64,000 nucleotides of DNA from a virus: IMG/VR virus record IMGVR_UViG_3300031963_000013. One strand, given 5' to 3'. This document shows positions 1-64,000 of the stretch, one piece after another. The notes beneath the pieces were generated by a model that made no database searches, had not been told where the DNA came from, and was given only the letters and a program-made list of their open reading frames with translations. The number at the start of each line of letters is the position of its first letter. Position 1 is the first letter of the stretch. The translations under genes and the position numbers were made by a program.

Positions 1-193
1 CGACGAACTGACCGACGCGGTCGAAACGCTCATAGATCACTTCGACCCTACATGCATGGTAGATTACGACAGCATCGAGCTTAGCATTAGCTACGATCGT
101 CGCATCGATATCGAGAGCGTCGACGTAGATCTCGAAGATCTTAAAACGGAAGTGACGGTGGCCATCCAAGAGTACTTCAAAAAGAACAGCTAA
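1..193 (+). CDS. hypothetical acidic protein, 5'-truncated by window edge
   Basis: Open frame from position 2 (DELTDAVETLIDHF...EYFKKNS) to TAA at 191-193. Confidence 0.6.
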   Translation, partial: DELTDAVETLIDHFDPTCMVDYDSIELSISYDRRIDIESVDVDLEDLKTEVTVAIQEYFKKNS

Positions 194-199
194 TCTACG

Positions 200-249
200 G
201 ATCGGGTACGGTAAGCCGGTGGGCGCGGGTTCGATTCCCGCCCCGATCG
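200..249 (+). ncRNA. miniature tRNA-like element (acceptor stem + T arm, no anticodon arm)
   Basis: GATCGGG(200-206)/CCCGATC(242-248) stem; GCGGG-TTCGATT-CCCGC T arm; only an 18-nt linker with a CGG/CCG hairpin between them. Confidence 0.6.
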
Positions 250-268
250 CAAATCAAAAACAAATACC

Positions 269-613
269 ATGGCAGAAAAAGAAGTTATGAACCTCGATTT
301 AAAGGCTGTGTATGTGTGCGTGTCATCGCGCGGCAAATGGGGCAAAGGACTCAACCCGTTTGAAGCTATCAAGAATGCTGGGCTGAGGCCCAACGCCAAG
401 ATGCAGCACTTTGTGCAGGCGGCGGTCTTCAACAACCCCACAGACGAAGAGCTGGACAATCTTTACACGTGCGTTATTGTGAACCATTACGGATCGCCCA
501 ATTTCTACGACTTTAACAGGGACGACAGCGAGGAATCGAAACGCGATAAAGAAATGATACAGCGGTTGCTGGTAGGCTGGATGACGGTGTTCTCTAACGT
601 TCCAAAAGACTAA
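269..613 (+). CDS. hypothetical protein
   Basis: 114-aa ORF, A-rich leader. Confidence 0.7.
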   Translation: MAEKEVMNLDLKAVYVCVSSRGKWGKGLNPFEAIKNAGLRPNAKMQHFVQAAVFNNPTDEELDNLYTCVIVNHYGSPNFYDFNRDDSEESKRDKEMIQRLLVGWMTVFSNVPKD

Positions 614-804
614 GACCGGTCGATCGTTAAACGTATATCGATATCGACGTATACGGCCGGGGGCCGGGCATTGTACAGTGTATACCGCGAGTTGGTGCTA
701 TCCCATGAGCGTTTGGGTCACGTTGGGCGCAGCCAAATAACAAACGATGTAAAACCATAAGCTTGAAAAAGGCTGTGCCCAACAGCGCCCGGTGCGCTCC
801 CAAC

Positions 805-969
805 GCAACTGATTGGTTTTCAAAGGATTGCTAATCTGTTGGTTGTCAATCGGTTGTAAATTCTTCATTGGAAACCAATGGACTATTTTTTAAAATATTT
901 TTTTGTTTGAAGGGTTTGGGGTACTTTTACCTTTCACCGCTGACAAAACAGCGACTGTACAACGTTATG
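805..969 (+). repeat. 165-bp promoter/operator block, copy 1 (copy 2 at 5177-5341)
   Basis: Colinear gap-free match at offset 4372, including CATTGGAAACCAATG and GTACTTTTACCTTTCA.CGCTGACAAAACAG.GACTGTACAA.GTTATG. Confidence 0.9.
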
Positions 970-1230
970 AAAGTAAGTGAATTGAATTTAACAATCGGGC
1001 AAAAGATCAAGCTTTACGTAAAAGTAGCAAGCGACGGATCCGGCCGTGCAATGGGACGCGGCATAGACGGTATCGAAAGCAATTTGGTGGAAGTCACCTG
1101 GAACGGGGGCATCTACGACGGTACTATGGGTAGCGCTATTCTGTTGGACGGAACTCACATAGGCATGCCGATATCTGCGAAAGACGTTATATCTGCGAAT
1201 CCTGAACTTAAACCAAAAAACTTAAACTGA
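967..1230 (+). CDS. hypothetical protein (probable start ATG 967)
   Basis: ATG lies at the end of the repeat block exactly as ATG 5339 does in copy 2. Confidence 0.7.
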   Translation: MKVSELNLTIGQKIKLYVKVASDGSGRAMGRGIDGIESNLVEVTWNGGIYDGTMGSAILLDGTHIGMPISAKDVISANPELKPKNLN

Positions 1231-1375
1231 GATGATCAATATTAATCGAAACGTTAGACAAAAGATCGAACAGGTAACCTATTGTGCAACTGTCTGTTTT
1301 GCTGTTATAACCATATCTCTTTGGGTTATAGGCAACATCGCTCTAATAATAAAACAACTAATAAAATAAAACGTT

Positions 1376-1780
1376 ATGAACGCAACATTAAAACAACAGC
1401 TCGAAGCATTTGAAAACGGAAAGTACGTAGACTCAAGCGGCAGAGAAGATCGTTGCTTCAACTTCTACGATTGGTTCTGTAGGGAATCTTCGCTTGAAGG
1501 AAAAGCAAAAAGACTTTTCGCGGTAGTTAAACGTTGGGTAAAAGAACGCAATACGGATACTGATAAGGTCTACGTATTCTTCAAAAACAACTGCCCTGTT
1601 AACGGACCTTTGTACGATGACTTTCGTATATGTGACTTAGAAACCGGAAATGTGATATGGACAGTTATACCAAAGTGTGGACACTCAGGCAAAGCAGAAG
1701 TTTGGGGAAGACAAAACAACTTCGAAGGCCCAATAGTTACCGCAGAAAATATGACGGGTATCTACAAACAATCATTCTAA
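1376..1780 (+). CDS. phage hypothetical protein
   Basis: 134-aa ORF with FYDWFC and FKNNCP..GPLYDDFRICD motifs. Confidence 0.75.
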   Translation: MNATLKQQLEAFENGKYVDSSGREDRCFNFYDWFCRESSLEGKAKRLFAVVKRWVKERNTDTDKVYVFFKNNCPVNGPLYDDFRICDLETGNVIWTVIPKCGHSGKAEVWGRQNNFEGPIVTAENMTGIYKQSF

Positions 1781-1798
1781 AAACAAAAACAATAGGTT

Positions 1799-2581
1799 AT
1801 GCAAATTTCATTATTTCAGCGCTACAAAGCTTACATTAACTCATTATCGATTGGAGAAACATACACTACCGACGATCTATACAAAAACGTCGGTTGCCAC
1901 GAGTCTTCTACTTGGTGGAAAAAACTTAACAAGCAAAGAATGTACCGCACATCAACGTACCAGACGTACCTTAAAAGGCTGGGCGCCTTGGAAAACGTCA
2001 AGCGCGGCACATGGAAGGTGTTGCACCACATTCCTGAGTGGTTCTATTCAAAGCACATGAATTACTTATTGGGTTACAGCGATAGATCAAGCGCAGAAAG
2101 CTTGGCAGTATTAGAAGCGATGGGTTGCCCTAAGGAAGCTATGCAGTCCATCTATATACCCGAATCGCAACGCACCAACCCGTTTAAATTAACTTCTTTG
2201 CAAACGGTGAGTTCTCCAAGCAAAGCAATCAATTCAATCATTAAATCAGAATCTCAAATAACTAATACGAACAATTCAACAAAAGCCGGTAATAGCGAAA
2301 CAGTATCAATCGATGTAAGACTGTTAAAGAAACTGTACGATGGTGCAAGCCAAGACATGAAAGATAGATTGCGGAAAGAATACGCTCCTCACTTTGAAAC
2401 GTTTTACGATTTTGGAGACTCGTTAGAACTTTCAACATCCCGCTTTGCGGGTCCACTCATGATCGCAAAAGGTCTTGCAGAAATGGGATACGAGAAAAAG
2501 TGTTTGGTAGTCGCATGTAATTACGAGCTCCACACTAAAATCTCCGGAGAAAACACCTTCCTTTACTTTATTGAGAAGTAA
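1799..2581 (+). CDS. hypothetical protein, possible N-terminal winged helix
   Basis: 260-aa ORF; YLKRLGALENVKRGTWKV resembles a wHTH wing. Confidence 0.65.
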   Translation: MQISLFQRYKAYINSLSIGETYTTDDLYKNVGCHESSTWWKKLNKQRMYRTSTYQTYLKRLGALENVKRGTWKVLHHIPEWFYSKHMNYLLGYSDRSSAESLAVLEAMGCPKEAMQSIYIPESQRTNPFKLTSLQTVSSPSKAINSIIKSESQITNTNNSTKAGNSETVSIDVRLLKKLYDGASQDMKDRLRKEYAPHFETFYDFGDSLELSTSRFAGPLMIAKGLAEMGYEKKCLVVACNYELHTKISGENTFLYFIEK

Positions 2582-2643
2582 GCGCTTTATACTGGTAAGT
2601 ATTATACCAATAGGTAAAAAAATTGTAAACGAAAATAAAAGTT

Positions 2644-3333
2644 ATGAAACTGTTAACAACGCAAAACTACAAGACAACAAAGGGAGAAAAGCTCGGTATC
2701 CTCACAGGTATACTGTATTTGGCTCCCGCAAAAATATCGGGTTTCGAAGTTTGCCCACGCAGGTCAGAGGGTTGTACGCAAGCGTGTTTATATTCTGCCG
2801 GCCGCGGCGCCTTCAGTACCGTACAAAAGTCTCGAATAGCAAAGACAAAGCTGTTCTTTGAAAATCGTGAAGCATTCATGAACACTCTCAGAAAGGACAT
2901 CAAGTCTATTGTCAAGACAGCAGAGAAGAAAAACATGGTACCTGCCGTAAGGCTCAACGGTACTTCCGACATCGAATGGACCCGCACAGGCATCATGGAA
3001 GAATTTCCCGATGTTCAGTTCTACGATTACACAAAAGTGCTGAACAGGTTGGATAAACAGTTGCCCAAGAACTACCACGTTACGTTCAGCAAGAACGAAG
3101 CTAACGAAGTAGAGTGCGAAGCTGCTTTGAAAATCGGTGCAAACGTTGCGGTTGTTTTCGATACAAAAAAGGGTGAACCATTACCAGCAGAGTGGAAGGG
3201 TTTCCCAGTTTACGACGGCGACGATACAGATGCTCGCTTCTTGGATCCAAAAGGTGGCCACGTAATAGGCCTAAGGGCAAAAGGTAAAGCCCGCAAAGAC
3301 ACAACAGGTTTCGTAGTAAAATTAAACAAATAA
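2644..3333 (+). CDS. Gp88-family phage protein (Cys-rich)
   Basis: LYLAP, VCP...GC...CLY.AGRG, RLNGTSD and FYDYTK motifs typical of the gene-product-88 family. Confidence 0.8.
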   Translation: MKLLTTQNYKTTKGEKLGILTGILYLAPAKISGFEVCPRRSEGCTQACLYSAGRGAFSTVQKSRIAKTKLFFENREAFMNTLRKDIKSIVKTAEKKNMVPAVRLNGTSDIEWTRTGIMEEFPDVQFYDYTKVLNRLDKQLPKNYHVTFSKNEANEVECEAALKIGANVAVVFDTKKGEPLPAEWKGFPVYDGDDTDARFLDPKGGHVIGLRAKGKARKDTTGFVVKLNK

Positions 3334-3513
3334 GTATGAAAAAAATAAAACAAATGGTCGAAAGCGCTTTTACAAAGATGGACGCTATCAATATGTTGAA
3401 TACGTGGAAACTGTTCGGTAACATCAGTGATAAGCAGTACGAAGCCGGCAGAGCTCTAATCAGAAAAGAGTTTGGAGAATAACAAAATATAAAATCAATA
3501 AAACATTAAATGT

Positions 3514-3699
3514 ATGATATATATGCCACTAGACCCCTTAGAACAACGCATTACATACATCCTCACAAAGCATGGAGCTTCACATTACAATATTAAATCT
3601 TATTTAGAAGACATATTTACCTTCAGTGATAGAGAATTATATCAAGAAGCAGATGATGAAGTTATTATTGAAGACTTTGAAGATTGGTTGGTAAAATAA
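3514..3699 (+). CDS. hypothetical protein
   Basis: 61-aa ORF in a co-directional gene run. Confidence 0.55.
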   Translation: MIYMPLDPLEQRITYILTKHGASHYNIKSYLEDIFTFSDRELYQEADDEVIIEDFEDWLVK

Positions 3700-3736
3700 A
3701 ATTTTAATATTATATTTAAAATATGGAAAATAAACG

Positions 3737-3964
3737 ATGACAAAATATAAAAGCTTCTATCCGCCTGTATGCCTTCAGGGCCCGATCAGTAAACAGTGGT
3801 GCTTCGGTTACGGTAAAGAAGACGATTACATAGAAGTGACTGAATGGGTCAACGGTGCGGGTTTCGACGTGGACATTGAGACGAGTCAAAGACAGCGGTT
3901 TCAATTGACGTGGGAACAGTACGAAGCTCTGAAAGCGTTGGTAAACAAAATAGAAAATCAATAA
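3737..3964 (+). CDS. hypothetical protein
   Basis: 75-aa ORF, IEVTEW.NG.GFD motif. Confidence 0.65.
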   Translation: MTKYKSFYPPVCLQGPISKQWCFGYGKEDDYIEVTEWVNGAGFDVDIETSQRQRFQLTWEQYEALKALVNKIENQ

Positions 3965-3975
3965 AACAAAATATC

Positions 3976-4410
3976 ATGGCAACAAGATCAATGATTGGAA
4001 AACTGAACGAAGACAAAAAAACTGTAACCGCTATCTACTGTCACTGGGACGGTTACTTAGAGAACAACGGTCAACTGTTAACTGAGAACTATGCAGATGC
4101 AAATAAGATCGATCAGCTGTTAGCGCTTGGAGATCTGAGTGTATTGGGCGAGGAGATCGGTGAGAAACACGATTTCGATACGACCGTTGAAAATAGTTGT
4201 ACCGCTTACGGAAGGGATAGGGGTGAAGAGGGCGTAGAAGCAAAAACGTACTCAATAGAGGAGTATAACTATAGCGATGCAGGAAACAAAAGAGGCGTAA
4301 GCTACGTTTATCTATTCGACGGAAAAGAGTGGCTGTATCAAGACTACAGCGCTAAAGGATGGAAACCGGTATCTATTAACTTGAAACTATTAAAAGAAAC
4401 AGCACGATGA
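3976..4410 (+). CDS. phage hypothetical protein (IYCHWDGY family)
   Basis: MATRSMIG...IYCHWDGY...AYGRDRGE...YVYLF; probable start ATG 3976. Confidence 0.75.
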   Translation: MATRSMIGKLNEDKKTVTAIYCHWDGYLENNGQLLTENYADANKIDQLLALGDLSVLGEEIGEKHDFDTTVENSCTAYGRDRGEEGVEAKTYSIEEYNYSDAGNKRGVSYVYLFDGKEWLYQDYSAKGWKPVSINLKLLKETAR

Positions 4411-4589
4411 ACAAAGTAGAAGCTTTCGTAGAATTGCAAATGAACGCCAACGCAGAAATAGACGAGCTCGGTGAAGTTTCAGAATACACAGCAAAAAAGC
4501 TTGAAGAAGTTGCAGATTTGCTATCACCAAAAGAAATAGAAGAAGCTATACAGCTATACGATAAAATAACAAAACCTTCCGACAAATGA
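4407..4589 (+). CDS. hypothetical protein
   Basis: ATGA overlaps with both neighbouring genes. Confidence 0.6.
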   Translation: MNKVEAFVELQMNANAEIDELGEVSEYTAKKLEEVADLLSPKEIEEAIQLYDKITKPSDK

Positions 4590-5077
4590 GCTTAAAAAGA
4601 CTAACTTTAGAAGAAGCAAAAATGTACAGGAAACTTCCTCAAGACGACCCAAGAACTATAAAACACGCGGTGGCATTCACGCTAACGCATGTTGAAGGCG
4701 AATCGGGTTGGGAAGAAGTTACCTACTACGGTGAGGGCATGATAGACCCTTCCCACGCTATAGCCAAACCCGAGTACGTCTACGTTCTCGTCAACCAATC
4801 GGTACCGGGTATATGCAAGATAGGCATGACTACCACTTCTGTTGCACAAAGAACAAAGGAGATAAACTCAGCCACAGGAGTTATAACGCCGTGGTACTGC
4901 GTATACAGCTACAGGTGTTTGAACTCGGCTTTACTCGAAAAGGAAGTGCACCACAGACTAGAAAGCATGGGATACCGAGTGAACGATAGGCGAGAGGGAT
5001 TTCGCATCGAGTCTGATAAAGCTGAGCTCATAATCGAAGAGGCAGCCAAATCAATCATGATTCAGGGATCCCCATAG
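4586..5077 (+). CDS. T5orf172/MUG113-type GIY-YIG domain protein
   Basis: YVYVLVN....G.CKIGMTT..V..R..E...ATGV..P, EKEVH, REGF. Confidence 0.8.
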   Translation: MSLKRLTLEEAKMYRKLPQDDPRTIKHAVAFTLTHVEGESGWEEVTYYGEGMIDPSHAIAKPEYVYVLVNQSVPGICKIGMTTTSVAQRTKEINSATGVITPWYCVYSYRCLNSALLEKEVHHRLESMGYRVNDRREGFRIESDKAELIIEEAAKSIMIQGSP

Positions 5078-5176
5078 TTCACTCCAGCGCTCACCCTTTA
5101 ACCCAATTTTAGGCGCTTAGGTTACCACAGCCTCATGGATCATACATTGGCCATGAGCTCCTGGGCTGATTCGGGT

Positions 5177-5341
5177 GTAACTGATTGGAAACCAACCTGT
5201 TGCTAATCCGTTGAAAACCAATCAGTTGTAAATTCTTCATTGGAAACCAATGGACTATTTTCCACCGAATTTTTTTATTTCAACCCTTTTATGTACTTTT
5301 ACCTTTCAGCGCTGACAAAACAGTGACTGTACAAAGTTATG
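5177..5341 (+). repeat. 165-bp promoter/operator block, copy 2
   Basis: Direct repeat of 805-969. Confidence 0.9.
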
Positions 5342-5602
5342 AACAAAATTAGTTTTATAGTAGGTCGCGATCGCGGAATATTCCTTCAGAAGGAATTAGA
5401 AGCTTGGGAAGGAGGTAAGAAAAATTGGAAGCTTGAAGTAAAAAACGAAGATGGTATTGATTGGTTGTATGTTGAAATTACAGACATCGGTAGCGTAGAT
5501 GCGCTCATACTCTTCCATGCAGGCGTAAGTGCAGGCTTCAACGCTGCAGTTGGCAGTTTAAATTCAAAAAAAGGTGTAACCGATAACGTAAATAACTATT
5601 AA
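5339..5602 (+). CDS. hypothetical protein
   Basis: 87-aa ORF immediately after the repeat block. Confidence 0.7.
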   Translation: MNKISFIVGRDRGIFLQKELEAWEGGKKNWKLEVKNEDGIDWLYVEITDIGSVDALILFHAGVSAGFNAAVGSLNSKKGVTDNVNNY

Positions 5603-5626
5603 TTAAACCAATAAAAATCAAAAGTT

Positions 5627-5983
5627 ATGACTCAACAAGAGATAAAAGAAATGGCAAAACGCGTGGTAGGAGACGGAGGCACGCCAAACAAGTGGTTCGT
5701 TACAACCGGTCCATACTATAGATCGAACGTATCAAACCCTGACTGGGAGTTCGAACTGATGGATGGATACTCAGAAAAAGACGTGTACACTTACGGACCT
5801 TTTGATACGTATGAAGATGCTGTCGATTGTTACGAAGCAGAAACGCTTTACGCAGACTCGGGCGTGTGCCAGGCGTTTATCGAAGACAGAAAGTGCGGTA
5901 CCGTAAGGGAGAAGTGGCTCACCAAAAAAGTGGTTGTAGAGTACGAAGAAGATGAAGTAGACCATTCGAAGATATTTTATTAA
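5627..5983 (+). CDS. hypothetical protein
   Basis: 118-aa ORF, AAAGTTATG start. Confidence 0.7.
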   Translation: MTQQEIKEMAKRVVGDGGTPNKWFVTTGPYYRSNVSNPDWEFELMDGYSEKDVYTYGPFDTYEDAVDCYEAETLYADSGVCQAFIEDRKCGTVREKWLTKKVVVEYEEDEVDHSKIFY

Positions 5984-5998
5984 ATTTAAAAAAAAGAC

Positions 5999-6190
5999 AT
6001 GATCAAAAAGCTATTGAACTCAATTAAAGAATTCCTTTTAGGCCAACGCAGAACCGGAGAAAAGGCGTATCCTCGAGTAAACAACGCTGTGAAAAATTAC
6101 CAAGAATTCACCAAAGACGAAATGGAAGCGTTCAACCGCTGGTGTTACGAATTAAATTTCAGTGGAATGTACCAAAGAAAACAATCTTAA
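5999..6190 (+). CDS. hypothetical protein
   Basis: 63-aa ORF. Confidence 0.6.
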   Translation: MIKKLLNSIKEFLLGQRRTGEKAYPRVNNAVKNYQEFTKDEMEAFNRWCYELNFSGMYQRKQS

Positions 6191-6264
6191 AACCGAAAAC
6201 AAAAACTTTTATACATCGACTTAACGTTGTATATTTACTATGTATTAATAATCAAAAACAGTTT

Positions 6265-6531
6265 ATGAAAAAACAAACAGCAAAAAGGACGTCTAACCGT
6301 CCAACGAGCTACAGAAAGCTCACTTACATTCAAAAAATGTCGTTAATCAACCGCAAACTCCGCATGGGTGATGTGTCAACTGTAGCAGAAGCTACAGGTT
6401 ACTCTACAACTCACGTGTCTGATGTGTTAAGCGGCAAGCAGTTCAACGATCGTATCGTTAACGAAGCTTACGACTACACCCGTGGACGCTTAGCTAATAC
6501 AATTAAGATCCAGAGACTAGCTACAGCCTAA
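6265..6531 (+). CDS. basic HTH DNA-binding protein
   Basis: GDVSTVAEATGYSTTHVSDVLSGK is an HTH signature; probable start ATG 6265. Confidence 0.7.
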   Translation: MKKQTAKRTSNRPTSYRKLTYIQKMSLINRKLRMGDVSTVAEATGYSTTHVSDVLSGKQFNDRIVNEAYDYTRGRLANTIKIQRLATA

Positions 6532-6590
6532 CTGGTACTCGGAACCTTTAAACACCTCTCGCTAACGTAAGGTTCGCGATTTGTTACAAC

Positions 6591-6646
6591 AAGATCGGTA
6601 AGTATGTGCATTTCTATGCATTACGCGCCGATCTTTTCTATTTTTT
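6591..6646 (+). terminator. probable intrinsic terminator
   Basis: AAGATCGGT/GCCGATCTT outer stem, TGCAT/ATGCA inner stem, T-rich tail. Confidence 0.5.
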
Positions 6647-6672
6647 AACTAAAACGATACAAAATAAAAGTT

Positions 6673-6987
6673 ATGCCAAAAGCTACAGTAAAAATAACAG
6701 ACAAAAAGAACAAAGTTATTTTCGAAAAGACGTGGGAAACAGCAGACGTGTCTAAGGCTGCACACAAGTTTTCTTCAATGTATCCGGATTGCTGGGTAAA
6801 TGTAACCGCTGACGAGAATAATTTCTCGGCGCTTTCTCCCATGAACATGCACAGGGACGAGAGACTTGTAGAAGAGGGACTATTGAGTTTTAACAAGTAC
6901 GTGACTAGGTGGTACGGCAAACAAGTAGCGAAGAAAACTGTAGAACAGGAATTAATTAAAGAATTCGGAGAAGAGGATATGGTGTAA
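6673..6987 (+). CDS. hypothetical protein
   Basis: 104-aa ORF, AAAAGTTATG start. Confidence 0.7.
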   Translation: MPKATVKITDKKNKVIFEKTWETADVSKAAHKFSSMYPDCWVNVTADENNFSALSPMNMHRDERLVEEGLLSFNKYVTRWYGKQVAKKTVEQELIKEFGEEDMV

Positions 6988-7059
6988 TCGTACGCAAAAC
7001 TAACATTTTTTAGTATCAACCCAATGCTATAGATTTATATAGATTAGTAAAAAAACAAA

Positions 7060-7146
7060 GGAGGTTTGGCAGAGCGGTCGAATGCGTCGGTCTTGAAAAC
7101 CGAAATACGGGAAACTGTATCTGGGGTTCGAATCCCTGAGCCTCCG
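7060..7146 (+). tRNA. tRNA-Ser(UGA)
   Basis: GGAGGTT/AGCCTCC acceptor, TCGGT-CTTGAAA-ACCGA anticodon arm, long variable arm, GGTTCGAATCC. Confidence 0.95.
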
Positions 7147-7149
7147 CTG

Positions 7150-7223
7150 GGACCCTTAGCTCAATTGGTTAGAGCACCTGACTCATAATCAGGGGGTCGT
7201 AGGTTCAAGTCCTACAGGGTCCA
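7150..7223 (+). tRNA. tRNA with CAU anticodon, probably Ile2 (lysidine) rather than Met
   Basis: GGACCCT/AGGGTCC acceptor, CCTGA-CTCATAA-TCAGG; body resembles bacterial tRNA-Ile2. Confidence 0.9.
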
Positions 7224-7443
7224 CAAAAATAAACTCATGAAAAAAGTAAAAATAACTGAAGAGGACTTACAGATAATTCAGTACTATTTAAAAGAAGCAA
7301 ACGAATACGGACTTGCAGTTGAGGTTGTGGCTTGGGCTCTTAAAAGCATGAAGGAGAATTCGCAAATAAGCGTATCAACAGCTATCGCTTTGGGAGCTTC
7401 AGAATGGGTAAAATAAAATCAGTAACCAAAAACCAAACATAAG

Positions 7444-7593
7444 ATGAAGAAAATCATCGCAATTACGATGGCTGCTTTTTTATTAGCGGCGTGTGGCTCA
7501 GGAGAGAGCACAGAACAAGTTACGACAGATTCTACAACAGTTGATTCTACAGTCGTTGATTCCGTTAAAGTAGCTGTAGATAGCACTAAGTAA
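7444..7593 (+). CDS. 49-aa lipoprotein
   Basis: MKKIIAITMAAFLLAA-C lipobox, then repeated DST/DSV; below ORF-track cutoff. Confidence 0.75.
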   Translation: MKKIIAITMAAFLLAACGSGESTEQVTTDSTTVDSTVVDSVKVAVDSTK

Positions 7594-7602
7594 TACGGAA
7601 AC

Positions 7603-7757
7603 TATCGGGTGGTGAAAAGCGTACGCACGGCATACACACCCTCTCGTCTCGAGGGCGCTGATTAGGAAACAGGTAACAGGATACGGGTTGACCACGAAGC
7701 ATGCTAATTTGTCTTTTACTGAATCCCAGTGTGAAGGTTCGAATCCTTCCCCGATAG
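7603..7757 (+). ncRNA. oversized tRNA-like RNA
   Basis: TATCGGG/CCCGATA acceptor, GAAGG-TTCGAAT-CCTTC T arm, 20-nt D loop, CCCTC-TCGTCTC-GAGGG arm, about 77-nt variable region. Confidence 0.75.
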
Positions 7758-7770
7758 CAAAAACTAAAAT

Positions 7771-7871
7771 AGTCAGGTGGCGAAATTGGTAACGCAAGCC
7801 TTCACAGAGCAACTGAACCGCAAGTGAGTGAAGCACGTAGGTTCTTACAGGTTCGAATCCTGTCCTGACTA
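7771..7871 (+). ncRNA. tRNA-scaffold RNA copy 1 (anticodon arm replaced)
   Basis: AGTCAGG/CCTGACT acceptor, Leu-type D arm, ACAGG-TTCGAAT-CCTGT T arm. Confidence 0.8.
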
Positions 7872-7874
7872 CTA

Positions 7875-8081
7875 TGAGTAAGAGATACTCAGAGTCTTTA
7901 ATTCAAGACTTAAACAATGAATAGGGTATTGGACTGGACATCCTTAAACGCCAGTCTCTTTGGAATAAAGCTAGGTAACAGAGGCTCCAAGTAGTTTGAC
8001 TAATTTTAAGAGGGTAAGACCCGCAGGTTTATTGAAAGAAAGAAAACCGATACATCTACTCACCTGTAATCTCAAGGTGGG
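7875..8081 (+). ncRNA. putative structured ncRNA between tRNA scaffolds
   Basis: No convincing ORF; several stems and complementary terminal loops GAGAT/ATCTC. Confidence 0.55.
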
Positions 8082-8087
8082 GAATAT

Positions 8088-8185
8088 AGTCAGGTGGCGG
8101 AATGGTAGACGCAGTTGATTACAACCCCGAGGTAAAATCTTGGCGCAAAAAGAGTTGATTACAGGTTCGAATCCTGTCCTGACTA
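8088..8185 (+). ncRNA. tRNA-scaffold RNA copy 2
   Basis: Same acceptor and T arm and near-identical D arm as copy 1, unrelated middle. Confidence 0.8.
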
Positions 8186-8202
8186 TTAAAACAATAAAAG
8201 TT

Positions 8203-8400
8203 ATGAGATGTAAAATTATTGACAACAGAAAAGAAGGACAACAAAGAATAATTAGTAAGTATCTTTTCATTCCTAAAAGGATTGGAGATGAACGTAGATG
8301 GTTGGAAAGAGTATCTATCAAACAAACTTTATATAGAATGTTTGACGTAACTTGTGGTTCATGTTGGTGGGAATGGAGAGATACTGAGTGGGTAGATTAA
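8203..8400 (+). CDS. hypothetical protein
   Basis: AAAAGTTATG start; KYLFIPKRIGDERRWLE motif. Confidence 0.65.
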   Translation: MRCKIIDNRKEGQQRIISKYLFIPKRIGDERRWLERVSIKQTLYRMFDVTCGSCWWEWRDTEWVD

Positions 8401-8405
8401 AACAT

Positions 8406-8512
8406 AGTCAGGTGGCGGAATTGGTGTCAATTAAGTTACTCAAAAGGTTGTAAAGCTTGAATGTGGTACATTCTGTTGCTACTTAATATAGGTTCGAATC
8501 CTGTCCTGACTA
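8406..8512 (+). ncRNA. tRNA-scaffold RNA copy 3
   Basis: Same acceptor, near-identical T arm; middle closed by ATTAAGT/ACTTAAT. Confidence 0.75.
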
Positions 8513-8540
8513 CTAAATAAATATTAAAAATCAAATAACT

Positions 8541-8765
8541 ATGGCACAACAAACAGCAGTAGAATTTTTAATAAAAGCATTTCAAGGTGCTTATGGAGAT
8601 AAAGTAATAAATGTAGTATCTGTACAAGTTGAACAAGCCAAAGAAATGGAAAAGGAACAGATAATAGATGCTTTTGGTGTTGGTTGTCAAGTTGAATCAA
8701 CAAGACTAATTGGTTATCAAGGTATGGCAGAACAATACTACAACGAAACCTTTAAATCAGAATAA
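8541..8765 (+). CDS. phage hypothetical protein
   Basis: QTAVEFL...QAKEMEKEQIIDAF motif. Confidence 0.7.
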   Translation: MAQQTAVEFLIKAFQGAYGDKVINVVSVQVEQAKEMEKEQIIDAFGVGCQVESTRLIGYQGMAEQYYNETFKSE

Positions 8766-8766
8766 G

Positions 8767-9432
8767 ATGAAAAACATTCACGTATTACCAACAGACAAAC
8801 CAACTGGTATATTTAAATCGGGTGATAATTTACTTTTTTCTATTACGGATAAAGTAAGAACAACCAATGAAGGATTTTACATCTACATCACTTCTGATGA
8901 AGAAATTAAAGAAGGGGATTGGTATTATAATTATAAAACTAATACAATTCAAAGAAGAACTGAAGGTACTAACAATGAATCTTATATAGGATTTAAAAAA
9001 ATCATTCTAACAACAGACCAAGACTTAATTAAAGATGGTGTACAAGCTATTGATGATGAGTTTTTAGAATGGTTTGTTAAGAATCCAAGTTGTGAGAGTG
9101 TTGATGTTGAGAGTAATTACAGAGTAAAATCTGGTACTATTCAAGAACATAATGAAGGTAAAGCAGGTTATGAATATTATGAGTACAAAATAATCATTCC
9201 AAAAGAAGAACCTAAACAAGAAACACTTGAAGAAGCTGAACAAAAAACACCTGATGAGTATTTACAAGTATGTAAATATTGTAGTTCTGAAGAAGTTGCA
9301 AGATGTAAATGGGTAAATGTAAATACAGAAGAAATTTATTCTGCTGATTCAGGAACTAATCTTGAATGGTGTTTTGATTGTAAAAGTGAAACTAATATAA
9401 TAGATAAAAAAGATTATGAAACTAAAATTTAG
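8767..9432 (+). CDS. phage hypothetical protein with C-terminal Zn ribbon
   Basis: MKNIHVLPTDKP...KKIILTTDQDLIKDGVQAIDDEFLEWF; CxxC...CxxC. Confidence 0.75.
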   Translation: MKNIHVLPTDKPTGIFKSGDNLLFSITDKVRTTNEGFYIYITSDEEIKEGDWYYNYKTNTIQRRTEGTNNESYIGFKKIILTTDQDLIKDGVQAIDDEFLEWFVKNPSCESVDVESNYRVKSGTIQEHNEGKAGYEYYEYKIIIPKEEPKQETLEEAEQKTPDEYLQVCKYCSSEEVARCKWVNVNTEEIYSADSGTNLEWCFDCKSETNIIDKKDYETKI

Positions 9433-9631
9433 TAGAGTTCAAGAAGTTGAAGTTCAATTAAAAAGAGAGCCAACAATTGAAGAACTAAAAATCCTTTTAG
9501 GTAAAGATGATGAAGCAACTATGTTTGATTTACCAGAAGATTTAATTGATTGGAATAGTGAAGATGTAGTAGGTGAAGATTATTCTAGTCATTGTAATAT
9601 CTATATCCCTCGTCCAGAAATAATTAATTAG
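9416..9631 (+). CDS. hypothetical protein
   Basis: 71-aa ORF. Confidence 0.6.
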   Translation: MKLKFSRVQEVEVQLKREPTIEELKILLGKDDEATMFDLPEDLIDWNSEDVVGEDYSSHCNIYIPRPEIIN

Positions 9632-9786
9632 TAAATTATGACAAAAATAGAAATTAAATTAAATGTAGTCGCTGGCTCAACAGAGCATCATAAGTTGATA
9701 GCGTTTTTGCACGACAACCTTTATGAATTTTCGTCAAAGCCCAATGGCACAAAACCCCTTGTTATGTGTCAGTTAATATTATTAAA

Positions 9787-9903
9787 ATGGTAACAATTAA
9801 AACAAAACACGGAGAGTTTAAATACAAAGATTGGCAATGGAACTTGGCTTGGTTACTGGTCTTTTTATGTGGAGTAGCTGTTGGAATTATAGGTGGTCTT
9901 TAA
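9787..9903 (+). CDS. 38-aa membrane peptide (cassette cargo)
   Basis: MVTIKTKHGEFKYKDWQWNLAWLLVFLCGVAVGIIGGL fills the first cassette body. Confidence 0.5.
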   Translation: MVTIKTKHGEFKYKDWQWNLAWLLVFLCGVAVGIIGGL

Positions 9904-10010
9904 TGGCACATAACGCTTGGCGGCTTTGCGAAGTGGGTAGAAAAGGCAGCTTTTGCCAAACCCGTGTTATGCGTTCGGGCGGTATTTGAAAACGAATTAA
10001 ATTTTAAAAT

Positions 10011-10544
10011 ATGAATAGTAAAATAATCAGCTTTGCAATAGAAGCCCACAACAAAGTAAACCACCTGTATGATGGCAAACCTTATTCCGTCCATTTGTCA
10101 ATGGTTGCACATTATGCAGTAAAGTATATTGATGCAATACCTCAACAATGCTGGGGAACTGTATTAAATGCTGCATGGTTACATGATACTATTGAAGATT
10201 GCAGACTTACTTACAATGATGTAAAAGAAGTTGCAGGGTATGAAGTTGCTGAAATCGTTTACGCTTTAACAAACGATAAGGGTAAAAACAGAAAAGAACG
10301 TGCTGGCGAAAATTATTACAAAGGTATTCGTGAAACAGCTTGGGCAAAGTATGTAAAGTTATGTGATAGGCTTGCTAATGTAAAATATTCAGTTGATACC
10401 AATTCTCGAATGTTGGAAGTTTACAGAAAAGAAAATGCAAGTTTTTTAACTGGTTTAATGTCGGGCAGTTCTGATGCCTTAATTTATAAATACCCGTTGG
10501 AAGAATTAGACACATTGCTTTATGGCGTGTCAAAGGTAGCATGA
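10011..10544 (+). CDS. HD-domain small alarmone hydrolase (RelA/SpoT hydrolase, Mesh1-like)
   Basis: FA..AH, PY..H, AAWLHDTIED, VKLCDRLAN motifs. Confidence 0.85.
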   Translation: MNSKIISFAIEAHNKVNHLYDGKPYSVHLSMVAHYAVKYIDAIPQQCWGTVLNAAWLHDTIEDCRLTYNDVKEVAGYEVAEIVYALTNDKGKNRKERAGENYYKGIRETAWAKYVKLCDRLANVKYSVDTNSRMLEVYRKENASFLTGLMSGSSDALIYKYPLEELDTLLYGVSKVA

Positions 10545-10607
10545 CCACCAACGTGGTAGCATTGTTTTTGTGCTGATATTTTTTAACTAAAAACTCAATT
10601 ACTTAAT

Positions 10608-10982
10608 ATGGATAATAGCAATTCAAAACTTGAAGGTACTTCCGAAAGCCAGCATAAGAACAATGCAATGTTACCTGCCGTTTCTGATATGGAGTATATT
10701 TTATGTGCAGCAATTTGGTTTGATGATGGTGAGCAATATGAGCATCAGCCTAAAAATATTACTACTGGGCTTGTTTTTTGCGGCTATAGACACGGATGTA
10801 TTTTTCAGCAGATAGGTGGCACGATGGGAGAAAGGAAACAGCTCGGTATTTATGAAAAGGAGCAGGGCTTTTTGACGAATAGAAATCGTTTTGTTGATAG
10901 AGAAGAGGCCGCAAAAATTGCATTACAGGCGAACCAAATTGCAGAACCATTACTTAGGCTATTCAGCGAGGATTTATACTAA
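10608..10982 (+). CDS. phage hypothetical protein (cassette cargo)
   Basis: ILCAAIWF...CGYRH...QGFLT...RFVDREEA...LFSEDLY. Confidence 0.75.
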   Translation: MDNSNSKLEGTSESQHKNNAMLPAVSDMEYILCAAIWFDDGEQYEHQPKNITTGLVFCGYRHGCIFQQIGGTMGERKQLGIYEKEQGFLTNRNRFVDREEAAKIALQANQIAEPLLRLFSEDLY

Positions 10983-11099
10983 TGTTCGCAATGGCAGTGT
11001 AACGTCAGGTATTTGTGAAGGCGGCACGAATACCCTTTAAATTAACCGCAAGTGTCCAGCCGCTTGCACAAATACCCTTGTTATAGGGCGTTTATTATT

Positions 11100-11414
11100 A
11101 TGTCAGGAGGAAGATTTGATTATACACAATATCACATCAACACTATTGCGGATAGTATTGAAAGTGAATTAGAACGTCAGGGCAAAGAAAAGCCTAAAGA
11201 CGAATTGTATTTTGATAAGGAATACTTAGAAAAATACCCAGAAGAAAAGTATTACTATATTCATCCATTAGAGGTGCAAAATGAAATGCGAAAAGCTATC
11301 AAAATACTTCGTCAGGCTTCAGTCTATGCCCAACGAGTTGATTGGTATTTGTCTGGGGATGATGGAGATGAAAACTTCTTAAAGCGTTTGAAGGCTGAAT
11401 TAAATGCCCTATAA
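11100..11414 (+). CDS. phage hypothetical protein (cassette cargo)
   Basis: MSGGRFDY...AQRVDWYLSGDDG; probable start ATG 11100. Confidence 0.75.
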   Translation: MSGGRFDYTQYHINTIADSIESELERQGKEKPKDELYFDKEYLEKYPEEKYYYIHPLEVQNEMRKAIKILRQASVYAQRVDWYLSGDDGDENFLKRLKAELNAL

Positions 11415-11482
11415 CGGATAGGTATTACTGCCGCCTGTGAATTGGCAGTGCAACAGTATTTAACAATTAAACAGTTTACAAT

Positions 11483-11695
11483 ATGCAAAACAGTACAGAA
11501 AAGAACGTCAGCACAGGTGGAAGTAATACCAATGTTATACGCCGTTTGTCACGATGGCTAAAAATTAGAATGTTAAAGACAAAGATGTATAACCTTGATT
11601 GCGATATGATGTTTTTTGCAATCCCGTTTTCGCAGTATGAAAAAGAAATGGAAGCGTACCAAAATGAATTAGAGTGCTTGTCAAATGGCGTATAA
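11483..11695 (+). CDS. hypothetical protein (cassette cargo)
   Basis: Starts inside hairpin 4 and stops at the TAAC boundary. Confidence 0.55.
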   Translation: MQNSTEKNVSTGGSNTNVIRRLSRWLKIRMLKTKMYNLDCDMMFFAIPFSQYEKEMEAYQNELECLSNGV

Positions 11696-11771
11696 CGTTT
11701 TGCAGGTTGCTTTAGTGGCGACCTTAACAGATAAACTTGATTAGAATTACAAACTTTAAATAAACAAAGAT

Positions 11772-11975
11772 ATGTCAAAAGAAAACGAAACTAAGCCATT
11801 GAAGCAACCTGATGTTAGCAGTAGTGCGGATTACGAGGGATTTTACACTCATTTAAAAGAGTATGAAGAAAATGGAATATCCACAAGTTTTAAAGACTTG
11901 GTAAGGTTGGCAAAACAATACAATTGTGAAATACCAAAAGTGGTAGATGGAAAACTTGTGTTTAAAACGATATAG
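11772..11975 (+). CDS. hypothetical protein (cassette cargo)
   Basis: Starts inside hairpin 5. Confidence 0.6.
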   Translation: MSKENETKPLKQPDVSSSADYEGFYTHLKEYEENGISTSFKDLVRLAKQYNCEIPKVVDGKLVFKTI

Positions 11976-11988
11976 CATTACTAATAAT

Positions 11989-12070
11989 GCCCCGTTGGTG
12001 AAATTGGTAGACACACCAGACTTAGGATCTGGTGCCGAAAGGTGTGAGAGTTCGAGTCTCTCATGGGGCA
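11989..12070 (+). tRNA. tRNA-Leu(UAG)
   Basis: GCCCCGT/ATGGGGC acceptor, CCAGA-CTTAGGA-TCTGG, variable arm, GAGAG-TTCGAGT-CTCTC. Confidence 0.95.
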
Positions 12071-12092
12071 CAAAACTTTAAATAAACACAAT

Positions 12093-12326
12093 ATGATGCT
12101 AGAACAAATCATTGGAATTTACGTTACGGTAGGGATAGTCGTAGCGATAATAAACGGAGCAATAAGGAACATTGAAGCAGACGCACTGTTGGGTTTTGCG
12201 TGGATAATCGTTTGGCCTCTCACCCCCATCGGGTACCTTGCAAGACTGCTGATATACGTCCATCAGGCGGTGAAGGCGTACCAACCATACAGACGTACGA
12301 AAATCTATTTCTTGAAAAGGTTTTAA
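12093..12326 (+). CDS. small membrane protein
   Basis: Two hydrophobic segments, WPL motif. Confidence 0.6.
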   Translation: MMLEQIIGIYVTVGIVVAIINGAIRNIEADALLGFAWIIVWPLTPIGYLARLLIYVHQAVKAYQPYRRTKIYFLKRF

Positions 12327-12339
12327 AGTCTGTCTTCTG

Positions 12340-12411
12340 GGTTCCATAGTTCAATGGAAAGAACGACCGCCTTCTAAGCAGTAGATCCAAGTTCGATTCT
12401 TGGTGGAACTA
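12340..12411 (+). tRNA. tRNA-Arg(UCU)
   Basis: GGTTCCA/TGGAACT acceptor, CTTCTAA loop (one C-A mismatch in stem), CCAAG-TTCGATT-CTTGG. Confidence 0.9.
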
Positions 12412-12438
12412 CTAATCGTTTACACTAAAAACTTATAT

Positions 12439-12597
12439 ATGAAATATTTTGTAGCTTTAGGTATATTAGCAATTGCAGGCCTAGTTTGGGCTTGGATAAT
12501 CGGAATAGCGGAGATGAACGATATCCACCCAGAATACAAAGGCGAAGACTTTTTGGATTGGGACGATAACAAAAACCACACCGAAGGAGAAATATAA
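12439..12597 (+). CDS. small membrane protein
   Basis: N-terminal TM, HPEYKGEDFLDW. Confidence 0.6.
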   Translation: MKYFVALGILAIAGLVWAWIIGIAEMNDIHPEYKGEDFLDWDDNKNHTEGEI

Positions 12598-12623
12598 GAT
12601 GCTACACAATAAAGTAAAAGTAT

Positions 12624-13694
12624 ATGGGACTTATGAATAACATAGACAAACAATACCAAGCATTACTTCAAGACATACTTGATAACGGTGTAAAAAAACA
12701 AGACCGTACAGGTACAGGAACGTTAAGTGTATTTGGAAGACAGATACGACACAAAATGAGCGATGGGTTTCCATTACTTACAACTAAAAAGATGTACTTC
12801 AAAGGCATTGTAACTGAGTTACTTTGGTTCCTTAGAGGTGATACAAACATCAAATACCTAGTTGATAACAATTGTCATATTTGGGATGGTGATGCTTATA
12901 AGAACTATTGTAAAAGTTTTGAACCAACAGATAGTCCGTATGATTTTAGAATTAAAGGTTTATTTGGTGGACCTCTTACACAACAGGAGTTTATCAACAA
13001 AATAAAAACAGATGATGAGTTTGCTAAGACGTGGGGTGAGTTAGGTCCAATTTACGGTAAGCAATGGAGACAATGGGAATATCAATATGGGGATGAATAT
13101 AGTGGTGGTCATCATTTACCAACATTAAAAAAACAAATAGACCAAATCCAAAATCTAATCAACGACCTTAAAACAAACCCAGACTCAAGACGATTAATGG
13201 TTAACGCTTGGAACGTAGGTGAATTAGATCAAATGGTACTTCCACCTTGTCATTATGGATTTCAAGTTTATACAAGAGAATTGAATAATCAAGAAAGATA
13301 TCATTTATTCAGAATACAGGATGAAGATATAAATCCTTATAAAACAATAAACGATACACCAACCAGAGCAATATCTTTAATGTGGAATCAACGTTCAGTA
13401 GATACATTCTTGGGCTTACCATTCAACATTGCTTCTTATGGTTTACTACTTGAAATAATTGCTAAAGAAGTTAATATGATTCCAGATGAATTGATTGGTA
13501 ACTTGGGTGATGTACATTTATATAGTAATCACATTGAGCAAGCAAAGGAACAAATTACTAGAACGCCATTTGAATTGCCTATATTGGCCATAATAAATGA
13601 TCCTAAATTAAAATTTGATGAACTTACTTTAGATAATTTTGCATTAATAAAATACCAAGCACACCCAGCAATTAAAGCACCTCTTTCTAATTAA
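12624..13694 (+). CDS. thyA: thymidylate synthase
   Basis: DRTGTGT, ELLWFL, LPPCH, QRSVD..LGLPFNIASY, DVHLY motifs. Confidence 0.97.
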   Translation: MGLMNNIDKQYQALLQDILDNGVKKQDRTGTGTLSVFGRQIRHKMSDGFPLLTTKKMYFKGIVTELLWFLRGDTNIKYLVDNNCHIWDGDAYKNYCKSFEPTDSPYDFRIKGLFGGPLTQQEFINKIKTDDEFAKTWGELGPIYGKQWRQWEYQYGDEYSGGHHLPTLKKQIDQIQNLINDLKTNPDSRRLMVNAWNVGELDQMVLPPCHYGFQVYTRELNNQERYHLFRIQDEDINPYKTINDTPTRAISLMWNQRSVDTFLGLPFNIASYGLLLEIIAKEVNMIPDELIGNLGDVHLYSNHIEQAKEQITRTPFELPILAIINDPKLKFDELTLDNFALIKYQAHPAIKAPLSN

Positions 13695-13706
13695 AAAATA
13701 ATAGTT

Positions 13707-13922
13707 ATGGCAAAGTTTTATGTAAAAGACAAGTACAGAACTAATCCGCTGTCTTTGAAACCGGGCGGACACACGGTGAGCGTTGAATTCGAAAACGGAG
13801 ACGTGTTAAGTTACAACAAGATCAAAAGCCCAAAGGCGTACATTAAATCGCTGAACAACGACGAAGTTAGGGGAAAAATAGTAAGAGTTGTAGTGGACGG
13901 CGAACCTTTACTCGATTGGTGA
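13707..13922 (+). CDS. hypothetical protein
   Basis: 71-aa ORF. Confidence 0.65.
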   Translation: MAKFYVKDKYRTNPLSLKPGGHTVSVEFENGDVLSYNKIKSPKAYIKSLNNDEVRGKIVRVVVDGEPLLDW

Positions 13923-13946
13923 TATTTATAGATAAACAGAAACAAA

Positions 13947-14366
13947 ATGGCAGATAAATTTAACTTACAGGGATACTTAAAGAAGAACGCTTTGTTAAAC
14001 GAGAATCTTGGTGCATCAATGGGAGAAGATCAAGAAAGCCTAAAAGAGGCGACTGATAATGAACTGTCTTCTTATTTAAAGGCTGCTGCTGAAAAATGTT
14101 TTGTCAAAGGGGGGAACGGTCAGAACTTATTAGACTGCTTAAGCGAAGCGGCCGCTTTCATAGGTGCATATATGACTACTAGCGCAAGAATGAGCCCAGA
14201 AGAACCTGGTTTCTATACAGATAAAACAGCTGTGGCGTTTAAGAATCTAGTTAACGCTATGGTTCAAGACGAAATTACAAACAATCATGTAAGTAAATAC
14301 GGAGCCGGTGGTGATATGGATGATGACGGCGATTACGATAATTTCATAAAATCAGTAAACAGATAA
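13947..14366 (+). CDS. putative internal head protein
   Basis: Late-type ATATTTAT motif upstream; N-terminus FNL.G.LK.N.LLNEN shared with next ORF. Confidence 0.6.
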   Translation: MADKFNLQGYLKKNALLNENLGASMGEDQESLKEATDNELSSYLKAAAEKCFVKGGNGQNLLDCLSEAAAFIGAYMTTSARMSPEEPGFYTDKTAVAFKNLVNAMVQDEITNNHVSKYGAGGDMDDDGDYDNFIKSVNR

Positions 14367-14376
14367 TAAATAAAAA

Positions 14377-15045
14377 ATGAAAGACAATTTTAACTTAACC
14401 GGGTTCTTGAAAGGGAACAAATTACTGAACGAAAACATAGGTGGATACGTAGACATTAAACCCGTAAACGAAGAAATGGGTACAGCTATGGAAGATCTTA
14501 AAAAGCCTTCTAAAGTGTACACAGACGATTGGGTACGTTCAGCTATAGAGAGCAAGTTGGGATCTTGGACGTTTGACTACGATTATATGAGCGGAGTTTA
14601 CATGTGGACCCACGACGATATAGATCCTGAAGACCTTGTTGTGTACGCGACTCCGGGTTTTGACGGAGAAGAAGGCATCGCTGGAGAGGTTAATTTGGGA
14701 TTCGGAGATAGAGTGGTAGACCAAGAAGTTTTTGGAGATGCGTCTTACCCCGATTTTGAATCTTACGCGGCAGCTGTGAAGCCCTATTTGGATAAGGTCG
14801 AAGACAAATACAACGACGGCGAATACGCAGAAGATATAGAATCAACGTACAAACGTGGTGTTAGTTTAAAAAGAGAAGAGATCGGTACAGCTATGGAAGA
14901 AGACGATACGGAGGATTTCGGTACTACAGACGATCGAATTATGGGATTGGGCGGAGACAGACTATTGGCTGCAGCTCAGTTTCTTATTGACGATGGTTTC
15001 GAGCTCGAAGATCTTATGGACTTCTTGCGCAACAAACTTGCATAA
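14377..15045 (+). CDS. acidic putative internal head protein
   Basis: Paralogous N-terminus; internal EE.GTAME repeat. Confidence 0.6.
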   Translation: MKDNFNLTGFLKGNKLLNENIGGYVDIKPVNEEMGTAMEDLKKPSKVYTDDWVRSAIESKLGSWTFDYDYMSGVYMWTHDDIDPEDLVVYATPGFDGEEGIAGEVNLGFGDRVVDQEVFGDASYPDFESYAAAVKPYLDKVEDKYNDGEYAEDIESTYKRGVSLKREEIGTAMEEDDTEDFGTTDDRIMGLGGDRLLAAAQFLIDDGFELEDLMDFLRNKLA

Positions 15046-15065
15046 CAACACAAAAATCTATACGT

Positions 15066-15094
15066 AAAAGACCCTATCTTTGGGGTCTTTTTTT
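15066..15094 (+). terminator. intrinsic terminator
   Basis: AAAAGACCC/GGGTCTTTT hairpin plus T run. Confidence 0.8.
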
Positions 15095-15162
15095 CGTTTG
15101 TACTTGAAAGATAAGCTTAGTTGTTTGAGAACTATTTGTTAATTTAGTATACAATCAAAGTT

Positions 15163-15927
15163 ATGAGACTACAAACTTCCCCGTACGAAACAAGGCAAGA
15201 AGAGTACAGAGACGATCCGTGGAAAATGTTAATGGTGTGTTTCATGCTCAACCAGACAAGCCACAAACAGGTCGACCAGGTTCGCCACGAGTTCTTTCAA
15301 AGGTATCCAAACGCAGAAGCGTTGTTAGAAGCAGAAGAATCAGAGATAGCGTCGGTGATAAAAACACTGGGCTTCTATAACCGAAGAGCAAAGGCGTGGA
15401 AGCGGTTCAGCAAACAGTGGATAGAAGCAGTAGAAGAATACGGTACTTCGGTTCCCATATCAGTTTTACAAGACATGAAAGGTGTGGGTAGGTACGCTTT
15501 AGATTCGTGGAAAGTGTTTCAATTGTTTCAGTACGACATCGAAGTTGACGATCACGTTCTAAACTGGTACGTCGATTGGGCAAGACAGGAGGTCGAGAGG
15601 TTAAAGAGGGAAAGTTCTCCGTGGAAACCGATGGTTGTGTATTACCTTCACTACAAGGACGATCGTTACTTCATAAACAATTGGAACAAATTGGGAGACT
15701 ACGTCTGCTGCGTCATGGCAAGGACAATGGGGGAGGCGATAGAAAAGACACGGAAGATCGCGTTGAACCAGAAGGGCGCAATGAACATCAAGATCATGGG
15801 AATAAGCAAAGGCAAAGAAGAGTGGGTGAACGAAGAGAGTCCATCGGTTACTAACGAAGATATCTACACTAAACACATAACAGCGTTGTTCGAAAGAATT
15901 AAAATAAAAGCAGCACAACATGGTTAA
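15163..15927 (+). CDS. HhH-GPD DNA glycosylase, MBD4-like, with C-terminal extension
   Basis: DPWKMLMVCFMLNQT, LGFYNRRAK, GVGRYALDSW, DHVLNWY. Confidence 0.85.
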   Translation: MRLQTSPYETRQEEYRDDPWKMLMVCFMLNQTSHKQVDQVRHEFFQRYPNAEALLEAEESEIASVIKTLGFYNRRAKAWKRFSKQWIEAVEEYGTSVPISVLQDMKGVGRYALDSWKVFQLFQYDIEVDDHVLNWYVDWARQEVERLKRESSPWKPMVVYYLHYKDDRYFINNWNKLGDYVCCVMARTMGEAIEKTRKIALNQKGAMNIKIMGISKGKEEWVNEESPSVTNEDIYTKHITALFERIKIKAAQHG

Positions 15928-16141
15928 AGAAGGATACATAGAAATGATTAAAGATAGGCTTCAGTGGTGCATAGACACAGAAAGGTACGAAATGGCGGCA
16001 AGGCTGAGGGATCAAATACGTTTACACAGCACAAGAGAGGGAGAAGACGAAGAGTGGAAACAACAGTACTACTTAAGCTTAGCTAAAAAATACGCGCCTG
16101 AATTTTGCGAATTATTTAATAAAACAAACAAAAATGGATAA
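15920..16141 (+). CDS. UVR (UvrB/C coiled-coil) motif protein
   Basis: ERYEMAARLRDQI. Confidence 0.65.
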   Translation: MVKEGYIEMIKDRLQWCIDTERYEMAARLRDQIRLHSTREGEDEEWKQQYYLSLAKKYAPEFCELFNKTNKNG

Positions 16142-17189
16142 CAATTTCAATTTCACTTACTTCACAGATTACGAAAAAGACAAGTCTGTAAAGATCGGCA
16201 TCTCTGCCCTTGTGGGTAAGATCAGCAGACAGATCTCCTCTCATAAAGCCGGTTGGCCGACTATGATCGCTAATCAACTAAAGCACGCTGGGTATCCAAA
16301 CGTCACAGTTATTCACGATCAGAAAACGGATTGGTCGGAATACGATGTGATACTTTTAGAACACGGTATGGAGTTCAAGGGAACTTTCAATATCTTTGGA
16401 GGCGCCAACGACGAACTGTACGATCAAGTTAAAAGGATATTTGTGCAAGGCGTTAGAATGTACTCGCTTCACGTTGACATGCCGTTGATCGGTGACTTAA
16501 TTAAAGTTCGCCACAGAACGGGCACAGAACAGTTCAAAAGCCTGTTAGAGAAAGCTGACATGGTAAACAACGTGTGTGCTACTTCTATTCCTCGTGTAGA
16601 CTTCATCGAAAAGACAGACAAGTTGGTGTTTGGCGACTCACACTGCTTCAGTACTTACAGACCCGGTTGGATGGTGTGTAGGAACGACGGTATGACAATG
16701 TACGGTTGCTTGAATAGAGGATTGAAGTCTTACGTGTTTCCTTGGGTAAAAGAGCTCATCGTTTACATGGGTAACATAGACGTTCGTCACCATCTGATGA
16801 GACAGCAAGACCCAATCAAATCTATTGACGAAATGATGGCCGCTCTAGAGCAGCAACTGCTTGAACTCAATCTAGATTCTGTTACGTTGACTGAAGTACT
16901 GCCTATTGAGAACGTTTCTAGAAAGATCCCCAAAACTGGTTGGTACAAAAAGATGCCGTACTTCGGAACTTGGGAAGAGCGCTCAGCGTTGGCAAAGTAC
17001 ATAAGCGTAAAGCTCAACGAGATTGCAGAAAGAAACAAGTGGAACGTTTACAAAGTGCCTGCGATCTTCAAAAACGAGAACGCTGAATTGGACTTCAAAG
17101 TTATGGAGAGGCCACAATCTGTACACATCTCCAGGGAATTCCACTACTGGGACTACGAATTAGATCAACAAAACACAAGAATACAATAA
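16134..17189 (+). CDS. SGNH/GDSL-fold-like protein
   Basis: VFGDSH block I, GNIDVR block III, C-terminal SVH. Confidence 0.55.
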   Translation: MDNNFNFTYFTDYEKDKSVKIGISALVGKISRQISSHKAGWPTMIANQLKHAGYPNVTVIHDQKTDWSEYDVILLEHGMEFKGTFNIFGGANDELYDQVKRIFVQGVRMYSLHVDMPLIGDLIKVRHRTGTEQFKSLLEKADMVNNVCATSIPRVDFIEKTDKLVFGDSHCFSTYRPGWMVCRNDGMTMYGCLNRGLKSYVFPWVKELIVYMGNIDVRHHLMRQQDPIKSIDEMMAALEQQLLELNLDSVTLTEVLPIENVSRKIPKTGWYKKMPYFGTWEERSALAKYISVKLNEIAERNKWNVYKVPAIFKNENAELDFKVMERPQSVHISREFHYWDYELDQQNTRIQ

Positions 17190-17192
17190 CAC

Positions 17193-18374
17193 ATGGACAA
17201 AAAAGCAATGAACAACGTCAAGTACCTAAAGATGACCAAGTACTACGACGAATTTTTGAAGTACTTTAGAATGGCCACTGTACAACAGGCCGAGTGCAAT
17301 TTAGGTAAGATCAGACACTGCGACTCAAGCGTAGAGGACGATCTGATGAAGCACGTTGAGCTGTACGATGTGGTCGAAAGAAAATACGCAGGATTCTCCC
17401 AGATTGTCAACGACTGCTTCTACGGTTTCACAGAGGACCATCCGTATTGGGACAAGATGAAGGACGGTATCATGTCAAAGCAGCGCGAAATCATATCTAA
17501 GAACTGGACTGGTAAACGCAATGTGTTTGGAGTGCGAGAGTGGATGTACCTTTTCTTGTTTCACCGTTTAACAGGCTCCGCTATCAACTATTCGATGAAG
17601 CCTTCAGGGTACCACAATACGCTTCTGTTCGATATGCACAAAGCCGACAACATACCGCAAATGGTACAGATCATTCAGCAAGCGATCAGACCGTTTTATA
17701 CGTCTATAGGTTACCAGTTCCCAAGCTTTCCTAAGCCCAAAGGCAGATACAAGCGTGGAGGAGACTACTTCCTTTGCGAATACGTACCGCAGTTGGCCGA
17801 GGACCTTACGAGGTTTTTAGAGCAGGGAGAAAAGAAAGACTTGCGTGAAGTAGGCGACTTCATGTTTAAGTGGAACAAAGACAGGGACCTCAGAGCTTTC
17901 AAATTCCAGTACGCCGCTGTTATCGCTGATATTGCCGATTGGTTCCCTGAGTTTGTGAACAGAGAGAGCCCGTTCTACTACGGCACAAACGCTATCGAAT
18001 GCATCGAGTATCTTGCTACCAAGTCTATCAAGATGCCAAAAGAGGACTTCTTAGACGCAGTAATGATGAAGATATACGAAGACACAGGTAGCTACCCGTA
18101 CAACGCAGAGGACGTTGCGTGCGATAGCATACGTTGGATCGAGAACTACGTTAAGCCTGGTGCAGACTACGATCACTTGGACTTCGACCACGTTTGGAAC
18201 AGTTCGAGCATTAAAGATCACCCTTACGGAAGACAAAAAGCTATGTTAGACCTTGGGTTGGTACCGAGTTTCAATGGTATCACCGAACATCCGTCAGACG
18301 ACAAAGTTATCAAGTCTTTAAATATGACAGAAGAACAATACAAACAACGAGTAAAAGAATACTACGGACTATGA
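17193..18374 (+). CDS. putative amino acid:DNA transferase (aGPT-PPlase-like, HhH fold)
   Basis: FQYAAVIADIAD, YYGTNA and AEDVACDSIRW resemble family motifs. Confidence 0.5.
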   Translation: MDKKAMNNVKYLKMTKYYDEFLKYFRMATVQQAECNLGKIRHCDSSVEDDLMKHVELYDVVERKYAGFSQIVNDCFYGFTEDHPYWDKMKDGIMSKQREIISKNWTGKRNVFGVREWMYLFLFHRLTGSAINYSMKPSGYHNTLLFDMHKADNIPQMVQIIQQAIRPFYTSIGYQFPSFPKPKGRYKRGGDYFLCEYVPQLAEDLTRFLEQGEKKDLREVGDFMFKWNKDRDLRAFKFQYAAVIADIADWFPEFVNRESPFYYGTNAIECIEYLATKSIKMPKEDFLDAVMMKIYEDTGSYPYNAEDVACDSIRWIENYVKPGADYDHLDFDHVWNSSSIKDHPYGRQKAMLDLGLVPSFNGITEHPSDDKVIKSLNMTEEQYKQRVKEYYGL

Positions 18375-18559
18375 GCAATACAGAAACAAAAAAAGACAGA
18401 GTAGAGATCTCTGAACTGGTTGAATTCTATTACCAAGCTGGAGATGATTACCAACTCTGGGATGAAACGGAAAGCGGGCCTTATCCGATAGACCGCATGC
18501 TAACAGCTTTTAAAAACTTTCTAAACCAATACAACCATGGCCAACATAATATACAATAA
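18371..18559 (+). CDS. hypothetical protein
   Basis: Overlaps both neighbours. Confidence 0.55.
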   Translation: MSNTETKKDRVEISELVEFYYQAGDDYQLWDETESGPYPIDRMLTAFKNFLNQYNHGQHNIQ

Positions 18560-19532
18560 CACGTGCGAAGTACCCTTTAAGGGAAAGAAACCGCAAAGAT
18601 CATGGATGAAGGATTGGACCGAAGAGGAACGCATAGACAAGTTCTTCGAGTTCTGTCACAAGTTCGACGACAGACAGGACGATCTACTAAAAAATGAGTA
18701 CCAGATATTCTCCCACCGCCTACACTGGCACGAACACCCGTACTGCGAGTACATGAAAGAGATAGTAAGTAACAAAGCGAGACTGTTCTATACGCTTGTG
18801 TTCTCCTTTACTAACGAACACTGGGGCACATTTATGAAGCTTTATGACGGGGGTATAGAAGCAACAAGAGAACACTTCAAAGAGAACAGACACGCTCGCA
18901 ACGACCTGTTTCAGATATATTACCCTAAGGGTACAAACGTAAAAGAGTGGGTGTTGGAAGGACCCAAGCAAGCAGCTGAAGATCTGTATCACGTGTTGGA
19001 CGAAGTAGAAAGGGGAGTAAGACCCAAGTTCACGATGATGGGCTTTGCTAAACTGTTAGAGTCGTATTTCAAAGAACACCAGAAGTTCAGAAGCCCGCTT
19101 TACCCCTGTAAGAACACGGCCAGATATGTAGCGATGTCTTACCCGCACTTGGTCGATCCAGAGTCGATACTATTTGGAGGTACTGGCCACTTCGACGGAC
19201 TTCACCAGATATTCGATGGTCAGAACTTAAACGGTAAAGTTAAGTACAGCGTAAACTCAGCGGGAGAATTTATACCAGAAAACAAACAGGCGCACGAGTG
19301 GTTGAGACAGATGAAAGTGCTGGTTGAACACCCTAAGAACCCTATGGTGTCACAAAAGTACTTGAATGTAGAAGATAAAACTTGCTTTTTTTGGAAGCAC
19401 ATAGCAATATCTCACGGAGAAAAGCGTCCTACTAAAAATATTCCTTACACTTGGATATTCAATGATAAGTTCAATTTAGGTAATAGACCCGAATTCTTAG
19501 AAGGCATTAAAGATAGGTGTCTAATGTATTAA
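18537..19532 (+). CDS. second putative aGPT-PPlase-like protein
   Basis: GGTGHFDGLHQIF and NVEDKTCFFWKH motifs. Confidence 0.45.
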   Translation: MANIIYNNTCEVPFKGKKPQRSWMKDWTEEERIDKFFEFCHKFDDRQDDLLKNEYQIFSHRLHWHEHPYCEYMKEIVSNKARLFYTLVFSFTNEHWGTFMKLYDGGIEATREHFKENRHARNDLFQIYYPKGTNVKEWVLEGPKQAAEDLYHVLDEVERGVRPKFTMMGFAKLLESYFKEHQKFRSPLYPCKNTARYVAMSYPHLVDPESILFGGTGHFDGLHQIFDGQNLNGKVKYSVNSAGEFIPENKQAHEWLRQMKVLVEHPKNPMVSQKYLNVEDKTCFFWKHIAISHGEKRPTKNIPYTWIFNDKFNLGNRPEFLEGIKDRCLMY

Positions 19533-19555
19533 TTGAATATTTATTAAAAACTCTT

Positions 19556-20107
19556 ATGATAAAGTTAACTAACTTAGTAAACGAGGCTTATGGATCTACA
19601 AAGTTAAGCGCTGATATAGAAAACTGGGCAAATAGTAAAGGATTAAACTTTAAAAAGCTGTCTGCAAAAAAATCCCCTGGTAATTACGGAGCGAGCATAT
19701 CGAATACATTTTTACAAGTCGGTGACAAATATGTATTAGTGAGATACGAAACAGTACCAGGAGCACCAAGATTGAATCAGTTACGGTTTTTCATTTTAGA
19801 TAAACCAGATCTATCAGCTAAAGTATTAGCGAGCGCTGATTATGTTGAAGATTTTGGATACGTACAATCTGCGTTAGAAAAAGCTATATCTGCTAGTGGT
19901 AAAGAAGCCGAAAATTGGAACGTAAAATCAAAGCTTGACAAATTCATAAGAGACTTATCAAAAGATAAAAAATACAATAAGTTCTCCGACGCACAAGCTG
20001 GTGATATGGCACAGTCTATATTAGACGACAACGAAGGCCTCGAAAGAGCAATTCAACAAATATATAAAGTGAGTGATGCCGCAGGATGGTTAGCGGATAG
20101 ACTATAG
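19556..20107 (+). CDS. putative head-cargo protein
   Basis: Late motif at 19537; MIKLTNLVNE leader; probable start ATG 19556. Confidence 0.6.
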   Translation: MIKLTNLVNEAYGSTKLSADIENWANSKGLNFKKLSAKKSPGNYGASISNTFLQVGDKYVLVRYETVPGAPRLNQLRFFILDKPDLSAKVLASADYVEDFGYVQSALEKAISASGKEAENWNVKSKLDKFIRDLSKDKKYNKFSDAQAGDMAQSILDDNEGLERAIQQIYKVSDAAGWLADRL

Positions 20108-20180
20108 TCACCAAAAAATTTAAGTATTGGAAACCAATCAGTTATAACCAATTGATAACCAATGCGCCCAAGACACACCA

Positions 20181-20204
20181 GGAGCTCACCAGAGCTCCTT
20201 TTTT
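20181..20204 (+). terminator. hairpin terminator, identical copy at 22591-22614
   Basis: GGAGCTC-ACCA-GAGCTCC-TTTTTT. Confidence 0.75.
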
Positions 20205-20379
20205 AGGGCCTATACGTTATCCTATCCCAATAAACACATTCGAATTGGGAGTTACGGGTGAGTATTTGGGAGAGTCTGTGTTTTTTGGATAGCAAAGCAT
20301 ATTTATTGACGGAATGGTTATAGTGTTAATTGCATTGTAGCCATTTTTTTTGTAACAACTCATCGTAAACCTCTAACCT

Positions 20380-20652
20380 ATGAAAAACTTTTTATCCAAC
20401 CTGTTCAGAGATGGCAATGACATCAATGAAAAATCTGTAATTGGTTTTGCGTCCTTTCTAATGATGATAATATTTGCTGTAGTAGATATAATTACAGGGT
20501 ACATGGGCAAACAGCTCTTGATTAACGATTTTATTTTCAATTCATTTTTGATTATGACTTTAGGCGCTTTTGGTATAGCGTCTGTAGACAAGTTTATCAA
20601 TACAAAATACCAAAATAAAACCGAAGAAACACCACAAGAAGAAAACCTATAA
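20380..20652 (+). CDS. holin-like membrane protein
   Basis: Two TM segments, first gene of the endolysin operon. Confidence 0.6.
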   Translation: MKNFLSNLFRDGNDINEKSVIGFASFLMMIIFAVVDIITGYMGKQLLINDFIFNSFLIMTLGAFGIASVDKFINTKYQNKTEETPQEENL

Positions 20653-20654
20653 CC

Positions 20655-20957
20655 ATGGCAACAAAAAAATCAGCAGTAGAAGCAGTAGCCGGTACAGTAA
20701 AACCGCCTATCAGCTTTAAAGAGTTTGCGAAAGAACCGGTAAAGGGACTCATGTTCATCTGCATCATCGCGGTTGGATACCTTTATGTAGACATCAAAAT
20801 GAGCAACTCTTCTACGCAAAAAGCGCAAAACGAAAAGATCCAGAAACTAGAAGCAAAGATCGATGAGTTGACAAACGCTCTCAGAAAATCTGATAGCACG
20901 TTAGCCGCTGCAGCTTCCAAAATAACCGTATTACAACAACTAGGTAAAATACAATAA
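20655..20957 (+). CDS. TM + coiled-coil lysis-associated protein (holin/i-spanin-like)
   Basis: Single TM followed by coiled coil. Confidence 0.5.
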   Translation: MATKKSAVEAVAGTVKPPISFKEFAKEPVKGLMFICIIAVGYLYVDIKMSNSSTQKAQNEKIQKLEAKIDELTNALRKSDSTLAAAASKITVLQQLGKIQ

Positions 20958-20958
20958 C

Positions 20959-21345
20959 ATGAAAATATTTTATTTATTATTATTGTCTTTAGTAGCAAGT
21001 TGTTCATCACACCAAATCAAAACAGAAACCAACTATGAAAAAGCTGATTCAATTATACAAAGTAGTAAAGCCACTGTTATCAAAAGCGACAGCATTGATA
21101 GACGAAGCGAAAAAGCTATTAACAAAAAAATAACCCAAACGGTATTTAAAATAAAGACGCTAGAGAACGAGATAATTATAGTTAAAGGCGCATTGGATCA
21201 GGCCACAAAAAACCCAACTGTGATTAGGGTGGTAGATACGGTGTACATAGAAAGGAAGAAGAACTTTTGGGGGAAAGAAAAGACGACTGTAACAATCAAC
21301 TCGGACAGCACAAGTGTGGCCGACACTACGTTTCAAAACAAATAA
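20959..21345 (+). CDS. lipoprotein (o-spanin-like)
   Basis: LVAS-C lipobox. Confidence 0.5.
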   Translation: MKIFYLLLLSLVASCSSHQIKTETNYEKADSIIQSSKATVIKSDSIDRRSEKAINKKITQTVFKIKTLENEIIIVKGALDQATKNPTVIRVVDTVYIERKKNFWGKEKTTVTINSDSTSVADTTFQNK

Positions 21346-21357
21346 AAACAATAAAGT

Positions 21358-21957
21358 ATGGACTTAAACAAACTGAAGGGACACGTTCCCGACACTGTTA
21401 TCGCACAGTTACCCGACACAATCGCAAAATTCGAACTAAACACTCCCCTTCGCTTGGCGCACTTCTTAGCCCAAGCGGGCCACGAGAGCGGTGGCTTCAA
21501 AGCAGTAAACGAGAATCTAAACTACGGCGCAAAAGGCCTTTTGGGAATATTCAAGAAGTATTTCCCCACGCCTGAGAAGGCAGCTTTGTACGAGCGCAAG
21601 CCCGAAAAGATCGCTAACTTGGTGTACGGTGGTAGAATGGGTAACGGACCAGAAGCGTCCGGTGAGGGTTGGAAATTTCGCGGCCGTGGATACATTCAAT
21701 TAACCGGTAAAGACAACTACAAGGCGTTCGACGCTGTTGTAGCAGAATCTATTGTAGATAACCCGGATTTGGTAGCCACTAAATACCCGTTGTTATCAGC
21801 TGCTTGGTTCTTTCACAAAAACGGACTACACAAGATAGCCGATCAGGGCGCTACCGACGCTGTCGTAACTTCTGTTACAAAGCGCGTTAACGGTGGAACC
21901 ATAGGACTACCCGATCGCATAAAGCACTTCAAAGAGTATTACAATCTTTTAAAATAG
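21358..21957 (+). CDS. GH19 (chitinase-like) endolysin
   Basis: AHFLAQAGHESG, ENLNY, FRGRGYIQLTGKDNY, VNGG..GL.DR. Confidence 0.93.
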   Translation: MDLNKLKGHVPDTVIAQLPDTIAKFELNTPLRLAHFLAQAGHESGGFKAVNENLNYGAKGLLGIFKKYFPTPEKAALYERKPEKIANLVYGGRMGNGPEASGEGWKFRGRGYIQLTGKDNYKAFDAVVAESIVDNPDLVATKYPLLSAAWFFHKNGLHKIADQGATDAVVTSVTKRVNGGTIGLPDRIKHFKEYYNLLK

Positions 21958-21961
21958 ACCG

Positions 21962-22567
21962 ATGAATAGGCTTCAAAAGTTTTCGATAGGCCTTGTTTTT
22001 TTAGCTCTGTGTTCTTTCCAGCAAAAAAATTCACTCGGTAAAAGCGCGTTAAGAGACTCTGTATTGGTAAAATCCGATATATTCACGATAATGTACTCTG
22101 AGACGTTCGAACAACCGTTGTGGATAAGATATACGGTTAAGTGCCCAAAGGGGAACGCTTCCAGGTCTGGTATGAACTTTTACACGAACGACACTGTGCA
22201 CACTTCGAACGATCTAGATTACGCAAACAACGTGTACGATAAGGGACACATGGCACCCGCTGCCGATTTCAACTGTAACACAGACATGTTGAGGAAGACT
22301 TTTAGTTACATCAACTGCGCGCTACAGGACCAGTATTTGAATAGGGGCGTTTGGAGATTTTTGGAAGCTTACGAGAGGGAGTTGGCTGTGAACGGAGAAG
22401 TTAACGTTCTCATCACAGTGAATTTCGGATCTACAAGGTTGGCTTCCGGAGCAATAGTACCGCTGTCTTTCAAAAAACAAATATCTTACCAAGGTAAAAC
22501 AGAGTGCTATTTATTCCTTAACGAAAAACCTAGGAGCTCCAATTTTTTGGACTATAAGTGTAAGTAG
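21962..22567 (+). CDS. exported DNA/RNA non-specific endonuclease (His-Me finger, NucA/EndoG family)
   Basis: YDKGHMAPAAD, N...Q...LNRG.W..LE; N-terminal hydrophobic signal ending LALC. Confidence 0.88.
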   Translation: MNRLQKFSIGLVFLALCSFQQKNSLGKSALRDSVLVKSDIFTIMYSETFEQPLWIRYTVKCPKGNASRSGMNFYTNDTVHTSNDLDYANNVYDKGHMAPAADFNCNTDMLRKTFSYINCALQDQYLNRGVWRFLEAYERELAVNGEVNVLITVNFGSTRLASGAIVPLSFKKQISYQGKTECYLFLNEKPRSSNFLDYKCK

Positions 22568-22590
22568 ACGTACAACACCACAACGTAATG

Positions 22591-22614
22591 GGAGCTCACC
22601 AGAGCTCCTTTTTT
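22591..22614 (+). terminator. hairpin terminator between convergent operons
   Basis: Identical to 20181-20204. Confidence 0.8.
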
Positions 22615-22635
22615 ATTGAGTATGGTTATTGCGTG

Positions 22636-23121
22636 TTAATAAATACTGTCTGATGGTGCGCTCTGGTGCAGATCTGGATCTGGTTTAACGTCCCTTCTGT
22701 AGTATCTTCCTGCTATCGTATCGTTGTAAGAGTCTACGTGAAGCACTTTTAATTTGTGTTGCCACTGTTCTTCGTAGTAAGTGCACTGCTTTTTGTTGAA
22801 ACAGAACTCTAGTATTTCCCTGTGAAAGTGTTGTAGACCCATGAGTTTAATGTCCTCCTGCAGGTTCTTGTTGCTACCGTTGTAGTCGGACCAGTTGCTT
22901 TCTTTCCTCTCTTTCTTTTTCTTTGGAATGCGCCCTGGTTTGTCCCAGTTCTCTGTTTCTTTTTTTGTAAGCTTCTTTGTGAGTGTATTGAACAGCGTTT
23001 TCTTTCCTACGTAGATCTTACCGTTTGTGGTATTGGTGATCATGTATACAAAACCTACGCAGCCTTCGGGGAATTGGGAGAGACTCTCTATCTCTATACC
23101 CTCGTATAACCATTTTTGCAT
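22636..23121 (-). CDS. GIY-YIG endonuclease
   Basis: GFVYMITN..NGKIYVGKK, ESNW..Y.GS, F.REIL. Confidence 0.85.
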   Translation of the reverse strand: MQKWLYEGIEIESLSQFPEGCVGFVYMITNTTNGKIYVGKKTLFNTLTKKLTKKETENWDKPGRIPKKKKERKESNWSDYNGSNKNLQEDIKLMGLQHFHREILEFCFNKKQCTYYEEQWQHKLKVLHVDSYNDTIAGRYYRRDVKPDPDLHQSAPSDSIY

Positions 23122-23145
23122 TAACTTCTTTTTATATAAATATGA

Positions 23146-24048
23146 TTAACTGTCCCAACGCACCACGAACGTTAAATCGGTGTTAGACGGTATTGACGTT
23201 GGATTGCCAAGCTTACCAACCAACAGTAGCTCGTTTTGTTGATTGTACAGACCCACTGTTGTAGCGTACGGCCTAAAATCCGAACCAGTGACAGCGTCTA
23301 TGTAAGATCCGGTCGATCCCGCCTTGTTTGCGCTTGGGTTTAAAGTGTAATTGAAATCGTTTTCGGAAACTCTGCATCTTACGGTGTTTTCGTATATCGT
23401 AGATTCGGCGTAAAAGTTCAAAGAGTTCAAAGAGTTCAGCAAATCTTCGTAGTTTCCGTCTGTTATAATCGCCATGCCTTGCGAATAGATTATGTTTCCC
23501 ACGTGACTACCCGTAACGATGTACGTAGGCATCAACTCAAAATAATTATTTGGGTTGCTGAAGTAGTTGTTTTTGGAAAAGTTTAACAGTTGGGTGTTGT
23601 TCGTTATGTCTACTAGATTTCCGTTTCCGTCGTCAGTGATGTAACCCAGTGATGAAGAAACTACAAAACTGTATCTAGCTATGTTCTCTCCGTACTTCTC
23701 CCTTGGTATCGATATTGCTGTTGCTAAAGAGCCTGGTCCAACAGGATATGCCCTCCTATCAGCGTCCAAAGCTCCTGATGCCGCAGTTGATTGTAACCAA
23801 TTTTCGTACATCGAAGAGGAGTTTGGAAAGTGGTTGTTAAAGAACCTTGAATAGTAGAGGTGCTTTATAGACAAGTAGTTTATTGAATCTTGATTGATGT
23901 TTCCTGAGAGCGATATTGACCCGCTCTCGCCCCTAAACGTAGTGATGCTGCTGCCTGATATCGACCCCGAAAACGAAGACGAATATCTAAGTTTTATGGG
24001 CACAACAGTAACGTCTGATGCGTACAGTGTATTTGAAGATAAACTCAT
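23146..24048 (-). CDS. baseplate/tail-fibre attachment structural protein
   Basis: C-terminal TTVGLYN..NELL.V.KL..P motif; S/T/N-rich. Confidence 0.65.
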   Translation of the reverse strand: MSLSSNTLYASDVTVVPIKLRYSSSFSGSISGSSITTFRGESGSISLSGNINQDSINYLSIKHLYYSRFFNNHFPNSSSMYENWLQSTAASGALDADRRAYPVGPGSLATAISIPREKYGENIARYSFVVSSSLGYITDDGNGNLVDITNNTQLLNFSKNNYFSNPNNYFELMPTYIVTGSHVGNIIYSQGMAIITDGNYEDLLNSLNSLNFYAESTIYENTVRCRVSENDFNYTLNPSANKAGSTGSYIDAVTGSDFRPYATTVGLYNQQNELLLVGKLGNPTSIPSNTDLTFVVRWDS

Positions 24049-24054
24049 GAGATT

Positions 24055-25074
24055 TTACCAATCTAATTTCACTCTTATCAACATCTCTTTCGTGAAGTCC
24101 TTTGTAAGAGGTTTAGACAATTTTGCTACAGCCAATAGATCGTTGTTTTCATTATAAAGGCCAACAGTTGTTGGGTAAGTTTGTGGACTGTTTATAAAAT
24201 TGCTGTAAATCAATTCCCCAGAGCCAGTCAAGAACGATGGGTTTGTAGTGTAGTTGTAGTCTGCGTTTCTAACCCTAACAAACACGTAGTTCGAAGAAAT
24301 CGTCTCTTGAGACAAAAGTTGAAAAGAAGATCCTGAAGATATAGATTCAAAAACCAAGTTATTATTTACCGTGTTTAATGCGCTAGCAGAATAAAAAGGT
24401 ATAGCAATACCGCCCGATGCTGCTGTAAGCGCTAACGCCCTTGGATTAAGAAGTATGGTTCCGATGTCTGGTAAGAACAGTCCGTAAGATCCCGATACTG
24501 TGTAACCATTTGTTGAAGCACCTAACGGCGCAGTAACATTAGCTGAAGTGCCGTTTGAACCTGAAACTACTTGAAACACTCTTCCGCAATCCAAGTAAGA
24601 TATTACTGTGGTATCGTTAGAGTTGTCAGTCAATCTCAAAGGACTATTGGTTCCGTATCCAAGTCTCAAATTGAAAGTACCAGGCATTAGGCTCTCTTTG
24701 TACCTGCTTCTGTCTACAGTTATAGCGATCAGATCGTAAGCGTCTGTGTTTCCGGTACCGAAGTTTACGCTCGATTCAGCGTCACCGTATATCAGATTTC
24801 TGAACTGACCGAAGTTTATTCTGGTCGGAGTGTTCTGTGTCACCAAAGGATTGATGGGTACCGAACCCGACGCATCTTTTCTACCGTAAGCGATAGAGAA
24901 CTGGATGGCAGCGTTTATCTGACTAGAACCGGTATTATACACGTCAAGGTAGTAATTGCCTTGCGAAGCTGTAAAGAATGATGATAGCGTAGGTATGTTA
25001 CTACTCCAAGCCGGAGCTGTTACCGAATCGGCCGATACTACGAAATCGTTTGGATCCAATGCTGTGAATGACAT
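24055..25074 (-). CDS. baseplate structural protein, paralog of neighbour
   Basis: NYTTNPS...TTVGLYN..NDLLAVAKLSKP. Confidence 0.65.
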   Translation of the reverse strand: MSFTALDPNDFVVSADSVTAPAWSSNIPTLSSFFTASQGNYYLDVYNTGSSQINAAIQFSIAYGRKDASGSVPINPLVTQNTPTRINFGQFRNLIYGDAESSVNFGTGNTDAYDLIAITVDRSRYKESLMPGTFNLRLGYGTNSPLRLTDNSNDTTVISYLDCGRVFQVVSGSNGTSANVTAPLGASTNGYTVSGSYGLFLPDIGTILLNPRALALTAASGGIAIPFYSASALNTVNNNLVFESISSGSSFQLLSQETISSNYVFVRVRNADYNYTTNPSFLTGSGELIYSNFINSPQTYPTTVGLYNENNDLLAVAKLSKPLTKDFTKEMLIRVKLDW

Positions 25075-25094
25075 ATTTCTTGTTTATTGTGTTG

Positions 25095-25754
25095 TTATAT
25101 ATTTGTTTTTGTTATCTGCACAGGGATCGATATTCTAGCTCCTGAGTCTCTACCCGTTACGATGAGAGTTGTGTACAGAGTCGTTTGGTTACCGAACAGC
25201 GTATTCACTGTAGTAGCAGTTAGGTTGATGGTTGTACCTATAACAGTCTTGCTAACGTTTGTGCCTACGGTTGTTGTGGCGTTTAACGATGTTGCTTCAG
25301 CTGTATTGATACCAACTCCTGTGAAAGTACTCATCGTTCTAACGTCGCCGATTGTTGCTACGTAACCTGAAGCTTCAAACTGGGTGGTAGAAGACAGATA
25401 ATTCAAGGTCTGTGGAGTTATCGATAGAGATGCACCTTGCTTTAGTATGATTGTATTGTAAGGTATGCTAATCACAGGTAGTTTAGCGGTTCCCCTTGGA
25501 AGGGTTATGAGCTTATATTTCATGATCTCCTCGTCGTTGGGGAAAGCCTGCAACACTGGCATGGCTTCGATCGCCTCTCCGTAAAACGCTGAACCGGAAG
25601 GGTGGGTTGGGTTGTAAAGTGAATAGTCCACTTCGTCGTCTGATAGCGAGAATTGGGTTATTCTAAAAGATCCATCGTTTCTAGAAAGAGCCTCTCTTCC
25701 TTTTTTGGTCAGTATAGCGTCTACTACAACTGATGTTTGACTTAAATAAGACAT
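25095..25754 (-). CDS. virion structural protein
   Basis: DAILTKKGR...ITQFSLSDDEVDY; operon context. Confidence 0.65.
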   Translation of the reverse strand: MSYLSQTSVVVDAILTKKGREALSRNDGSFRITQFSLSDDEVDYSLYNPTHPSGSAFYGEAIEAMPVLQAFPNDEEIMKYKLITLPRGTAKLPVISIPYNTIILKQGASLSITPQTLNYLSSTTQFEASGYVATIGDVRTMSTFTGVGINTAEATSLNATTTVGTNVSKTVIGTTINLTATTVNTLFGNQTTLYTTLIVTGRDSGARISIPVQITKTNI

Positions 25755-25811
25755 GATAAATTTGCTTTAAATATAAATATAATGTTTTTCGATTCTTGTT
25801 TCACAAATATC

Positions 25812-28800
25812 TTATTGGTTTGTGATTAAATTTTGGGCCTTAAGAGATTTTATTATGTTACCAGATCTATCTCTAAGGTCTTCGTCTATGTATTGCGGAT
25901 ACAAAAGCCCGTTTTCTACAAGGGTTTGATCTTTCGGATCGTATCTCAGTATGACATTCGTTTCGTCGGGAATGTGTTTCCAGACAATGTATCTGCAAGT
26001 TCTGAAGTTTGCACCTGTGACTTGATCCACAAGAGAAGAAGAGTTGATCAGAGAACCGTCGAGGGTTGTGCCCAACCCAGCCACTAGTCTAGATCCGGTC
26101 ACATCCGAAGTGCTCGAAGAGCCTGTAAAGTAAACGTTTTTAACAACGTACTCCCACCGTTCGTTCCAACCTAAAGAGGATGCGTTATAAAAACTAATCC
26201 TATCACCTACTCCTATCGAAAAAGGATACACAACTCTACTCAATCCAGACGTACTCCAAGAGGGATCGGAAGTTGAATTCATCAGCGGAACGTGTCCGTA
26301 ACGGTAGTAGTACGACAGAGCGCTATCAAAAACAATCTCGTTCGAGGAAGTGTTGTAGTACAAACAGGGTTGGCTGCTGCTCACTTCTGTAGTTAACGTT
26401 GTTGTAAAGCTTCCTGTTGTACTTCCTCCTGCGCCTCTACCAAGTATAGATATATCGCTTACTGTAAACGTAAAATCGCTGATTGTGTAACCACCAGGGG
26501 GTACGCCCGCTATACGCAGAGTTACAATATCGCCAGTTGCGTCACTATTTCCGGTTGTTATAGTTAGTGTTCCAGCTGAAGAGTACGATACGCCTGGTCC
26601 CGTTATAGTATAGTTGAAATTAACGCCTGTGTTGCTGCTCACAGCTCCCCCGGACTTTTCAACTCTCGCGGTAAACGTATAATCTGCCTCTGTATTTTCG
26701 GGAGGATCTACAAATGTTTCGTTGACAGAGAATAGAAATACGTTGAACAATGTTGGATCCAAGCTAGAGGGAGGTATTGTTGATCCCAGTGGTAACCTAA
26801 CCTCTATAGGTATTTGTAAAGAAAAGCTCTGCGTAACTGTAGAAGATCCTCCTATGTTGTGTAGTATCGGTAGGTATCTAAATCCGCCTTCAAATATTTG
26901 TAGTGTGGGATTGTTTACCAATAACTGGGCGTACGGGTTTCTCTCGTCGTATTCGAATAGGGATACGTCGCACGTTTCCCCACTTTTGAAAAAGTTCTGT
27001 ACATCGAATATGTTAAAGTTTGCTTTACTCAAATCCAATACTGCCTCGTTGCTATTTATGAGGTACTTTATCTGCGCGTTTGAGCGGCCCGGTAAAAAAA
27101 TGGATGCTGAGTATATGTCTACAAGATAAGCAAAACTCTGTTTTACTTTGTCTATAGTTGCGCTGCTGCCGTAAGACTGGTCTCCGGCTGTGTACGTGTT
27201 GTAGGTTGCGCTGTTTATCGACGATCCTACAAACCTAGGATACGTAAAAGCTCTGGTAGCGTAGTTTGAATCCTGTAACTGAGCGTACGGAGAATTAGGG
27301 TTGGTGTACGTTTGGAAGTTATCGATTTGAGCATCTATTATTGATTTGGTTATTATTCCGAAGTTAACCGGGGTGTTTTGGTTATAAGTGTAGTCTAGAT
27401 CTAAGAACTTTAAAGATCTCACAGAAGCCGTAACGTTTTGGTACACAGCTCCGTAATTTACCGTGGTAACCAAAGAACCGCTAGAGTTGCTTGAGATTTC
27501 TGACTGATCGCTTATCGATGTTGCCGTTGTCACAACTATCGAACTTCCGCTAAGTTCTCCGGTGTATTTTTCTACGCCGTCGGTAGAGCTCACAGTCGCA
27601 AAACCGTACGGAGACATAACGCTACCAGACCAACTTGTAGAAAACTCGTAACCCAAAGCGTTACTACCCGAGATGTCTATCATGTCGACGGACTGCGAAT
27701 AGTTGTTGTAAAAACTCATGCTTGGTTCGTGCCTTGCGTACTTATTTCTTTCAAGGATGTGACTCTTTATTATGATTCCTGTTGATACGTTAGACCTTGC
27801 AGGAGCAAAATCCTTTATCATTTTAAACAGAGAATTGTTGTAATACTTTATCAGTCTAAAGTATTCGTACAAACTGTGAGGTTGCGTATAAGTCGAAAAG
27901 TACTGTTTGCTTAAAGCGTCTAACGATGGGTAAGACGATTTGTATTGGTCTTCTGGATTGCCTATTAGTTGATTGAAGTTTACGTAACCAGAAGAAGACT
28001 CAAAATTGTTATTGATTGTGTTTGATGGAGAGAATCCAACTTCTATGTCCATCGAATTTGCTCTAACTAGGTTGTTGTACTCTTGCGCTGTCGTGTACGG
28101 GGAAAGGACAGGTTCTCCCAAAGCTATGCTGGAAGTTACAATGTTTATCTTTTCGTTGTTTGCCTCTATTAAGCCGCTTCCTGTGTATATGTTGTTAGCT
28201 CCGAATTCGGTTACCGTCAGAATCTCTTCTGGTATACCGTAACAAGATATTAAAGCTTTTATTCCCCTTTGAGTACCCTTTGATTTTAAAAGGTAGGGCA
28301 AGTTGTGATAAAGTCTCTTGTACAACTCTTTTTCAAGCTGGTTAGAGGGTAAAGTGTCTATGCTAGAAGTAACGTAGCTAGTAATTACTTCTGATCCAGT
28401 TGGAGGAAGCAGGGAACCGTCTGGGTTCATCCCAAACAGCGTGTAATACAGGTTATCTGATACGCTTGTGTTTGTGTACAAGTTCATACCTAGACCACGT
28501 AATGCGTCTGCAACAACGTCCATAGACACACCTTCGTACGGATTGTTAAAAGAGCTGTATCTGTTGCTTAGATCCTTGTAATATATCCAAAGGTTATCGA
28601 AGTGTTGTCCAACCATGTCAACAAATGTAACGTATGGTTGGTTGTCTGGGTTTTCAAGCAGATATTGCGGTATGGTATTTGTTAGTCTGTCTGAGTTGTT
28701 TGCGTCGTACAGCGATGACGAATAGAGTATCGACACGCCTGACAAAGAAGGCGTAGTATTCTCCGATCCCAACCAATTCAATGCTTGGGAAGAAGTCACT

Positions 28801-29948
28801 GAATAGAGATCGTACGGCTTTTGACTCGTAGATTTGGGCCACGCAAAAGATTCAGATTCGTAATAGAGGTAGTATTCGTAAACATCGAATTTTTTTATGA
28901 TGTTGTCTATCTTGTTTTGAATCAATACGTTCGATTGAGAAACAGAAGTATTTGTATCAACACTCATGCTAGTAAAAGAGGTTGTATCCGATATCTGTGA
29001 TCTGTAATCCTCTATCAAAGACAGCTTATAAACGAAGTTATTTAGCCTCTCTGTTGCGCTAGAGAAGTGAACGAAGTTTTCAAAGTTAGAATAGTCTACG
29101 TTTATCTGTATTGCTTTATCGTCGTAATAGCTTTGTAACTGTTGCATCGATGACGATAGATCGCTACTAAACAGCGCGTTGTAGTTGTAGTACGGCGTTG
29201 TTTGACCTATTCTATCGGAAACCTTTATTTTGAAATTCGGTCCCCTAAGTTGGTTCATTGTCGCTTCTGATTCAGCTTCTATCTGAATGTTAACGTCAAA
29301 GCTAACCGAATCTGAAAGCGCATCAACTAACCAAAGCGTTGATTTTAAATCGAACTCTGGTGGAAGAGGTTCGTAAAGTTTTATGAGTAGGTAAGTTCCA
29401 TCGTCCTCAACCGAAACAGCGACGTTGTTAGCTATCAGTAACCTATTTAAACCGAAGTTGACGTAGAAGTCTGTGAAATAGTTTTTACCAGATACGTAAG
29501 TTTGGTAAGCAGCAAAGCCCTCTTGTATTTGGGTATTACTTAAAAATTGGCTGCTTAACTTTAACTCCGTTCTGGATCTGGAAATTTCCTTTATCCAATA
29601 GTTTATGTTGGAAGTAGAATTGAATAAGTTCTTATAAAAACCGTATTGCGTGTTTAGCAAGCCTCGGTTGTAACCGCGGTCTTGAAGATCTTTTTTTGGA
29701 TCGATCTCTATGCTTGAAGCTAAACCGTCTACGGGATTTGTCGAACCTTGTGATGGATAGTAGCTTGTGACGTTGTAGTCTATATCTATCAATTGACCCA
29801 CTTCGTCAAAGATCGATAGCTCAACGTAATCTTCAGGAGCACCAAAGGAGGAGTTTATAAAATTTGTAACTATCAACCGATCGTCAACAAGTTTGTAATC
29901 CTGATAAGTTTTACCCGTGCCTCTGTATGTTATATTAACTAATTCCAT
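25812..29948 (-). CDS. large baseplate wedge protein (gp7-like)
   Basis: 1378 aa; LLKSKGT.RGIKALISCYGIP motif; near gp6 and gp25 genes. Confidence 0.7.
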   Translation of the reverse strand: MELVNITYRGTGKTYQDYKLVDDRLIVTNFINSSFGAPEDYVELSIFDEVGQLIDIDYNVTSYYPSQGSTNPVDGLASSIEIDPKKDLQDRGYNRGLLNTQYGFYKNLFNSTSNINYWIKEISRSRTELKLSSQFLSNTQIQEGFAAYQTYVSGKNYFTDFYVNFGLNRLLIANNVAVSVEDDGTYLLIKLYEPLPPEFDLKSTLWLVDALSDSVSFDVNIQIEAESEATMNQLRGPNFKIKVSDRIGQTTPYYNYNALFSSDLSSSMQQLQSYYDDKAIQINVDYSNFENFVHFSSATERLNNFVYKLSLIEDYRSQISDTTSFTSMSVDTNTSVSQSNVLIQNKIDNIIKKFDVYEYYLYYESESFAWPKSTSQKPYDLYSVTSSQALNWLGSENTTPSLSGVSILYSSSLYDANNSDRLTNTIPQYLLENPDNQPYVTFVDMVGQHFDNLWIYYKDLSNRYSSFNNPYEGVSMDVVADALRGLGMNLYTNTSVSDNLYYTLFGMNPDGSLLPPTGSEVITSYVTSSIDTLPSNQLEKELYKRLYHNLPYLLKSKGTQRGIKALISCYGIPEEILTVTEFGANNIYTGSGLIEANNEKINIVTSSIALGEPVLSPYTTAQEYNNLVRANSMDIEVGFSPSNTINNNFESSSGYVNFNQLIGNPEDQYKSSYPSLDALSKQYFSTYTQPHSLYEYFRLIKYYNNSLFKMIKDFAPARSNVSTGIIIKSHILERNKYARHEPSMSFYNNYSQSVDMIDISGSNALGYEFSTSWSGSVMSPYGFATVSSTDGVEKYTGELSGSSIVVTTATSISDQSEISSNSSGSLVTTVNYGAVYQNVTASVRSLKFLDLDYTYNQNTPVNFGIITKSIIDAQIDNFQTYTNPNSPYAQLQDSNYATRAFTYPRFVGSSINSATYNTYTAGDQSYGSSATIDKVKQSFAYLVDIYSASIFLPGRSNAQIKYLINSNEAVLDLSKANFNIFDVQNFFKSGETCDVSLFEYDERNPYAQLLVNNPTLQIFEGGFRYLPILHNIGGSSTVTQSFSLQIPIEVRLPLGSTIPPSSLDPTLFNVFLFSVNETFVDPPENTEADYTFTARVEKSGGAVSSNTGVNFNYTITGPGVSYSSAGTLTITTGNSDATGDIVTLRIAGVPPGGYTISDFTFTVSDISILGRGAGGSTTGSFTTTLTTEVSSSQPCLYYNTSSNEIVFDSALSYYYRYGHVPLMNSTSDPSWSTSGLSRVVYPFSIGVGDRISFYNASSLGWNERWEYVVKNVYFTGSSSTSDVTGSRLVAGLGTTLDGSLINSSSLVDQVTGANFRTCRYIVWKHIPDETNVILRYDPKDQTLVENGLLYPQYIDEDLRDRSGNIIKSLKAQNLITNQ

Positions 29949-30292
29949 TAGGTTGCTATGTTGTTAACTGTTAAATATGTAGAGCTTAAATCTATTAATT
30001 GTTGTCTTAACGAGTTAATTTCTTCTACGAGTGCCGCTTTTTCTGCATCGAATATCGATCCTCCCAGGTATTGAGTACTTTTTTCTACCAAATACTTGTG
30101 AGAATTTATCTCCCCTTCGGTTGGTATGTCGAAAAAAAGCTGTTCGTAGTAGTTAAAAAAATCCTCTACTGTAACAATGGGAGTTTGTTCTACAACTTGC
30201 GGAGAAATAAGCTCTGTAAATTGGTTGTCTATAGCGTTTGTGTACGTACTTACGCCCCTTATTTTTTTAACTAAATTTACTTTTTCCATCAA
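29948..30292 (-). CDS. hypothetical structural protein
   Basis: Translationally coupled within baseplate operon. Confidence 0.65.
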   Translation of the reverse strand: MMEKVNLVKKIRGVSTYTNAIDNQFTELISPQVVEQTPIVTVEDFFNYYEQLFFDIPTEGEINSHKYLVEKSTQYLGGSIFDAEKAALVEEINSLRQQLIDLSSTYLTVNNIAT

Positions 30293-31389
30293 TTAGTTAC
30301 TTTGAATATTAGGTTGTTGTCGTAATCTACCTGTTCTCCTGAAGGCAAATTGCACTTTATGAGTAGTTTGTAATAACGTTCTGGTTCTAAACCGTTCATG
30401 TGTACGTTAAAATAGCTACTAACTCCATCGCAACTTATCTTTGTGTAATTGGTATCAAAGTCAACAACGGTTTCGTTCGTTTTTGCGTCTACTAAAGACC
30501 AATACGACTGTTGTGGTAATCTCTTGTTTGAAGTGTATAAAGAAGAGGTTGTAAACACCCTTGTCGGGTATTTGTCCCTTGAATTGACTCTGAACTTATA
30601 GATGTCTGTGTTCTTTTTGTAATAACCCATGTTGTTAGATAGAGTTATTACAGAATCGCTATCGCTCAACACTGAGAGGCTTCCTGTCGTGTATACGCTA
30701 TCGTCCCACCTGATTTCTAGGGTTGGAGGGTATATTGTGTGAGTATCGTTGCTGTAGAAGTTCAAAGCAATGTAGCTTCCTGAATTGTTTTCCACCGCGT
30801 TCGGGTGTTTCACCAAAAAACCGTAATTGCTTTGAGATCCGCTGAACCACTCGTCAACTATGGCTGTAACGTCTACGTTTATGTCTTTATCGCTGTTGTA
30901 ATCGAAAGATTGGGTGGTGAACGTGTTGTTCCAAGAACCACCGCCGGGTGTTAAGTAATACTGAGGATTTAACCAATTTGTTACATTTGTGTAGTAAGAC
31001 TGTGAAGTATACCAACAAGCTCCGTTTTTTGTTTGAGGAGAATCAGCAAAGTGTCCTGTACCCATTTCCCAATCCTGAGCAACCTGTCTTATTTCTAAGT
31101 AGTAGTCAGTGTTTAAGTTTTCTGCGTTGGCCAAGTAAAGTTTCAAATACACTTTAAAAGAACCAGTTGCGTACGCTTTGAGTTTCTGTAGATCGTCGCT
31201 AGAAAATTTAATCAAAGATCTGCGTAAGTCATCCGATGATATGGGACCAACTCCAGCTATCAAACTGTTGTTTGCGTCTTCTGAATTTTTAACGCTAACT
31301 TCCAAGATCTCGTCAAGCCCAGTGTTCATCGCTGGAAACTTTGAGTAGATCGTTGTGTCCGCTTCTGAAAATATTTTGTATATTGCCAT
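30289..31389 (-). CDS. virion structural protein (beta-sandwich, DNRLRE-like)
   Basis: DTTIYS..P..NTG.DEILE, RSLIKF, NYGFLVK, P.LEIRWDD. Confidence 0.6.
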   Translation of the reverse strand: MAIYKIFSEADTTIYSKFPAMNTGLDEILEVSVKNSEDANNSLIAGVGPISSDDLRRSLIKFSSDDLQKLKAYATGSFKVYLKLYLANAENLNTDYYLEIRQVAQDWEMGTGHFADSPQTKNGACWYTSQSYYTNVTNWLNPQYYLTPGGGSWNNTFTTQSFDYNSDKDINVDVTAIVDEWFSGSQSNYGFLVKHPNAVENNSGSYIALNFYSNDTHTIYPPTLEIRWDDSVYTTGSLSVLSDSDSVITLSNNMGYYKKNTDIYKFRVNSRDKYPTRVFTTSSLYTSNKRLPQQSYWSLVDAKTNETVVDFDTNYTKISCDGVSSYFNVHMNGLEPERYYKLLIKCNLPSGEQVDYDNNLIFKVTN

Positions 31390-31403
31390 TTTTGTTGTTT
31401 TTA

Positions 31404-33260
31404 TTAGAAGCTAACCACTCTTCCTTGTATGTCTGTGTCTAAGTATTTAACTTCAAACACAGAAGGATCCAAAGAAGGATAAATTATACCGTTTACCAAA
31501 CCTGCGTTTATGTCGTATACGTACTTAGAGTACCCGTTTGAAACCCCAGATTTGTTAACTATTTCTACGCTTTTCACAGTTTGTACGCCCTCTACAGTAT
31601 CCAAAAGCGTGTAAACGTCGCTAAGAACTATAGGTTCGTTTATTTGCCAATTGCTTATGTTAAAAAAGTCCTTTAGCACTGTTAAGCACCTTGCTATTAC
31701 GTCTGTGCCAGTGTAATTGGGCCTTATGATCACATCGAAATTGCAACCTATGTTTATAACGTACCCAGGTTTTAGGTTTATAGCGTCTGTCATCATTCTG
31801 TATTCAGACAGATACGTTTGAACGTTTTTCAATAACGCTTCGCTTGGCTCCGCAAGGTGACCGTTTGAGTCCAATCCCAAAAGGTACATGCTAACAAGCG
31901 TTTGGTTCTTGTTTGTGTAATCCGAGCTATAGTAGTTTGCAAAAGTAGTATCGTCCTTTGTTACGTAGGCTTTTGATATTTTGCCGTACTTGGAAGGCAT
32001 TTCCATCACCTTTACCAAATAGTCCTGTTGTGTTACAGCTCTTGTTTGACTTGCAAAAGAAGCCTGTATGTTTTGTCTTAGTTCGTCTATCGTGTCTCCG
32101 TCTCCGCCCCCTGTTGCTGGTTCTGCGTTGTTTACTGCTACTGTGTTGCTAAAGCTTGTATTGACGCCCGTTGTAACTACAGAACTTGGAACGGTTAGTT
32201 CGTTTGCTCCAACGTTGTAGGAAGCTCCACCGCCTGCTAAATAAGATATCGTTATAGTTGTGTTAGACGGAGAAAGTCCGTAAGTTTTTGTGGTAACGTA
32301 GTTGGTGGGATCAAAAGCGGTGTTTATAGTGTTAGATCCGCTAGTCAAACCAACGCCAACCGTACTAGGGTTTGGTATTACAACAGTATCAGCAACGCTG
32401 TTAATGCCTGGACCGAATTCTATCACCAGGTTGTCGTTGCTGGTAAATCTAGTTGTAAACCTTCTATCCACTTTAACCTTTTCAAGTATGTAAGGAACCT
32501 GATCGGAGTACTGTGCCAAGTCCGGGTAATTCGCGGCTGTGTTTGCAACTGGATTGTAAATGAAGTCTTGCGCCAAGTAGGGAACTTCGTACCATTTGTT
32601 ACCTGAGGAGTCTACAGCGCTAACAACGCCAACTATCTCTATGTCGCTTATTGTTACAGTTTGAAACCTTTGCGCCGAACCAAACGTGAATGCTTGACTC
32701 TTGATTTGTCCTGATATAGCGTTTGCTTTCTTCTTTAAAAGGTACTGGGTCGGAGAACCGTCACCAGCTGTGGTATAAACTGTTATCTCTGTTTCATCGA
32801 AAGAAGAAGAAGTTCTAAAATCAATTTTTTCGGGAACGTAGAAGTTCACAGAGCTGTTTATGGACGAATTAACAACCATTCCGGGTTGTATAACCAAAGA
32901 GTAATCAAAATCAGGGTACTTTAAACTACCGCTCGTTTTAGCTGGAATTACCTGGTACACGTCAAGTCCTGCTATTGCGGCAGAAACAGTTTTGGGCCTG
33001 TAACCCATTGTGTAGGCTAGAGCGAAAAGGTTGTTTTTCTGTTTAGCGTATTGAACGTAAGTTTCTTGCAATTGGTTGTCCAAGTAAAAAGATAGGACGT
33101 CGCCAACGTAAGACGCCATGTTTATGAACATGCTGCCTGGACTGGCTTGTGTAAAGTCGTTATACACAGTTGGGAAATAGGACTTAGCGTACTCTATCAA
33201 ATCTGTTTTAAAAGTTGCAAAGTCCTTATTCAGATATTTTATATCAGGCTTTTTAGTCAT
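31404..33260 (-). CDS. baseplate wedge subunit (T4 gp6-like)
   Basis: YLNKDF, SYVGDVLSFY.D, LAY.MGY.P, GGGD.D, Q.RAVT.QDY. Confidence 0.9.
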   Translation of the reverse strand: MTKKPDIKYLNKDFATFKTDLIEYAKSYFPTVYNDFTQASPGSMFINMASYVGDVLSFYLDNQLQETYVQYAKQKNNLFALAYTMGYRPKTVSAAIAGLDVYQVIPAKTSGSLKYPDFDYSLVIQPGMVVNSSINSSVNFYVPEKIDFRTSSSFDETEITVYTTAGDGSPTQYLLKKKANAISGQIKSQAFTFGSAQRFQTVTISDIEIVGVVSAVDSSGNKWYEVPYLAQDFIYNPVANTAANYPDLAQYSDQVPYILEKVKVDRRFTTRFTSNDNLVIEFGPGINSVADTVVIPNPSTVGVGLTSGSNTINTAFDPTNYVTTKTYGLSPSNTTITISYLAGGGASYNVGANELTVPSSVVTTGVNTSFSNTVAVNNAEPATGGGDGDTIDELRQNIQASFASQTRAVTQQDYLVKVMEMPSKYGKISKAYVTKDDTTFANYYSSDYTNKNQTLVSMYLLGLDSNGHLAEPSEALLKNVQTYLSEYRMMTDAINLKPGYVINIGCNFDVIIRPNYTGTDVIARCLTVLKDFFNISNWQINEPIVLSDVYTLLDTVEGVQTVKSVEIVNKSGVSNGYSKYVYDINAGLVNGIIYPSLDPSVFEVKYLDTDIQGRVVSF

Positions 33261-33261
33261 T

Positions 33262-33675
33262 TTACATGTTTTGTATCTGTACTATTACTGTATCGTTTTC
33301 GTTTGAGTTTCTCAATCTATAACTAAAGTCTATAACCACAGAATTTGTTTCGGGTTGTCCTGTAACTACCAAATTTACAACTTCAACGTTTGGAAAATTG
33401 TTCTCTATTTTAGTTGCGATAGACAGCTGTAAAGACTCGAGGTCTCTAACCGCTATCTGTTCAAATATGAAAGATCTAAGTCCAGCGCCAAAGTTTTGAA
33501 TCATTGGCGTTTCCCTAGGATCGGTCAACATGAAGTTTATTAAATTGTATTTAGTCTGTTCTTTGGTTGTATAAACACTGGTAAAAGCGCTTTTGGAAGA
33601 AAAAGGTATCTTTACCCCTATAGCTGTAGAGGGTCTTAGATCAAGCGGCGATATCTGTTTTAGTCCGTAAGCCAT
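33262..33675 (-). CDS. baseplate wedge subunit (gp25-like)
   Basis: NL...MLT...E.P....FG.GL...IFE. Confidence 0.85.
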   Translation of the reverse strand: MAYGLKQISPLDLRPSTAIGVKIPFSSKSAFTSVYTTKEQTKYNLINFMLTDPRETPMIQNFGAGLRSFIFEQIAVRDLESLQLSIATKIENNFPNVEVVNLVVTGQPETNSVVIDFSYRLRNSNENDTVIVQIQNM

Positions 33676-34130
33676 TATAACAATCCTTTTCTTTTAAGGG
33701 AATCCATCATGCCCGTAAAATCCGGCACCGTATCTATTTGAACCATGTCCATGTTAGAACTGGGAGTTGCGTTCGCTAGCATGTCTTGAACCGATCCAAC
33801 CTTTTCTGTTGGAGCGTAGTTGGAATTATTAAACTTGTGCACATCGTCTGTCGTCATGGATATAGCGGTCTCGTTTAAAAGAGATCCCAAAGGGTTTCTA
33901 GTATCGAACTTTGGGATAGCGGGTTTAACGTCTTCGTTTAGCGTTAGAGGAAACATGGTTTTATTCAGGTTTTCTCTTATATTGTTTTTGTTACCGCTGC
34001 GACCAACTTCTGTGTTTTTCGAAAGAGATTCAGTTAACTCTCTTTTCAAATCAATTAACTGTTCCTTGAGAACGCTTTTTAGCTCTTCTCTAATTATTTT
34101 TCTAAGTGCATTTATAGATGAACTACTCAT
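33675..34130 (-). CDS. hypothetical protein
   Basis: LRKIIREE N-terminus; late motif upstream. Confidence 0.7.
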   Translation of the reverse strand: MSSSSINALRKIIREELKSVLKEQLIDLKRELTESLSKNTEVGRSGNKNNIRENLNKTMFPLTLNEDVKPAIPKFDTRNPLGSLLNETAISMTTDDVHKFNNSNYAPTEKVGSVQDMLANATPSSNMDMVQIDTVPDFTGMMDSLKRKGLL

Positions 34131-34156
34131 ATTGTATAAATATTTAAAATGTGAAT

Positions 34157-35992
34157 TTATGCTTGACTGTTTCTAGGAATTGTGCTAGATAAACGGGAAG
34201 AGTATCTACCAGAAGGATCAGTGTTTGATAAATTACTTCGCAATGTTTGATTGTTTTTTTCTAACATCTTTCTCATCCTCCTTCTTAATCTCTTACCTCC
34301 ATCAAGCTTATTTACAAAAGCATTCAATCCCAAATTGTCTTCGTCTTCGTTTTCGTTGTTGGGACTGTCTAAGTCAAGCGATTGTTGTTCGAAGCTTTCC
34401 CAATTGATGTCGTCTTCGTATAAATAAGCGCTTGTATCGTTTAACAAATTCAGTTCTTCCGAGTTGTAATCTGGTGAAGCGGAGTCTATAACTCCCTTAG
34501 ATTGCAAAAGCAATTTTACCTCTTGTATAATTATTTGATCGTCTGATGCAAACGTTGGATCGCTTTGAACGGTCACCAACCCTCTATTGTTTAGCGCTAC
34601 ACCGTACCTCCTTCTAAGGGATATTGCCTCTTCAACCACCTCTTCTGTTACTATCTGTATGGTAAAGTCTCCAAATCTGTTTTGAGATTTTTTTGTTTTG
34701 TCTTTCTGTTTTTTATTTTCTAAGAACTTATTAAATTCGTCTAAGTCTGACTGTAATCCGTTCTTCACGTCTATCAATTCGTTTAAGACTTCTTTTGGGA
34801 AGTTATCGCAATTTTGTAATGACGTTATTAGGGTTGTTAGCTTCTGTATCACTTCTCCCAAAATAGGTACTAAGGTGTCCAAGAAGATGATAACAAAATT
34901 AAAAAACAAACTCAACTGTTTCAACCTTGTTTCAAAAGTCGAAGCACCCTTGTCTTTTAGGTCTTTTACTATATCTGAAAACGTAGTAGTTATCCCAGTG
35001 GTTGTAAATAGGTTCGCCAAAGGAAGCGCTTTAAAGAACTTTATAAAAACCTTAAATACGCGGATTAACAACAGAGCTATTTTTATCAACAGTTGACCAG
35101 TAGCAATTAAGTTTTTAATGCTATTGCATATGTTCCTTATCTTTACGCAAACTTTTATTATTTTCTTTATTGTAGGTATGGCCTTTGTGGGATCTATTAA
35201 ATCTTGAACTTTTTTTATAGCATCGTTTATTTGACCGTTTATACCCAACAGATTAAGACCTGTGATAACAGAAGCGGGAGTACTCAACGACTCTATTATT
35301 ATGCAATACTGCCTTATTTTGTTTATTGTATTTAAAAGCTTCTGGTAATCTTCGTTGGGTATTTGTCTAAAATCTGTAAATCGATTGTAATATTCGAGCT
35401 TGTCTGTTACAAAGCTTCCAATGTTCCTTAATTGTGGAAAAGCTGTTGTTAGAGTTTGTAAATCCTGATCGCCGAAATTTCCGTCTGCGTTTATAGCGTT
35501 TCTAAAACCGTTTGTCCAAGTAGAAAAAAGACTGTTAATCCTGCCTACAGAATTAAAAAGATTTGTTTTAGACTCGTTGTCAAGGGCATCGTCGTAACCA
35601 GAATAAAAAGTGTCTATTTCTGATCTAACATCGAAAGCGGTTTTTTGAAACCTCCACTTTATTTTTTCAAAGGGATCTTCTGGAACTATCAACGGATTGA
35701 ACTTGGATCCAGCGGGTACTTTGGATATCGCGTAGTTTATTACGTCGCAATAGTCAACCGAATTTATAAGATCTAACACAGGTATAATACCCAAATCAAG
35801 GGGATTCTTAGGAATGTTTTTTCCCTTCACGTAGCTACCGGATTCTATTGGCTTTCCGTAAAAAATCTTGTCCATTCCATCGGTTATGTCTATCATGCTT
35901 AAAGTTCCCCTTAGCACCACTTTTTCAAGTCCCTTTGCTTCTGAGGAGAAATTGGATTTTACTTTATTTTCGTATATTGTTTTTATGGACAC
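34157..35992 (-). CDS. hypothetical helical virion-associated protein
   Basis: 611-aa ORF in structural operon. Confidence 0.7.
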   Translation of the reverse strand: MSIKTIYENKVKSNFSSEAKGLEKVVLRGTLSMIDITDGMDKIFYGKPIESGSYVKGKNIPKNPLDLGIIPVLDLINSVDYCDVINYAISKVPAGSKFNPLIVPEDPFEKIKWRFQKTAFDVRSEIDTFYSGYDDALDNESKTNLFNSVGRINSLFSTWTNGFRNAINADGNFGDQDLQTLTTAFPQLRNIGSFVTDKLEYYNRFTDFRQIPNEDYQKLLNTINKIRQYCIIIESLSTPASVITGLNLLGINGQINDAIKKVQDLIDPTKAIPTIKKIIKVCVKIRNICNSIKNLIATGQLLIKIALLLIRVFKVFIKFFKALPLANLFTTTGITTTFSDIVKDLKDKGASTFETRLKQLSLFFNFVIIFLDTLVPILGEVIQKLTTLITSLQNCDNFPKEVLNELIDVKNGLQSDLDEFNKFLENKKQKDKTKKSQNRFGDFTIQIVTEEVVEEAISLRRRYGVALNNRGLVTVQSDPTFASDDQIIIQEVKLLLQSKGVIDSASPDYNSEELNLLNDTSAYLYEDDINWESFEQQSLDLDSPNNENEDEDNLGLNAFVNKLDGGKRLRRRMRKMLEKNNQTLRSNLSNTDPSGRYSSRLSSTIPRNSQA

Positions 35993-36429
35993 TATTCGGT
36001 AAATGTTTTTTTGGACAAAGAACCATCCAATTTGTTTAAAAAGTTTTGAGACTGTTTGTTGACCTGTTTACCAAAAACCGCTAAAAACGACATGCTAGCT
36101 CCCAGTTCAGGCGTTGGGGCTGTTTTACCCGCTGAAACTTTTGTTAGTAGATCAGACGCGGTTATCAAAGAATTCAAAAAATCTTTCAAATCGTCTACAA
36201 ATTTATCTCCGAGTATGACTCTTTGGTTAGCGTTTAAACTTCCAAGCTTTATGTTAGGAGTATCAACAATGACCGCAGAGGACGCGTCCAAGTTTATGGT
36301 GTTTTGTGAAGATAGGGAAACTGCCTCTTTTGCGAATAGGAATATTGAGTCCTTTCTAGCGTGCAGGTGTAACCTATCCGAAGCTACTATTATTTGATTG
36401 CCTTTGTATGGAAATTCAGGTACGTACAT
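35992..36429 (-). CDS. baseplate spike C-terminal-like protein
   Basis: Y.GNQII..SDRL, beta-repeat region, IKLG...VILGD. Confidence 0.55.
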   Translation of the reverse strand: MYVPEFPYKGNQIIVASDRLHLHARKDSIFLFAKEAVSLSSQNTINLDASSAVIVDTPNIKLGSLNANQRVILGDKFVDDLKDFLNSLITASDLLTKVSAGKTAPTPELGASMSFLAVFGKQVNKQSQNFLNKLDGSLSKKTFTE

Positions 36430-36431
36430 TT

Positions 36432-37337
36432 TTAAACTGTTGCTCTATCTGATTGGTTAGGACTGATTGTGTCTTTGCTAGATTCGACTTTGTATACTTG
36501 AGTAATAGCGTTGTTTTTAATTTGAGTAACGCCAAAGGACTTCAACGGGTATTCGTTAATGCCAGATATGTCTATTTCTTGACCTGAAGTCATCCATATT
36601 GTAGCATCGTCAACGTTAACGTTTTCAACTGTGTTTTCGAAGTAGTCGTTTGTGTTCTGTTTGCCCTGTCCGTTTCTTATTATTGTTATGGGTTTTCCCA
36701 ACTCTCCTGAATTTGACCACGTGTTTAAGTTTCTTGATGCTAACACAGTGCTACTGAACCTAATCGATTGACCGAACCTAGATTCCAGTATCGTGTCCCC
36801 TTCGAAAGGCCGTAAAGCTCTAACGTCTTTTGCTTCTGAGAAAGTAACGCCCAGCGGTAAGGTTGGAAATTCGGTCTCTTGTCTTAAGTTGTTGTTGTAA
36901 TCTTGATTGTTGTAAAAATCTTTCAAATACTCTGCGTATTCCTGCATGTTGGGAAAAGCGTTGTGATTCAGAGAGTTCCACGTTGAATAGGGAGGGAAAT
37001 AGTAGTAGTCTTGTTTTCCAACACCGTCGTTCATTTCTGAACTCGGTCCAGGGACTATTAAAACTATCTCAGAAATTAAAGGATAAAGCTTTATAAAACT
37101 GAATATCGGATAAGCGGGTATTGATATGTTTGCTATTCTTGATTGGTTTAGATTGGTGTACAGTATCTCGTACGTTATCTTTCCAAGGTCTTTTGGTCCT
37201 GTGTAATTGGGATCGGGTTCTCCGTCGTATTTTTCTTTGCCTAACACAACGCTCTTAACTCTACCTATAATGAAATAGGATCCCCTGCTTTCTCCCGCGG
37301 TAGAATCGCTGCTTATGGTGCTTTTGTACTGGGCCAT
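36432..37337 (-). CDS. baseplate hub/spike N-terminal-like protein (gp5-like)
   Basis: YPLISEIV, PFEGD.ILESRFGQSIRF. Confidence 0.6.
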   Translation of the reverse strand: MAQYKSTISSDSTAGESRGSYFIIGRVKSVVLGKEKYDGEPDPNYTGPKDLGKITYEILYTNLNQSRIANISIPAYPIFSFIKLYPLISEIVLIVPGPSSEMNDGVGKQDYYYFPPYSTWNSLNHNAFPNMQEYAEYLKDFYNNQDYNNNLRQETEFPTLPLGVTFSEAKDVRALRPFEGDTILESRFGQSIRFSSTVLASRNLNTWSNSGELGKPITIIRNGQGKQNTNDYFENTVENVNVDDATIWMTSGQEIDISGINEYPLKSFGVTQIKNNAITQVYKVESSKDTISPNQSDRATV

Positions 37338-37338
37338 G

Positions 37339-37698
37339 TTAAGAGCCTATCTGCTTTTGTTGTTTTTTAAAGTCTATAGAAGATACTTCTTCGAAAAGTT
37401 GTTGTATGTCCTTTTCGCTAAGTACTCCAGAGGACGCTTCGTTGTTCTTTTTAGATTCAGAAGACTGCTTAAACAAATTGAGCAACTTAACCAAAAGTTC
37501 GCTATTTTTTGTATTGGACTCCAAAAGATCTGTTATAAACGGTATCATAACAACAGCGTCTCCCGGTCCTTCTATGAATTGAGACAACTTTTTTATCTCG
37601 CTTTGTATGAATTCTTCTTGATTTTTTTGCTTATTATACAGCTCCTCTACCAAATTCTGTATACTTTTACCAGCAAAAACTTCTTTTTCTAGTTCCAT
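37339..37698 (-). CDS. hypothetical protein
   Basis: 119-aa helical ORF with late motif upstream. Confidence 0.7.
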   Translation of the reverse strand: MELEKEVFAGKSIQNLVEELYNKQKNQEEFIQSEIKKLSQFIEGPGDAVVMIPFITDLLESNTKNSELLVKLLNLFKQSSESKKNNEASSGVLSEKDIQQLFEEVSSIDFKKQQKQIGS

Positions 37699-37717
37699 GG
37701 TGTTTTTTTATAAATAT

Positions 37718-38464
37718 TCAATACTCCATTTCTTGTAGATATTCATTTAAAACGACCTTATACACTGTCTTTAACTTTTTTATCACCCTTGTTATAGTAT
37801 TGGTTTGAACATCTACCATCTCTTTTACGTAAATGTATATCAGCTTTTTATTTGATAGGTCCAAAGTTTTCCTTCTTTCGAATATCTGAATGATCGCCGT
37901 TGCCGCTTTCAGATCGTTGGGAGATTGAAACATGTCGAATACTTCCAAATTCAATTTTTTTATGTACTTGTCAAAAAGCTTTTCGATATCAACGTCAGAA
38001 TTAAAATCAGTGTAAATCAAAGAATTGATAGTTCTTTCTTCGTTGTCGATCTCTTGTATTTCTGCTTTAGCTACCTTTGACTTGTAGTTGTTTTTGTTGT
38101 AATTGATCAAATACCTCTTTACGGCAGTGCCAAAATACGAATACGCCTTTCCATTTTCTTCTTTGTACAGATGGAGTTTTTGCAACAAAAAAGATATCAC
38201 TTCGTACTTTAGATCTTCTATAGAGTCAGTGTCTAAGTGATAGAATTTGAAAGAGTGTATTATGTTTTCTACCAATTTATAGAAAGCATAGTGTATCTTT
38301 TCGTTGTATATCCTATTCCTTTCTGCAAGATCCTCGGTGATTCTATACTCTAAAATCGCTTTTTGGGTATCTTCTGTGAAATAGTTGTTGTTCTTCTTCG
38401 GTTTTCTTTTTCTAACGGTACCTTTTTTTGTAAAAAGCAAATCGTTTTCTTTAATTTCAGTCAT
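37718..38464 (-). CDS. phage late sigma factor (T4 gp55-like)
   Basis: NYF....QKAILEY, KLVENII, KAYSYFGT..KRYLI region-2-like motifs. Confidence 0.7.
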   Translation of the reverse strand: MTEIKENDLLFTKKGTVRKRKPKKNNNYFTEDTQKAILEYRITEDLAERNRIYNEKIHYAFYKLVENIIHSFKFYHLDTDSIEDLKYEVISFLLQKLHLYKEENGKAYSYFGTAVKRYLINYNKNNYKSKVAKAEIQEIDNEERTINSLIYTDFNSDVDIEKLFDKYIKKLNLEVFDMFQSPNDLKAATAIIQIFERRKTLDLSNKKLIYIYVKEMVDVQTNTITRVIKKLKTVYKVVLNEYLQEMEY

Positions 38465-38465
38465 G

Positions 38466-38735
38466 TTAATCTAGATACTGTTCTGTAGTTGTTTTTATCT
38501 GTTTGATGTTTTCGAATAAGGATAACAGCTCTGGATCTGATTGCACCCACATTGTTGAATCTATCTTATCAACCAAAGAACAATATTCTTTGTAAAGGTT
38601 GGTAGTCAAAGCTATGTGGTTTTGTTGCTTTATAACAATGTTCTCTAGTTTTTTGTTTTTAGTATATAGGTTGAAGATTATGTAAGCTATAACGCTTACA
38701 ACCCAAATTGATATTGATACTATCAGTGTTGTCAT
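38466..38735 (-). CDS. membrane-anchored hypothetical protein
   Basis: N-terminal TM plus coiled coil. Confidence 0.65.
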   Translation of the reverse strand: MTTLIVSISIWVVSVIAYIIFNLYTKNKKLENIVIKQQNHIALTTNLYKEYCSLVDKIDSTMWVQSDPELLSLFENIKQIKTTTEQYLD

Positions 38736-38741
38736 TTTTTT

Positions 38742-39395
38742 TTAATTTTGAGTTTCTACCCGACTCGCCATTAGGTCCGCTTGGTGTAATATGAATGTTA
38801 GATTTGATTTTATTTCGAATTCGTGGTTGTACGTTACGTAGTAGGCTTTGTTACCCTCTTCGTAAAGGCCATCGTGCAACTTTATTGCCAAGTACTCCCT
38901 TTCGTTAACCGCAATACCAGCCTGCTGTAAGTAAAACAGACTTCTGTCAGCGATTCTCATATGAGGAATGTTTGAGTTGTATTTGTAAAGCAAACCTTGT
39001 TTTTCTATCTTCCACGCGTCGTCAACCGGTAAATAGAAGGGTTGTTCGTTTGTACCAAGTTTTCCTAGATCGTGATTGATGGCGCAAAACACAAGTTCTT
39101 CTACAGTGTAATCCTTTTTTTGATTGAATCTGTCCCAAACTTTATCCAAAACTAATGCAGCTTCAACCACTCTGATAACGTGATCAACGTAACCGCCAAT
39201 AAAGCAATTGTGATGAAACACTTTTGAAGACGCTGGTGCTGTCACCAGAGTCAGCTCTATGCTTTTGTAGAAATCTAAGAGATCGTCCTTACGCTTACTA
39301 GAGATGTATTTATCTATTAATTGGTAAAACCTATCTAAGTTGTCTTGTAGCTGTTGCTCGCTAAGCGTTTTTGTTTTGTGTAATGTGTTATGCAT
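38742..39395 (-). CDS. HD-domain phosphohydrolase
   Basis: APAS...HH....GG..DH, NHDLGK, HDG, HQAD; probable start 39395. Confidence 0.85.
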   Translation of the reverse strand: MHNTLHKTKTLSEQQLQDNLDRFYQLIDKYISSKRKDDLLDFYKSIELTLVTAPASSKVFHHNCFIGGYVDHVIRVVEAALVLDKVWDRFNQKKDYTVEELVFCAINHDLGKLGTNEQPFYLPVDDAWKIEKQGLLYKYNSNIPHMRIADRSLFYLQQAGIAVNEREYLAIKLHDGLYEEGNKAYYVTYNHEFEIKSNLTFILHQADLMASRVETQN

Positions 39396-39480
39396 AACTG
39401 TGATTTTATATATAATATTACACAATTTTTTTTAACTCTAATAAAAATTCTTTCTAGTTGCGTTTTAAAACAGCGGTATG

Positions 39481-39831
39481 TTACGATTGCTTGAGAATGT
39501 TGTACATATCCGTTAGAGACAGAACCTGGATTGCTACGCGATCGTCCGCAAGCTTTTTGGTTGGAGTGAAAGACGAGTAGTTGTTTGCAAAATATACTAT
39601 AGTGCTTATTTCTTTGTAAACTGTAAAACCGTTCTTTTCTATGGGCTTTTTCTCTATTATCACAGATATTGGGTACGTGAAAGTGCCAGTGAGCCTTTCC
39701 ATTTCGTCACACACAGCACCGTTTTTGTTGCAGTGCACAACAGTATGCAAAACACCGGCCTCATTGAGTTGGTTAATTAGCGTTTCGCACCTAGTGCAGC
39801 CTTCGAGAGCCAATATCTTGATTTTCTTCAT
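39481..39831 (-). CDS. glutaredoxin/thioredoxin-fold protein
   Basis: N-terminal CTRC, cis-Pro motif TYP. Confidence 0.7.
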   Translation of the reverse strand: MKKIKILALEGCTRCETLINQLNEAGVLHTVVHCNKNGAVCDEMERLTGTFTYPISVIIEKKPIEKNGFTVYKEISTIVYFANNYSSFTPTKKLADDRVAIQVLSLTDMYNILKQS

Positions 39832-39997
39832 CTTCTAGTAGTTTATTGTCCAGCTCCAAAAGCAGCGAAAACAGTGTAGCTCTTGTTTCAGGATTAAGTT
39901 TATCAAAGAATTCATCGATGTAATTGTAAAGCACCAACAGATCTTCTTCTGTTATATCCTGCTTTAATTCTTCTAATTTCTCTGCGTTAAATTGCAT
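39791..39997 (-). CDS. hypothetical acidic protein
   Basis: 68-aa ORF. Confidence 0.55.
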   Translation of the reverse strand: MQFNAEKLEELKQDITEEDLLVLYNYIDEFFDKLNPETRATLFSLLLELDNKLLEDEENQDIGSRRLH

Positions 39998-40245
39998 AGT
40001 AAGCGCTTAAGGGTTTGTGTTTTTTTTTGATTCCTTTTTGGTAGACTGATTATAACAAATTTCCCTTAGCGGCCTTTATGCCGTCGGGTACACCCGATAT
40101 TAAATTTGTTTTTATTTCGTTTCCCTATTTGTATACCTGACGCCCATTATCGATCGCCTGGTAGCGAAGTTGCTGTTTAGTCTAAAACTCGACCATGGAA
40201 TCACACCAAGCTACGGTATAGAGCCTAAACTTTCGCGTTAACGAT

Positions 40246-40290
40246 CAAATATACAAATTAATTTTGAATAAAAAAAATAAATTTCACAAT
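40246..40290 (-). promoter_or_regulatory. Bacteroidota-type promoter (TAnnTTTG at -7)
   Basis: Minus strand TATATTTG at 40253-40246, TTG upstream near 40289. Confidence 0.6.
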
Positions 40291-40339
40291 ATTTTTAAAT
40301 TTTATACTTTGAAATACATTTTATATATTCACTGTAATT

Positions 40340-41326
40340 ATGAGCGATCAACAGTTAAAAATAAATAGCGACGTTCTTGATAAAGACACACAAAAGTTGG
40401 TATTGGGTGTATTAGAACACAATTTTGGCAAGGCCAAATCTGACAAGAAAGGCAATTACGTCTTCCACTGTCCGTTTTGCAAGCACAAGAAACCCAAGCT
40501 TGTGGTTAACGTAGTCACTGGAAAATACAATTGTTGGACGTGCGAGCCTTCGACCAAGGGAAAGAAGCCAGACACGCTATTGATGAAGCACGGCGCGAAA
40601 AAAGAAGACATACAAGAGATAAGAAGCTACTACAAAATCAAAAGCTTTGCAAAAAACGAAGAGTTTGTAGAGAATGTTGCCGCGCTACCGACTGAATTCC
40701 AGCAACTTCCGCTAAAACCAAAGTCTCTTTTAGAAAAAAAGGCATTGAATTACCTTTTAAAGGAACGAGGTTTAACTGAAACGGACATCATAAAATACAA
40801 CATAGGTTATTGCGAATACGGTAAATATAAGAACAGGGTAGTAATACCATCTTACGATACCAACGGAAAGCTTAACTACTTTGTTGCAAGAGCAATCAGC
40901 GATAAAGAGAGAATGGCTTACGATGGGGCAAGCGTTGACAAGAAAAACATAATAGGCTTTGAGTACTACATCAATTGGAACCTGCCAGTCATACTTTGCG
41001 AGGGCGCATTCGATGCTATAGCCATAAAAAGGAACGCTATACCACTTTTTGGGAAGTCGATATCAAACGCCCTAATGAAGAAGTTGGTAGAATCTAAAGT
41101 AAAAACCGTGTACATAGTATTAGACAATGACGCTTTAAAAAAATCAACCGCGTACGTAGAAGAGTTGATAAGTTACGGTAAAGAAGTGTATCACATCAAC
41201 CTAGAAGACAAAGATCCATCAAAGGTCGGATTCGAGCAAATGATCAAACTTCTGCAAAAAGCGAAACCGATAAAACAGGAGGAATTGCTATTCAAAAAAA
41301 TGCAAATGGCGTTAGCTAATATATGA
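40340..41326 (+). CDS. DNA primase (Zn finger + TOPRIM)
   Basis: CPFC...CWTC, RVVIP, CEGAFDA, LDNDA. Confidence 0.92.
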   Translation: MSDQQLKINSDVLDKDTQKLVLGVLEHNFGKAKSDKKGNYVFHCPFCKHKKPKLVVNVVTGKYNCWTCEPSTKGKKPDTLLMKHGAKKEDIQEIRSYYKIKSFAKNEEFVENVAALPTEFQQLPLKPKSLLEKKALNYLLKERGLTETDIIKYNIGYCEYGKYKNRVVIPSYDTNGKLNYFVARAISDKERMAYDGASVDKKNIIGFEYYINWNLPVILCEGAFDAIAIKRNAIPLFGKSISNALMKKLVESKVKTVYIVLDNDALKKSTAYVEELISYGKEVYHINLEDKDPSKVGFEQMIKLLQKAKPIKQEELLFKKMQMALANI

Positions 41327-44300
41327 GTAAAATTAAGAAAACGAAGTGGAACATCGAAAAAATTGGTAAGATATACCACGTTAGCGACATTCACGTTAGG
41401 AACTACAAGAGACACCAAGAATACAAAAACGTCTTTCGCGCTCTCTACGAAGAGTTAAAAAATAGGATAACAGAAAACGATATAATCTGTTTGACTGGTG
41501 ACATAGTGCACTCAAAGACCGATGTGAGTCCTGAGCTTTTTCACGAAGTACAAGCGTTGTTGAAAAACCTTTGTTCTATAGGCAAAGTTTTAATGATCCC
41601 TGGCAACCACGATACGAATCTAAACAACATGAATCGTATGGACGCGTTGACACCAATAGTGAACGCTCTAAACGACGAAAACCTTTACTACTTCAAGGAT
41701 TCAGGCGTACTCGAAATAGGAGATTGTATGTTCTACCACTGGTCTGTGTTTGATGCTTCCTCAAAGTATCCGAAAGTAAATAAAAGCGACTCACACAAAA
41801 ACATAGCGTTATACCACGGGTTGGTAAATAACTCTACTACGGAAGCGGGGTATGTGCTACACAGCGATAGTATGAAAGCCGAATCTTTCGACGGATTCGA
41901 TTTAGTGCTACTTGGGGACATACACAAGCAACAATACCTAAACGAAAGTAAGACTATAGCATACCCAGGTTCGCTTATACAGCAAAATCACGGAGAGGAT
42001 CTAATACACGGTATACTTGTGTGGAACATAGAAGATTTTAGTTCAGAATTCCTAGAGATCAGCAACGATACCGCTTTCTATACTGTGGAAGTTAACAACG
42101 GGCTTTTCAACCCGCTGCCAAATAACCTACCAACCAACCTATACCTAAGAATAAAGTATAAAAACACTGATCAAAGCACAATAAAAAGCTTAGTAAACGA
42201 AATAAAAAGGGACAAAAACATCATAGAAGTCTCCTACCAAAAGCTTTACGATTCAAGCAAGCGAGAAAACAGCGCAAACAACGTTAGAGGCGTAGACTTT
42301 AGGTCTGTAGATAAGCAAAGGGAGCTATTGTACAACTACCTAAACAGCAAATATAAGCTTGATGCAGCCTCGATACAAAAGGTGCACGACATAAACGATA
42401 GGATCAATGCGCAATTGCCAAAGAACGAAGTACCAAGAAACAGCATGTGGTTGCCAAAGCGCTTCGAGTTCGAAAACATGTTCAGTTACGGTAAAAACAA
42501 TCACATAGACTTTACGAACATGGAAGGCACTTACGGTCTTTTTGCTCCAAACGCAAGCGGTAAGTCCACTCTGTTAGACGCTATCACGTACTGCATATTC
42601 GATAAGTGCACCAAGAGTACGAGGGGACACCAAGTCATGAATAGCAATTCAAACACGTTCTATTGCAAGCTTGAGTTTGAGCTGAACGGCACAGATTACG
42701 CGATCGAGAGAAACGCAAGGAGGCAAAAGAGTGGAAACGTTAGGGTAGAAGTAGACTTTTATCACTTAGACGATGACGGCAATAAGGTATCGCTAAATGG
42801 TAAAGAGAGAACAGACACCAACAACAACATAAAGAACCTTTTGGGAAGCTACGACGATTTCATACTCACTACGCTGTCAACGCAAAGCGGTAACACAGGC
42901 TTTATAGACATGAACCAAAAGGACCGTAAGGACCTGCTATCACAGTTCCTTGACATAGGAGTGTTCGAACAGATGTACGAAGCAGCAAACGAAAGCTCAA
43001 AGGAAACGATGGCCATAGTTCGTCACCACCAAAAGAACAACTACGACGAACAGCTTTACGAAAAAGAGACAAAGATAGAGGACATCGATAGACAGCTCAA
43101 CAGCGCTATCAGCAACGTTCAAGGCCTAAGAAATAGGATAAAGGACCTAAACGAAAAGAGGATTCAATTAGCAACCAAGTTCCAGGACGTAGATGAATCT
43201 GTGATAGACGAAACAGTGCTACTGGACAAGAAGAACGAAGCCCAGTCGATGTTAAACGATCTCTCTGTTGATAAAAGCAACCTAAAGCGCAAAGAAGACT
43301 CTTTAAATCAAGACGAAGAAGCGTTGAAATCTTCTATAGATGAGATAGACGAAGCGCAATTGAAACAAAGAGAGAAATCAATATCAGAAGTTAAGAACAA
43401 AATAAACGCGGTTAACTTAGAAATAAAGCAAATAGAGAGCGACATTTTCCACAAAAATAAGAAAATGGAGCAGTTAAAAGAGCTAAAGTACGACGAAAAC
43501 TGTAAGTATTGCATGGACAACATCTTTGTTAAGGATGCAATAAACACAAAAAGCGAATTACAAAAGGACCAATCTAATTTACAAAATAAAAAGAAAGAAT
43601 TAAGCGAGTTAAAAGAACAACTGCAACAGTACGGAGACGTAGATGCTGACAAAAGAAAGCTGTTAGACCTAAAAAATAAGCTAAATGCGCTAGTAAGTTC
43701 GCAGTTAAAGCTAAAGAAAGACACAATAGATAACGAAAACAGTGTACAAAAAGTAAAATCAGGCATTCAAAAGATAGACGAAAAGCTTGAAGAGAGAAAG
43801 AAACTATTAAAGGCTATAGAAAGCAACAATAGAATAAACCAAGAGATAGAGATAATAAAGAAACAAGCGCAAGAGGCTGACAAAGAGTTAAAAGAGGCAG
43901 AAGAAAACGCATCAAAGTACGACAGAGAGAAGACAGTGTTAGACTCTTCTATAAAGGACCTAAAGAAGTCTATAAACGAGCTAAAGACTTTCGAACAGGA
44001 GATGCTCCACTACCAATATTACTTAGAAGCTGTACACCGAGACGGCGTACCGCACGATTTGATAGCGATGACAATACCTCAAGTAGAAGAAGAGGTAAAC
44101 AACATACTATCCCAGCTCGTAGACTTTAGAATAATACTACAAACTGACGATAAAAACGTAAACGCGTACATAGCGTACAGCGAAGAAGAGTACTGGCCGA
44201 TAGAACTAACCTCGGGTATGGAGAAGTTTGTGTCTTCTTTGGCCATAAGAACGTCTTTGATAGGCATATCGACTTTACCAAGGCCGAACTTTATGGCTAT

Positions 44301-44484
44301 AGACGAAGGCTTTGGTGCTTTGGACAAGTCAAATCTAAGCTCAATGGCCATGTTGTTCGACTACCTAAAAACGCAGTTCAAGTTTGTTATGGTAATATCT
44401 CACATAGATTCTATGAGGGACATTGTAGATTCGCACATAGAGATAAACAAAGTGGACGGTCGCTCAAACGTTAAGCATAAGTAG
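41323..44484 (+). CDS. fused Mre11/SbcD nuclease - Rad50/SbcC ATPase (gp47-gp46-like)
   Basis: SDIH, GD, GNHD, GDIH; then NASGKST, coiled coil with CKYC hook, SGME, IDEGFG.LD, ISH. Confidence 0.92.
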   Translation: MSKIKKTKWNIEKIGKIYHVSDIHVRNYKRHQEYKNVFRALYEELKNRITENDIICLTGDIVHSKTDVSPELFHEVQALLKNLCSIGKVLMIPGNHDTNLNNMNRMDALTPIVNALNDENLYYFKDSGVLEIGDCMFYHWSVFDASSKYPKVNKSDSHKNIALYHGLVNNSTTEAGYVLHSDSMKAESFDGFDLVLLGDIHKQQYLNESKTIAYPGSLIQQNHGEDLIHGILVWNIEDFSSEFLEISNDTAFYTVEVNNGLFNPLPNNLPTNLYLRIKYKNTDQSTIKSLVNEIKRDKNIIEVSYQKLYDSSKRENSANNVRGVDFRSVDKQRELLYNYLNSKYKLDAASIQKVHDINDRINAQLPKNEVPRNSMWLPKRFEFENMFSYGKNNHIDFTNMEGTYGLFAPNASGKSTLLDAITYCIFDKCTKSTRGHQVMNSNSNTFYCKLEFELNGTDYAIERNARRQKSGNVRVEVDFYHLDDDGNKVSLNGKERTDTNNNIKNLLGSYDDFILTTLSTQSGNTGFIDMNQKDRKDLLSQFLDIGVFEQMYEAANESSKETMAIVRHHQKNNYDEQLYEKETKIEDIDRQLNSAISNVQGLRNRIKDLNEKRIQLATKFQDVDESVIDETVLLDKKNEAQSMLNDLSVDKSNLKRKEDSLNQDEEALKSSIDEIDEAQLKQREKSISEVKNKINAVNLEIKQIESDIFHKNKKMEQLKELKYDENCKYCMDNIFVKDAINTKSELQKDQSNLQNKKKELSELKEQLQQYGDVDADKRKLLDLKNKLNALVSSQLKLKKDTIDNENSVQKVKSGIQKIDEKLEERKKLLKAIESNNRINQEIEIIKKQAQEADKELKEAEENASKYDREKTVLDSSIKDLKKSINELKTFEQEMLHYQYYLEAVHRDGVPHDLIAMTIPQVEEEVNNILSQLVDFRIILQTDDKNVNAYIAYSEEEYWPIELTSGMEKFVSSLAIRTSLIGISTLPRPNFMAIDEGFGALDKSNLSSMAMLFDYLKTQFKFVMVISHIDSMRDIVDSHIEINKVDGRSNVKHK

Positions 44485-44499
44485 CGTATATTTATTTAT

Positions 44500-46161
44500 A
44501 TGGTAAAAAAGGTAATAGCTGTGTATCCTGGACGTTTCCAACCGATGGGAAAGCACCATGCAGCTACTTTCAAGTGGCTTCAAGACAAATTTGGCAAGGA
44601 TAACACATACATAGTTACTTCCGATAAGGTAGAAATGCCTAAAAGCCCTTTAAATTTTCAAGAAAAAAAAGCTATCGCTGATAAGTACGGTTTTGGAGAC
44701 AACCTCGTAAAGGTAAAAAACCCCTACAAAGCAGAAGAGGTGACATCAAACTACGATCCAAACACCACCGCTATAGTATTTATGGTCGGTAAAAAAGACA
44801 TGGAAGAGGATCCGAGATTTAAAATAGGCCTAAAGAAAGACGGCACTCCTGGGTACTTTAAGAGGTACGAGCCGGGGAAACAGATGGAACCCTTTACAAA
44901 GCACGGTTATTTAATAGTTGCTCCTCATGTATCGCTAAAGACTCCAGACGGACAAGAGATGAGCGGCACAAGCATACGTTCTGTATTATCAAACCCAAAA
45001 TCAACAGCTGAAGACTTCAAACAGATCTTTGGTTGGTACGATCCCAAGATAGAGCGCATGATCAAATCCAAATTCGAAAAAAAAGATAACGCACCTATGA
45101 AAGAAAGCTCAATATCGCTCTTAAACCTGTTAACCGAAGGAGGCACCGGTGGACATATGGCTCACCCATTCGATCTACCAAGCGTAAACACAGGAAACGA
45201 CTTAATAAAAACTTTTATATTAGCTGTAAAGTCTTTACAAAAGAATCCTGGTTCGGTTAAAATAGACGGCGTTAACGCTTCTGTGAGACTTGTTGAACTT
45301 GACGGTAAGAAACAGTTCGTAATGGACCGTGGATCTAACAAACCGCTAGATGTAAAAGGCATAACTAAGGCGGATCTAGAAGATAGGTTCGCTCCCGGTC
45401 ACGGAATGGTTAAGATAGGAGGAGAGGTGTTAGACATATTCAACGAATCTTTACCAAGCATACAGCCGGAACTAGCCAAACTCGGACTCCTGGACAACCC
45501 AAACATACTACTAAACATAGAATACGTATCAGGCAAGACAAACGTTCAAGATTACGGTAAAAATTTTTTGGCCATACACGGTCTTCTGAAGATACAGCAA
45601 GTGACCGAAAAGAGAAGAGCCGCAAAAGAGATACCTTACGACAAAAAAGCGCTACAATCGATGATAAACAAAATGGCACCGATTGCAAAAGAGTACGATT
45701 TTGAAATATACGGATCAATACCAGCAAAGGTAGGAAAAGAACCAAACTTCTCTAGCGAACTGTCAAAATCTTACACTGTAAATTACTCAAAAGGCAAAAA
45801 AGAGACAAAGAGTCTAAAAGATTGGTTAAAAACTACAAAGATACCGAAAGGCGTGAAGGTCACTCTAGCAGACGGTAAAAAAATAGACGCGTTAAGTAAG
45901 CAAGTGTTTGTAGGAATAAAAAACGGAACACCGCTTGACAAACTTTTAGCTAACGAAGAAGACTACAAAGCGGCCATCGACGGATTCGTAACGTATTTGG
46001 CAACCATGCAGCTTGGAGACGCTGTTTTAAAATCTATGGATAGTCCTTTAGGCGCAGTAGAAGATCAAGAGGGAGTTGTAATACGTGACAAGAGCATATA
46101 CGATAAGCCTTTTAAACTAACAGGATCTTTCATACTCAGGGGTTTAGCAACATCATTCTAA
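44500..46161 (+). CDS. cytidylyltransferase-like domain fused to an RNA-ligase-like domain
   Basis: YPGRFQP..KHH and MSGTSIR; then GHMAHPFD, KIDG, EGVV, FK. Confidence 0.7.
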   Translation: MVKKVIAVYPGRFQPMGKHHAATFKWLQDKFGKDNTYIVTSDKVEMPKSPLNFQEKKAIADKYGFGDNLVKVKNPYKAEEVTSNYDPNTTAIVFMVGKKDMEEDPRFKIGLKKDGTPGYFKRYEPGKQMEPFTKHGYLIVAPHVSLKTPDGQEMSGTSIRSVLSNPKSTAEDFKQIFGWYDPKIERMIKSKFEKKDNAPMKESSISLLNLLTEGGTGGHMAHPFDLPSVNTGNDLIKTFILAVKSLQKNPGSVKIDGVNASVRLVELDGKKQFVMDRGSNKPLDVKGITKADLEDRFAPGHGMVKIGGEVLDIFNESLPSIQPELAKLGLLDNPNILLNIEYVSGKTNVQDYGKNFLAIHGLLKIQQVTEKRRAAKEIPYDKKALQSMINKMAPIAKEYDFEIYGSIPAKVGKEPNFSSELSKSYTVNYSKGKKETKSLKDWLKTTKIPKGVKVTLADGKKIDALSKQVFVGIKNGTPLDKLLANEEDYKAAIDGFVTYLATMQLGDAVLKSMDSPLGAVEDQEGVVIRDKSIYDKPFKLTGSFILRGLATSF

Positions 46162-46165
46162 ATAA

Positions 46166-47062
46166 ATGGAAGAACAACAAAGAATATCTATATACAAGGA
46201 CTTTCTCAAGTTCTGTTACGGAGAGTTGAACATAAAACACGCTCCCCGTATCAAGATAACTAGGGACAAGAACTTTGTAAAAATAAATTACAGTTTCGGA
46301 GGCTACTATCCGCAAGAGAAAGCAATAGTAGTGTACGACAACAACAGAAACTTAGCGGATTGTCTAAGAACGCTTGCTCACGAACTCGTGCACCACAGCC
46401 AAAACGAAAAAGGATCGCTAAAACCAGAATCAGGAAAAGACGGTAGCGAACACGAGAACGAAGCAAACTCAAAAGCTGGTATCATACTCAGATCTTACGG
46501 TAGACAGCACCCGATCATATACGAAAACAAAAGTTTGGGAATGCTTATGGAAGATCTTAAGAAGTACCAACTTTATTGCGATATGGACGGTGTCCTCTGC
46601 GATTTTGATGCGCAGTTCGATAAGTACTTTGGAATGGGACCCAAAGAGTACATAAAAGAAAGGGGTTTACCGTCTTTCGAATCAGCGATCGAAGACGCAG
46701 GCGTAGAGTTTTGGTCGACAATGTCATGGTTTCCCGGAAGTCAAGAGATTTGGAAAAAAATAGGAAAGCACGGTACGATAATACTTTCCAGCCCAAGTAA
46801 CTTTACAGACGCTAAAGAAGGCAAAAGACTGTGGATAGAAAAGAACTTGAATCCAAAACCAAAGGCGATAATATTCAAACAAACAGGGGACAAACACTCG
46901 ATATTGGCTAACAAAAGCGAAGAAGAGATAAAGACTTCTGTACTTATAGACGATTACGATGTAAACCTAAAACCGTGGAAAGCAGCTGGCGGTGTGGGAA
47001 TAAAGCACGAAAATCAAACAGACACATCTCACGCATTACAAACGCTAGACAAAAAGAAATAA
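46166..47062 (+). CDS. zincin-like (HExxH) domain fused to HAD 5'(3')-nucleotidase
   Basis: TLAHELVH...E.EA; DMDGVL.DF, LIDD. Confidence 0.8.
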   Translation: MEEQQRISIYKDFLKFCYGELNIKHAPRIKITRDKNFVKINYSFGGYYPQEKAIVVYDNNRNLADCLRTLAHELVHHSQNEKGSLKPESGKDGSEHENEANSKAGIILRSYGRQHPIIYENKSLGMLMEDLKKYQLYCDMDGVLCDFDAQFDKYFGMGPKEYIKERGLPSFESAIEDAGVEFWSTMSWFPGSQEIWKKIGKHGTIILSSPSNFTDAKEGKRLWIEKNLNPKPKAIIFKQTGDKHSILANKSEEEIKTSVLIDDYDVNLKPWKAAGGVGIKHENQTDTSHALQTLDKKK

Positions 47063-47170
47063 AATGGCAAGAGCAAAAGAAAGATTGAAACCCAAAAGGA
47101 GCAAAAAGTCTAGACTAAAAAATGCTGCAAGAATAAAAGCGAATAACGAAATATTAAAAAAATACGCATC

Positions 47171-47491
47171 ATGATAAAAATAGAAAGTCTTTTGTTTGAG
47201 AATGCTTTCAAATTGATTTCCACAAAACCGCCGCAGGTTTTTGGCATGAGAAAAGCTGTGTATAAAAGCAAAGACGGTACCACAGTAAGCGTAGTGCATA
47301 GCGACTATTCTAGAAGCATGAGAACCGGTTCAGCACTAAACGGGTATTCTTCAGTGTGGGAAGGAAACAATTTTATAGACGACGTAGAATTCAAAGGAGA
47401 AAATCACGTTGAAAAGGCTACTAAATACCTTTTAAAAAAATACGGTATAACCCACGATGTTTCTAAACTAAAAAAATATCAAAGTAAATGA
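47171..47491 (+). CDS. putative head-cargo protein
   Basis: MIKIESLLFE leader. Confidence 0.6.
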   Translation: MIKIESLLFENAFKLISTKPPQVFGMRKAVYKSKDGTTVSVVHSDYSRSMRTGSALNGYSSVWEGNNFIDDVEFKGENHVEKATKYLLKKYGITHDVSKLKKYQSK

Positions 47492-47727
47492 TTAAATTAT
47501 TACCAATATTAAAAGAGCACGGAGACCAACCGCCTTACATGTATTCTAAGTACGGGTTTGGCTGCCACGTGTGTTCTTACTACGAGCTAAAAGAAGGCAA
47601 ACACTATTGCAACAGTACAGATTACAAGGAACACATGGGAACAGACGAGCTAATTAATCCAGAAACGGGAGAACAGATAGAAGATCCAACTAAGTGGTGT
47701 AGCAATTGGTTCGAACCACTAAAATAA
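47488..47727 (+). CDS. Cys-rich putative head-cargo protein
   Basis: MIKLLPILKE leader; CxxC..C..C. Confidence 0.6.
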   Translation: MIKLLPILKEHGDQPPYMYSKYGFGCHVCSYYELKEGKHYCNSTDYKEHMGTDELINPETGEQIEDPTKWCSNWFEPLK

Positions 47728-47746
47728 TAAAAAATAAAATAATGTT

Positions 47747-48316
47747 ATGAGCGAAAACAACCTAAAGAAAGAGTTCTCAAAAAGAGAAGTGCAACGCATG
47801 CGCAACTTAATCACAGGTAAAACAGGTGATAGAACGCAAGTACAAGCTGGTTACGAAAAGAACAAGTACGATCACAAAGAGGGAGACGTTTGGGAAGAGA
47901 GCGGTAAACAATGGACAATAAAGAACGGCATAAAACAAACCATGACCAAATTGGATACGTTTAAAAAGCTGGTTGTACTACCTATATGTTGTCCAGAGTG
48001 CAACAAACACATGAAGTCTAACGATCTTAACAAAAAAATGTACTCAATTCATGGTAAGTGTTTAGATTGCGTTATAGATATGGAAAGCAAATTAAAGTTG
48101 GAGAACAGGTACGATGACTACGCTAAATCTATACTCAACAACAATCACAACACGTATTTGGAAGACGTAGAATCCGCTTTAGAAGCTTGGTACAACGAGA
48201 ACGAGTCGTACGTTACCGAAGCTGGAGAGATCGAAGCTTGGAAGGGTGGGAACAAAAAAGATATATACGATCAAGTAAAACGTCAATTAGACAAGATAAA
48301 GAGCGAGCAACGCTGA
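47747..48316 (+). CDS. phage hypothetical protein with Zn ribbon
   Basis: KEGDVWEE.GK.WTIKNGIK, CPEC, CLDC. Confidence 0.75.
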   Translation: MSENNLKKEFSKREVQRMRNLITGKTGDRTQVQAGYEKNKYDHKEGDVWEESGKQWTIKNGIKQTMTKLDTFKKLVVLPICCPECNKHMKSNDLNKKMYSIHGKCLDCVIDMESKLKLENRYDDYAKSILNNNHNTYLEDVESALEAWYNENESYVTEAGEIEAWKGGNKKDIYDQVKRQLDKIKSEQR

Positions 48317-48344
48317 TATTTATAGATAAGCAAATAAAAAACAC

Positions 48345-49163
48345 ATGCCAGCAGCATCACAACAACAACAAAAGCTTATGGGAATAGTACGCGGTATCCA
48401 AAAGGGTACAGTAGATCCCAAAGACGTATCAGCAAAAGCCGGAGAAATGGCAAAATCCATGAAACCGGGAGAGGTTAAAAAATTCGCGTCCACAAAACAC
48501 AAAGGACTGCCAAAGAAAGTAAAGAAAGAAGCGTTAGAGGGCACCATAAGTGAACTTTACGTTGTAACGTCGCCTTATCCTGGATGCACACCAGACTCAC
48601 TGGTTAAGCCCATCGACCCGCTTAGTGGAATATCAGGAACCGAAATAAATCCTGACCAAGTGCAAGGGGTTTATCCCAATGCTGATCAAGCGATGGTGAT
48701 AGCAGAAAGAATGTGCGCTGAGTACGAAGAGGGGCAAAGAATGCTCGAAGAGAAGAAGGGAACGACTACAGAGAAGTTAAAGAAAGCGATAGACAAGCTT
48801 GAAAAGAAGCGTAAGGAACACATGGATGCAATGAAGGAAGATCCAAAGAAGGCAAGCGACCACAAAGAAGCAGTTGCGAACATAGCAAGCAAGATAGACG
48901 ACTATCTGACAAAGCTTGAAAAAATCGAGAAGAGCAAAAAGGCTGATGAAAAAGAAAAGATTAACGAAGCGCCAAGAGTCACTGTACAGCAACTTTTTAC
49001 ATCGTTGGATAGCAAAAATCTAAGCAACGACAAATTAGAGGATTTAGAATACGTAAAAAAATTGATAGATACAATACTAGATAAAGAGTACGATACTGTA
49101 GCCGACAACCCAGAAGAGCTAGCTAAAGATTACATCTCTAAACGTAAAAAAGATAAAAAATAA
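48345..49163 (+). CDS. putative head protein (DUF3008-like N-terminus)
   Basis: MPA.S..QQKLMG...KKFASTKHKGLP. Confidence 0.65.
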   Translation: MPAASQQQQKLMGIVRGIQKGTVDPKDVSAKAGEMAKSMKPGEVKKFASTKHKGLPKKVKKEALEGTISELYVVTSPYPGCTPDSLVKPIDPLSGISGTEINPDQVQGVYPNADQAMVIAERMCAEYEEGQRMLEEKKGTTTEKLKKAIDKLEKKRKEHMDAMKEDPKKASDHKEAVANIASKIDDYLTKLEKIEKSKKADEKEKINEAPRVTVQQLFTSLDSKNLSNDKLEDLEYVKKLIDTILDKEYDTVADNPEELAKDYISKRKKDKK

Positions 49164-49168
49164 TTACA

Positions 49169-49540
49169 ATGGAAGCAGTAGGACTTTTCTTGGGTACATT
49201 GATGCAGAGCAGAAACCAAGCCCACGTGTATCACCTTCAAGTTACAGGACCCGGATCTCACGCAGCGCATCTAGCGTTACAAGCGTACTACGAAGGCATC
49301 GTTCCTTTGATAGACGCTTTAGCTGAAGGCATACAGGGACGCTACGGCATAATCAAAGGGTACCAAATGGCAGGAGCGATAAAGGAAGACAACAACTTCG
49401 TTTCTTACTTCGAAACTCTTTGTAAATTCGTTGAAGCGACAAGGAGACAGATACCCCAGGATTCTTACGTTCAGAACCAAGTTGATACAATAGTAGACCT
49501 TATAGAAAGCACAAAGTACAAACTAAGAAACCTTCAGTAA
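49169..49540 (+). CDS. ferritin/Dps-like four-helix protein
   Basis: H..H......S.A.H.AL..YYE....D.LAE..QG.YG, YKL. Confidence 0.75.
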   Translation: MEAVGLFLGTLMQSRNQAHVYHLQVTGPGSHAAHLALQAYYEGIVPLIDALAEGIQGRYGIIKGYQMAGAIKEDNNFVSYFETLCKFVEATRRQIPQDSYVQNQVDTIVDLIESTKYKLRNLQ

Positions 49541-50130
49541 TGTGCAATTGCAATAGAATATCGTTACACGAATCTGTGAATAGGCTTCTGGTGTCAGAGG
49601 GCTTGAACTACCACCTTCAAAACAACGTTCCCATCAACGAGAACATATACAGACCTCAGTCTACATCGTTTATGGATCTCATAGTCGAAGTAAGAGGTCT
49701 TTACGATAGCGGTAAAATAAACTTATCTGAAGAAGATAGAGACTACTTCGAAGGCACAGACATAGGCAAATTTGGACTTTACGAAGGGATAAAAGTACCG
49801 TTAGACTTTCCAATGACGCTAGAGTTTTTGACGGAAGTAAAAAAGAAGTCAAAGAAAAAACAGCCCGAACTAAACAAACCAAAGCGTGGAGGACCCAAAA
49901 AGTTCTACGTTTACGTTAGGAAACCGGGTGGAGGAATAAAAAAGGTTACGTTCGGAGACACAACAGGTCTCAGCGCAAAGATCAACAACCCCGAAGCGAG
50001 GAAGTCCTTTGCAGCAAGACACAAATGCTCTCAGGCAAAAGATAAAACGACACCAAAGTATTGGAGCTGTAGACTACCGAGGTACGCAAGCCTATTGGGT
50101 CTAAAAAGCAACTTCACAGGATTCTGGTAG
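49540..50130 (+). CDS. phage hypothetical protein
   Basis: LNKPKRGG.KKFYVYV, KKV.FGD, RKSF.ARHKC, YWSC. Confidence 0.75.
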   Translation: MCNCNRISLHESVNRLLVSEGLNYHLQNNVPINENIYRPQSTSFMDLIVEVRGLYDSGKINLSEEDRDYFEGTDIGKFGLYEGIKVPLDFPMTLEFLTEVKKKSKKKQPELNKPKRGGPKKFYVYVRKPGGGIKKVTFGDTTGLSAKINNPEARKSFAARHKCSQAKDKTTPKYWSCRLPRYASLLGLKSNFTGFW

Positions 50131-50185
50131 TCGTTATTTTTAATTCAAATCGATAGTATGGACCCCGACGGGAAACAAACATTAC

Positions 50186-50398
50186 ATGACCTGGAGATCA
50201 AAATTCTTAAAAAACGTATCAACGACGTGTCTCATGCTGGCGATGTTTTTCAATCCGCTTGGCTTCGACGCACTATTCAAACTAGTGATGGATTGGACCG
50301 GTTCCTATTGGACTACGGATTTGATTTTCTATGGCGTTGCGCTTTCTTTTCTTGGGTTATATTTCTTCTTCAAAAAGCGTTCTGAAAAACATGTCTAG
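50186..50398 (+). CDS. small two-TM membrane protein
   Basis: MFFNPLGFD..F, two hydrophobic segments. Confidence 0.55.
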   Translation: MTWRSKFLKNVSTTCLMLAMFFNPLGFDALFKLVMDWTGSYWTTDLIFYGVALSFLGLYFFFKKRSEKHV

Positions 50399-50663
50399 GC
50401 CTTACATCGATAATCTAGTAGGCAATACAATAACACGTACTTTCGATCAATCAATAGATCCAATAGAGCTGATGTGGCACAGGGACCTAAAAGATAGGAC
50501 TGTAACAGCTACGCACAACACAGACTGGAAGGTACAATTGGACAACGAACTGCCTACTGTAATAAAAGACAGCATATTTATACCTAAACTGGCGTGGCAC
50601 CGTGTCATAAAAGGCGCAGGAGCGCTGACAGTCAAAATAACCGAGCATGAAACAGCAAATTAA
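50391..50663 (+). CDS. cupin-like protein
   Basis: ELMWHRD and IP...WHRVIKG. Confidence 0.7.
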   Translation: MSRPYIDNLVGNTITRTFDQSIDPIELMWHRDLKDRTVTATHNTDWKVQLDNELPTVIKDSIFIPKLAWHRVIKGAGALTVKITEHETAN

Positions 50664-50931
50664 CGAAGTAAAAAGAATGCAAAAATTAGCTGGTATACTT
50701 AAAGAAAACAGCTACGCAGTCTATCAAGAATTGATTGATGATATAGTAGCCTTAGCGAGTAATAGCCCTTACAGTGAATACGAAGCAACGATAGATTTAT
50801 TGAAACAAGAAAAAATAGGAAGCGATGAATTTATAGAGGACCTAATGAAATATGCAAGAGGTGCTAACTATCATGATATAGCAGACGCATGTGAAGATTT
50901 GTTAAGAGGTATACATGCAGAACAAAGCTAA
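50647..50931 (+). CDS. putative head-cargo protein
   Basis: INEVKRMQKLAGILKE leader. Confidence 0.6.
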   Translation: MKQQINEVKRMQKLAGILKENSYAVYQELIDDIVALASNSPYSEYEATIDLLKQEKIGSDEFIEDLMKYARGANYHDIADACEDLLRGIHAEQS

Positions 50932-50944
50932 AAATTAAACGAAC

Positions 50945-51109
50945 ATGATTAGCTTACTCAGCATACTAAAAATGATAACTGAAGAAAAACCTGGACTTTG
51001 GGCAAACATACGAGCAAAAAGAGCTCGCGGTGAGAAGCCTGCTAAGAAAGGGTCAAAAGCGTACAAATCTGCTGTTAAAGCGGCTAAAGAGATAAACAAA
51101 AAGAACTAA
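50945..51109 (+). CDS. 54-aa basic protein
   Basis: MISLLSILKMITEEKPGLWANIRAKRARGE; below ORF-track cutoff. Confidence 0.6.
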   Translation: MISLLSILKMITEEKPGLWANIRAKRARGEKPAKKGSKAYKSAVKAAKEINKKN

Positions 51110-51453
51110 TGAAAAACATATCCCTACAAGCGTTGGTAAGATCTTTAAGAGAAGAAGTAGATCTTCCAGGTGACCAAGAAAAGATAGACGTAGCAGAACC
51201 TAAAGGCAAGATAACTGCGGCTGACTTCAAGAAGCTTAGATCAATGAAGAAAAAGCATTCTGTAAAAGAAGGTGGAGACCACGAAGTAGCGATGGCTATG
51301 AGCAGCTTAAAAGAGATAGTAAGCAACGCAACACAACTCATGCAAAAGTTAGGCGGAGTAGAAAGAAACATTCCAGGTTGGATTCAAGATCACATAACAA
51401 ATTCGGAGAATTTTATCGAACAAGCAAATCAGGGTTTTCACGAAATTGAATAA
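51109..51453 (+). CDS. putative head-cargo protein
   Basis: DFKKLR and DHEV.MA...WIQ..IT modules separated by xKE sites. Confidence 0.65.
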   Translation: MKNISLQALVRSLREEVDLPGDQEKIDVAEPKGKITAADFKKLRSMKKKHSVKEGGDHEVAMAMSSLKEIVSNATQLMQKLGGVERNIPGWIQDHITNSENFIEQANQGFHEIE

Positions 51454-51469
51454 AACGTATTTATAAGAT

Positions 51470-53410
51470 ATGAATTTGGAAGCTTTAATACTCAAACAAA
51501 TGCTGTTAGAACAGGACGAAGAGACAGAAAAAAGGCCCGAAGAAAAAAAGGATTTAACACCTTTCGAAGAGGATCCCATGGGCTTTATACTCAAGAAGTA
51601 TAGCACGCTCAACGAGTTGCTTACAGAGCTGATGACAGGTTCTTTTAAAGAGTATTTAGATGCCATATTCATAGTTGCACCCAAACCAACCACCTTTAAA
51701 ATACTATTACACAACGGTCAATACTTTTTTTTAACGTATTTGGGTAAAGCTTACGAAGCGACAATATCTGGTAAGAAGTACTATTTGATGACAACCGGAG
51801 AAAAACAGTTGTGCATGCAAGCAATAGCAAGACTTCTTAGATTCGGTTCTCCGCTAAAAACAAAAGGACCCGAAGGCGCTGAAAAGGGTACAGAAGGAGT
51901 AGAAGACACAAGCGTAGAAGAACCAGAAACCGAAACACCTCCGGCAGAAGGAGGCGAGGAATTAAAAGAGAACAACATAGCCAAAAGAATAATAGAGAGC
52001 TACATACTGAAAGAAGAAAAAGCAGAAGAGGATATATTAGCGGCTTTGAAAAAGAACAAAAACGTAGCTTTAATGCAACCAGTAGCTGCAAAGCACCAGG
52101 GAGGTTCAAAATATAAAGTGTATTTAAAAGGAATAAACCCCACAGACAGAAAAGCAAGAGTTGATCTACTAGCTCAATTAACAGGACTTAGCAACGTAAA
52201 AGTTATAAAAAAAGGAGCTAAACTATCTCATGATGATTACGCAGAAGTAAGAGTACCATCTGGAACTTTTAAAGTTTATTTTAAGGGGTCCTCAGAGACA
52301 GCTACTTCTACAAACGTAAAAGAAGGTCTTGTGATGTCTTTTTATTACAGTAGCATAGAAGAACCTATAACATTAGAAAACTTTGACTCGTCTGTAAAAG
52401 CAGCTATATCAGCCACAAATAGAAATAAAGATATAGACGCTAATCTTAAAGAAGAACTTACAACCTATTTAAGAGGCATACAAAAAAATAAAGACAACGT
52501 TAAAACGCTTAATCAACCACTATCTCAAGCGCTAACGATAAAATCAGCTTATCCTGATGCAAGATTGGTAAGATCTGGCATATTTAACGCGTACAGATCA
52601 GAAGCGCAACAACAATTAAAAATGCCTGCAGATAAGTGGTGTCCTGGAGATGTGTATGTGTTATTAAATTCCGCAGAAGCAGAAACGATATTAGCATTAG
52701 CAAAGGAACAAGACAATCCAGCTTCATTCATAGAGATACTCAACGATGCATTTAACGAAAACTGGGGATCTAAAGAAGCACCTATGACAGCTGTTTCTCT
52801 AAAGTTCGAAAAAGCTCAAGGAGGTAAAGCAAAAGCTTACTTCGAAAAATTTAGAGCAATAAAAGACGACTATAACCTAACAAAGGACGAGATAAACTAC
52901 AAAGAAAAGAATTACATAGACGGTATACAGAGGCTAAGAAAAGTGATTCAAAGCAAAGTAAGAGGTGTAAAAGACATAAAATATATTCTACCCGCTGGAG
53001 ATAAACTTGAAAAAAACATAGATAAACTTAGAGGTAAATACGCCGCATTAAAAGCGCTTAATTTCTTCTTTGATCAACTTGATAAGTCAGAATACGACGA
53101 TGGCCTTGTGGCTCTAGTAGCTTTTGCAATGTCGCTTTCCGACACTTCTCCTGCGTTTTTCAAAGTAGTTGCAAGTTCATCCGGTCAACCAACAAAACCA
53201 GAAACATACCCTCGCGGTGGATCTTTAGCGCTGTTCATGGAAAACAACAAGATCATGCCTATAGAGATAGTAGACGAACCAAGTTTCGGTGGCCTTAAGA
53301 TAGACATGACAGTTAGTAAAGGCGGAGATCCCTACAGAATAAACCTTGTAGCAAGAAACAACGGTGGCGTACAAGGAACAATAGAAATAGCGAGTGTAAA
53401 ACCACAATAA
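51470..53410 (+). CDS. large hypothetical protein; C-terminal part possibly PD-(D/E)xK-like
   Basis: DKWCPGDVY...VSLK motif; late motif upstream. Confidence 0.6.
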   Translation: MNLEALILKQMLLEQDEETEKRPEEKKDLTPFEEDPMGFILKKYSTLNELLTELMTGSFKEYLDAIFIVAPKPTTFKILLHNGQYFFLTYLGKAYEATISGKKYYLMTTGEKQLCMQAIARLLRFGSPLKTKGPEGAEKGTEGVEDTSVEEPETETPPAEGGEELKENNIAKRIIESYILKEEKAEEDILAALKKNKNVALMQPVAAKHQGGSKYKVYLKGINPTDRKARVDLLAQLTGLSNVKVIKKGAKLSHDDYAEVRVPSGTFKVYFKGSSETATSTNVKEGLVMSFYYSSIEEPITLENFDSSVKAAISATNRNKDIDANLKEELTTYLRGIQKNKDNVKTLNQPLSQALTIKSAYPDARLVRSGIFNAYRSEAQQQLKMPADKWCPGDVYVLLNSAEAETILALAKEQDNPASFIEILNDAFNENWGSKEAPMTAVSLKFEKAQGGKAKAYFEKFRAIKDDYNLTKDEINYKEKNYIDGIQRLRKVIQSKVRGVKDIKYILPAGDKLEKNIDKLRGKYAALKALNFFFDQLDKSEYDDGLVALVAFAMSLSDTSPAFFKVVASSSGQPTKPETYPRGGSLALFMENNKIMPIEIVDEPSFGGLKIDMTVSKGGDPYRINLVARNNGGVQGTIEIASVKPQ

Positions 53411-53460
53411 AAATAAATGTATTAAAATTAAAAAATAATTGTTACATTTATAAAAAAGTT

Positions 53461-53934
53461 ATGAACATATTCTATTTACACGAAGATCCAATCTTGGCAG
53501 CAAGAGATCTGTGCGATCAACACATTCTAAAAATGGGTATAGAATCTGCGCAAATGCTGTCAACTGCACACTGGGCCACAGGCGGCCAAGCTCCATACAA
53601 AAAAGCTCACCTAAATCACCCATCGACAAAGTGGGTTAGAGAATCAATACAACACTATAGGTGGTTGGTATACCACGCTGAAGAGATATTTAACATATAC
53701 ACAAAGCATTACGGAAGAGTACACAAAACCCAAGGAATATTAGAGTGGCTAAAACAAAACGAGCCAAAAATACCAGACAACGGTTTTTATGCACCGCCCC
53801 AATGTATGCCTGATGAATACAAGCAAGAGAACGCTGTAGACGCTTATAGAACGTTTTACGCCCTTGATAAAATAGTCGGTAAACAATTAACTTACAACAG
53901 GGTTAAAGCCAAACCAGAATGGCTATATAGCTAA
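53461..53934 (+). CDS. pyrimidine-dimer DNA glycosylase family protein
   Basis: MNIFYL...D.H..KM..ESAQMLST, HP.TKW, PQCMPD.YK, AYR..Y. Confidence 0.85.
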   Translation: MNIFYLHEDPILAARDLCDQHILKMGIESAQMLSTAHWATGGQAPYKKAHLNHPSTKWVRESIQHYRWLVYHAEEIFNIYTKHYGRVHKTQGILEWLKQNEPKIPDNGFYAPPQCMPDEYKQENAVDAYRTFYALDKIVGKQLTYNRVKAKPEWLYS

Positions 53935-53965
53935 TACACATATTTATAGATAAAGTTTAAAACAA

Positions 53966-54337
53966 ATGAATTTATTCAATTCTTTAAAGAAGATCAGCGA
54001 AAAGTGGCTAAAACCAGTTTCTTTTATAGTTGGCTGCCTTTTATTTTTGTACATTTTTATTGTAGTATTTACGCCAAAAACAAAAATATCTAAAGAGTCA
54101 AGGAATAAATTGGATTCTATAGAATTGCAAATACAGGCTTTGAAAAAACAGCAAGTAAAACAAGACTCGTTGCTTACAGTTGAATCTAACGAAAGAGTCG
54201 CTATCGATAAACAGTTAGAAACGGTAAACAATAAAACTACAATCATTAGAGAGTATTACATAGAAAAATCAAAAGAAGTTTCGAACTACAACTCCACACA
54301 GTTAGACTCATTTTTCAGATCAAGATACGGATACTAA
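53966..54337 (+). CDS. TM + coiled-coil protein (spanin-like)
   Basis: Single TM, coiled coil, C-terminal DSFF..RY. Confidence 0.55.
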   Translation: MNLFNSLKKISEKWLKPVSFIVGCLLFLYIFIVVFTPKTKISKESRNKLDSIELQIQALKKQQVKQDSLLTVESNERVAIDKQLETVNNKTTIIREYYIEKSKEVSNYNSTQLDSFFRSRYGY

Positions 54338-54350
54338 AAATTAAAAAAAC

Positions 54351-54755
54351 ATGAAAAGCATCTTCATCTCCATATTCACAATTTTTTTATTATCTTTTGC
54401 AGAAAAAGCCAAATCGCAAGACACCATAAAAATACCAGTATTTGTAGCTAAACAGATAGCCAAAGATCTAGTATCTTACGATAGCGCTAGAGCAGAGCTG
54501 CTTTTATCAAAACAGAGGATAGACTTACTAAATTTAAAAGTTGATTCTTACAACAAAAGCATTTCAGTGTATCAAGAGAAAGAGGTTAACTACGTAAATC
54601 AGCTAAATTTATCTGCGGCTAAGTTGGACATTTGGAAGAAAGAATACAACGACTTGGCTAACAGATACAGATCACTGAAGTTAAAAAATACAAGAACACA
54701 GATAATAGCTGGTGTATTGGTAGGAACTCTAACTTACTTTGCTATAAAACGTTAA
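54351..54755 (+). CDS. signal peptide + coiled coil + C-terminal TM (spanin-like)
   Basis: Topology by inspection. Confidence 0.5.
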   Translation: MKSIFISIFTIFLLSFAEKAKSQDTIKIPVFVAKQIAKDLVSYDSARAELLLSKQRIDLLNLKVDSYNKSISVYQEKEVNYVNQLNLSAAKLDIWKKEYNDLANRYRSLKLKNTRTQIIAGVLVGTLTYFAIKR

Positions 54756-54761
54756 CAAAAC

Positions 54762-56354
54762 ATGAGTACACCGAACGTTGATTTAAGGGACAGAATAAAA
54801 GAGGAGTTTGTTAAGTGCGCCTCTGATCCTGTGTATTTCATGAGAAAGTACTACATGATACAACACCCCACAAGGGGAAGACAGCTGTTCGATCTTTACG
54901 AATTCCAAGAAAAAGTACTTAAGATATACCAAAACCAAGAGTATGTAATAATAAACAAATCGAGGCAGTTGGGTATATCCACTCTAGTTTCGGCTTATTC
55001 GCTATGGATGATGCTGTTTAATAAAGATAAGAACGTTCTTGTGGTTGCTACTACGCAATCAACAGCAAAAAACATGGTAACCAAAGTGCGATTTGCGTAT
55101 CAGAATTTGCCAACCTGGTTAAAAATAGGTCACACTGAAGACAACAGGCTTAGTTTAAGGTTAACAAACGGTTCTCAAATAAAAGCTGTATCAGCCGCCG
55201 GTGACGCAACACGTTCAGAAGCGGTATCGTTGCTTGTCATAGACGAAGCTGCGTTCATAGATCGTATCGAAGAGATATTTACCGCAGCTCAACAAACTCT
55301 TGCAACAGGCGGTCGATGCATAGCTCTTTCTACGCCAAACGGAATAGGTAACTGGTTTCACAAGACATACACCAAAGCCCAGAAGAAAGAAAACAATTTC
55401 ACCCCCGTAAGCTTGCCCTGGAGAGTACACCCAGAAAGAGACGAGACTTGGAGAGAGCAACAAACAAAGGAGTTGGGCGTAAGAAACGCAGCACAAGAGT
55501 GCGATTGCGATTTCGCCACTTCAGGAAACAGTTACATAGAACCGGACATACTAACCCACTACGAATTGAACACGGTGAGCGAGCCTTTCGAAAGACGTGG
55601 AATGGACAAGGCCCTTTGGATTTGGGAATATCCCGATCCAGTGAAACACTACATGTTGATAGCTGACGTTGCGCGTGGAGACGGAAGCGACTATTCTGGC
55701 TTTCACGTAATAGACATAGAAACAATAACCCAAGTCGCAGAGTACAAAGCGCAAATAGATACAAGAGAGTACGCGAACATTCTTTTAGCGACAGCGAACG
55801 AATACAATCAAGCTTTATTGGTAGTAGAAAACGCAAACATAGGTTGGGACGTAGTTCAAACCCTAGTTGAAAGGAATTACACAAACTTGCACTACGGTCA
55901 CAGGGCAGACAGCGACGGTAGCTTTGAAAAATACGTAGACAGATTCGATAGAGCTGCAGGACTAGTTCCAGGGTTCAGTACAACTCAAAAAACAAGACCG
56001 CTTGTACTAGAAAAAATGAGAGATTTTATAGAAAACAAAGTGTGTACAATAAGATCTGTAAGACTGTTAGAAGAGTTGCGTGTATTTATATGGAAGAACG
56101 GTAAACAACAAGCGATGCAGGGGTACAACGATGATCTAGTGATGAGCTTCGCAATAGGCATGTACCTTAGAGAGACTTCTTTGAGATTCAAAAAAACAAT
56201 GAACAACTTGACTAGCGCTACGATAAACAACATAAGTAAAACTAGTCAACCAAACTCTTACTATAACCCAAACAGTTACTATAACGATCCTTGGAGCATG
56301 AGCATAGCAACTCCACAAGGAAGCGAAAATATAGACATTAGCTGGTTAATATAA
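54762..56354 (+). CDS. terL: terminase large subunit (T4 gp17-like)
   Basis: KSRQLGIST, LLVIDEAAF, STPNG, DVARGDGSDYS, VENAN, DDLVMS. Confidence 0.97.
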   Translation: MSTPNVDLRDRIKEEFVKCASDPVYFMRKYYMIQHPTRGRQLFDLYEFQEKVLKIYQNQEYVIINKSRQLGISTLVSAYSLWMMLFNKDKNVLVVATTQSTAKNMVTKVRFAYQNLPTWLKIGHTEDNRLSLRLTNGSQIKAVSAAGDATRSEAVSLLVIDEAAFIDRIEEIFTAAQQTLATGGRCIALSTPNGIGNWFHKTYTKAQKKENNFTPVSLPWRVHPERDETWREQQTKELGVRNAAQECDCDFATSGNSYIEPDILTHYELNTVSEPFERRGMDKALWIWEYPDPVKHYMLIADVARGDGSDYSGFHVIDIETITQVAEYKAQIDTREYANILLATANEYNQALLVVENANIGWDVVQTLVERNYTNLHYGHRADSDGSFEKYVDRFDRAAGLVPGFSTTQKTRPLVLEKMRDFIENKVCTIRSVRLLEELRVFIWKNGKQQAMQGYNDDLVMSFAIGMYLRETSLRFKKTMNNLTSATINNISKTSQPNSYYNPNSYYNDPWSMSIATPQGSENIDISWLI

Positions 56355-56358
56355 AAAT

Positions 56359-58290
56359 ATGGCAGAAGAACAAAAAAAACCCGAAAACAATCTATTTAGC
56401 GCTCTGAGAAGACTATTCTCTACCGATGTAATCATTCGTAACGAAGGCGGTGGAATGGTAAAAGTCATCGATAGCGATAAGATACAAACGTCAGGCGTAA
56501 TACAGACGAACAGTCTTATAGATAGATTCCATAAAGTCTACACAACGTCAACAGCGTACGGTGTTAACATGAACTTGGCGCAAAACTACCAATCAGCGAG
56601 AGTTCAGATATACGCAGATTACGACGCGATGGACACAGACGCTATCATCGCTTCCGCGTTGGACATCATCGCTGACGAGTGTACGTTGAAGAACGAGCAA
56701 GGAGAAGTGCTACAGATACGGTCTTCTGACGAAAACATCCAAAAGCTTCTTTACAACTTGTATTACTCTATACTAAACGTAGAGTTTACTCTGTGGTCTT
56801 GGATAAGAAACATGTGTAAATACGGTGATTTTTACATAAAACTGGAAATAGCAGAGGGTTTCGGAGTGTACAACGTGATCCCGTTCTCTGCCTACAACAT
56901 AGTTAGACAAGAGGGGTACAACATAAAAAACCCAAGCGAAGTTAGATTTAAGTACGATCCAAACGCAGCTATCGCATCTACCACAGGTTACGGCTCAGCT
57001 TTCAACAACCAAGATACTGGCATCTTCTTCGATAACTACGAGATGGCGCATTTCAGACTCACAGGCGACGTTAACTACCTGCCTTACGGTAGATCTTATT
57101 TGGAGCCAGCAAGAAAGCTGTTTAAGCAGTATACGCTTATAGAAGACGCCATGTTGATTCACAGGATAGTAAGAGCCCCAGAAAGACGAGTGTTCTACGT
57201 TAACGTTGGTGCTATACCTCCAAACGAAGTAGAAAACTACATGCAAAGGATGATCAATAAGATGAAAAAAACTCCTTTGATAGATCCCCAGACAGGCGAT
57301 TACAACCAAAAGTACAACGTGCAAAACATGCTCGAGGACTACTTCATACCTGTAAGAGGCAACGATCAGGCCACAAGAATAGACACAGCGAAGGGTCTGG
57401 ATTACAACGGTATCGAAGACGTTGCGTACTTTAGAGAGAAACTTTTTGCAGCGTTGAAGGTACCAAAGGCTTTCATGGGATACGAAAAGGATTTGACAGG
57501 TAAAGCGACCCTAGCAGCAGAAGACATACGATTTGCAAGAACCGTAGAAAGGATACAAAGGATCATAGTTTCAGAATTGACTAAGATCGGTTTGATCCAC
57601 CTATACGCTCACGGATACACGAACGAATCAGCTGCCAACTTCACAATATCGTTAACAAATCCGTCTATCATATACGATCAAGAAAGGATTGCGTTATTCA
57701 AAGAAAAGATAGACTTAGCAAGACAAGCGATGGAAGGTCAATTGTTACCAAGAGACTTCATATACGATAAAGTATTCCACTTCTCTGAAGATCAATACCT
57801 AGAGCTGGAAGACATGATACTAGAAGACCAAAAACGTCTATTCAGATACAAACAAATAGCTGAAGAAGGCAACGATCCATCAGAAACAGGACAAGCGTTC
57901 GGTACTCCTCACCAATTGGCCAGTCTTTACGGAGGCAAAGGTGATATGCCACTTGACGTACCGACAGGATACGATGAAAATAAACCTAAAGACGAATACA
58001 AATCCCCAGGCCGTCCCCAAAAGCACAAATCTATACGTGGCACAGACGCTAGTTCTTTTGGAAGAGACGCAATGGGTACTTACGATTTAAAATCAAACGC
58101 TGAAACAGGAGAAGATAACATGAAACCTGAATACCGTGGAGGTCCTTTAGCTTTCGAAAACTCTAACAGCGAATTTTACAAAAACAAAAAAATGTTAGAT
58201 TCAATGTTTTCTTCAAAATCAAGAAAAACAAAATTATTTGAAGAGAGCGATATATTAAACGAAGATAACATATTAACAGATCCGGAGTAA
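56359..58290 (+). CDS. portal protein (T4 gp20-like)
   Basis: EDAMLIHRIVRAPERRVFY..VG, MLEDYFIP.R, LFAALKVP, EDIRF. Confidence 0.95.
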   Translation: MAEEQKKPENNLFSALRRLFSTDVIIRNEGGGMVKVIDSDKIQTSGVIQTNSLIDRFHKVYTTSTAYGVNMNLAQNYQSARVQIYADYDAMDTDAIIASALDIIADECTLKNEQGEVLQIRSSDENIQKLLYNLYYSILNVEFTLWSWIRNMCKYGDFYIKLEIAEGFGVYNVIPFSAYNIVRQEGYNIKNPSEVRFKYDPNAAIASTTGYGSAFNNQDTGIFFDNYEMAHFRLTGDVNYLPYGRSYLEPARKLFKQYTLIEDAMLIHRIVRAPERRVFYVNVGAIPPNEVENYMQRMINKMKKTPLIDPQTGDYNQKYNVQNMLEDYFIPVRGNDQATRIDTAKGLDYNGIEDVAYFREKLFAALKVPKAFMGYEKDLTGKATLAAEDIRFARTVERIQRIIVSELTKIGLIHLYAHGYTNESAANFTISLTNPSIIYDQERIALFKEKIDLARQAMEGQLLPRDFIYDKVFHFSEDQYLELEDMILEDQKRLFRYKQIAEEGNDPSETGQAFGTPHQLASLYGGKGDMPLDVPTGYDENKPKDEYKSPGRPQKHKSIRGTDASSFGRDAMGTYDLKSNAETGEDNMKPEYRGGPLAFENSNSEFYKNKKMLDSMFSSKSRKTKLFEESDILNEDNILTDPE

Positions 58291-58326
58291 ATAATCATAT
58301 ATTTATAGGTAGAATCTAATCACAAT

Positions 58327-59175
58327 ATGGCAGTTAAACACAGCAAATATAGAAACACAGCAATTCTGTTTGAATTGTTGGTTAGACAAACAACATCTGA
58401 CTTACTACAAAACAGGGATTCGAAGTCTGTTAAGATTTTAAAAAAGTATTTTAGTAATACAGAGTTAGGTAAAGAGTACGCTCTGTACAGTTCGTTTAAC
58501 ACTACGCCCAAGTTAACAGAGGGAAAAGCTGAAATGTTCATAAGCACAGTTTTGGACCAAAGAAAAAAATTGGATCAAGAAAAATTGGACAGATTGAAGT
58601 ATAACTTGATAAAAGAGATCAAAAGCAATTACGATATCGATAACTTCTTCAAAGCCAAAGTTGACAATTACAAAACTTACGCGTCCATATACACAATATT
58701 TGAATCTCACACAAACAAATCTTTCGACGTAAAGCAAGTACTTTTAAGTAAAATAAACCTACTAGAACATATAACCGAAGAGAACATCGAAAACAAACCG
58801 ATATCTTCCGTAATGGTAGAGGAGTTTATGAAAGAGGACAAAGAGATTAGACTTCTAGCTTACAAAATAATAGTTGAAAAATTCAATTCAAAGTATTCGA
58901 AATTTTCTGAAAGACAAAAGAACGTTTTAAAAGAATACATAAACAGTGTATCCGATACAGAATACCTAAAAGCGTATCTTAACAAAACCATCAAAGAAAT
59001 AAAATCAGAGCTTGTTTCAATCAAAGATTCGGTTAAAGACGACGTTACAAGGATTAGATTGAAAGAGACTATAAAGCTTTTGGAACCAATAAAGCCAAAT
59101 CAAAGCATAAAAGACGAGAACATATCTAACGTCTTACAGTACTTAGAATTGGTAGAAGAGTTAAAGAAACTTTAG
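58327..59175 (+). CDS. conserved head-region protein
   Basis: KHSKYRNT.ILFELLVRQ; directly after portal. Confidence 0.75.
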   Translation: MAVKHSKYRNTAILFELLVRQTTSDLLQNRDSKSVKILKKYFSNTELGKEYALYSSFNTTPKLTEGKAEMFISTVLDQRKKLDQEKLDRLKYNLIKEIKSNYDIDNFFKAKVDNYKTYASIYTIFESHTNKSFDVKQVLLSKINLLEHITEENIENKPISSVMVEEFMKEDKEIRLLAYKIIVEKFNSKYSKFSERQKNVLKEYINSVSDTEYLKAYLNKTIKEIKSELVSIKDSVKDDVTRIRLKETIKLLEPIKPNQSIKDENISNVLQYLELVEELKKL

Positions 59176-59186
59176 AATCAAAAAAT

Positions 59187-60347
59187 ATGCAATTTAACAA
59201 CCAGTTTGCTACAATAAAACTGAGAGAAACCATCGCTGAGAACCAGGTTATCTTCTCGATAGACGACCAAAAGATAGATGATTTGTTTTCAAACGAATTT
59301 AGAGGCGATGTAGAATACGTACAAGACGGTTCAGACGTTTACTACGTGATTGATCAAAACGACTTTGAGAAGTTTGTAGACTACGTACAAAGCGTAGGAT
59401 TGGATTCGAACAACATACACGTTCACGAATACTTTAAAGAACAGGGTAACGTTACAGGAGGAGGAGAAGCGTATTTACCGGGGTTGGACGTTCCAGAAAA
59501 AAAGTACAAAGGCCAAAACGAAGGAGACGGGTACGAAAAAGTAAAGGGATTCAGAGCGGGCCACACTCCGGATAGAGGCGGTTTCCAATACAAAGATTTG
59601 TGGGACGTTAACGAAGAGTACGAAACAGACAAAAAGCTTAAAGTAACTCTTAAAGGTAACATAAACTACAACAAGATAGGCGACGTAACAGACGTTTCGA
59701 AAGACGGAAAGTACTACACACTACAATTCAAAAACGGGAAAACAGCTATATATCACCAATCAGACTTAACTAAACCCGCTGCACAAAAATCTTTTGAAGA
59801 GAAACCAAGACTAGACATAAGCGAAGAGGATATACAAGAGGCGTACGTACCAGACAACATAAAGAATTTTGCTAAAAGAAAACAGATTACTGGCATTGTA
59901 AATCAAGTAGCTCGTTGGGCTGAAAAAGCAGGTAAACGCATTGTTGGTGGAACAGCTGTTGGTAAAAATTATAGTACATTAATACTAGATTTAACTTATC
60001 AAGGCGGAGAAGTACGCATCAATACAGATGATGAAACTATTGAAGTTAATGGAGATTGGGTTGACAGCTACCAGGGCTTTGTAGCTGCTTTAAGCGATGA
60101 ATCACTAAACGAAAACTACCACCGCTTCAAGAAAGAGACTGTAACCAGAAGCAAAGAGCAGCAGATGCACGAAGCCATTAAATTGGTGCGCAAGAAGCTG
60201 TACGAAGCTGAGAAGGTTATGGATTACGTAAACACAATGAAAGAAGAGCTTGGACTACGCGAATACAAGGGTCACACAAGCAAACTGATGGAGAAGCTTC
60301 AAGTATCCATCTCCGAGATATACAAAAAATACAAATCAATAAAGTAA
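59187..60347 (+). CDS. modular head-associated protein
   Basis: Segments separated by LRE/VNE/IQE/LNE sites. Confidence 0.65.
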   Translation: MQFNNQFATIKLRETIAENQVIFSIDDQKIDDLFSNEFRGDVEYVQDGSDVYYVIDQNDFEKFVDYVQSVGLDSNNIHVHEYFKEQGNVTGGGEAYLPGLDVPEKKYKGQNEGDGYEKVKGFRAGHTPDRGGFQYKDLWDVNEEYETDKKLKVTLKGNINYNKIGDVTDVSKDGKYYTLQFKNGKTAIYHQSDLTKPAAQKSFEEKPRLDISEEDIQEAYVPDNIKNFAKRKQITGIVNQVARWAEKAGKRIVGGTAVGKNYSTLILDLTYQGGEVRINTDDETIEVNGDWVDSYQGFVAALSDESLNENYHRFKKETVTRSKEQQMHEAIKLVRKKLYEAEKVMDYVNTMKEELGLREYKGHTSKLMEKLQVSISEIYKKYKSIK

Positions 60348-60348
60348 C

Positions 60349-60477
60349 ATGGCAAAATCAAAATCATCAGGAGATAGCCGTAAAGTAACTTTCGGTAAAA
60401 GAAAAAAAGGAAGCTCACAAAAATCACACAACAAACACGATAGAAAAGAAAAAATGTATCGTGGACAAGGAAGATAA
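60349..60477 (+). CDS. 42-aa basic protein
   Basis: Ends KMYRGQGR; below ORF-track cutoff. Confidence 0.65.
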   Translation: MAKSKSSGDSRKVTFGKRKKGSSQKSHNKHDRKEKMYRGQGR

Positions 60478-60488
60478 TATTTATTGAT

Positions 60489-62456
60489 ATGAACATAACC
60501 AAACTATACCAACAGCTACAAGAGGGTAAAACGTCCCGCGATTACTTCGTTAAAGAAGCACGCAGACAATTTCCACAGTTCATCAGTCCAGTGACTTCTT
60601 TTAAAGACGCTGTGAACATACTAAAAGGAAAAAGACTAGTATCAGAGAACGTAACCAAAGAGGTAAGCGGTGCATTCTTCGATGCTCCAACTTTTAAAAA
60701 CGAATTACAAACCACCGAAGAATCTTTACAGGAGATAAAGGGCGTAGACGAAGAACTTCTTGATATAGTGCTTAAGTACGTTAAAGATCCTGACGAAGCT
60801 ATACAGTATATAAAGAGGGGAATGCCGGATTGGTTAGAAGCTAATCTAGATAGAGACGAAGATTATAAGAATTATTTAAAAAGTACGAGAGGAGTAGATC
60901 TATACCCCGGAAACATGGGAGATGAGATGTCTGCTCCTAGAGAAGGAAAAATAAACGAAGCCCACAAACTTGACACAGAGCAGATATTGGATCGCATGTC
61001 TCCTTACGCTGTTAGAAAGGGCATAGAGTTAGAGTTGAAGAAAGAAAAGGTGATAGACAACACTACACTCAATAAAATCAAGACCCGTGTCGCTAAGAAG
61101 CTTCAAAAAAATAAAAACGCTTACGAAGACCAAGTTTTCTCAAACGTTAAAGAAATAGACAAAAAAGATAAGCAATTAGAAACAAAGGAAGTAACCCAAG
61201 AGTTGAACGATAAACACAACTCAATGAAAAAAATTAAGGGGTACAAAGAAGAGAAGGCAAACACAAAAGCTTCTAAGAAAGAAAACAGAAAGGGAAAACC
61301 TAAAGGCGTAAAAGTGATGCCTGACAAAGGCGTTACTGGATCTGAAAAGATATTAAAAGAAGACATTCAGGATAGAGCAGACGCTATTAATAGGTTCGCT
61401 AGACTAGTTAAATCTAAAAACATCGAAGATATAAAAAACGAATTAGAAGCGATAGTACAGTTTCCAGAACAGAGCAGTATTACGCCTAGTGAAGCAACAA
61501 AGATAATTAAAAAATATTGCACACCAGAAGAAGCTCAGCAGATATTAGACGACATAAATCAACCAATGACCGATCCAGCTGGTGGCAGCGGTTTATCTTC
61601 TCATCTTGAAGAGGATGAATTTAGAGCACCAACAAACAAACCGTTGGTTAACAAAGAAGAGGTGGACGACCAAGAATTGGAAGCATTAAAAATGAAAGTT
61701 ATAGGTTGGTATAAAAAAAATTATACTAATTCAAAATCACCGCTCGTTTCAAAATGGGCAACTGAATTTGAGGCAGACGTAAACAGAGCTACAAACAAAC
61801 AAGAAATCAAACAAGTCGTAGATAGCATATTGATGGGAGATACAACCACCGCTATGACTAACTTGGGTTTAAACGAAGACAAAGCGGAGGTGTTGAACAA
61901 TATAAAAGAGTTTTTACAAGAGTACAGCTACTTGGAATACCACCAAGGCATGGAAGTAAACACACCAGACGGTCCCGGAGTAGTTAAAGAAATAATGGGC
62001 GGTACGTTAACTATAGAGTTGGAAGACAGCGCTTTAAGAGACTATCAGATGAACGTGATAAACAAAGCAACAACAGATAGTAAAGAACAACCAAAACAAA
62101 CACCGCAAGCCGCAGCAGTCGACAAAGACAAAGAAGATAGGGACGCAGCATTCTCAAAGTTTCCTTTTGGCAACCTTGGCAGCGTAAAGGGCCCAGACAC
62201 TGGAATAAAGAAAGAGGCCTACAAGAACATGACACACGAAGAGAAACTTAAAGCGATAATGGAAAAAGTTCAAGCGATGGAAGAGGGCGAAAAGAAACAC
62301 AAGGCTTTGGACATTGTAAAGAAGAAGTTGAAAGAGGCTACAAAAATCCACGCAGGAGGAGAAGTTTTTTTTAAGAAAGATTCAGAAGTACCAGGATTTG
62401 AAGCTGATCTAAAATCAGCAGGAGTTAAATACACAAAAGAGAGAGTAGCATCATGA
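60489..62456 (+). CDS. large modular head-associated protein
   Basis: Late motif upstream; many (L/I)xE sites. Confidence 0.65.
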   Translation: MNITKLYQQLQEGKTSRDYFVKEARRQFPQFISPVTSFKDAVNILKGKRLVSENVTKEVSGAFFDAPTFKNELQTTEESLQEIKGVDEELLDIVLKYVKDPDEAIQYIKRGMPDWLEANLDRDEDYKNYLKSTRGVDLYPGNMGDEMSAPREGKINEAHKLDTEQILDRMSPYAVRKGIELELKKEKVIDNTTLNKIKTRVAKKLQKNKNAYEDQVFSNVKEIDKKDKQLETKEVTQELNDKHNSMKKIKGYKEEKANTKASKKENRKGKPKGVKVMPDKGVTGSEKILKEDIQDRADAINRFARLVKSKNIEDIKNELEAIVQFPEQSSITPSEATKIIKKYCTPEEAQQILDDINQPMTDPAGGSGLSSHLEEDEFRAPTNKPLVNKEEVDDQELEALKMKVIGWYKKNYTNSKSPLVSKWATEFEADVNRATNKQEIKQVVDSILMGDTTTAMTNLGLNEDKAEVLNNIKEFLQEYSYLEYHQGMEVNTPDGPGVVKEIMGGTLTIELEDSALRDYQMNVINKATTDSKEQPKQTPQAAAVDKDKEDRDAAFSKFPFGNLGSVKGPDTGIKKEAYKNMTHEEKLKAIMEKVQAMEEGEKKHKALDIVKKKLKEATKIHAGGEVFFKKDSEVPGFEADLKSAGVKYTKERVAS

Positions 62457-63088
62457 GCAAACAACTTTTAATAGAGCATTCTTTTTTTACACCAACTATT
62501 AACTTACACGAGGGATTAAAAAACCAAAACGGTAACCTTATAGTTAGGGGTAAAGTGCAAGCTAGCGACAAACCAAACGCAAACCGCAGAGTGTATCCTT
62601 ACGAAACTCTGTTCGAACAGGTTAAAAAATACGTCGACGGTCCTATAAAAGAGAAGCGTGCGCTCGGAGAACTGGATCACCCAGAGAGCTCTATCATAAA
62701 TTTGAAAAACGTTTCTCACAACATACTGGATCTTTGGTGGGAAGGTAAAGACGTTTTCGGTACTATCGAAATACTGCCTACTCCCTCTGGTAACATACTC
62801 AAAGAGCTTTTTTTAAACAACATAACTGTAGGCATATCCTCAAGGGCTTTGGGTTCAACCACTCCCATGGCAGAAGGCTTAGTGAAAGTTGAAGAAGATT
62901 TGGAATTGATATGTTGGGACTTTGTTAGTCAACCCTCAACCTACGGTTCTTACATGAAACCTGTTAACGGTTTAAGAGAGTCTTACGACGCAACAATCAT
63001 AACTCAAACGCAAAACAAATACACAAACGTTAACAATTTGATGAGAGACATCATATGTGAAATGTCGGGTGTATGTTGCATAAACTAA
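62453..63088 (+). CDS. prohead core protease (T4 gp21-like)
   Basis: N.N.RVYP, ALGELDHP, VSH, TPSG, GISSRALGS, DFVSQPS. Confidence 0.95.
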   Translation: MSKQLLIEHSFFTPTINLHEGLKNQNGNLIVRGKVQASDKPNANRRVYPYETLFEQVKKYVDGPIKEKRALGELDHPESSIINLKNVSHNILDLWWEGKDVFGTIEILPTPSGNILKELFLNNITVGISSRALGSTTPMAEGLVKVEEDLELICWDFVSQPSTYGSYMKPVNGLRESYDATIITQTQNKYTNVNNLMRDIICEMSGVCCIN

Positions 63089-63093
63089 TAAAA

Positions 63094-63462
63094 ATGAAAC
63101 TATTTGAAATATTAAGCGAAGAGTTTTCAGCAAACGATCCGGTGTTAATGGCTCTTAGAGCTGCTAAAGATACTAGACAAAAAAACTTAAAAGCCTACGC
63201 CGCTAGTATGAAAAAAAGGGTGTATGGAAAGAAGAGAGAAGACCTCGTAGACAGATTAGAAACTCTTAACGATGATCTTTTGGATTTGTATAAACAAAAA
63301 AAGCAAGCGTTTATAGACATGGAATTAGACGCGGGTGAGAAAGGAAGTTCGTGGAGCGACCAAGATGCTAACGAATACGGTGATATGCTAAACAGCATTG
63401 ATGAAAAAATAGACTCTTTGATAAAAACTAGACAAAAGATTGAAATAGCTTTATCGTACTAA
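63094..63462 (+). CDS. putative head-cargo protein
   Basis: MKLFEILSEE leader; probable start ATG 63094. Confidence 0.6.
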   Translation: MKLFEILSEEFSANDPVLMALRAAKDTRQKNLKAYAASMKKRVYGKKREDLVDRLETLNDDLLDLYKQKKQAFIDMELDAGEKGSSWSDQDANEYGDMLNSIDEKIDSLIKTRQKIEIALSY

Positions 63463-63489
63463 TAAGAAAAGCAAAATATTTTTAGAAAT

Positions 63490-63514
63490 AGCTAACTTTT
63501 TGTTAGCTTTTTTT
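63490..63514 (+). terminator. intrinsic terminator
   Basis: AGCTAAC/GTTAGCT plus T run. Confidence 0.75.
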
Positions 63515-63647
63515 GTGTATATACATATTCTACAAAAAATGCACGTATTTATTGGTAAATGCGCAAATCTCACTATTGCGCTAAATCAATGAAACCTCAT
63601 ATTGCTTCCCTCCCCCAAATAAGCAATTAAAAATCAAAGGAAACATA

Positions 63648-64000
63648 ATGGAAACAAACATTTACAAGCAATCACTTCTTGATGCTAAAGCGGTGCGTGC
63701 GAGCATTATCGCTAACGCAAAAGCTGAACTTCAAGAGGCAATTGAGCCAAAGATCCAAGACATGATACGCACTAAGCTATCAGAAGAATTGGAAGAAGAA
63801 CTCGAAGAGGAAGTAGAAGAAGGATACGACATGGAAGAAGGCGAAACTCACGAAGAAGGCTACTACGGCGAAAAAGAAGATCAAACAATGTCTGAAGACG
63901 ACGTTACAGACGCAACTTTGGAAGAAATTCTTGCCGAATTAGACGCTTTGGAAGAAGACCAGAACCTTAACGAAGTAGAAGAAAACGTTGAAGAAGAAGG
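63648..64000 (+). CDS. prohead scaffold protein, 3'-truncated by window edge
   Basis: DAKAVR...ANAK..L.EA..PK, then very acidic; follows protease; open to the window end. Confidence 0.75.
   Translation, partial: METNIYKQSLLDAKAVRASIIANAKAELQEAIEPKIQDMIRTKLSEELEEELEEEVEEGYDMEEGETHEEGYYGEKEDQTMSEDDVTDATLEEILAELDALEEDQNLNEVEENVEEE

Follow-up and report, generated by a model that had tools for sequence, protein, structure and literature searches.

What does a phage gene make when it keeps the upper half of a tRNA and carries, in place of the anticodon arm, a sequence that differs in nearly every copy? The question is raised by three elements in a 64,000-nt stretch of DNA (IMG/VR record IMGVR_UViG_3300031963_000013), which was analyzed as a whole and is called the window below. 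Genes for a baseplate wedge protein, a large terminase, and a portal mark the phage as myovirus-like, and no close relative of it was found among the 50,697 cultured-phage records of INPHARED. The original prediction had offered four explanations for the elements, i.e., scaffolds displaying variable guide or aptamer cargo, decoys for tRNA-directed enzymes, punctuation of the transcript by tRNA-processing enzymes, and homology anchors for the exchange of the modules between them.

RESULTS

Three elements share a tRNA-like chassis and carry unrelated inserts

All three elements (Table 1) were found at the positions at which tRNA scaffolds with shared ends and unrelated middles had been claimed. 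They have in common a 5′ AGUCAGG, U8-G9, a D arm of the form GGCG(G/A)AAU(U)GG, and a 23-nt 3′ end, AGGTTCGAATCCTGTCCTGACTA, of which the window contains exactly three copies and 100 shuffles of it none. The shared 5′ sequence was present as described, except that the T of TAGTCAGG falls 1 base ahead of the element starts (at 7770, 8087, and 8405). Element 1 combines the acceptor AGUCAGG/CCUGACU and A73 with a Leu-type D arm, the T arm ACAGG-UUCGAAU-CCUGU, and an insert of ~50 nt. Element 2 has the same chassis and an insert of ~48 nt with an 11-nt direct repeat, AGTTGATTACA, at each end, which makes it an outlier among the 135 inserts tested. Element 3 shares the acceptor and the T loop with the other two, has the T stem AUAGG/CCUGU, and carries an insert of ~65 nt that forms a long hairpin (fold z = -2.67). 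The upper half of a canonical tRNA, with a 7-bp acceptor, a D arm containing G18G19, and a T arm with a UUCGAAU loop, is thereby present, apart from the incomplete D stem of element 3, which is not closed and has no clear 3′ strand.

The inserts themselves have no mutual similarity, the repeat within element 2 being the only additional match, and the insert stems listed originally do form on folding. The elements match the Rfam tRNA family (RF00005) above its gathering score of 29, with the anticodon region aligned as a local gap of 36 to 44 nt, and ARAGORN with default settings calls none of the three. The claim that they have no anticodon arm was thus borne out, a canonical one (5-bp stem, 7-nt loop, U33, and purine 37) being absent.

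Table 1. Features of the RNA island and of the genes that follow it (R1, covariance model of the element family; see text)
Feature	Position	Strand	Remarks
RNA island	7060-8512	+	tRNAs, tRNA-like elements, other small RNAs, short genes
tRNA-Ser(UGA) and tRNA-Met(CAU)	7060-7224	+	Real tRNAs at the head of the island (ARAGORN, Rfam)
Two short ORFs	Between tRNA-Met and the 155-nt RNA		In the island
155-nt oversized tRNA-like RNA	7603-7757	+	Second family; U1-A72, G73, T arm GAAGG-UUCGAAU-CCUUC
Element 1	7771-7871	+	Rfam tRNA, 42.8 bits; R1, 75.5 bits
~210-nt structured RNA	7872-8087	+	216-nt spacer between elements 1 and 2
Element 2	8088-8185	+	Rfam tRNA, 43.4 bits; R1, 81.7 bits
65-aa gene	8203-8400	+	Gap between elements 2 and 3; phrog_11031, E = 2.4e-11
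Element 3	8406-8512	+	Rfam tRNA, 31.9 bits; R1, 62.8 bits
Two genes, 74 aa and 221 aa	8541-9432	+	First starts 28 nt 3′ of element 3

Genes lie close to the elements. The 65-aa gene starts 17 nt past element 2 and ends 5 nt ahead of element 3, and across the loci of the family an ORF starts a median of 46 nt downstream of an element. The 74-aa/221-aa gene family, which has 374 relatives in IMG/VR and no Pfam match, is the commonest neighbor (27 of 139 loci) and supplies 8 of the 106 nearest downstream ORFs versus 1.4% of all ORFs. With the commonest family at 8 of 106 downstream ORFs, no obligate protein neighbor was found, nor was any defense or counter-defense gene linked to the elements. 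No terminator-like site lies between or directly flanking the three elements; one is located at 7454-7471, inside the island and ahead of the 155-nt element. A scan for intrinsic terminators and sigma-70 promoters, whose model excludes Bacteroidota promoters, found neither enriched around the island.

The elements belong to a large family of uncultured freshwater phages

As had been suggested, a covariance model was built and homologs were collected. The model, R1, represents the AGUCAGG-chassis family and was built from 42 members; on the window it recovers all three elements at 62.8 to 81.7 bits, and the next hits, which are real tRNAs and the 155-nt RNA, do not exceed 31.5 bits. Among the matches listed, the exact 23-mer AGGTTCGAATCCTGTCCTGACTA is carried by more than 120 phage contigs of IMG/VR, a single locus having as many as six copies, and the family as a whole is found in hundreds of phages whose proteins are 40 to 58% identical. 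Element lengths run from 54 to ~200 nt, with minimal forms of 50 to 54 nt present, and the inserts have a median length of 53 nt (overall range, 17 to 209 nt). In 79 loci that were chosen solely for encoding a relative of the 221-aa neighbor protein, and which are therefore unbiased as to the elements, R1 finds ~35 members scoring at least 45 bits, 33 of the 35 on the gene strand.

The chassis was found in none of the 50,697 INPHARED records of cultured phages. In prokaryotes, searched as one genome for each of 185,579 species, the 23-mer occurs 18 times, always on contigs of metagenome-assembled genomes (MAGs), 10 of which are assigned to Bacteroidota, and all 18 occurrences are anticodon-less elements, never a host tRNA. 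No host tRNA with the same 3′ half was detected in the GTDB species genomes, and none of the host tRNAs in the 185,579 species genomes has the acceptor AGUCAGG with A1-U72. The D and T arms are close to those of phage tRNA-Leu genes and of a Chitinophagia MAG tRNA-Leu(CAA), from which the acceptor alone differs. This last likeness, the taxonomy of the MAGs, and the lack of Shine-Dalgarno-like leaders together suggest that the hosts are Bacteroidota. The carriers are uncultured freshwater phages, and the family is a large one for which we found no prior description; Rfam does not contain the elements as a separate family.

The chassis is under selection as an RNA and has tRNA-type flanks

Acceptor variants within the family keep their pairing through double changes (GGUCAGG/CCUGACC, AGCCAGG/CCUGGCU, AGCCAAG/CUUGGCU, UACUACG/CGUAGUA, ACACAAG/UUUGUGU, and UGUGUGG/CCACACA), and compensatory changes are seen at 10 of the 12 pairs of the acceptor and T stems. 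The scan that yielded these variants had pairing as a requirement, so a second, independent one was run with the D arm and the T arm as its sole anchors; in 19 of 22 cases it returned acceptors with 7 of 7 base pairs. The D stems covary as well. Covariation of all three stems argues for selection at the RNA level, and the original objection to pseudogene decay stands, since the tRNA top half is conserved with covarying acceptor and T stems while the middle varies freely. The ends of the inserts are also biased, with 143 of 168 ending in U, as fits an A15-U48 pair, and 138 of 168 beginning with A or U.

The sequences around the elements resemble those around real tRNA genes. Position -1 is U in 83%, and A73 is followed by C in 96 to 97% and then by A/T-A-A, forming an A-rich trailer. 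Real tRNA genes of the same loci have matching flanks, with the C in 190 of 190 and an encoded CCA in just 15, and the same pattern is found in five Bacteroidota MAG tRNA genes (four Leu and one Ser). U at -1 is the residue that RNase P prefers, and in the family it does not covary with position 73. The 8-bp inverted ends of the elements correspond to the acceptor stem plus U-1/A73; an eighth pair between -1 and 73 was nevertheless rejected since -1 remains T where position 73 is G. A MITE-like element was likewise rejected, given that the interiors are all different and that target-site duplications do not exceed chance, the only direct repeat being the 11-nt one of element 2.

The elements are not decoding tRNAs but retain a leucine-type core

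Only 1 of 168 nonredundant inserts contains a canonical anticodon arm as defined above, compared with 0.5 expected from shuffles. When introns are allowed, ARAGORN reads element 3 as tRNA-Asn(GUU) and the other two elements as tRNA-Cys(ACA) interrupted at position 38 by an intron; across the family, its calls have arbitrary anticodons, many with A34, G-U-rich stems, and noncanonical intron positions. An intron-containing tRNA was therefore rejected: the anticodons are inconsistent, and no canonical 37/38 intron restores a standard arm. A tmRNA was rejected too, as neither ARAGORN -m nor Rfam finds one and the 3:70 position most often pairs as U-A, not G-U.

A weak YUUAAR relic is present at the anticodon position in about one-tenth of the inserts, and four members (L066, L075, L106, and L029) still resemble tRNA-Leu(UAA) with an enlarged variable region. 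Both observations point to descent of the chassis from a phage tRNA-Leu(UAA) gene. The core of such a tRNA is kept, with A14, A15, G18G19, A20a, U at the final insert position, and A73. These residues are identity elements for the leucyl-tRNA synthetase (LeuRS) of E. coli, for which the anticodon and variable arms are dispensable in leucylation (PMC9976931). Elements 1 and 2 and most of the family have the complete set expected of a LeuRS substrate (A73, A15-U48, G18G19, A20a, and the D/T loop contacts), so that, by analogy, charging of the A73 members with leucine is possible. A variant on the contig L219, considered below, has G73, an anti-determinant for LeuRS in E. coli (PMC9976931), and argues against charging as the conserved function.

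Inserts are conserved and separable from the chassis

Among 218 members nearly all inserts are unique, and 23 small clusters share one, with identities of 78 to 100% within clusters (84 to 100% save for one pair). For 15 insert pairs, 1.5 kb on each side was compared, and no blastn or tblastx similarity was found except two blastn matches of 27 to 38 nt. The conservation or near identity of an insert in unrelated flanks implies that element and insert together form one discrete unit, which either has been strongly conserved or is mobile between genomes; identical inserts in unrelated flanks could also reflect recent transfer instead of selection. Insert hairpins keep their pairing through double changes, as in GUUGAA/UUCAAC versus GAGCAA/UUGCUC, and between L010 and L042 three pairs of the hairpin have changed around a constant loop. 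Cluster 1 inserts provide one compensatory pair, with variation mostly in the apical loop.

The insert of element 2, repeat included, recurs in IMGVR_UViG_3300046009_009408 (L219:7318-7417), where 46 of 48 nt, counted by hand on the printed sequences, match. This copy has D and T arms identical to those of element 2, whereas its acceptor is UGUGUGG/CCACACA with G73. On the same contig, an almost identical variant acceptor is combined in a second element with an insert that in another source, L213, belongs to an AGUCAGG-type element. The variant chassis UGUGUGG/CCACACA-G was found nowhere else in IMG/VR. An insert that occurs on two acceptor stems shows that insert and chassis are separable modules, and the two elements of L219 indicate that inserts and acceptor stems assort independently, with acceptor changes concerted within a genome. 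The G73 of L219 further means that A73, and hence leucine identity, is not universal. The simplest route for insert exchange would be a crossover within the 17-nt identical segments of the D and T arms.

Searches for what the inserts might act on were negative. No complementarity above chance was seen in the sequences compared: within the window, the best antisense targets of the three inserts reached 18 to 22 bits, no better than shuffles; pairing with their own 120-nt flanks equaled that with permuted flanks; in 2 Mb of related phage DNA, with elements masked, no insert had a protospacer-like match longer than 17 nt, which is about chance; and complementarity to 190 real tRNAs equaled that of shuffles. 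No target or partner protein was found in the window, the neighbors, the 2 Mb of phage DNA, or the tRNAs. The inserts are on average just 1.6 kcal/mol more stable than shuffles, a closing anticodon-like helix is not enriched (35 versus 33 of 174), no motif is common to them, and no insert contains an Rfam family. In IMG/VR and the JGI metagenomes, the element 1 insert has no exact 20-mer match and the element 3 insert no exact 21-mer match elsewhere.

A conserved RNA is flanked by elements or by tRNAs

The spacer between elements 1 and 2 is itself a structured RNA, for which Rfam gave no match. It has full-length counterparts in nine other loci (L115, L176, L048, L208, L009, L134, L052, L015, and L069) and partial ones in four (L160, L162, L041, and L010), and in every locus a tRNA or tRNA-like element lies within 2 to 5 nt on both sides; in L048 the neighbors are tRNA-Thr and tRNA-Ile. 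An alignment of nine full-length sequences, including that of the window but leaving out L176 (A1), contains several helices and 11 pairs with compensatory changes. Since this conserved RNA sits exactly between elements 1 and 2, the elements also appear to act as cleavage punctuation of the transcript, and its occurrence between either elements or real tRNAs indicates that the former can replace the latter as flanking cleavage sites. The proposal that punctuation releases intervening RNAs and mRNAs is thus supported as an additional role. The 155-nt RNA, which scores 31.4 bits with R1, has relatives with covarying acceptors in L011, L034, L047, and L083 and no Rfam match either.

DISCUSSION

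A tentative reading

The explanation that we favor, while rating it somewhat short of an even chance, is that the three elements are genes for nondecoding RNAs on a tRNA-Leu chassis, which would be matured like tRNAs into stable RNAs whose working part is the insert, punctuation being a second role. The elements would be cotranscribed with neighboring tRNAs, other small RNAs, and early genes. RNase P would cut the 5′ end, and the host pathway that matures real tRNAs would trim the 3′ end and complete the CCA. The acceptor, D, and T arms would then fold into a tRNA-like elbow, which would provide precise ends and stability, much as in the engineered "tRNA scaffold." The insert, replacing the anticodon and variable arms, would be the functional payload; it would probably bind a factor of the host or the phage, or act as a decoy for one, and not be an antisense guide. 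Phages would swap inserts as cassettes, for which recombination inside the nearly invariant sequences of the D and T arms would be the simplest route, and as a by-product or second role the elements would punctuate the polycistronic transcript, freeing the ~210-nt RNA and short mRNAs. The anatomy of the elements, the size of their family, the processing-type flanks, the covariation, and the conservation and modularity of the inserts are direct observations, from which we infer expression, processing, stability, and a binding partner of the insert.

Among the four original explanations, a scaffold with variable cargo is the best supported, given whole elements that are 84 to 100% conserved in unrelated contexts and hairpins with compensatory changes, although its guide version found no support. 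Several observations count against an insert that is a functional payload, namely its weak structure, the want of a common motif, of an Rfam match, and of a target or partner, and the lack of known relatives for inserts 1 and 3. Nonetheless, no rival accounts for insert conservation as well.

Alternative explanations

Only the tRNA top half would matter if it served to recruit RNase P and 3′ tRNA-processing enzymes, which would divide the polycistronic transcript into short mRNAs and the ~210-nt RNA, and the insert were a tolerated spacer. Such pure punctuation agrees with the tRNA-type neighbors found within 2 to 5 nt on both sides of the ~210-nt RNA and with their replacement by real tRNAs in L048, with ORFs that begin a median of 46 nt past an element (the gaps in the window being 17, 5, and 28 nt), and with inserts that are weakly structured and mostly unique. 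It does not predict inserts that are 84 to 100% conserved amid unrelated flanks and undergo compensatory hairpin changes. Spacers would also be expected to be pruned, yet inserts have a median length of 53 nt and range up to ~200 nt, even though minimal forms of 50 to 54 nt exist, and RNase P and RNase Z do not need a near-invariant acceptor sequence. We therefore regard punctuation as an unlikely explanation when taken by itself. Improbable, in our view, is a role as decoys or sponges that would occupy enzymes recognizing the upper half of a tRNA, such as tRNA-directed defense nucleases, acceptor-end toxins, LeuRS, or EF-Tu, in which the missing anticodon arm would leave the RNAs uncleavable or nondecoding. 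The Leu-type identity set retained in most copies, the absence of the anticodon arm as the usual cleavage target, the several copies per genome, and an acceptor unlike that of host tRNA-Leu beside D and T arms that are nearly the host's would all suit a decoy, but the conservation of individual inserts across phages would be left unexplained, the L219 variant has the LeuRS anti-determinant G73, and no defense or counter-defense gene is linked to the elements.

The three remaining rivals fare worse. Chassis segments of 17 to 26 nt might act at the DNA level as homology anchors, promoting recombination that shuffles genes and RNAs between coinfecting phages. One insert joined to differing acceptors while the D and T arms are identical, the same element in unrelated flanks, and several same-strand copies a few hundred bases apart speak for this proposal, and the first of these does bear out part of the original idea; compensatory stem changes, conserved tertiary-pair positions, and tRNA-type flanks nevertheless reveal selection on an RNA fold, no target-site duplications were seen, and we give the proposal little credence. 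It is very improbable that the elements are functionless, decaying duplicates of a phage tRNA-Leu(UAA) whose ends were homogenized by gene conversion. The YUUAAR relic in about one-tenth of the inserts, the four tRNA-Leu(UAA)-like members, and acceptor variants common to the copies within one genome would be accounted for, whereas a family spread over hundreds of phages with proteins only 40 to 58% identical, covarying stems, inserts conserved across unrelated contexts, and a strong strand bias would not. Least credible of all are real tRNAs whose short introns are spliced out to give decoding tRNAs. ARAGORN with introns allowed does call all three elements (Cys(ACA), Cys(ACA), and Asn(GUU)), but its calls are arbitrary across the family in the respects described above, the inserts fall short of the length of a group I intron, Rfam finds no intron, and we know of no protein-dependent tRNA splicing in bacteria.

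Implications

If the inserts are effectors, they would represent a new layer of phage-host interaction and a natural precedent for the tRNA-scaffold method. It is conceivable, if rather doubtful, that freshwater phages, whose hosts are probably Bacteroidota, share an "RNA cassette" system in which a tRNA-Leu-derived chassis provides for expression, exact processing, and stability and carries hundreds of inserts traded by recombination in the D and T arms, each an RNA effector (aptamer or decoy) directed at a host defense or other host factor; were this the case, the system would be the RNA counterpart of the protein accessory-gene ("moron") and anti-defense repertoire. Annotation pipelines will overlook the elements or label them odd or intron-bearing tRNAs. 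Together with the two further unclassified structured RNAs of the island, of ~210 nt and 155 nt, they indicate an RNA repertoire richer than annotations show.

Comparison with known systems

With class II tRNA-Leu (RF00005) the elements share the 7-bp acceptor, A73, a D arm of the form GGCGGAAU(U)GGUAGACGC, the T arm, and the gene flanks. They differ in having no anticodon arm (except in 1 of 168) and a middle of 17 to 209 nt that is different in nearly every copy. The nearest described analogue is the species 1 RNA of phage T4 (rnaC), the product of a stable RNA gene within a phage tRNA cluster; its 3′ part contains an acceptor-like stem (CGGAACG/CGUUUCG) and a T arm without an anticodon arm, and its function is not known. 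In contrast to the elements, rnaC is present in a single copy, has a 5′ extension, and is not modular, with no exchangeable inserts. Homology was rejected, as only a generic T arm is common to both and rnaC scores 17.5 bits on the tRNA-Sec model with no tRNA match; the likeness is confined to architecture and setting.

The engineered tRNA scaffold of Ponchon and Dardel, in which the anticodon stem-loop is swapped for an arbitrary RNA and the chimera is processed and protected in E. coli (PMC3753655), retains the acceptor, T, and D arms as the elements do. In that artificial construct a designed helix closes the insert, whereas the natural inserts show no enriched closing helix.

Like the elements, tmRNA and the bacterial Y RNA-like YrlA (PMC4201824) are tRNA mimics that join an acceptor/T-arm module to a non-tRNA domain. 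The elements differ from tmRNA in being undetected by tmRNA models, in their 3:70 U-A pair and intact D arm, and in being far shorter. YrlA has its tRNA-like part in the interior and a Ro-binding stem made by its ends, whereas the ends of the elements form the acceptor stem. In murid gammaherpesvirus 68, the tRNA-miRNA-encoded RNAs (TMERs) use a viral tRNA-like unit as a processing handle for attached small RNAs. They belong to a eukaryotic Pol III system, and their hairpins follow the tRNA-like unit, from which RNase Z releases them, rather than being embedded in it.

Mimics of tRNA are thus already known, among them tmRNA, Y RNA-like RNAs, T4 species 1 RNA, and viral tRNA-like ends. In the literature searched, we found no description of a large natural family in which one tRNA chassis carries hundreds of unrelated inserts. 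The family stands out by its size and modularity, in that a single chassis is combined with hundreds of unrelated and individually conserved inserts.

Structured RNAs accompanying the tRNA-like elements

The RNA island holding elements 1 to 3 (tRNA-like RNAs with an insert in place of the anticodon arm) also contains a member of a second, oversized tRNA-like family, 155 to 176 nt in length, with U1-A72, G73, and the T arm GAAGG-UUCGAAU-CCUUC. Its acceptors covary among the related phage loci L011, L034, L047, and L083, and in L011 acceptor positions 2 to 7 resemble those of the AGUCAGG chassis shared by elements 1 to 3 and their relatives. The window copy had no match in Rfam and was called by ARAGORN only with a forced 82-nt "intron."

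Between elements 1 and 2 lies a conserved structured RNA of ~210 nt, likewise without a match in Rfam, with full-length homologs in L115, L176, L048, L208, L009, L134, L052, L015, and L069. Compensatory changes were found at 11 pairs in its alignment (A1), and in every case a tRNA or tRNA-like element lies 2 to 5 nt away on either side. In L115 and L176, it directly follows a 5′-truncated element (L115:2447-2529; identical in L176) that retains an intact insert, T arm, and 3′ acceptor strand but has AT-rich DNA where its D arm and 5′ acceptor strand would be.

Features of the window
Feature	Position	Strand	Evidence or location
Minihelix, tRNA-like, 50 nt	200-249	+	Rfam tRNA, 31.2 bits
Oversized tRNA-like RNA, second family	7603-7757	+	U1-A72, G73, T arm
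Conserved structured RNA, ~210 nt	7872-8087	+	Homologs, alignment A1
HD-domain phosphohydrolase	10011-10544	+	Pfam HD_4, 27.0 bits (slightly below cut-off, 27.2 bits); phrog_990; downstream of RNA island
tRNA-Leu(UAG)	11989		Between phosphohydrolase and thymidylate synthase genes
tRNA-Arg(UCU)	12340		Between the same genes
Thymidylate synthase	12624-13694	+	Downstream of RNA island

Inserts, minimal forms, and real tRNAs

The element 2 insert starts and ends with an identical 11-nt sequence, AGTTGATTACA (8113-8123 and 8153-8163), which is also present in the L219 homolog and is an outlier within the family. This repeat resembles the trace that would be left by an insertion event in a minimal element. 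The window minihelix (acceptor GAUCGGG/CCCGAUC, T arm, G73) is a small tRNA-like form, and similar minimal ones of 52 to 56 nt occur in L038, L174, L175, and L060. Several inserts carry an extra T-arm-like hairpin, GGUUCGAWUCC (L015:2223-2480, L208, L036, L029, L050, and L020), and sense-orientation 13- to 15-mers common to inserts and real tRNAs were in slight excess (5 versus 0.8 in shuffles).

Among real tRNA genes of the window and loci L001 to L225, C immediately follows the discriminator and precedes an A-rich trailer in all cases (190/190), as in five tRNA genes from Bacteroidota MAGs; an encoded CCA is rare (15/190). A phage-encoded tmRNA (L060:553-939, minus strand; Rfam, 68.8 bits) adjoins family members.

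Follow-up and report, generated by a model that had tools for sequence, protein, structure and literature searches.

A conserved RNA gene, probably rich in pseudoknots, set between the tRNA genes of large uncultured phages

Ornate or stable RNAs produced from phage tRNA clusters are a known kind of molecule, with rnaC and rnaD of phage T4, GOLLD, and ROOL among the described examples. Both T4 RNAs come from the tRNA region of that phage, and a review gives their roles as unknown (PMC3014915). GOLLD (RF01998) and ROOL are phage or prophage RNAs that occur near tRNA islands, are rich in pseudoknots, and have kissing loops that hold them together (PMC12286853). Another RNA, manA (RF01745), is found in aquatic phages, is pseudoknotted and shorter than 200 nt, and was recently shown to self-assemble (bioRxiv 10.64898/2026.07.01.735769). 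Here, we describe a 215-nt element from a phage tRNA array that is of the same general kind. Judged by sequence comparison, the family to which it belongs appears not to be homologous to T4 rnaC/rnaD, GOLLD, or ROOL and appears to have a fold of its own.

The resemblance to the T4 RNAs is one of placement. The stable RNAs known as species 1 and 2, rnaC (139 nt) and rnaD (119 nt), likewise lie on the same strand as a phage tRNA gene and directly after it; in the T4 record, the start of rnaD lies 1 nt past tRNA-Arg, and that of rnaC lies 6 nt past rnaD. This position within a phage tRNA cluster, on the tRNA strand, is shared by our element and by about 100 of its homologs. However, the T4 RNAs are shorter, stand at the end of the array instead of between tRNAs, and belong to another phage group. 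Furthermore, a covariance model of our family (R1) had no match in the rnaC/rnaD region of T4 (69000-76000) at E-values up to 10. GOLLD and ROOL are three to four times larger (500-800 nt versus 208-290 nt) and are known to have kissing loops that form between molecules; neither had an Rfam match in our sequence or in eight further loci with the RNA. While manA has been described in 5' untranslated regions, the 215-nt RNA sits between tRNAs, and cmscan returned no manA match at E-values up to 5. The element is similar to tmRNA (RF00023) in its probable tRNA-like processing and its run of H-type pseudoknots, but it has no tRNA-like domain and no tag reading frame, and its ends are separate hairpins with no acceptor stem. 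Neither ARAGORN nor Rfam calls a tmRNA in positions 7872-8086. Finally, no RNase P model matched the element at E-values up to 5.

The window, by which we mean the whole 64,000-nucleotide stretch of viral DNA that was analyzed, is a phage contig that codes for a baseplate J-like protein, a thymidylate synthase, a T5orf172 protein, and a fused SbcCD-like nuclease. The same phage is also present as a 109,830-bp JGI contig, and an identical thymidylate synthase is encoded in 24 contigs. The element sits among small plus-strand genes together with tRNA-Ser and tRNA-Met (7060-7224). Nearby are three elements that score with the Rfam tRNA model (7771-7871, 8088-8185, and 8406-8512), the first two of which flank it. 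An earlier note, based on the letters of this DNA and its open reading frames, had proposed a noncoding RNA at 7875-8081 bracketed by two tRNA scaffolds. The sequence and coordinates were as described there, and the element in fact occupies the entire gap between the scaffolds. No open reading frame longer than 26 codons stays within this gap on either strand, in line with the note's finding of no convincing one. Our results (Table 1) support a compact, conserved RNA gene in place of spacer DNA.

Table 1. Positions of the RNA gene, its predicted structural elements, and its flanks in the window.
Feature	Position	Strand	Support
tRNA-Leu-like scaffold 1, upstream flank (context, outside the RNA)	7771-7871	+	Rfam tRNA model, 42.8 bits
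Whole RNA gene, 215 nt	7872-8086	+	R1 match, 234 bits, model positions 1-215
P1 hairpin, 7875-7879 with 7887-7891, loop AAGAGAU	7875-7891	+	5 of 5 pairs with at least one double change; 99% of cells paired
P2 hairpin, 7893-7898 with 7905-7910	7893-7910	+	6 of 6 pairs covary
Pseudoknot I, P2 loop 7901-7904 (AUUC) with 7919-7922 (GAAU)		+	Permutation test
Pseudoknot II, 7923-7927 (AGGGU) with 7940-7944 (AUCCU) in P3 loop	7923-7957	+	Permutation test
P3, 7931-7937 with 7951-7957	7931-7957	+	7 of 7 pairs covary, up to 6 pair types
P4, 7960-7963 with 7987-7990		+	Covaries
P5, 7969-7972 with 7983-7986, separated from P4 by an AAUAA internal loop		+	Covaries
Pseudoknot III, P5 loop 7977-7979 with 7994-7996, plus P4/P5	7960-7996	+	Permutation test
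Conserved unpaired UGAC	7997-8000	+	Columns invariant or nearly so (alignment A2)
P6 hairpin, GUAAGA-type loop (GAUG in other members)	8012-8022	+	Covarying stems under both loop types
P7 hairpin (GGTTT/AAACC), 8026-8030 with 8044-8048	8026-8048	+	5 of 5 pairs covary; 92.5% of cells paired
P8 hairpin, 8059-8065 with 8075-8081	8059-8081	+	7 of 7 stem pairs covary; 96.7% of cells paired
Loop-loop complementarity, GAGAU 7882-7886 (P1 loop) with AUCUC 8069-8073 (P8 loop)		+	99% of cells pairable
tRNA-Leu-like scaffold 2, downstream flank (context)	8088-8185	+	Rfam tRNA model, 43.4 bits

The scaffolds are unusual in themselves. All three have identical acceptor, D, and T arms of the tRNA-Leu type, while their cores of about 45-60 nt replace the anticodon and variable arms and are mutually unrelated. 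The constant arms of scaffold 1 are common to more than 120 IMG/VR contigs. Specifically, the 22-nt 3' arm recurs there, often several times per contig, in elements of 54-182 nt. Since leucyl-tRNA synthetase does not read the anticodon, such Leu-like RNAs might be chargeable. Two other features of this region are worth recording. A 65-codon open reading frame (ATG at 8204, stop at 8400) is located between the end of scaffold 2 (8185) and the start of scaffold 3 (8406), so that a small mRNA could be excised by tRNA processing, comparable to the tRNA punctuation of mitochondria. In addition, positions 7602-7759 hold an outsized tRNA-like element of about 158 nt that has a different acceptor stem and relatives at 75-82% identity in IMG/VR loci L011, L071, L034, and L085.

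When the 215-nt sequence was folded alone, its energy (-47.8 kcal/mol) was no better than that of shuffled sequences (-45.3 ± 4.7 kcal/mol; z = -0.53). Single-sequence thermodynamics shows no structure, and support for a fold comes from the comparison of homologs. The first relatives emerged when nhmmer was run against loci that had been fetched for the scaffold arm, and these matches were full length at once. The homolog search proposed in the earlier note was also run on IMG/VR, where its two anchor words retrieved 9 and more than 118 contigs. With R1, the covariance model that we built, scans gave 101 and then 24 matches, nearly all spanning model positions 1-215. Altogether, there are about 125 full-length homologs in IMG/VR phage contigs, with E-values down to 1e-68 and lengths of 208-290 nt (median, 215 nt); 87 of the 101 sequences in the first set are distinct. 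The family thus recovered is conserved, is read from the plus strand, and belongs to large uncultured phages. The assignment of strand follows from the frequent G-U pairs in the stems, which would be C-A mismatches on the opposite strand.

The breadth of the family bears directly on whether there is an RNA gene at all. One could argue that the element is neutral spacer or codes for a small protein, given the insignificant fold of the single sequence and a conserved ATG at 7874 that opens a 16-codon frame. Against this stand about 125 conserved homologs with compensatory changes, among which no reading frame is conserved and the longest stop-free stretch has a median length of 38 codons. The 16-codon frame itself was rejected: a 1-nt indel after P1 shifts it among relatives, and as we read the alignment, agreement between the peptides is confined to codons overlapping P1. 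We therefore regard the spacer or coding interpretation as scarcely credible.

Five large phage records that we examined (181-318 kb, 76-100% complete, three of them at least 96%) had one R1 match apiece. Outside of IMG/VR, the family was essentially missing from the collections searched. A blastn search of the element against 50,697 records of cultured or deposited phages gave only two short matches at chance level. The most conserved 18-mer had 11 matches in 185,579 prokaryote genomes (one per species), which by our estimate does not exceed chance expectation; only one of them (L244) looks real, and it is cut off at the end of a 4.4-kb MAG contig. The earlier note had not recognized the family, and cmscan against Rfam 15 (4227 models) likewise gave nothing overlapping 7872-8086, either at gathering scores or at E-values up to 5 with permissive filters. 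In the eight other loci searched against Rfam, there were only tRNA matches and one tmRNA, none of them on the element. A survey of structured RNAs in IMG/VR has 8,495 unnamed candidates (PMC10690425), and our family may be one of these.

Some members depart from the standard form. One locus (L154) has two copies, at 1728-1940 and 2437-2644; the second is highly diverged (42 bits), and its P1 and P8 loops differ, with only about three complementary bases. A miniature derivative occurs at L157 (4139-4180), where the P1 hairpin runs directly into P8 and the intervening part is gone, apparently through a deletion between two TACTCA repeats. It still lies directly 3' of a tRNA-like 3' end.

Covariation statistics were obtained from a model-based alignment of 87 distinct homologs (alignment A4). 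Standard pairs filled 89.2% of the cells, compared to 75.4% after shuffling, and the covariation score was 0.356, compared to at most 0.10 when the 3' partners were slid by one to three columns. The earlier note had made its RNA reading depend on homologs and covariation; besides the homologs, we found double (compensatory) changes in 48 of the 53 modeled pairs. Helices P1, P2, P3, P4, P5, P7, and P8 each have support from covariation. Among the stems that the note had drawn, P1, P2, P8, and GACTGG/CCAGTC (P3) all showed compensatory changes in the 87 homologs. Its GGGT/ACCC hairpin (P6) is also present, with stem variants that include GUG/CAC, GGU/ACC, AGGA/UCCU, GGG/CCC, and AGGG/CCCU.

The core of the proposed structure fared differently. 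The note had closed a multiloop with a stem between 7915-7922 and 8027-8034, for which the mean duplex energy was only -0.9 kcal/mol. We rejected this stem, as its 5' strand pairs with the P2 loop (z = -17.2) and its 3' strand pairs within P7, and three serial pseudoknots took the place of the multiloop. Long-range pairings between repeats, namely, TACTCA (7886-7891 and 8057-8062) and GACT (7907-7910 and 7998-8001), were also discarded, since in the alignment, covariation follows the local partners in P1 and P2.

Support for the crossing helices came from an alignment-free test in which the duplex energy of two segments from the same sequence was compared to that of the same segments paired across sequences, with 200 permutations. 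For all three pseudoknots, none of the 200 permutations was as good as the true pairing: the P2 loop with 7915-7925 (z = -17.2), the segment 7911-7930 with the P3 loop (z = -8.6), and the P5 loop with 7990-7998 (z = -9.7). Controls between unrelated loops, by comparison, gave z values of +0.2 to +0.9. Each crossing site had dozens of compensated helices that differed in sequence, including more than 20 for pseudoknot I and such variants as ACAC/GUGU, AAUCCU/AGGAUU, and AGUUCU/AGAACU for pseudoknot III. The same duplex-energy permutation test gave no signal for additional contacts of the P7 loop with J5/6 or with the P6 loop. Taken together, these data support a fold that runs from P1 through three consecutive H-type pseudoknots and the conserved UGAC to P6, P7, and P8.

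An architecture of this sort invites the idea of a catalytic RNA, either a self-cleaving ribozyme or one that acts on tRNA. Pseudoknots combined with invariant unpaired bases (UGAC, AAUAA, and CUAC) are typical of active sites, and the element lies among tRNA genes. Yet no known ribozyme class was matched in Rfam at E-values up to 5, the ends of the element fall at tRNA borders, where host enzymes cut in any case, and the data show no sign of a cleavage site. We consider catalysis very unlikely.

The two ends of the RNA carry complementary loops. The note had pointed to complementarity between GAGAT in the first hairpin and ATCTC in the last loop; this complementarity is kept across the family, with nearly all members able to pair. 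The only changes are A to G opposite U and C to U opposite G, apart from one double change from U-A to C-G (L041). No helix of the RNA comes close to these terminal loops in constancy. A part of the apparent invariance of the P1 and P8 hairpins is built in, because most loci were retrieved with P1 or P8 words. An extra scan with a word outside both loops yielded about a dozen further members, and those with a readable P1 loop had only A to G changes in its pairing bases. With the case resting on conservation, wobble-compatible changes, and one double change, the predicted P1-P8 contact is well supported as a pairing. As to whether the loops would meet within one molecule or between molecules, our guess leans somewhat toward the former.

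If the contact formed between molecules, the P1 loop of one RNA would pair with the P8 loop of the next, giving rise to head-to-tail rings, cages, or filaments. There is precedent for such behavior. The packaging RNA (pRNA) of phage phi29, a phage RNA of similar size, has two mutually complementary loops that pair between molecules, "hand in hand," to form a ring; it is not associated with tRNA genes and works on the packaging motor. A kissing loop of ROOL that was at first taken, on the basis of covariation, for a tertiary contact turned out to form between molecules, and both ROOL and GOLLD lie near phage tRNA islands (PMC12286853). Similarly, manA RNAs of less than 200 nt from cyanophages form 8-, 10-, and 60-mers (bioRxiv 10.64898/2026.07.01.735769). 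In our family, the two loops are at opposite ends of the molecule and are complementary to each other and not to themselves, and they are conserved beyond any helix, as would be expected if every molecule must fit every other. Nevertheless, sequence comparison fits pairing within or between molecules alike, a single interface of 5 bp is weak, and the constancy of the loops owes something to how the homologs were retrieved. In addition, the RNA has no homology to pRNA, ROOL, GOLLD, or manA. For pRNA in particular, cmscan gave no match to the Rfam model Phage_pRNA at E-values up to 5, and nothing about the 215-nt RNA suggests a role in a packaging motor. We view self-assembly as a possibility to be taken seriously, albeit one that is on balance doubtful.

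The genomic setting of the family is highly regular. Among the IMG/VR homologs, the RNA gene is nearly always 0-4 nt from same-strand tRNA or tRNA-like genes on both sides. For the 101 homologs of the first set, a T-loop motif was present within 30 nt upstream in 83 cases, a tRNA called by ARAGORN ended exactly at the first base of the model in 49, and one started 1-4 nt past its last base in 53. Within 1.5 kb, there were on average 4.9 tRNAs on the same strand and none on the opposite strand. The identity of the neighbors is not fixed. Flanking species include Asp, Glu, Gln, Leu, Gly, Ser, Pro, and others, and Leu-like scaffolds are neighbors in 18 upstream and 19 downstream cases. Thus, flanks of the scaffold type, which the note had described, hold for the window but not as a rule for the family, as ordinary tRNAs flank the RNA in about half of the cases. 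The scaffold arm was also found in 27 of 50 records that carry the RNA and in 11 of the 12 records that are at least 56% complete, which suggests that the RNA and the Leu-like scaffolds travel in the same large phages.

No protein-coding gene accompanies the RNA with similar regularity, as even the most widely shared cluster of neighboring proteins occurred in only 16 of 100 loci. Leading the list were an RNase H-like protein, HNH, ClpP, DUF932, and a cyclic-phosphate-processing receiver domain. A protein with the last of these, a domain linked to RNA repair (PF20274), was seen repeatedly close to the tRNA arrays, at L196 (2633-3082) and eight other loci. A tmRNA (Rfam, 68.5 bits) is located at 5724-6218 of L071, in the large tRNA array of a phage that carries the RNA. 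A contig whose thymidylate synthase is identical to that of the window (L253) has a diverged copy of the RNA at 80-293 (162 versus 234 bits), directly before tRNA-Ser(tga), and is without the approximately 4 kb that, in the window, lie between the RNA and tRNA-Leu(tag). The different location of this copy indicates that the RNA gene moves as a module, and the difference in layout indicates that the tRNA region is reshuffled among close relatives.

One reading of such a setting is that the element acts only in cis, as a folded spacer that guides or insulates the processing, folding, or stability of neighboring tRNAs and is functionless once released. The gene is always flush between same-strand tRNA genes, and because its neighbors vary freely, it could serve any tRNA. 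But in these arrays, most neighboring tRNAs are only a few bases apart and have no such element between them; it occurs in single copy in each of the five large records even though arrays at other loci of the family hold many tRNAs. Moreover, three pseudoknots and many invariant unpaired bases exceed what a spacer would need. A purely cis-acting function is unlikely in our estimation.

We favor, and think it fairly probable, that the family is a stand-alone, compact noncoding RNA gene of large uncultured phages, one that is cotranscribed with the tRNA array, excised from it, and active in trans as a stable particle. No promoter- or terminator-like site was detected inside 7872-8086. Together with the flush, same-strand tRNA setting, this makes it economical to suppose that the RNA is cotranscribed with the array and then freed by RNase P and the enzymes that process tRNA 3' ends. 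The RNA would be transcribed within the tRNA operon, with no promoter or terminator of its own, and cleavage by RNase P at the 5' end of the downstream tRNA would set its 3' end; in the window, the 5' end of scaffold 2 would be that site. The 5' end of the RNA would in turn be set by 3'-end processing of the upstream, CCA-less tRNA. In T4, the 3' ends of tRNAs are processed by RNase Z/BN. This view accords with the note's suggestion that the placement suits excision by tRNA processing, since the family adjoins a tRNA or tRNA-like gene within a few bases at both ends. The P1 and P8 loops would then pair and clamp the two ends together, creating a closed particle that resists nucleases. Our guess is that during infection, this particle acts in trans on a host component linked to translation or tRNA.

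A bolder version of the same gene can be imagined, in which pairing of the terminal loops builds rings or cages from triply knotted 215-nt protomers, making the family a self-assembling, RNA-only machine for which the tRNA operons of large phages serve as factories. We put this forward tentatively, as an outcome that we do not expect but would not be surprised by. A variant in which the family is a new class of ribozyme is less likely than this machine.

So far, phage tRNA arrays have mostly been viewed as kits for codon supply. The family described here, with its approximately 125 members, joins GOLLD, ROOL, T4 rnaC/rnaD, and the Leu-like scaffolds in suggesting that these arrays also express elaborate RNAs other than tRNAs, which would be freed by the tRNA-processing enzymes of the host. 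With 215 nt, three predicted pseudoknots, and a conserved loop-loop contact, the complexity of the RNA is on par with that of a ribozyme or riboswitch, and its size is suited to cryo-EM, probing, and mutational work. If the RNA assembles or binds a host factor, this would be a sign of a new layer of phage-host conflict around translation.

Follow-up and report, generated by a model that had tools for sequence, protein, structure and literature searches.

A freshwater phage carries, at positions 9743-11988 of the 64,000-nt stretch of viral DNA that was analysed (hereafter, the window), what are very probably six integron-like gene cassettes without a recombinase of their own, and this high degree of confidence extends to the explanation as a whole, including the inferred mechanism. 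Five + strand hairpin sites, each bounded by AAC...GTT, make up the array together with six units of one gene apiece. The two ends of a unit are complementary to each other, with the exception of unit B and with a decayed last box. The six genes are small and a hairpin stands 5' of each, save at the far end, where the junction has none. A sequence-only reading of this DNA had pointed out the hairpins and the complementary unit ends, and this observation is confirmed as real. The interpretation attached to it, that a phage carries cassettes of the attC type whose integrase is located elsewhere, is supported, with two corrections. Because neither a recombinase nor an end site is present in the window, the array is CALIN-like: it shares with CALINs a set of five attC-like sites within 2.2 kb and no integrase nearby, here in a phage. 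It needs an enzyme in trans or is a relic, no recombination having been shown experimentally.

Hairpin sites and gene units of the array

On the + strand, each of the five hairpins was recovered no more than 1 nt from where it had been placed, and their arm sequences had been quoted correctly. At the far end of the array, the junction at 9743-9770 (+ strand, AATGGCACAAAAC-CCCTT-GTTATGTGTC) consists of two boxes, left and right, separated by only 5 nt; an element near 9770 had been described as a half-site, and it does exist, but as this hairpin-less junction, to which neither family covariance model gives a score. Site 1 (9912-9968, + strand, 57 nt; R2 E 6.9e-4, R1 E 0.006) is decayed: its arms resemble the GGCTTGGCGAAGTGG...TTTTGCCAAACCC subfamily, its fold is no better than that of shuffles (z +0.7), and it looks like a site that lost its loop. 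Site 2 (10550-10672, + strand, 123 nt; z -3.1, R2 E 8e-10) has a 17-bp stem and a 74-nt loop with an ATG at 10608. An ATG also lies within the loop of site 4 (11413-11536, + strand, 124 nt with 22-nt arms; z -3.7, R2 E 8.5e-12), at 11483, and of site 5 (11694-11816, + strand, 123 nt with a 17-bp stem; z -2.95, R2 E 3.2e-17), at 11772. Site 3 (11001-11082, + strand, 82 nt with an 18-bp stem; z -2.7, R1 E 0.0018, R2 E 1.3e-4) belongs to a short class of about 85 nt and has no start codon in its loop. Arms and loops differ between neighbouring sites, the shared boxes amounting to only 5-12 nt. The four strong sites fold better on the + strand (z -2.7 to -3.7) than on the - strand (-0.7 to -2.5), and a structural scan of both strands found strong sites nowhere else in the 64 kb.

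These sites were called with family-specific covariance models, and not with IntegronFinder or HattCI. The two models, R1 and R2, were built solely from the recombinase-linked arrays of other phages, and both strands of the 64 kb were searched. The R2 matches (E 3e-17, 8.5e-12, 8e-10, 1.3e-4 and 6.9e-4) are the five window sites, among which R1 gave matches at E 0.0018, 0.006 and 0.03; neither model returned anything below E 0.1 outside these five places on either strand. The window sites thus belong to a family, which they fit both in the models and in the consensus boxes ATTGCnnATAAC-G...T-GTTATnnGCAGT. Members of this family occur in no fewer than 109 contigs of uncultured viruses in IMG/VR, many of which exceed 100 kb. 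Family members fall into three length classes of about 45, 85 and 120 nt. In the ~120-nt class the start codon is carried in the hairpin loop, and in the ~85-nt class 12 of the 19 pairs show compensatory changes, with conserved G.U pairs on the + strand only. Site structure, its covariation and the membership of the family are in this way directly demonstrated. No Rfam family corresponds to the hairpins, weak TPP and miRNA matches being noise. A hammerhead or other ribozyme, suggested by a CUGA/GAAA look-alike in site 2, was dropped after this Rfam result. Remnants of tRNA were also rejected, no tRNA-like fold being present and ARAGORN giving only four true tRNAs.

The units between the sites all read on the + strand. 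The body of unit A, from GTT to AAC (9761-9914), holds an ORF for a hydrophobic product of 38 aa (9787-9903), and its ends pair over 16 nt at 81% (9761 with 9899-9914). The body of unit B (9966-10552) contains a gene for an HD-domain phosphohydrolase (10011-10544; phrog_990 at E 1e-30, and Pfam HD_4); its ends are indeed not complementary, as had been remarked. In unit C (body 10670-11003), the ORF at 10608-10982, of the phrog_839 family, starts inside the loop of site 2, and the pairing of 10670 with 10990-11003, with one extra base, is borne out by eye. In another locus, L006, a homologue likewise lies between sites and has end boxes that show covariation with those of the window. The ends of the unit D body (11080-11415) pair at 14 of 15 nt (93%, one T.G pair; 11080 with 11401-11415) around an ORF of the phrog_6724 family (11100-11414). 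Unit E (body 11534-11696) encodes 70 aa (11483-11695), the TAA stop codon lying within the ATAAC core, and its ends pair over 21 nt at 86% (11531 with 11679-11699). Unit F (body 11814-11988) encodes 67 aa (11772-11975). Its terminal box is decayed (GCATTACTAATAAT, with AAT replacing AAC), and the decayed pair, 11814 with 11975-11988, retains 10 of 14 Watson-Crick matches, or 12 of 14 including G.T, by eye. This box abuts tRNA-Leu (11989-12071, + strand, from tRNA prediction, the anticodon being tag), directly before which the array had rightly been said to end.

Recombinase and end site in related phages

The enzyme that the window lacks is seen in its relatives. Wherever a related viral locus had 3 kb or more of upstream DNA, as 49 of them did, the arrays, of up to 18 sites, end 79-974 nt before the gene for a 267-aa tyrosine recombinase of the Xer/IntI type, with at least two + strand sites within the 3 kb upstream of it (49/49). 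Site density around the recombinase was 0.80 per kb upstream vs 0.06 per kb downstream, a linkage that is a direct result of the comparison; that this recombinase is the acting enzyme is inferred. The protein matches PF00589 and PF13495 and has the complete R-K-H-R-H-Y catalytic set. Between array and gene lies a conserved end site without a hairpin, X'-AAC-TATTATATATA, located 42/43 or 51/52 nt upstream of the ATG of the recombinase gene. A pattern search recovered it at 56 of the 66 non-redundant loci, and a close variant was seen by eye in most of the remaining ten. We refer to this end site as attI-like, in the absence of any recombination assay.

An IntI-like recombinase had been expected. 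An enzyme of the Xer/IntI type is indeed linked to the arrays of relatives, but, judged from its sequence, it is not an IntI, because the IntI-specific insertion is absent. On TIGR02249 it scores 143-156 bits against a cut-off of 265 and is matched in two stretches; aligned with IntI4 (2a3v), residues 174-207 of the query stand opposite 176-257 of the integrase, which leaves about 48 residues absent. Its best match among solved structures is a Pyrococcus XerC-like (XerA-type) recombinase (E 4e-30). Among cultured phages, the nearest recombinases are those of Cellulophaga phage Ingeline (39%) and Polaribacter phage Freya (34%); a site scan found no arrays in these phages, with a single good site in Freya_10.

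In the window, tRNA-Leu occupies the place of the attI-like site and recombinase gene of relatives, and the near end of the array is made of this tRNA gene and the decayed box instead of an AAC-TATTATATATA site and a recombinase. The earlier statement that no integrase is present held: neither tblastn nor a profile of 128 relatives run against all six-frame ORFs found a tyrosine recombinase in the 64 kb (best E 0.14), and the attI-like motif occurs nowhere in the window. An active array would need an enzyme encoded in another part of the phage genome, by the host or by a co-infecting phage; failing that, it may merely be inherited.

This last possibility, which we consider open though on the unlikely side, is that of a fossil: a recombinase system in an ancestor or donor phage would have built the array, the enzyme and end site would have been lost, with tRNA genes now in their place, and the array would be passed on without cassette movement. 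Besides the lack of enzyme and attI-like site in the 64 kb, this is favoured by the decayed site 1, the mismatched ends of unit B and the decayed last box, and by the near-identity of the array across 20 metagenome runs from 15 studies, dated 2017 to 2025. No internal joints were seen in the array among the metagenome contigs compared, which are unable to reveal rare excision, and in raw-read run X22 the phage was represented by its tRNA genes only. A search of GenBank phages with the array DNA returned tRNA matches only, and an exact 41-mer from the array was not found in IMG/VR. Against a mere fossil, however, four sites retain the full consensus and strong stems, and the same water samples contain unit D and a hairpin like site 5 in different surroundings, the copy of site 5 in another metagenome contig being about 90% alike. 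Moreover, the search for a recombinase was limited to a 64-kb window of the genome, and supply in trans is possible, since related recombinases are common in co-occurring phages, with more distant ones in Flavobacterium genomes.

Crossover footprint, cassette exchange and a proposed mechanism

Complementarity of flanking sequences across a cassette averaged 9.4 of 16 positions, compared with 5.86 across a site and 5.87 for random pairs, and the mismatches in complementary flanks were G.T or T.G in 86 cases vs A.C or C.A in 26, a bias that favours the + strand. In addition to this footprint, exchange at the level of single cassettes was directly observed between arrays. Positions 6583-6897 of locus L187 and 2131-2445 of locus L229 are 100% identical over 315 nt between unrelated neighbours, and the identity begins and ends in ATAACG; the same pattern was found between L223 and L233 (97.6% over 422 nt) and between L172 and L229 (93%). 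Three units, 93-100% identical, thus recur in unrelated arrays with breaks at the AAC core, which answers the suggestion that related phages be compared for breakpoints at AAC. In the shared cassettes, the upstream hairpin is conserved along with the gene (76-100%), while the downstream hairpin is not to the same extent (31-69%).

It is here that the interpretation had to be corrected. Crossover had been placed at G^TT, while the comparison puts the break in the AAC(G) core, on the 5' side of the hairpin and on the + strand; each hairpin had been assigned to the gene upstream, while in relatives it travels with the gene downstream. The mobile unit, as it appears from these alignments, is a hairpin plus its downstream gene, from one AAC to the next. 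One case in the window counts against so simple a unit: the body of unit D was found in a metagenome contig between different hairpins (loose ends 11079 and 11417), with breaks at GTT and after AACGG, and the fact that both hairpins differ there is not predicted by an AAC-to-AAC unit.

In attC sites, only the 5'-AAC-3' at the bottom-strand crossover is conserved, and these sites are recognised as folded single strands (PMC4792948). The + strand of the present family, which is the gene-sense strand, behaves like such a bottom strand, and the genes are inverted relative to those of classical integrons, because classical polarity is matched when the array is read on the - strand. A crossover at 5'-AAC-3' on the best-folding strand, with the two ends of a unit derived from one site, is what such a system should leave behind, and this appears to be met, from comparison only and without biochemistry.

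From a mechanistic point of view, a cassette on the + strand is laid out as (AA)C-G, hairpin, GTT, end box, gene, complementary end box and AA(C), with the attC-like hairpin placed at the 5' end of its own gene. The + strand would fold into the hairpin and AAC would pair with GTT; the resulting stem would resemble an R box and include a conserved G.T pair, with a bulge of 3-4 nt on the 5' side. The recombinase is then proposed to cut and exchange the + strand within its core, 5'-AAC-3', in the manner of IntI on the bottom strand of attC. Excised cassettes would be circular, and their insertion would take place either at the end site or at another hairpin; such exit and entry would leave the two ends of a cassette complementary. 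The single-strand chemistry and the circles are inferences.

A second explanation, which we judge improbable, is that the hairpins are RNA elements of early transcripts, involved in processing, stability or translation control, that homologous or microhomology recombination between the shared boxes moves the genes around, as in promoter-stem-loop (PeSL) cassettes, and that the adjacent recombinase is unrelated. The conserved G.U pairs are indeed found on the gene-sense strand only, which is also the better-folding one; in the ~120-nt class the loops contain an A/T-rich leader and the start codon, with the 3' arm coding; and the arrays are located among small early-type genes and tRNAs. PeSL-mediated shuffling is, in addition, documented in T4-type phages, where small accessory genes in variable regions are likewise each preceded by a stem-loop with expression signals, units are shuffled between related phages, and the PeSLs are conserved direct repeats that act by homologous recombination (PMC2839356, PMC4122927). 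By contrast, the hairpins described here differ from one another, their pairing covaries, and the breaks fall at a 5-nt core. Sites that share only about 5-12 nt, with differing arms, are a poor substrate for homologous recombination, and the window sites do not provide direct repeats long enough for it. Nor does this explanation account for complementary unit ends next to non-complementary site flanks, or for the invariant linkage to a tyrosine recombinase with an end site at a fixed distance. An RNA role could nevertheless coexist with a DNA role.

Still less probable, in our opinion, is that the sites are double-stranded Xer/dif-type sites, the units being dif-module-like (cf. Acinetobacter pdif) and recombined as duplexes by the Xer-like enzyme, with the hairpins incidental. 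The phage recombinase does resemble Xer proteins most closely, in length and in sequence, and has no IntI insertion, and inverted boxes bracket each gene as in pdif modules (PMC7399989). However, the stems of 14-22 bp keep their pairing by compensatory changes and their conserved G.T pairs favour one strand, whereas duplex sites would select for neither. The sites also measure 45-125 nt and have variable loops, unlike the 28-bp 11-6-11 dif layout, which was not visible on inspection of the site consensus, without a dif-site model. In the integration of CTX phage, a folded single strand of the phage can serve as substrate for Xer enzymes, but the present system differs from both in its long hairpins, in arrays of up to 18 sites, and in a cargo of single-gene units instead of a whole replicon. 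Lastly, a MITE-type or IS200/IS605-type palindromic insertion was rejected, as complementarity spans the gene and not the site, and the enzyme is a tyrosine recombinase, not HUH.

A probable phage counterpart of the bacterial integron

Integrons are the textbook case of gene capture one cassette at a time, thought to depend on IntI with its extra domain and to be bacterial, with some in archaea, phages merely borrowing pieces; the IntI-specific insertion is held to be necessary for attC recognition, and its absence from the linked enzyme counts against the proposed mechanism. In classical cassettes, the genes lie on the top strand, are mostly promoterless and are read from Pc at the platform. 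The arrays described here are a phage version of this system, with the full architecture present in relatives around a simpler Xer-like enzyme and with inverted gene polarity, the window being without the enzyme. In both, one-gene cassettes alternate with imperfect hairpins that vary in sequence while keeping their structure and AAC/GTT core; one strand folds better and has its crossover at 5'-AAC-3'; the core box often includes the stop codon; and the family arrays run into a hairpin-less platform site beside a tyrosine recombinase of the Xer/IntI branch. The integron order of array, attI and recombinase (sense) is also that of relatives when read along the folding strand. The enzyme of relatives differs from classical IntI (IntI4) in its 267 aa, about 48 residues of the specific insertion being missing. 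The phage genes lie on the equivalent of the attC bottom strand and point towards the recombinase, with starts in hairpin loops; a hairpin therefore precedes its own gene and can carry the start codon, and a Pc-type promoter at the platform would be unable to read these genes. The conserved boxes of the phage family (ATTGCnnATAAC / GTTATnnGCAGT) exceed those of attC in length and include a fixed T.G pair, and its sites, unlike attC, have a bulge on the 5' side. Further differences from integrons are the three site length classes, the phage carriers and, in the window, the missing enzyme and attI-like site.

CALINs are clusters of attC sites without an integron-integrase. Qi et al. 2023 had already described them in virulent phages, with two or more sites found by bacterial attC models, and interpreted them as borrowed parts of bacterial integrons (PMC9892861). 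Unlike in the relatives studied here, no recombinase of the phage's own, end site or cassette exchange was described for them. Of the sites tested in that work, P12002L_attC1 of Polaribacter phage P12002L was the only one without a verified IntI1 recombination junction (PMC9892861), which counts against the present explanation. It has the sequence pattern of our ~45-nt class and is the one published member of the family that we recognised; a scan found four more family sites in this phage. In the literature searched, no paper describing recombinase-linked phage arrays of this kind was found. Current integron finders key on IntI and so miss this phage class.

For the window itself, the annotation becomes that of an enzyme-less array of six cassettes of a mobile type, one of them with an HD phosphohydrolase and others with members of two phage families of unknown function. 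More broadly, freshwater and marine Bacteroidota phages may possess an integron analogue of their own, in which hairpins of folded single strands would be recombined at an AAC core by a short enzyme of the Xer type that lacks the IntI-specific domain, and inverted genes would use the hairpin as an expression leader. Co-infecting phages or hosts would supply the enzyme in trans to arrays without a recombinase, and early and accessory genes would form a swappable pool shared across the community; we give this general proposal an even chance of being right. If the arrays are indeed such a phage analogue, then the extra domain of IntI is not required for integron-type chemistry, whether ancestral or convergent. 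The need for the IntI domain in hairpin recombination and the origin of integrons from Xer systems become testable questions, and so does the turnover of the many small genes of unknown function in large phages.

Sites, genes and ends of the window array

Reading of the window sequence from 9500 to 12400, the ORF list and an inverted-repeat search revealed, within an array at 9743-11988, four strong hairpins on the + strand (site 2, 10550-10672; site 3, 11001-11082; site 4, 11413-11536; site 5, 11694-11816), with stems of 17-22 nt and loops of 33-75 nt, each starting with AAC and ending with GTT. A weak fifth site (site 1) lies at 9912-9968, and a junction devoid of hairpin, AATGGCACAAAAC-CCCTT-GTTATGTGTC, at 9743-9770. 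Single, small genes lie between the sites: a 38-aa hydrophobic ORF, an HD phosphohydrolase (phrog_990), members of phrog_839 and phrog_6724, and two ORFs without any family match. Within a unit, the bases following GTT and those preceding the next AAC are complementary (for example, 93% over 15 nt, 86% over 21 nt and 81% over 16 nt), with two exceptions: the ends of unit B (9966-10552) are unmatched, and the last unit (F, 11814-11988) has a decayed end box and adjoins tRNA-Leu at 11989. Four sites are intact, whereas decay affects site 1, unit B at its two ends, and this last box. The sequence-only reading, which had described these hairpins and complementary ends, was thereby confirmed, almost to the base. 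Sites 3 (11019-11034) and 4 (11421-11436) have a GGTATT...GCCGCC arm motif in common.

When the 64 kb was scanned structurally on both strands, strong sites were confined to the array stretch. The four strong sites had + strand folding z-scores between -2.7 and -3.7, and folded less well on the - strand. Stem mismatches were nearly all G.T on the + strand. No Rfam family matched the window hairpins, and no DNA similar to the array was found in GenBank phages. Outside the array, segment 9093-9235, inside ORF 8710-9432, displayed many alternative joints skipping 73-114 nt in metagenome contigs and a depth much above that of the array, suggesting that this segment is repeated or shuffled in blocks and is common to other genomes.

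A recombinase-linked family of viral arrays

Relatives were first obtained by querying with the neighbouring thymidylate synthase and 240-aa protein, and several of them carried arrays of like sites, with as many as a dozen placed consecutively. The array of contig 3300032291_003678 leads directly into a 267-aa ORF that matches Phage_integrase (E 5e-34) and the SAM_4 N-terminal domain, and possesses the complete R-K-H-R-H-Y catalytic set; its best NCBIfam matches were XerA, IntI, XerC and XerD, every one under its cut-off. Querying with this recombinase family yielded 109 viral contigs, from which 80 loci were kept. Upstream DNA of 3 kb or more was available for 49 loci, some of them near-identical to one another, and all 49 had at least two + strand sites in the 3 kb preceding the recombinase gene. 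Site density was 0.80/kb upstream versus 0.06/kb downstream, the last site ended 79-974 nt before the recombinase gene, and the largest arrays comprised 18 sites. A second array of at least seven family sites was observed in contig L188 (18251-20581), about 7.5 kb downstream of the recombinase, in addition to the upstream one, so that one contig can carry two arrays.

The 314 non-redundant sites fall into three length classes (~45, ~85 and ~120 nt) and share the consensus ATTGCnnAT-AAC-GGTTG...T-GTT-ATnnGCAGT, in which position 8, to each side of the core, forms a fixed T.G pair. They also sort into arm subfamilies, e.g., GGGTGTATGAGAAGG and GGCTTGGCGAAGTGG, which recur across contigs with different cargo. 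In ~85-nt-class sites (e.g., window 11025-11042 and viral locus L004:5349-5432), the loop opens with a copy of the last part of the 3' arm, which gives the 5' arm two possible partners and hence an alternative fold of unknown meaning. At the array end, relatives display a normal left box and AAC followed by TAT(T/A/C)ATATATA instead of a hairpin; its distance upstream of the recombinase start codon is constant, at 42/43 or 51/52 nt. The search pattern caught this end site in 56 of 66 non-redundant loci, and most others had, by eye, a close variant. This hairpin-less end site is the counterpart of attI.

Two covariance models, R1 (~85-nt class) and R2 (~120-nt class), were built from recombinase-linked arrays only, excluding the window sequence. 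The ~85-nt-class alignment showed compensatory changes at 12 of 19 pairs, and conserved G.U pairs on the + strand only. R1 matched window sites 3, 1 and 5 (E 0.0018, 0.006 and 0.03), and R2 matched sites 5, 4, 2, 3 and 1 (E 3e-17, 8.5e-12, 8e-10, 1.3e-4 and 6.9e-4), with no other match at E < 0.1 for either model on both strands of the 64 kb.

Among cultured phages, the nearest recombinase was only 39% identical. Polaribacter phage Freya_10, whose integrase is 34% identical to the family enzyme, has one good 124-nt family-type site (900-1023), intergenic and upstream of the integrase. The 10 Freya genomes vary in length by as much as 4.9 kb, with a similar shift in the position of the integrase (up to ~4.1 kb), indicating that most of the difference sits upstream of the integrase. 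Recombinases 38-45% identical, with family-type sites nearby, were found in Flavobacterium genomes. In the isolates F. sp. W21_SRS_FM7, F. frigoris PS1 and F. degerlachei (loci L262:9592-14310, L263:10224-12341 and L265:12306-16691; enzymes 38-40% identical to the phage one), these sites lie on the opposite strand and downstream of the recombinase, a layout unlike that of the phages. Relatives 35-41% identical were also present in Woesearchaeota, Methanosarcinales and Patescibacteria assemblies (loci L276-L293, L266, L268 and L274), where the structural scan found at least three sites at one locus only, L282.

Evidence for cassette exchange

Across 262 cassettes, a mean of 9.4/16 positions paired between the flank after GTT and the flank before the next AAC, versus 5.86/16 between the two flanks of one site, the same as random pairs (5.87). 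Insertion of palindromic elements would not yield pairing across the cassette without pairing across the site, and was rejected. As judged from sequence, this flank footprint would be expected after recombination between different sites at their cores. Contigs L187 (6583-6897) and L229 (2131-2445) share 315 nt at 100% identity between unrelated neighbours on both sides, identity beginning in ATAACG and ending after the next ...TAACG; L223/L233 (97.6%, 422 nt) and L172/L229 (93%) likewise share a unit in unrelated arrays. Whenever a unit was shared in this way, conservation extended to the upstream hairpin of its gene (76-100%) but not to the downstream one (31-69%). The exchanged unit is therefore a hairpin and the gene after it, from AAC to the next AAC, with crossover within the AAC(G) core of the + strand.

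In a metagenome contig from the window's own samples, the body of unit D (11080-11415) is flanked by different hairpins, the loose ends beginning exactly at GTT and after AACGG, and a hairpin resembling site 5 occurs in another contig, amid other surroundings. The cassette genes have homologues both as cassettes (L006, L176 and L191) and, without flanking sites, among the ordinary genes of other phages, which indicates that the cargo is drawn from a common phage gene pool.

Comparison with integrons and status of the window array

In attC sites, only 5'-AAC-3' is conserved, at the bottom-strand crossover, and recognition involves folded single strands, the bottom strand being favoured (PMC4792948). 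Like that bottom strand, the + strand of the phage family has AAC 5' of the hairpin, the better fold and the mapped break, and its order of array, end site and sense recombinase is that of an integron read on the bottom strand. Unlike in classical cassettes, the phage genes are on the folding strand, and are thus inverted; each gene comes after its hairpin, whose loop holds the start codon in the ~120-nt class. In the homologous sites at L004 6848 and L048 13487, the arms covary while the encoded N-terminus is kept. The enzyme also differs from that of integrons in not being IntI: in an alignment with IntI4 (2a3v), a stretch of 34 residues of the phage enzyme faces 82 of IntI4, the IntI-specific segment thus being missing. 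The earlier interpretation as an integron-like cassette array was supported, while its unit boundary, polarity and enzyme type had to be corrected. From a mechanistic point of view, it is inferred from sequence and by analogy, without experimental demonstration, that the + strand would fold single-stranded, be cleaved in AAC and give rise to circular intermediates.

CALINs (attC clusters lacking an integron-integrase) of at least two predicted attC sites had already been reported in virulent phages, including Polaribacter phage P12002L (Qi et al., 2023; PMC9892861). P12002L_attC1, the sole tested site for which no IntI1 recombination junction was verified (PMC9892861), has in its primer sequence the pattern of our ~45-nt class. 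Our structural scan found four further family sites in this cultured phage, at 14503-14624 (+), 32798-32924 (-), 38036-38089 (-) and 39119-39244 (-), scattered on the gene-sense strand, some near DNA methyltransferase genes. No description of a phage-own recombinase, end site, inverted polarity or cassette exchange was found in full-text searches of the literature.

In the window itself, neither tblastn nor a profile built from 128 relatives and run on every six-frame ORF (best E 0.14) detected the recombinase, and the end-site motif was not found. With sites present and both of these missing, the window carries a CALIN-type array. Copies of this array in 20 runs of metagenomes from freshwater (some labelled "fungus"), belonging to 15 studies between 2017 and 2025, were near-identical. 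Metagenome contigs, which are unable to show rare events, contained no joints inside it, and the single raw-read run did not contain the phage. Co-occurring phage contigs often encode related recombinases. The window array is a member of the phage recombinase-linked system without the enzyme, and any continued cassette exchange in it would depend on an enzyme supplied in trans.

Follow-up and report, generated by a model that had tools for sequence, protein, structure and literature searches.

Genomic context and hairpin sites

The window, by which we mean the whole 64,000-nt stretch of IMG/VR record IMGVR_UViG_3300031963_000013 analysed here, belongs to an uncultured phage and encodes tRNAs together with thymidylate synthase, primase-like, GP88-family and endolysin-like proteins. 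The closest isolate, a Flavobacterium phage, shares 73% nucleotide identity with it over thyA only, and the region of interest is present in freshwater metagenomes. Between 9.7 and 12.0 kb, small plus-strand ORFs alternate with large imperfect hairpins to form a cassette array (Table 1). Five AAC...GTTA hairpin sites of a single polarity are found from 9903 to 11825, and all the ORFs there are on the plus strand.

The window sites share a common build, namely (T)AAC-G, a spacer of 4-7 nt, an arm of 17-22 nt, a loop, the second arm, 2-3 nt and GTTA. Their arms are unrelated in sequence from one site to another, the only recurring parts being a left-hand (T)AACG and a right-hand TGTTA. A structure scan (AAC, spacer of at most 9 nt, stem, loop, stem, spacer, GTT) returned six matches in the 64 kb, four of which are consecutive (10550-10672, 11001-11082, 11413-11536 and 11694-11816) and fall within 1.3 kb. 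Since dinucleotide shuffles gave 0-8 matches per whole 64-kb window, what stands out is the clustering of the sites and their uniform size. Neither TAACG nor TGTTA is enriched as a word in the window, and an Rfam scan of its 8-14 kb portion found tRNAs only. Intrinsic terminators and REP-type hairpins were considered and rejected, given stems of 17-22 bp, loops of 33-75 nt, the lack of a T run and arms unrelated in sequence.

The covariance model R1, described below, matched only S1, S3, S4 and S5 in the window, always on the plus strand, the 46.5 bits obtained by S3 being those of a site included in the model by construction. S2, whose left box is degenerate (CAAC instead of TAAC), gave no match to R1; a base-by-base comparison of the arms located the fixed G.T positions of the family in all of S2-S5. 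Single-strand folds of whole sites had z-scores of -1.0 to -2.5, apart from S1, which was near 0 and folded no better than shuffles, and showed no clear energy difference between the plus and minus strands. Because long loops dilute the fold signal of whole sites, we relied on arm pairing and covariation.

The gene bodies are also flanked by complementary boxes, for instance GTTATACGCC and GGCGTATAAC (inverted repeat I2), or the right box GTTATGTG of S0 and CACATAAC at 9907-9914 (I7). On sequence grounds, complementary boxes around gene bodies are characteristic of cassettes cut inside a box that they share.

Table 1. Sites, ORFs and terminal box of the array, in window coordinates; scores are those of covariance model R1, and I1 to I7 are inverted repeats
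Feature	Positions	Strand	Description
S0, possible decayed site or relic	9688-9768	+	CATAAG...GTTATGTG; read by eye; no covariance-model match
C0, ORF of 38 aa	9787-9903	+	Hydrophobic tail; between complementary boxes GTTATGTG and CACATAAC
S1, short class	9909-9971	+	Weak stem; 23.9 bits, E 0.004
C1, ORF of 177 aa	10011-10544	+	HD-domain-like (Pfam HD_4, E 4e-6, just under cut-off); end box degenerate, ACCAAC
S2, long class, 123 nt	10550-10672	+	17-nt arms, 88% complementary (I5); ATG 10608 in loop
C2, ORF of 124 aa from loop ATG	10608-10982	+	Other in-frame starts at 10668 (inside AATGTTA) and 10692
S3, medium class, 82 nt	11001-11082	+	18-nt arms (I3); gene start downstream of GTTA
C3, ORF of 104 aa	11100-11414	+	Stop is TAA of TAAC box; end boxes GTTATAGGGC/GCCCTATAAC match 10/10
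S4, long class, 124 nt	11413-11536	+	22-nt arms (I1); 38.6 bits, E 1e-6; ATG 11483 in loop
C4, ORF of 70 aa	11483-11695	+	Stop is TAA of TAAC box; end boxes GTTATACGCC/GGCGTATAAC match 10/10 (I2)
S5, long class, 123 nt	11694-11816	+	17-nt arms (I4); 44.6 bits, E 4e-8; ATG 11772 in loop
C5, ORF of 67 aa	11772-11975	+	No in-frame ATG downstream of loop ATG
Terminal box	11976-11988	+	Degenerate, CATTACTAAT; abuts tRNA-Leu

Related arrays and their recombinase

Starting from a homologue of ORF 11100 (C3), we reached a phage contig of 256 kb, L015 (extended as L026), which carries at least 12 sites built in this way. The array of L026 ends in a hairpin-less TACATAAC located 45 nt before the gene of a 266-aa tyrosine recombinase at 16868-17665 of L026, and the loop of its site at 15824-15950 is homologous to that of S5. 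The recombinase matches Phage_integrase at 1e-38 and is closest in NCBIfam to archaeal XerA (195 bits). Against the integron integrase model TIGR02249 it scores 161 bits for a cut-off of 265, with a match in two stretches. Its best solved relatives are XerA, XerD and VchIntIA, and the match to VchIntIA is likewise split into two stretches. We read this two-stretch match to integron-integrase models as the likely absence of the IntI-specific insert.

Used as a probe, the recombinase retrieved 80 IMG/VR loci at 55-100% identity, many of them on contigs of 100-360 kb, from what look like Bacteroidota phages. Across these loci, the structure scan counted 275 unique sites on the upstream side of the recombinase gene versus about 20 downstream. 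The sites fall into three size classes of about 45, 85 and 125 nt, with a left spacer of 5 nt (GGTTG-like), a stem of 17-28 bp and a right spacer of 1-2 nt. To build R1, 45 medium-class sites of other phages were aligned with S3. In this alignment of 46 sites, 94.4% of cells are paired and 19 of the 26 pairs show compensatory changes, a result equalled by none of 500 shuffles, and sliding the partners lowers pairing to 36-54%. The stems align without bulges and display fixed G.T pairs at columns 13/110 and 31/96. Computation thus shows that the sites are structured, under selection for pairing and part of a recombinase-linked family. Among cultured phages, Polaribacter phage Freya and Cellulophaga phage Ingeline have an integrase 36-41% identical to that of the family and no significant R1 match (best E 0.09).

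Homologues of C3 are full length, with relatives in the recombinase-linked arrays of L031 and L044; L106, proposed as carrying a C3 orthologue owing to identical boxes, was rejected because the gene bodies do not align. Close relatives of ORFs 11483 and 11772 were absent from the IMG/VR scans, and a larger protein collection gave relatives of both.

No tyrosine recombinase was found in the window, either among 30 of its ORFs by Pfam scans or over the 64 kb by tblastn with the family recombinase. Clusters of attC sites lacking an integrase (CALINs) are recognized by two or more consecutive sites of attC type that have no integrase close by; here, four R1 matches occur within 2 kb and no recombinase within 64 kb. 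The attI-like TATTATATATA sequence of the relatives (see below) is absent after the last unit, where the window array stops at its terminal box beside the tRNA gene; the corresponding ends are CATTACCTCTAAC in L108 and CATTGTTGCTAAC in L112. By its sequence, the window array is an orphan member, with five to six units, of a family of Xer-linked cassette arrays. It is letter-identical in contigs of 20 runs from 15 studies dated 2017-2025, and those contigs contain no excision joints or excised forms. There is thus no sign of activity in the window phage, whose array looks frozen as well as orphan.

Orientation of the cassettes

In classical integrons, each cassette consists of a promoterless gene followed by its attC site, expression is driven from Pc at attI and strand selectivity enforces cassette orientation. 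The initial annotation had pointed out that all five window sites read TAACA...CGTT on the minus strand while the cargo ORFs are on the plus strand, and had proposed that the cassettes are inverted relative to attC polarity. The sequence does read this way, and three features of the family agree with the proposed inversion, namely the position of attI, the boundaries of the units and the distribution of G.T wobbles. This call is independent of the “short then long spacer” rule for attC.

In about 44 of 52 distinct loci, a lone attI-like box without a hairpin, TAAC followed by TATTATATATA, stands 36-73 nt before the recombinase gene. At this place, the end box of the last unit is complementary to the preceding GTTA box and gives way to TATTATATATA-like sequence (again about 44 of 52 loci). 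The longest ORF lies on the recombinase strand in 232 of 246 units, and the genes therefore read toward attI.

The extent of the mobile unit was assessed from stretches of 250 nt or more that are nearly identical between contigs with unrelated flanks, HSPs of at least 120 nt having returned mostly site-to-site homology. Seven such units have TAAC at both ends and none has GTTA at both, which means that a hairpin travels with the gene downstream of it. L058 and L081, for example, share a 315-nt unit at 100% identity between unrelated flanks, and an identical unit is internal in L031 but adjoins attI in L044, as is likewise the case for L044 and L079. The proposal that each unit from AAC to AAC is a self-contained expressible gene is borne out as regards the unit, which equals the mobile unit observed; “expressible” holds for the translation-start context only.

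Stem mispairs comprise 373 G.T on the plus strand versus 27 A.C, the equivalent of G.T on the minus strand, with two positions almost fixed as G.T. Classical attC sites recombine in the 5'-AAC-3' of the folded bottom strand, on which G:T mispairs are enriched (1.24 vs 0.39 per site; Nivina et al. 2016, PMC5027507). Extrahelical bases, suggested as one means of determining the recombinogenic strand, are absent from the bulge-free stems; it is the G.T asymmetry that marks the plus strand. Since one and the same strand is both sense and folded, this bias could just as well come from folding of the mRNA. Four lines, i.e. the attI-like site, the TAAC-to-TAAC units, the G.T wobbles and the plus-only model matches, support the view that the genes have the folded, putatively recombining strand as their sense strand.

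The array could be an ordinary CALIN of bacterial type acquired by the phage, with canonical attC sites at the 3' ends of genes and a host IntI as its recombinase. The AAC/GTT boxes, the chain-complementary cassette ends and the variable arms are indeed hallmarks of integrons, and CALINs are reported in lytic phages, with IntI1 recombining five of the six phage attC sites assayed (PMC9892861). We nonetheless regard this as very improbable, for the boundaries of the units, the place of attI and the asymmetry of the G.T pairs put the site 5' of the gene and on the sense strand, the linked enzyme, closest to XerA, falls below the integron-integrase cut-off with its two-stretch match, and a canonical model would split the loop-embedded starts from their gene bodies.

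That the hairpins act purely at the RNA level, as stems for processing, stability or translation control and without any recombination, would fit a folded strand that is also the transcribed sense strand, the fixed G.U pairs and the start codons within loops. Such an explanation is hardly credible, as it accounts neither for the invariance of the TAAC/GTTA boxes, the chain complementarity spanning gene bodies and the TAAC-to-TAAC moves between unrelated contexts, nor for the confinement of the sites to the 5' side of the recombinase gene.

Predicted gene starts and stops within the sites

As the initial annotation stated, ATGs 10608, 11483 and 11772 lie between the hairpin arms, and the translations that it gave for the adjoining sequence (NNAMLPAV, NTNVIRR and QPDVSSS) are correct, the 3' arm and GTT box reading as NTNV in S4 and QPDV in S5. 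ORFs 11100-11414 and 11483-11695 do end on the TAA of a TAAC box (11412-11414 and 11693-11695, respectively). In the family, the stop codon is the box TAA in 43 of 232 units and lies within 13 nt of the box in 76 more. The stop stays with its own gene, since the crossover follows the TAA.

Among 148 long sites, 107 possess a loop ATG whose frame remains open through the 3' arm and GTTA for at least 30 codons, compared with 12 of 99 medium sites and, on the opposite strand, 11 of the 148 long ones, and the GTT box is in frame as a codon in 73 of the 107. An A-rich stretch precedes the loop ATGs, and the same context is found before the ATGs that follow medium sites. These counts show by computation that a predicted reading frame is maintained through the site.

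ORF 11772 has 14 homologues with a body conserved from ADYEGF onward. In 12 of the 14, the leaders vary in length and sequence, stay in frame despite indels and end in ...VS(S/N), and none of these 12 has a downstream start codon. One homologue is located behind a model-confirmed long site in L112 (31 bits) and another behind a weak match in L108 (17.8 bits, E 0.08). In the homologues of ORF 11483, which also have variable leaders, conservation with protein-like substitutions begins at V(I/M)RR, ahead of the single internal Met. Homology thus supports the use of the predicted loop starts of both ORFs. ORF 10608 differs in that eight homologues outside arrays (L001-L008) align from about residues 21-29 and begin 3-8 residues ahead of EYILCAAIWF, a position corresponding to ATG 10668 or 10692, which makes its loop start uncertain. 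The earlier claim that the site doubles as a translation-initiation region and N-terminal coding sequence is supported for ORFs 11483 and 11772 and for the long class, and is doubtful for ORF 10608.

One may object that the cassette borders are real and the polarity inverted but that the loop ATGs are not used, translation starting at or after the GTT (10668, 10692, 11570) and the leaders being artefacts of ORF extension. Besides the short N-termini of the ORF 10608 homologues outside arrays, two relatives of ORF 11772 are short at their N-terminus, one of them following a tRNA without any site, and the leaders are poorly conserved, with substitutions by codon position (103/64/100) that give only a weak coding periodicity. 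Unused loop ATGs are unlikely in view of ORF 11772 and its 12 leader-bearing homologues, which have no alternative start downstream and keep their frame across indels, of the conservation of the ORF 11483 family upstream of its internal Met, of the frame being open in 72% of long sites versus 7% on the other strand, and of an A-rich context like that of the ATGs after medium sites.

The further suggestion that recombination generates N-terminal fusions was not upheld. The crossover is upstream of the whole site, so that ATG, leader and body move together, and a fusion would date from the formation of the cassette.

Proposed model of cassette movement and expression

Taken together, we consider it highly probable that the 9.7-12.0 kb region is an array of an integron-like system, the mirror image of the classical integron, in which the sites come before the gene starts and often hold them. 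On the sense strand, the mobile unit would begin with the C of TAAC and continue with the folded site, the GTTA box and a gene body ending in ...TAA. The folded site would comprise a 5-nt spacer, a stem of 17-28 bp with fixed G.T pairs, a loop, the return arm and a right spacer of 2-3 nt. The 266-aa Xer-like recombinase of the relatives would cut between AA and C on the folded sense strand, presumably acting on single-stranded DNA, and would insert the units at the attI-like TAAC-TATTATATATA just upstream of its own gene. Cutting on the sense strand and inserting upstream of the recombinase would place the site before the gene and make the genes read toward attI.

In the long class (S2, S4 and S5), the loop would provide an A-rich translation-start region and an ATG, together with about 12 codons. 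Translation would then continue through the 3' arm and the GTT box, read usually as ...x-V-(S/I), resulting in a variable leader of 15-25 residues, and the TAA of the next TAAC box could act as stop codon. Read-through from upstream phage promoters would be the simplest source of transcription.

The hairpins may have a dual role, in DNA and in RNA. A more specific and tentative idea, to which we give a rather low probability, is that the sites of about 125 nt are portable “expression heads” that combine a sense-strand recombination substrate, an mRNA stem and a generic leader, and that a gene gains on becoming a cassette. In the mRNA, the stem would keep the A-rich start region, devoid of a Shine-Dalgarno sequence, open in the loop whatever the neighbouring cassette. 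The families of ORFs 10608 and 11772 occur both with and without a site-borne head.

Relation to integrons, dif sites and PeSL

The phage family has in common with classical integrons folded imperfect palindromes whose arms differ in sequence but keep their pairing, invariant AAC/GTT boxes, an insertion site adjoining the recombinase gene and an excess of G.T on the folded strand. It also shares the complementary start and end boxes of cassettes (GTTATAGGGC/GCCCTATAAC and GTTATACGCC/GGCGTATAAC, 10/10), which locate the crossover to the level of the AAC box. In contrast to classical integrons, it is the sense strand that folds, with the site placed 5' of its gene and the genes reading toward attI; the linked enzyme is the 266-aa Xer-like recombinase instead of an IntI-type integrase; fixed G.T pairs, together with spacers of 5 nt on one side and 2 nt on the other, replace the extrahelical bases; and many sites hold the start codon and leader of the gene.

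Xer recombination offers another point of comparison, as the phage recombinase is most similar to XerA, XerC and XerD (closest relatives PDB 4a8e, 5hxy and 1a0p). The folded phage site, with an R arm of about 11 bp ending in ...YATAA, a centre of about 6 nt and an L arm, resembles E. coli dif. The dif sites of the XerC/D and XerA systems are single-copy duplexes devoted to chromosome resolution, whereas the phage sites are hairpins with distant arms that are arrayed and bound mobile genes. Arbiol et al. (2010) reportedly described the PeSL of T4-type phages as “mobile regulatory cassettes”, conserved in sequence and thought to recombine by homology. As with PeSL, small early phage genes that have their own expression signals beside a stem-loop are shuffled as modules; unlike PeSL, the present family has a linked site-specific recombinase and conserves nothing but the structure and boxes of 4 nt.

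Phage CALINs have already been published, the available excerpts of Qi et al. (2023, PMC9892861) describing attC clusters without integrase in virulent phages, including a Polaribacter phage. Those arrays are of the canonical type, plus one case of “divergent directions”, and the same excerpts mention no dedicated Xer-like recombinase, systematic gene inversion or in-site start codons. Full-text word searches of the open-access literature, which are weak evidence of absence, returned no description of a Xer-linked mirror-image system or of start codons within sites.

Implications

The phage relative would thus use the site chemistry of integrons in mirror image, with a simpler, Xer-like enzyme. 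In such a layout, each cassette must bring its own start signals, often packed with the first codons inside the site. Integrons would therefore have a recombination module that can be separated from their expression logic, and the family would constitute a natural test of what the strand selectivity of attC requires, G.T marks having taken the place of extrahelical bases. The sites also tie into the open question of the origin of cassettes, and the expression-head reading, if true, would give a first concrete view of cassette birth. For the phages themselves, the system would explain the hypervariable region of small unknown genes found in many large freshwater phages.

Related sites and cassette genes in other phages

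The extended boxes that flank a cassette gene within window 11080-11415, GTTATAGGGCGTTTAT and AAATGCCCTATAAC, are found identically at locus L106 (620-1100) of another phage, around a gene body that is unrelated, so that box "alleles" are common to different cassettes. Other contigs of the same metagenomes match the window at 11693-11825 over the long-class hairpin site S5 only (records 5 and 13, ~88% identity), with the first matched base falling exactly at the TAAC box, the left end of each site; co-occurring phages thus carry related sites.

Relatives of two cassette genes were also encountered in a 190-kb phage contig (L003, 3760-4312), where the homologue of ORF 11100 lies immediately upstream of that of ORF 10608, the opposite of the window order, with no hairpin sites between the two.

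In many IMG/VR contigs, the Xer-like tyrosine recombinase is located within a few hundred bases of the contig end on the array side (L035, L041, L053, L054, L056, L069, L093, L094 and others), which suggests that assembly breaks fall in the variable array.

Signals in and around the array

Upstream of the array lie three tRNA-like genes, which ARAGORN misses and of which the Rfam tRNA model matches two. The motif AAACTTTAAATAAACA precedes start codons both within the S5 loop and outside the cassettes, and variants of it (AACTTAAAATAAA) precede many loop ATGs of other phages; it may represent a common start or promoter signal.

Features of the window and loci of cultured phages
Feature	Location	Description
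tRNA-like genes	window 7774-7870, 8088-8185, 8406-8512	common 5' end TAGTCAGGTGGCG, normal T-arm, oversized middles
Motif AAACTTTAAATAAACA	window 11754-11771	within S5 loop, ahead of ATG of ORF 11772
Motif AAACTTTAAATAAACA	window 12071-12092	ahead of ATG of non-cassette ORF at 12093
L113	1-4150	Polaribacter phage Freya_10
L114		Polaribacter phage Freya_1
L115	6880-7000	Cellulophaga phage Ingeline_1

Related integrases in cultured phages

The cultured sibling Polaribacter phage isolates Freya_1 to Freya_10, whose genome lengths are up to ~4.9 kb apart, encode an integrase 36% identical to the array-associated recombinase and starting at record position 83 to 4180. The hairpin-site covariance model R1 gave no significant match on the Freya and Ingeline loci examined (best E 0.09). 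The stretch before the Freya integrase terminates in TTGTTGCTAAC|ACCC, a junction also present in Ingeline_1. The region ahead of the integrase may thus represent a related platform for cassettes, here in phages that can be cultured.
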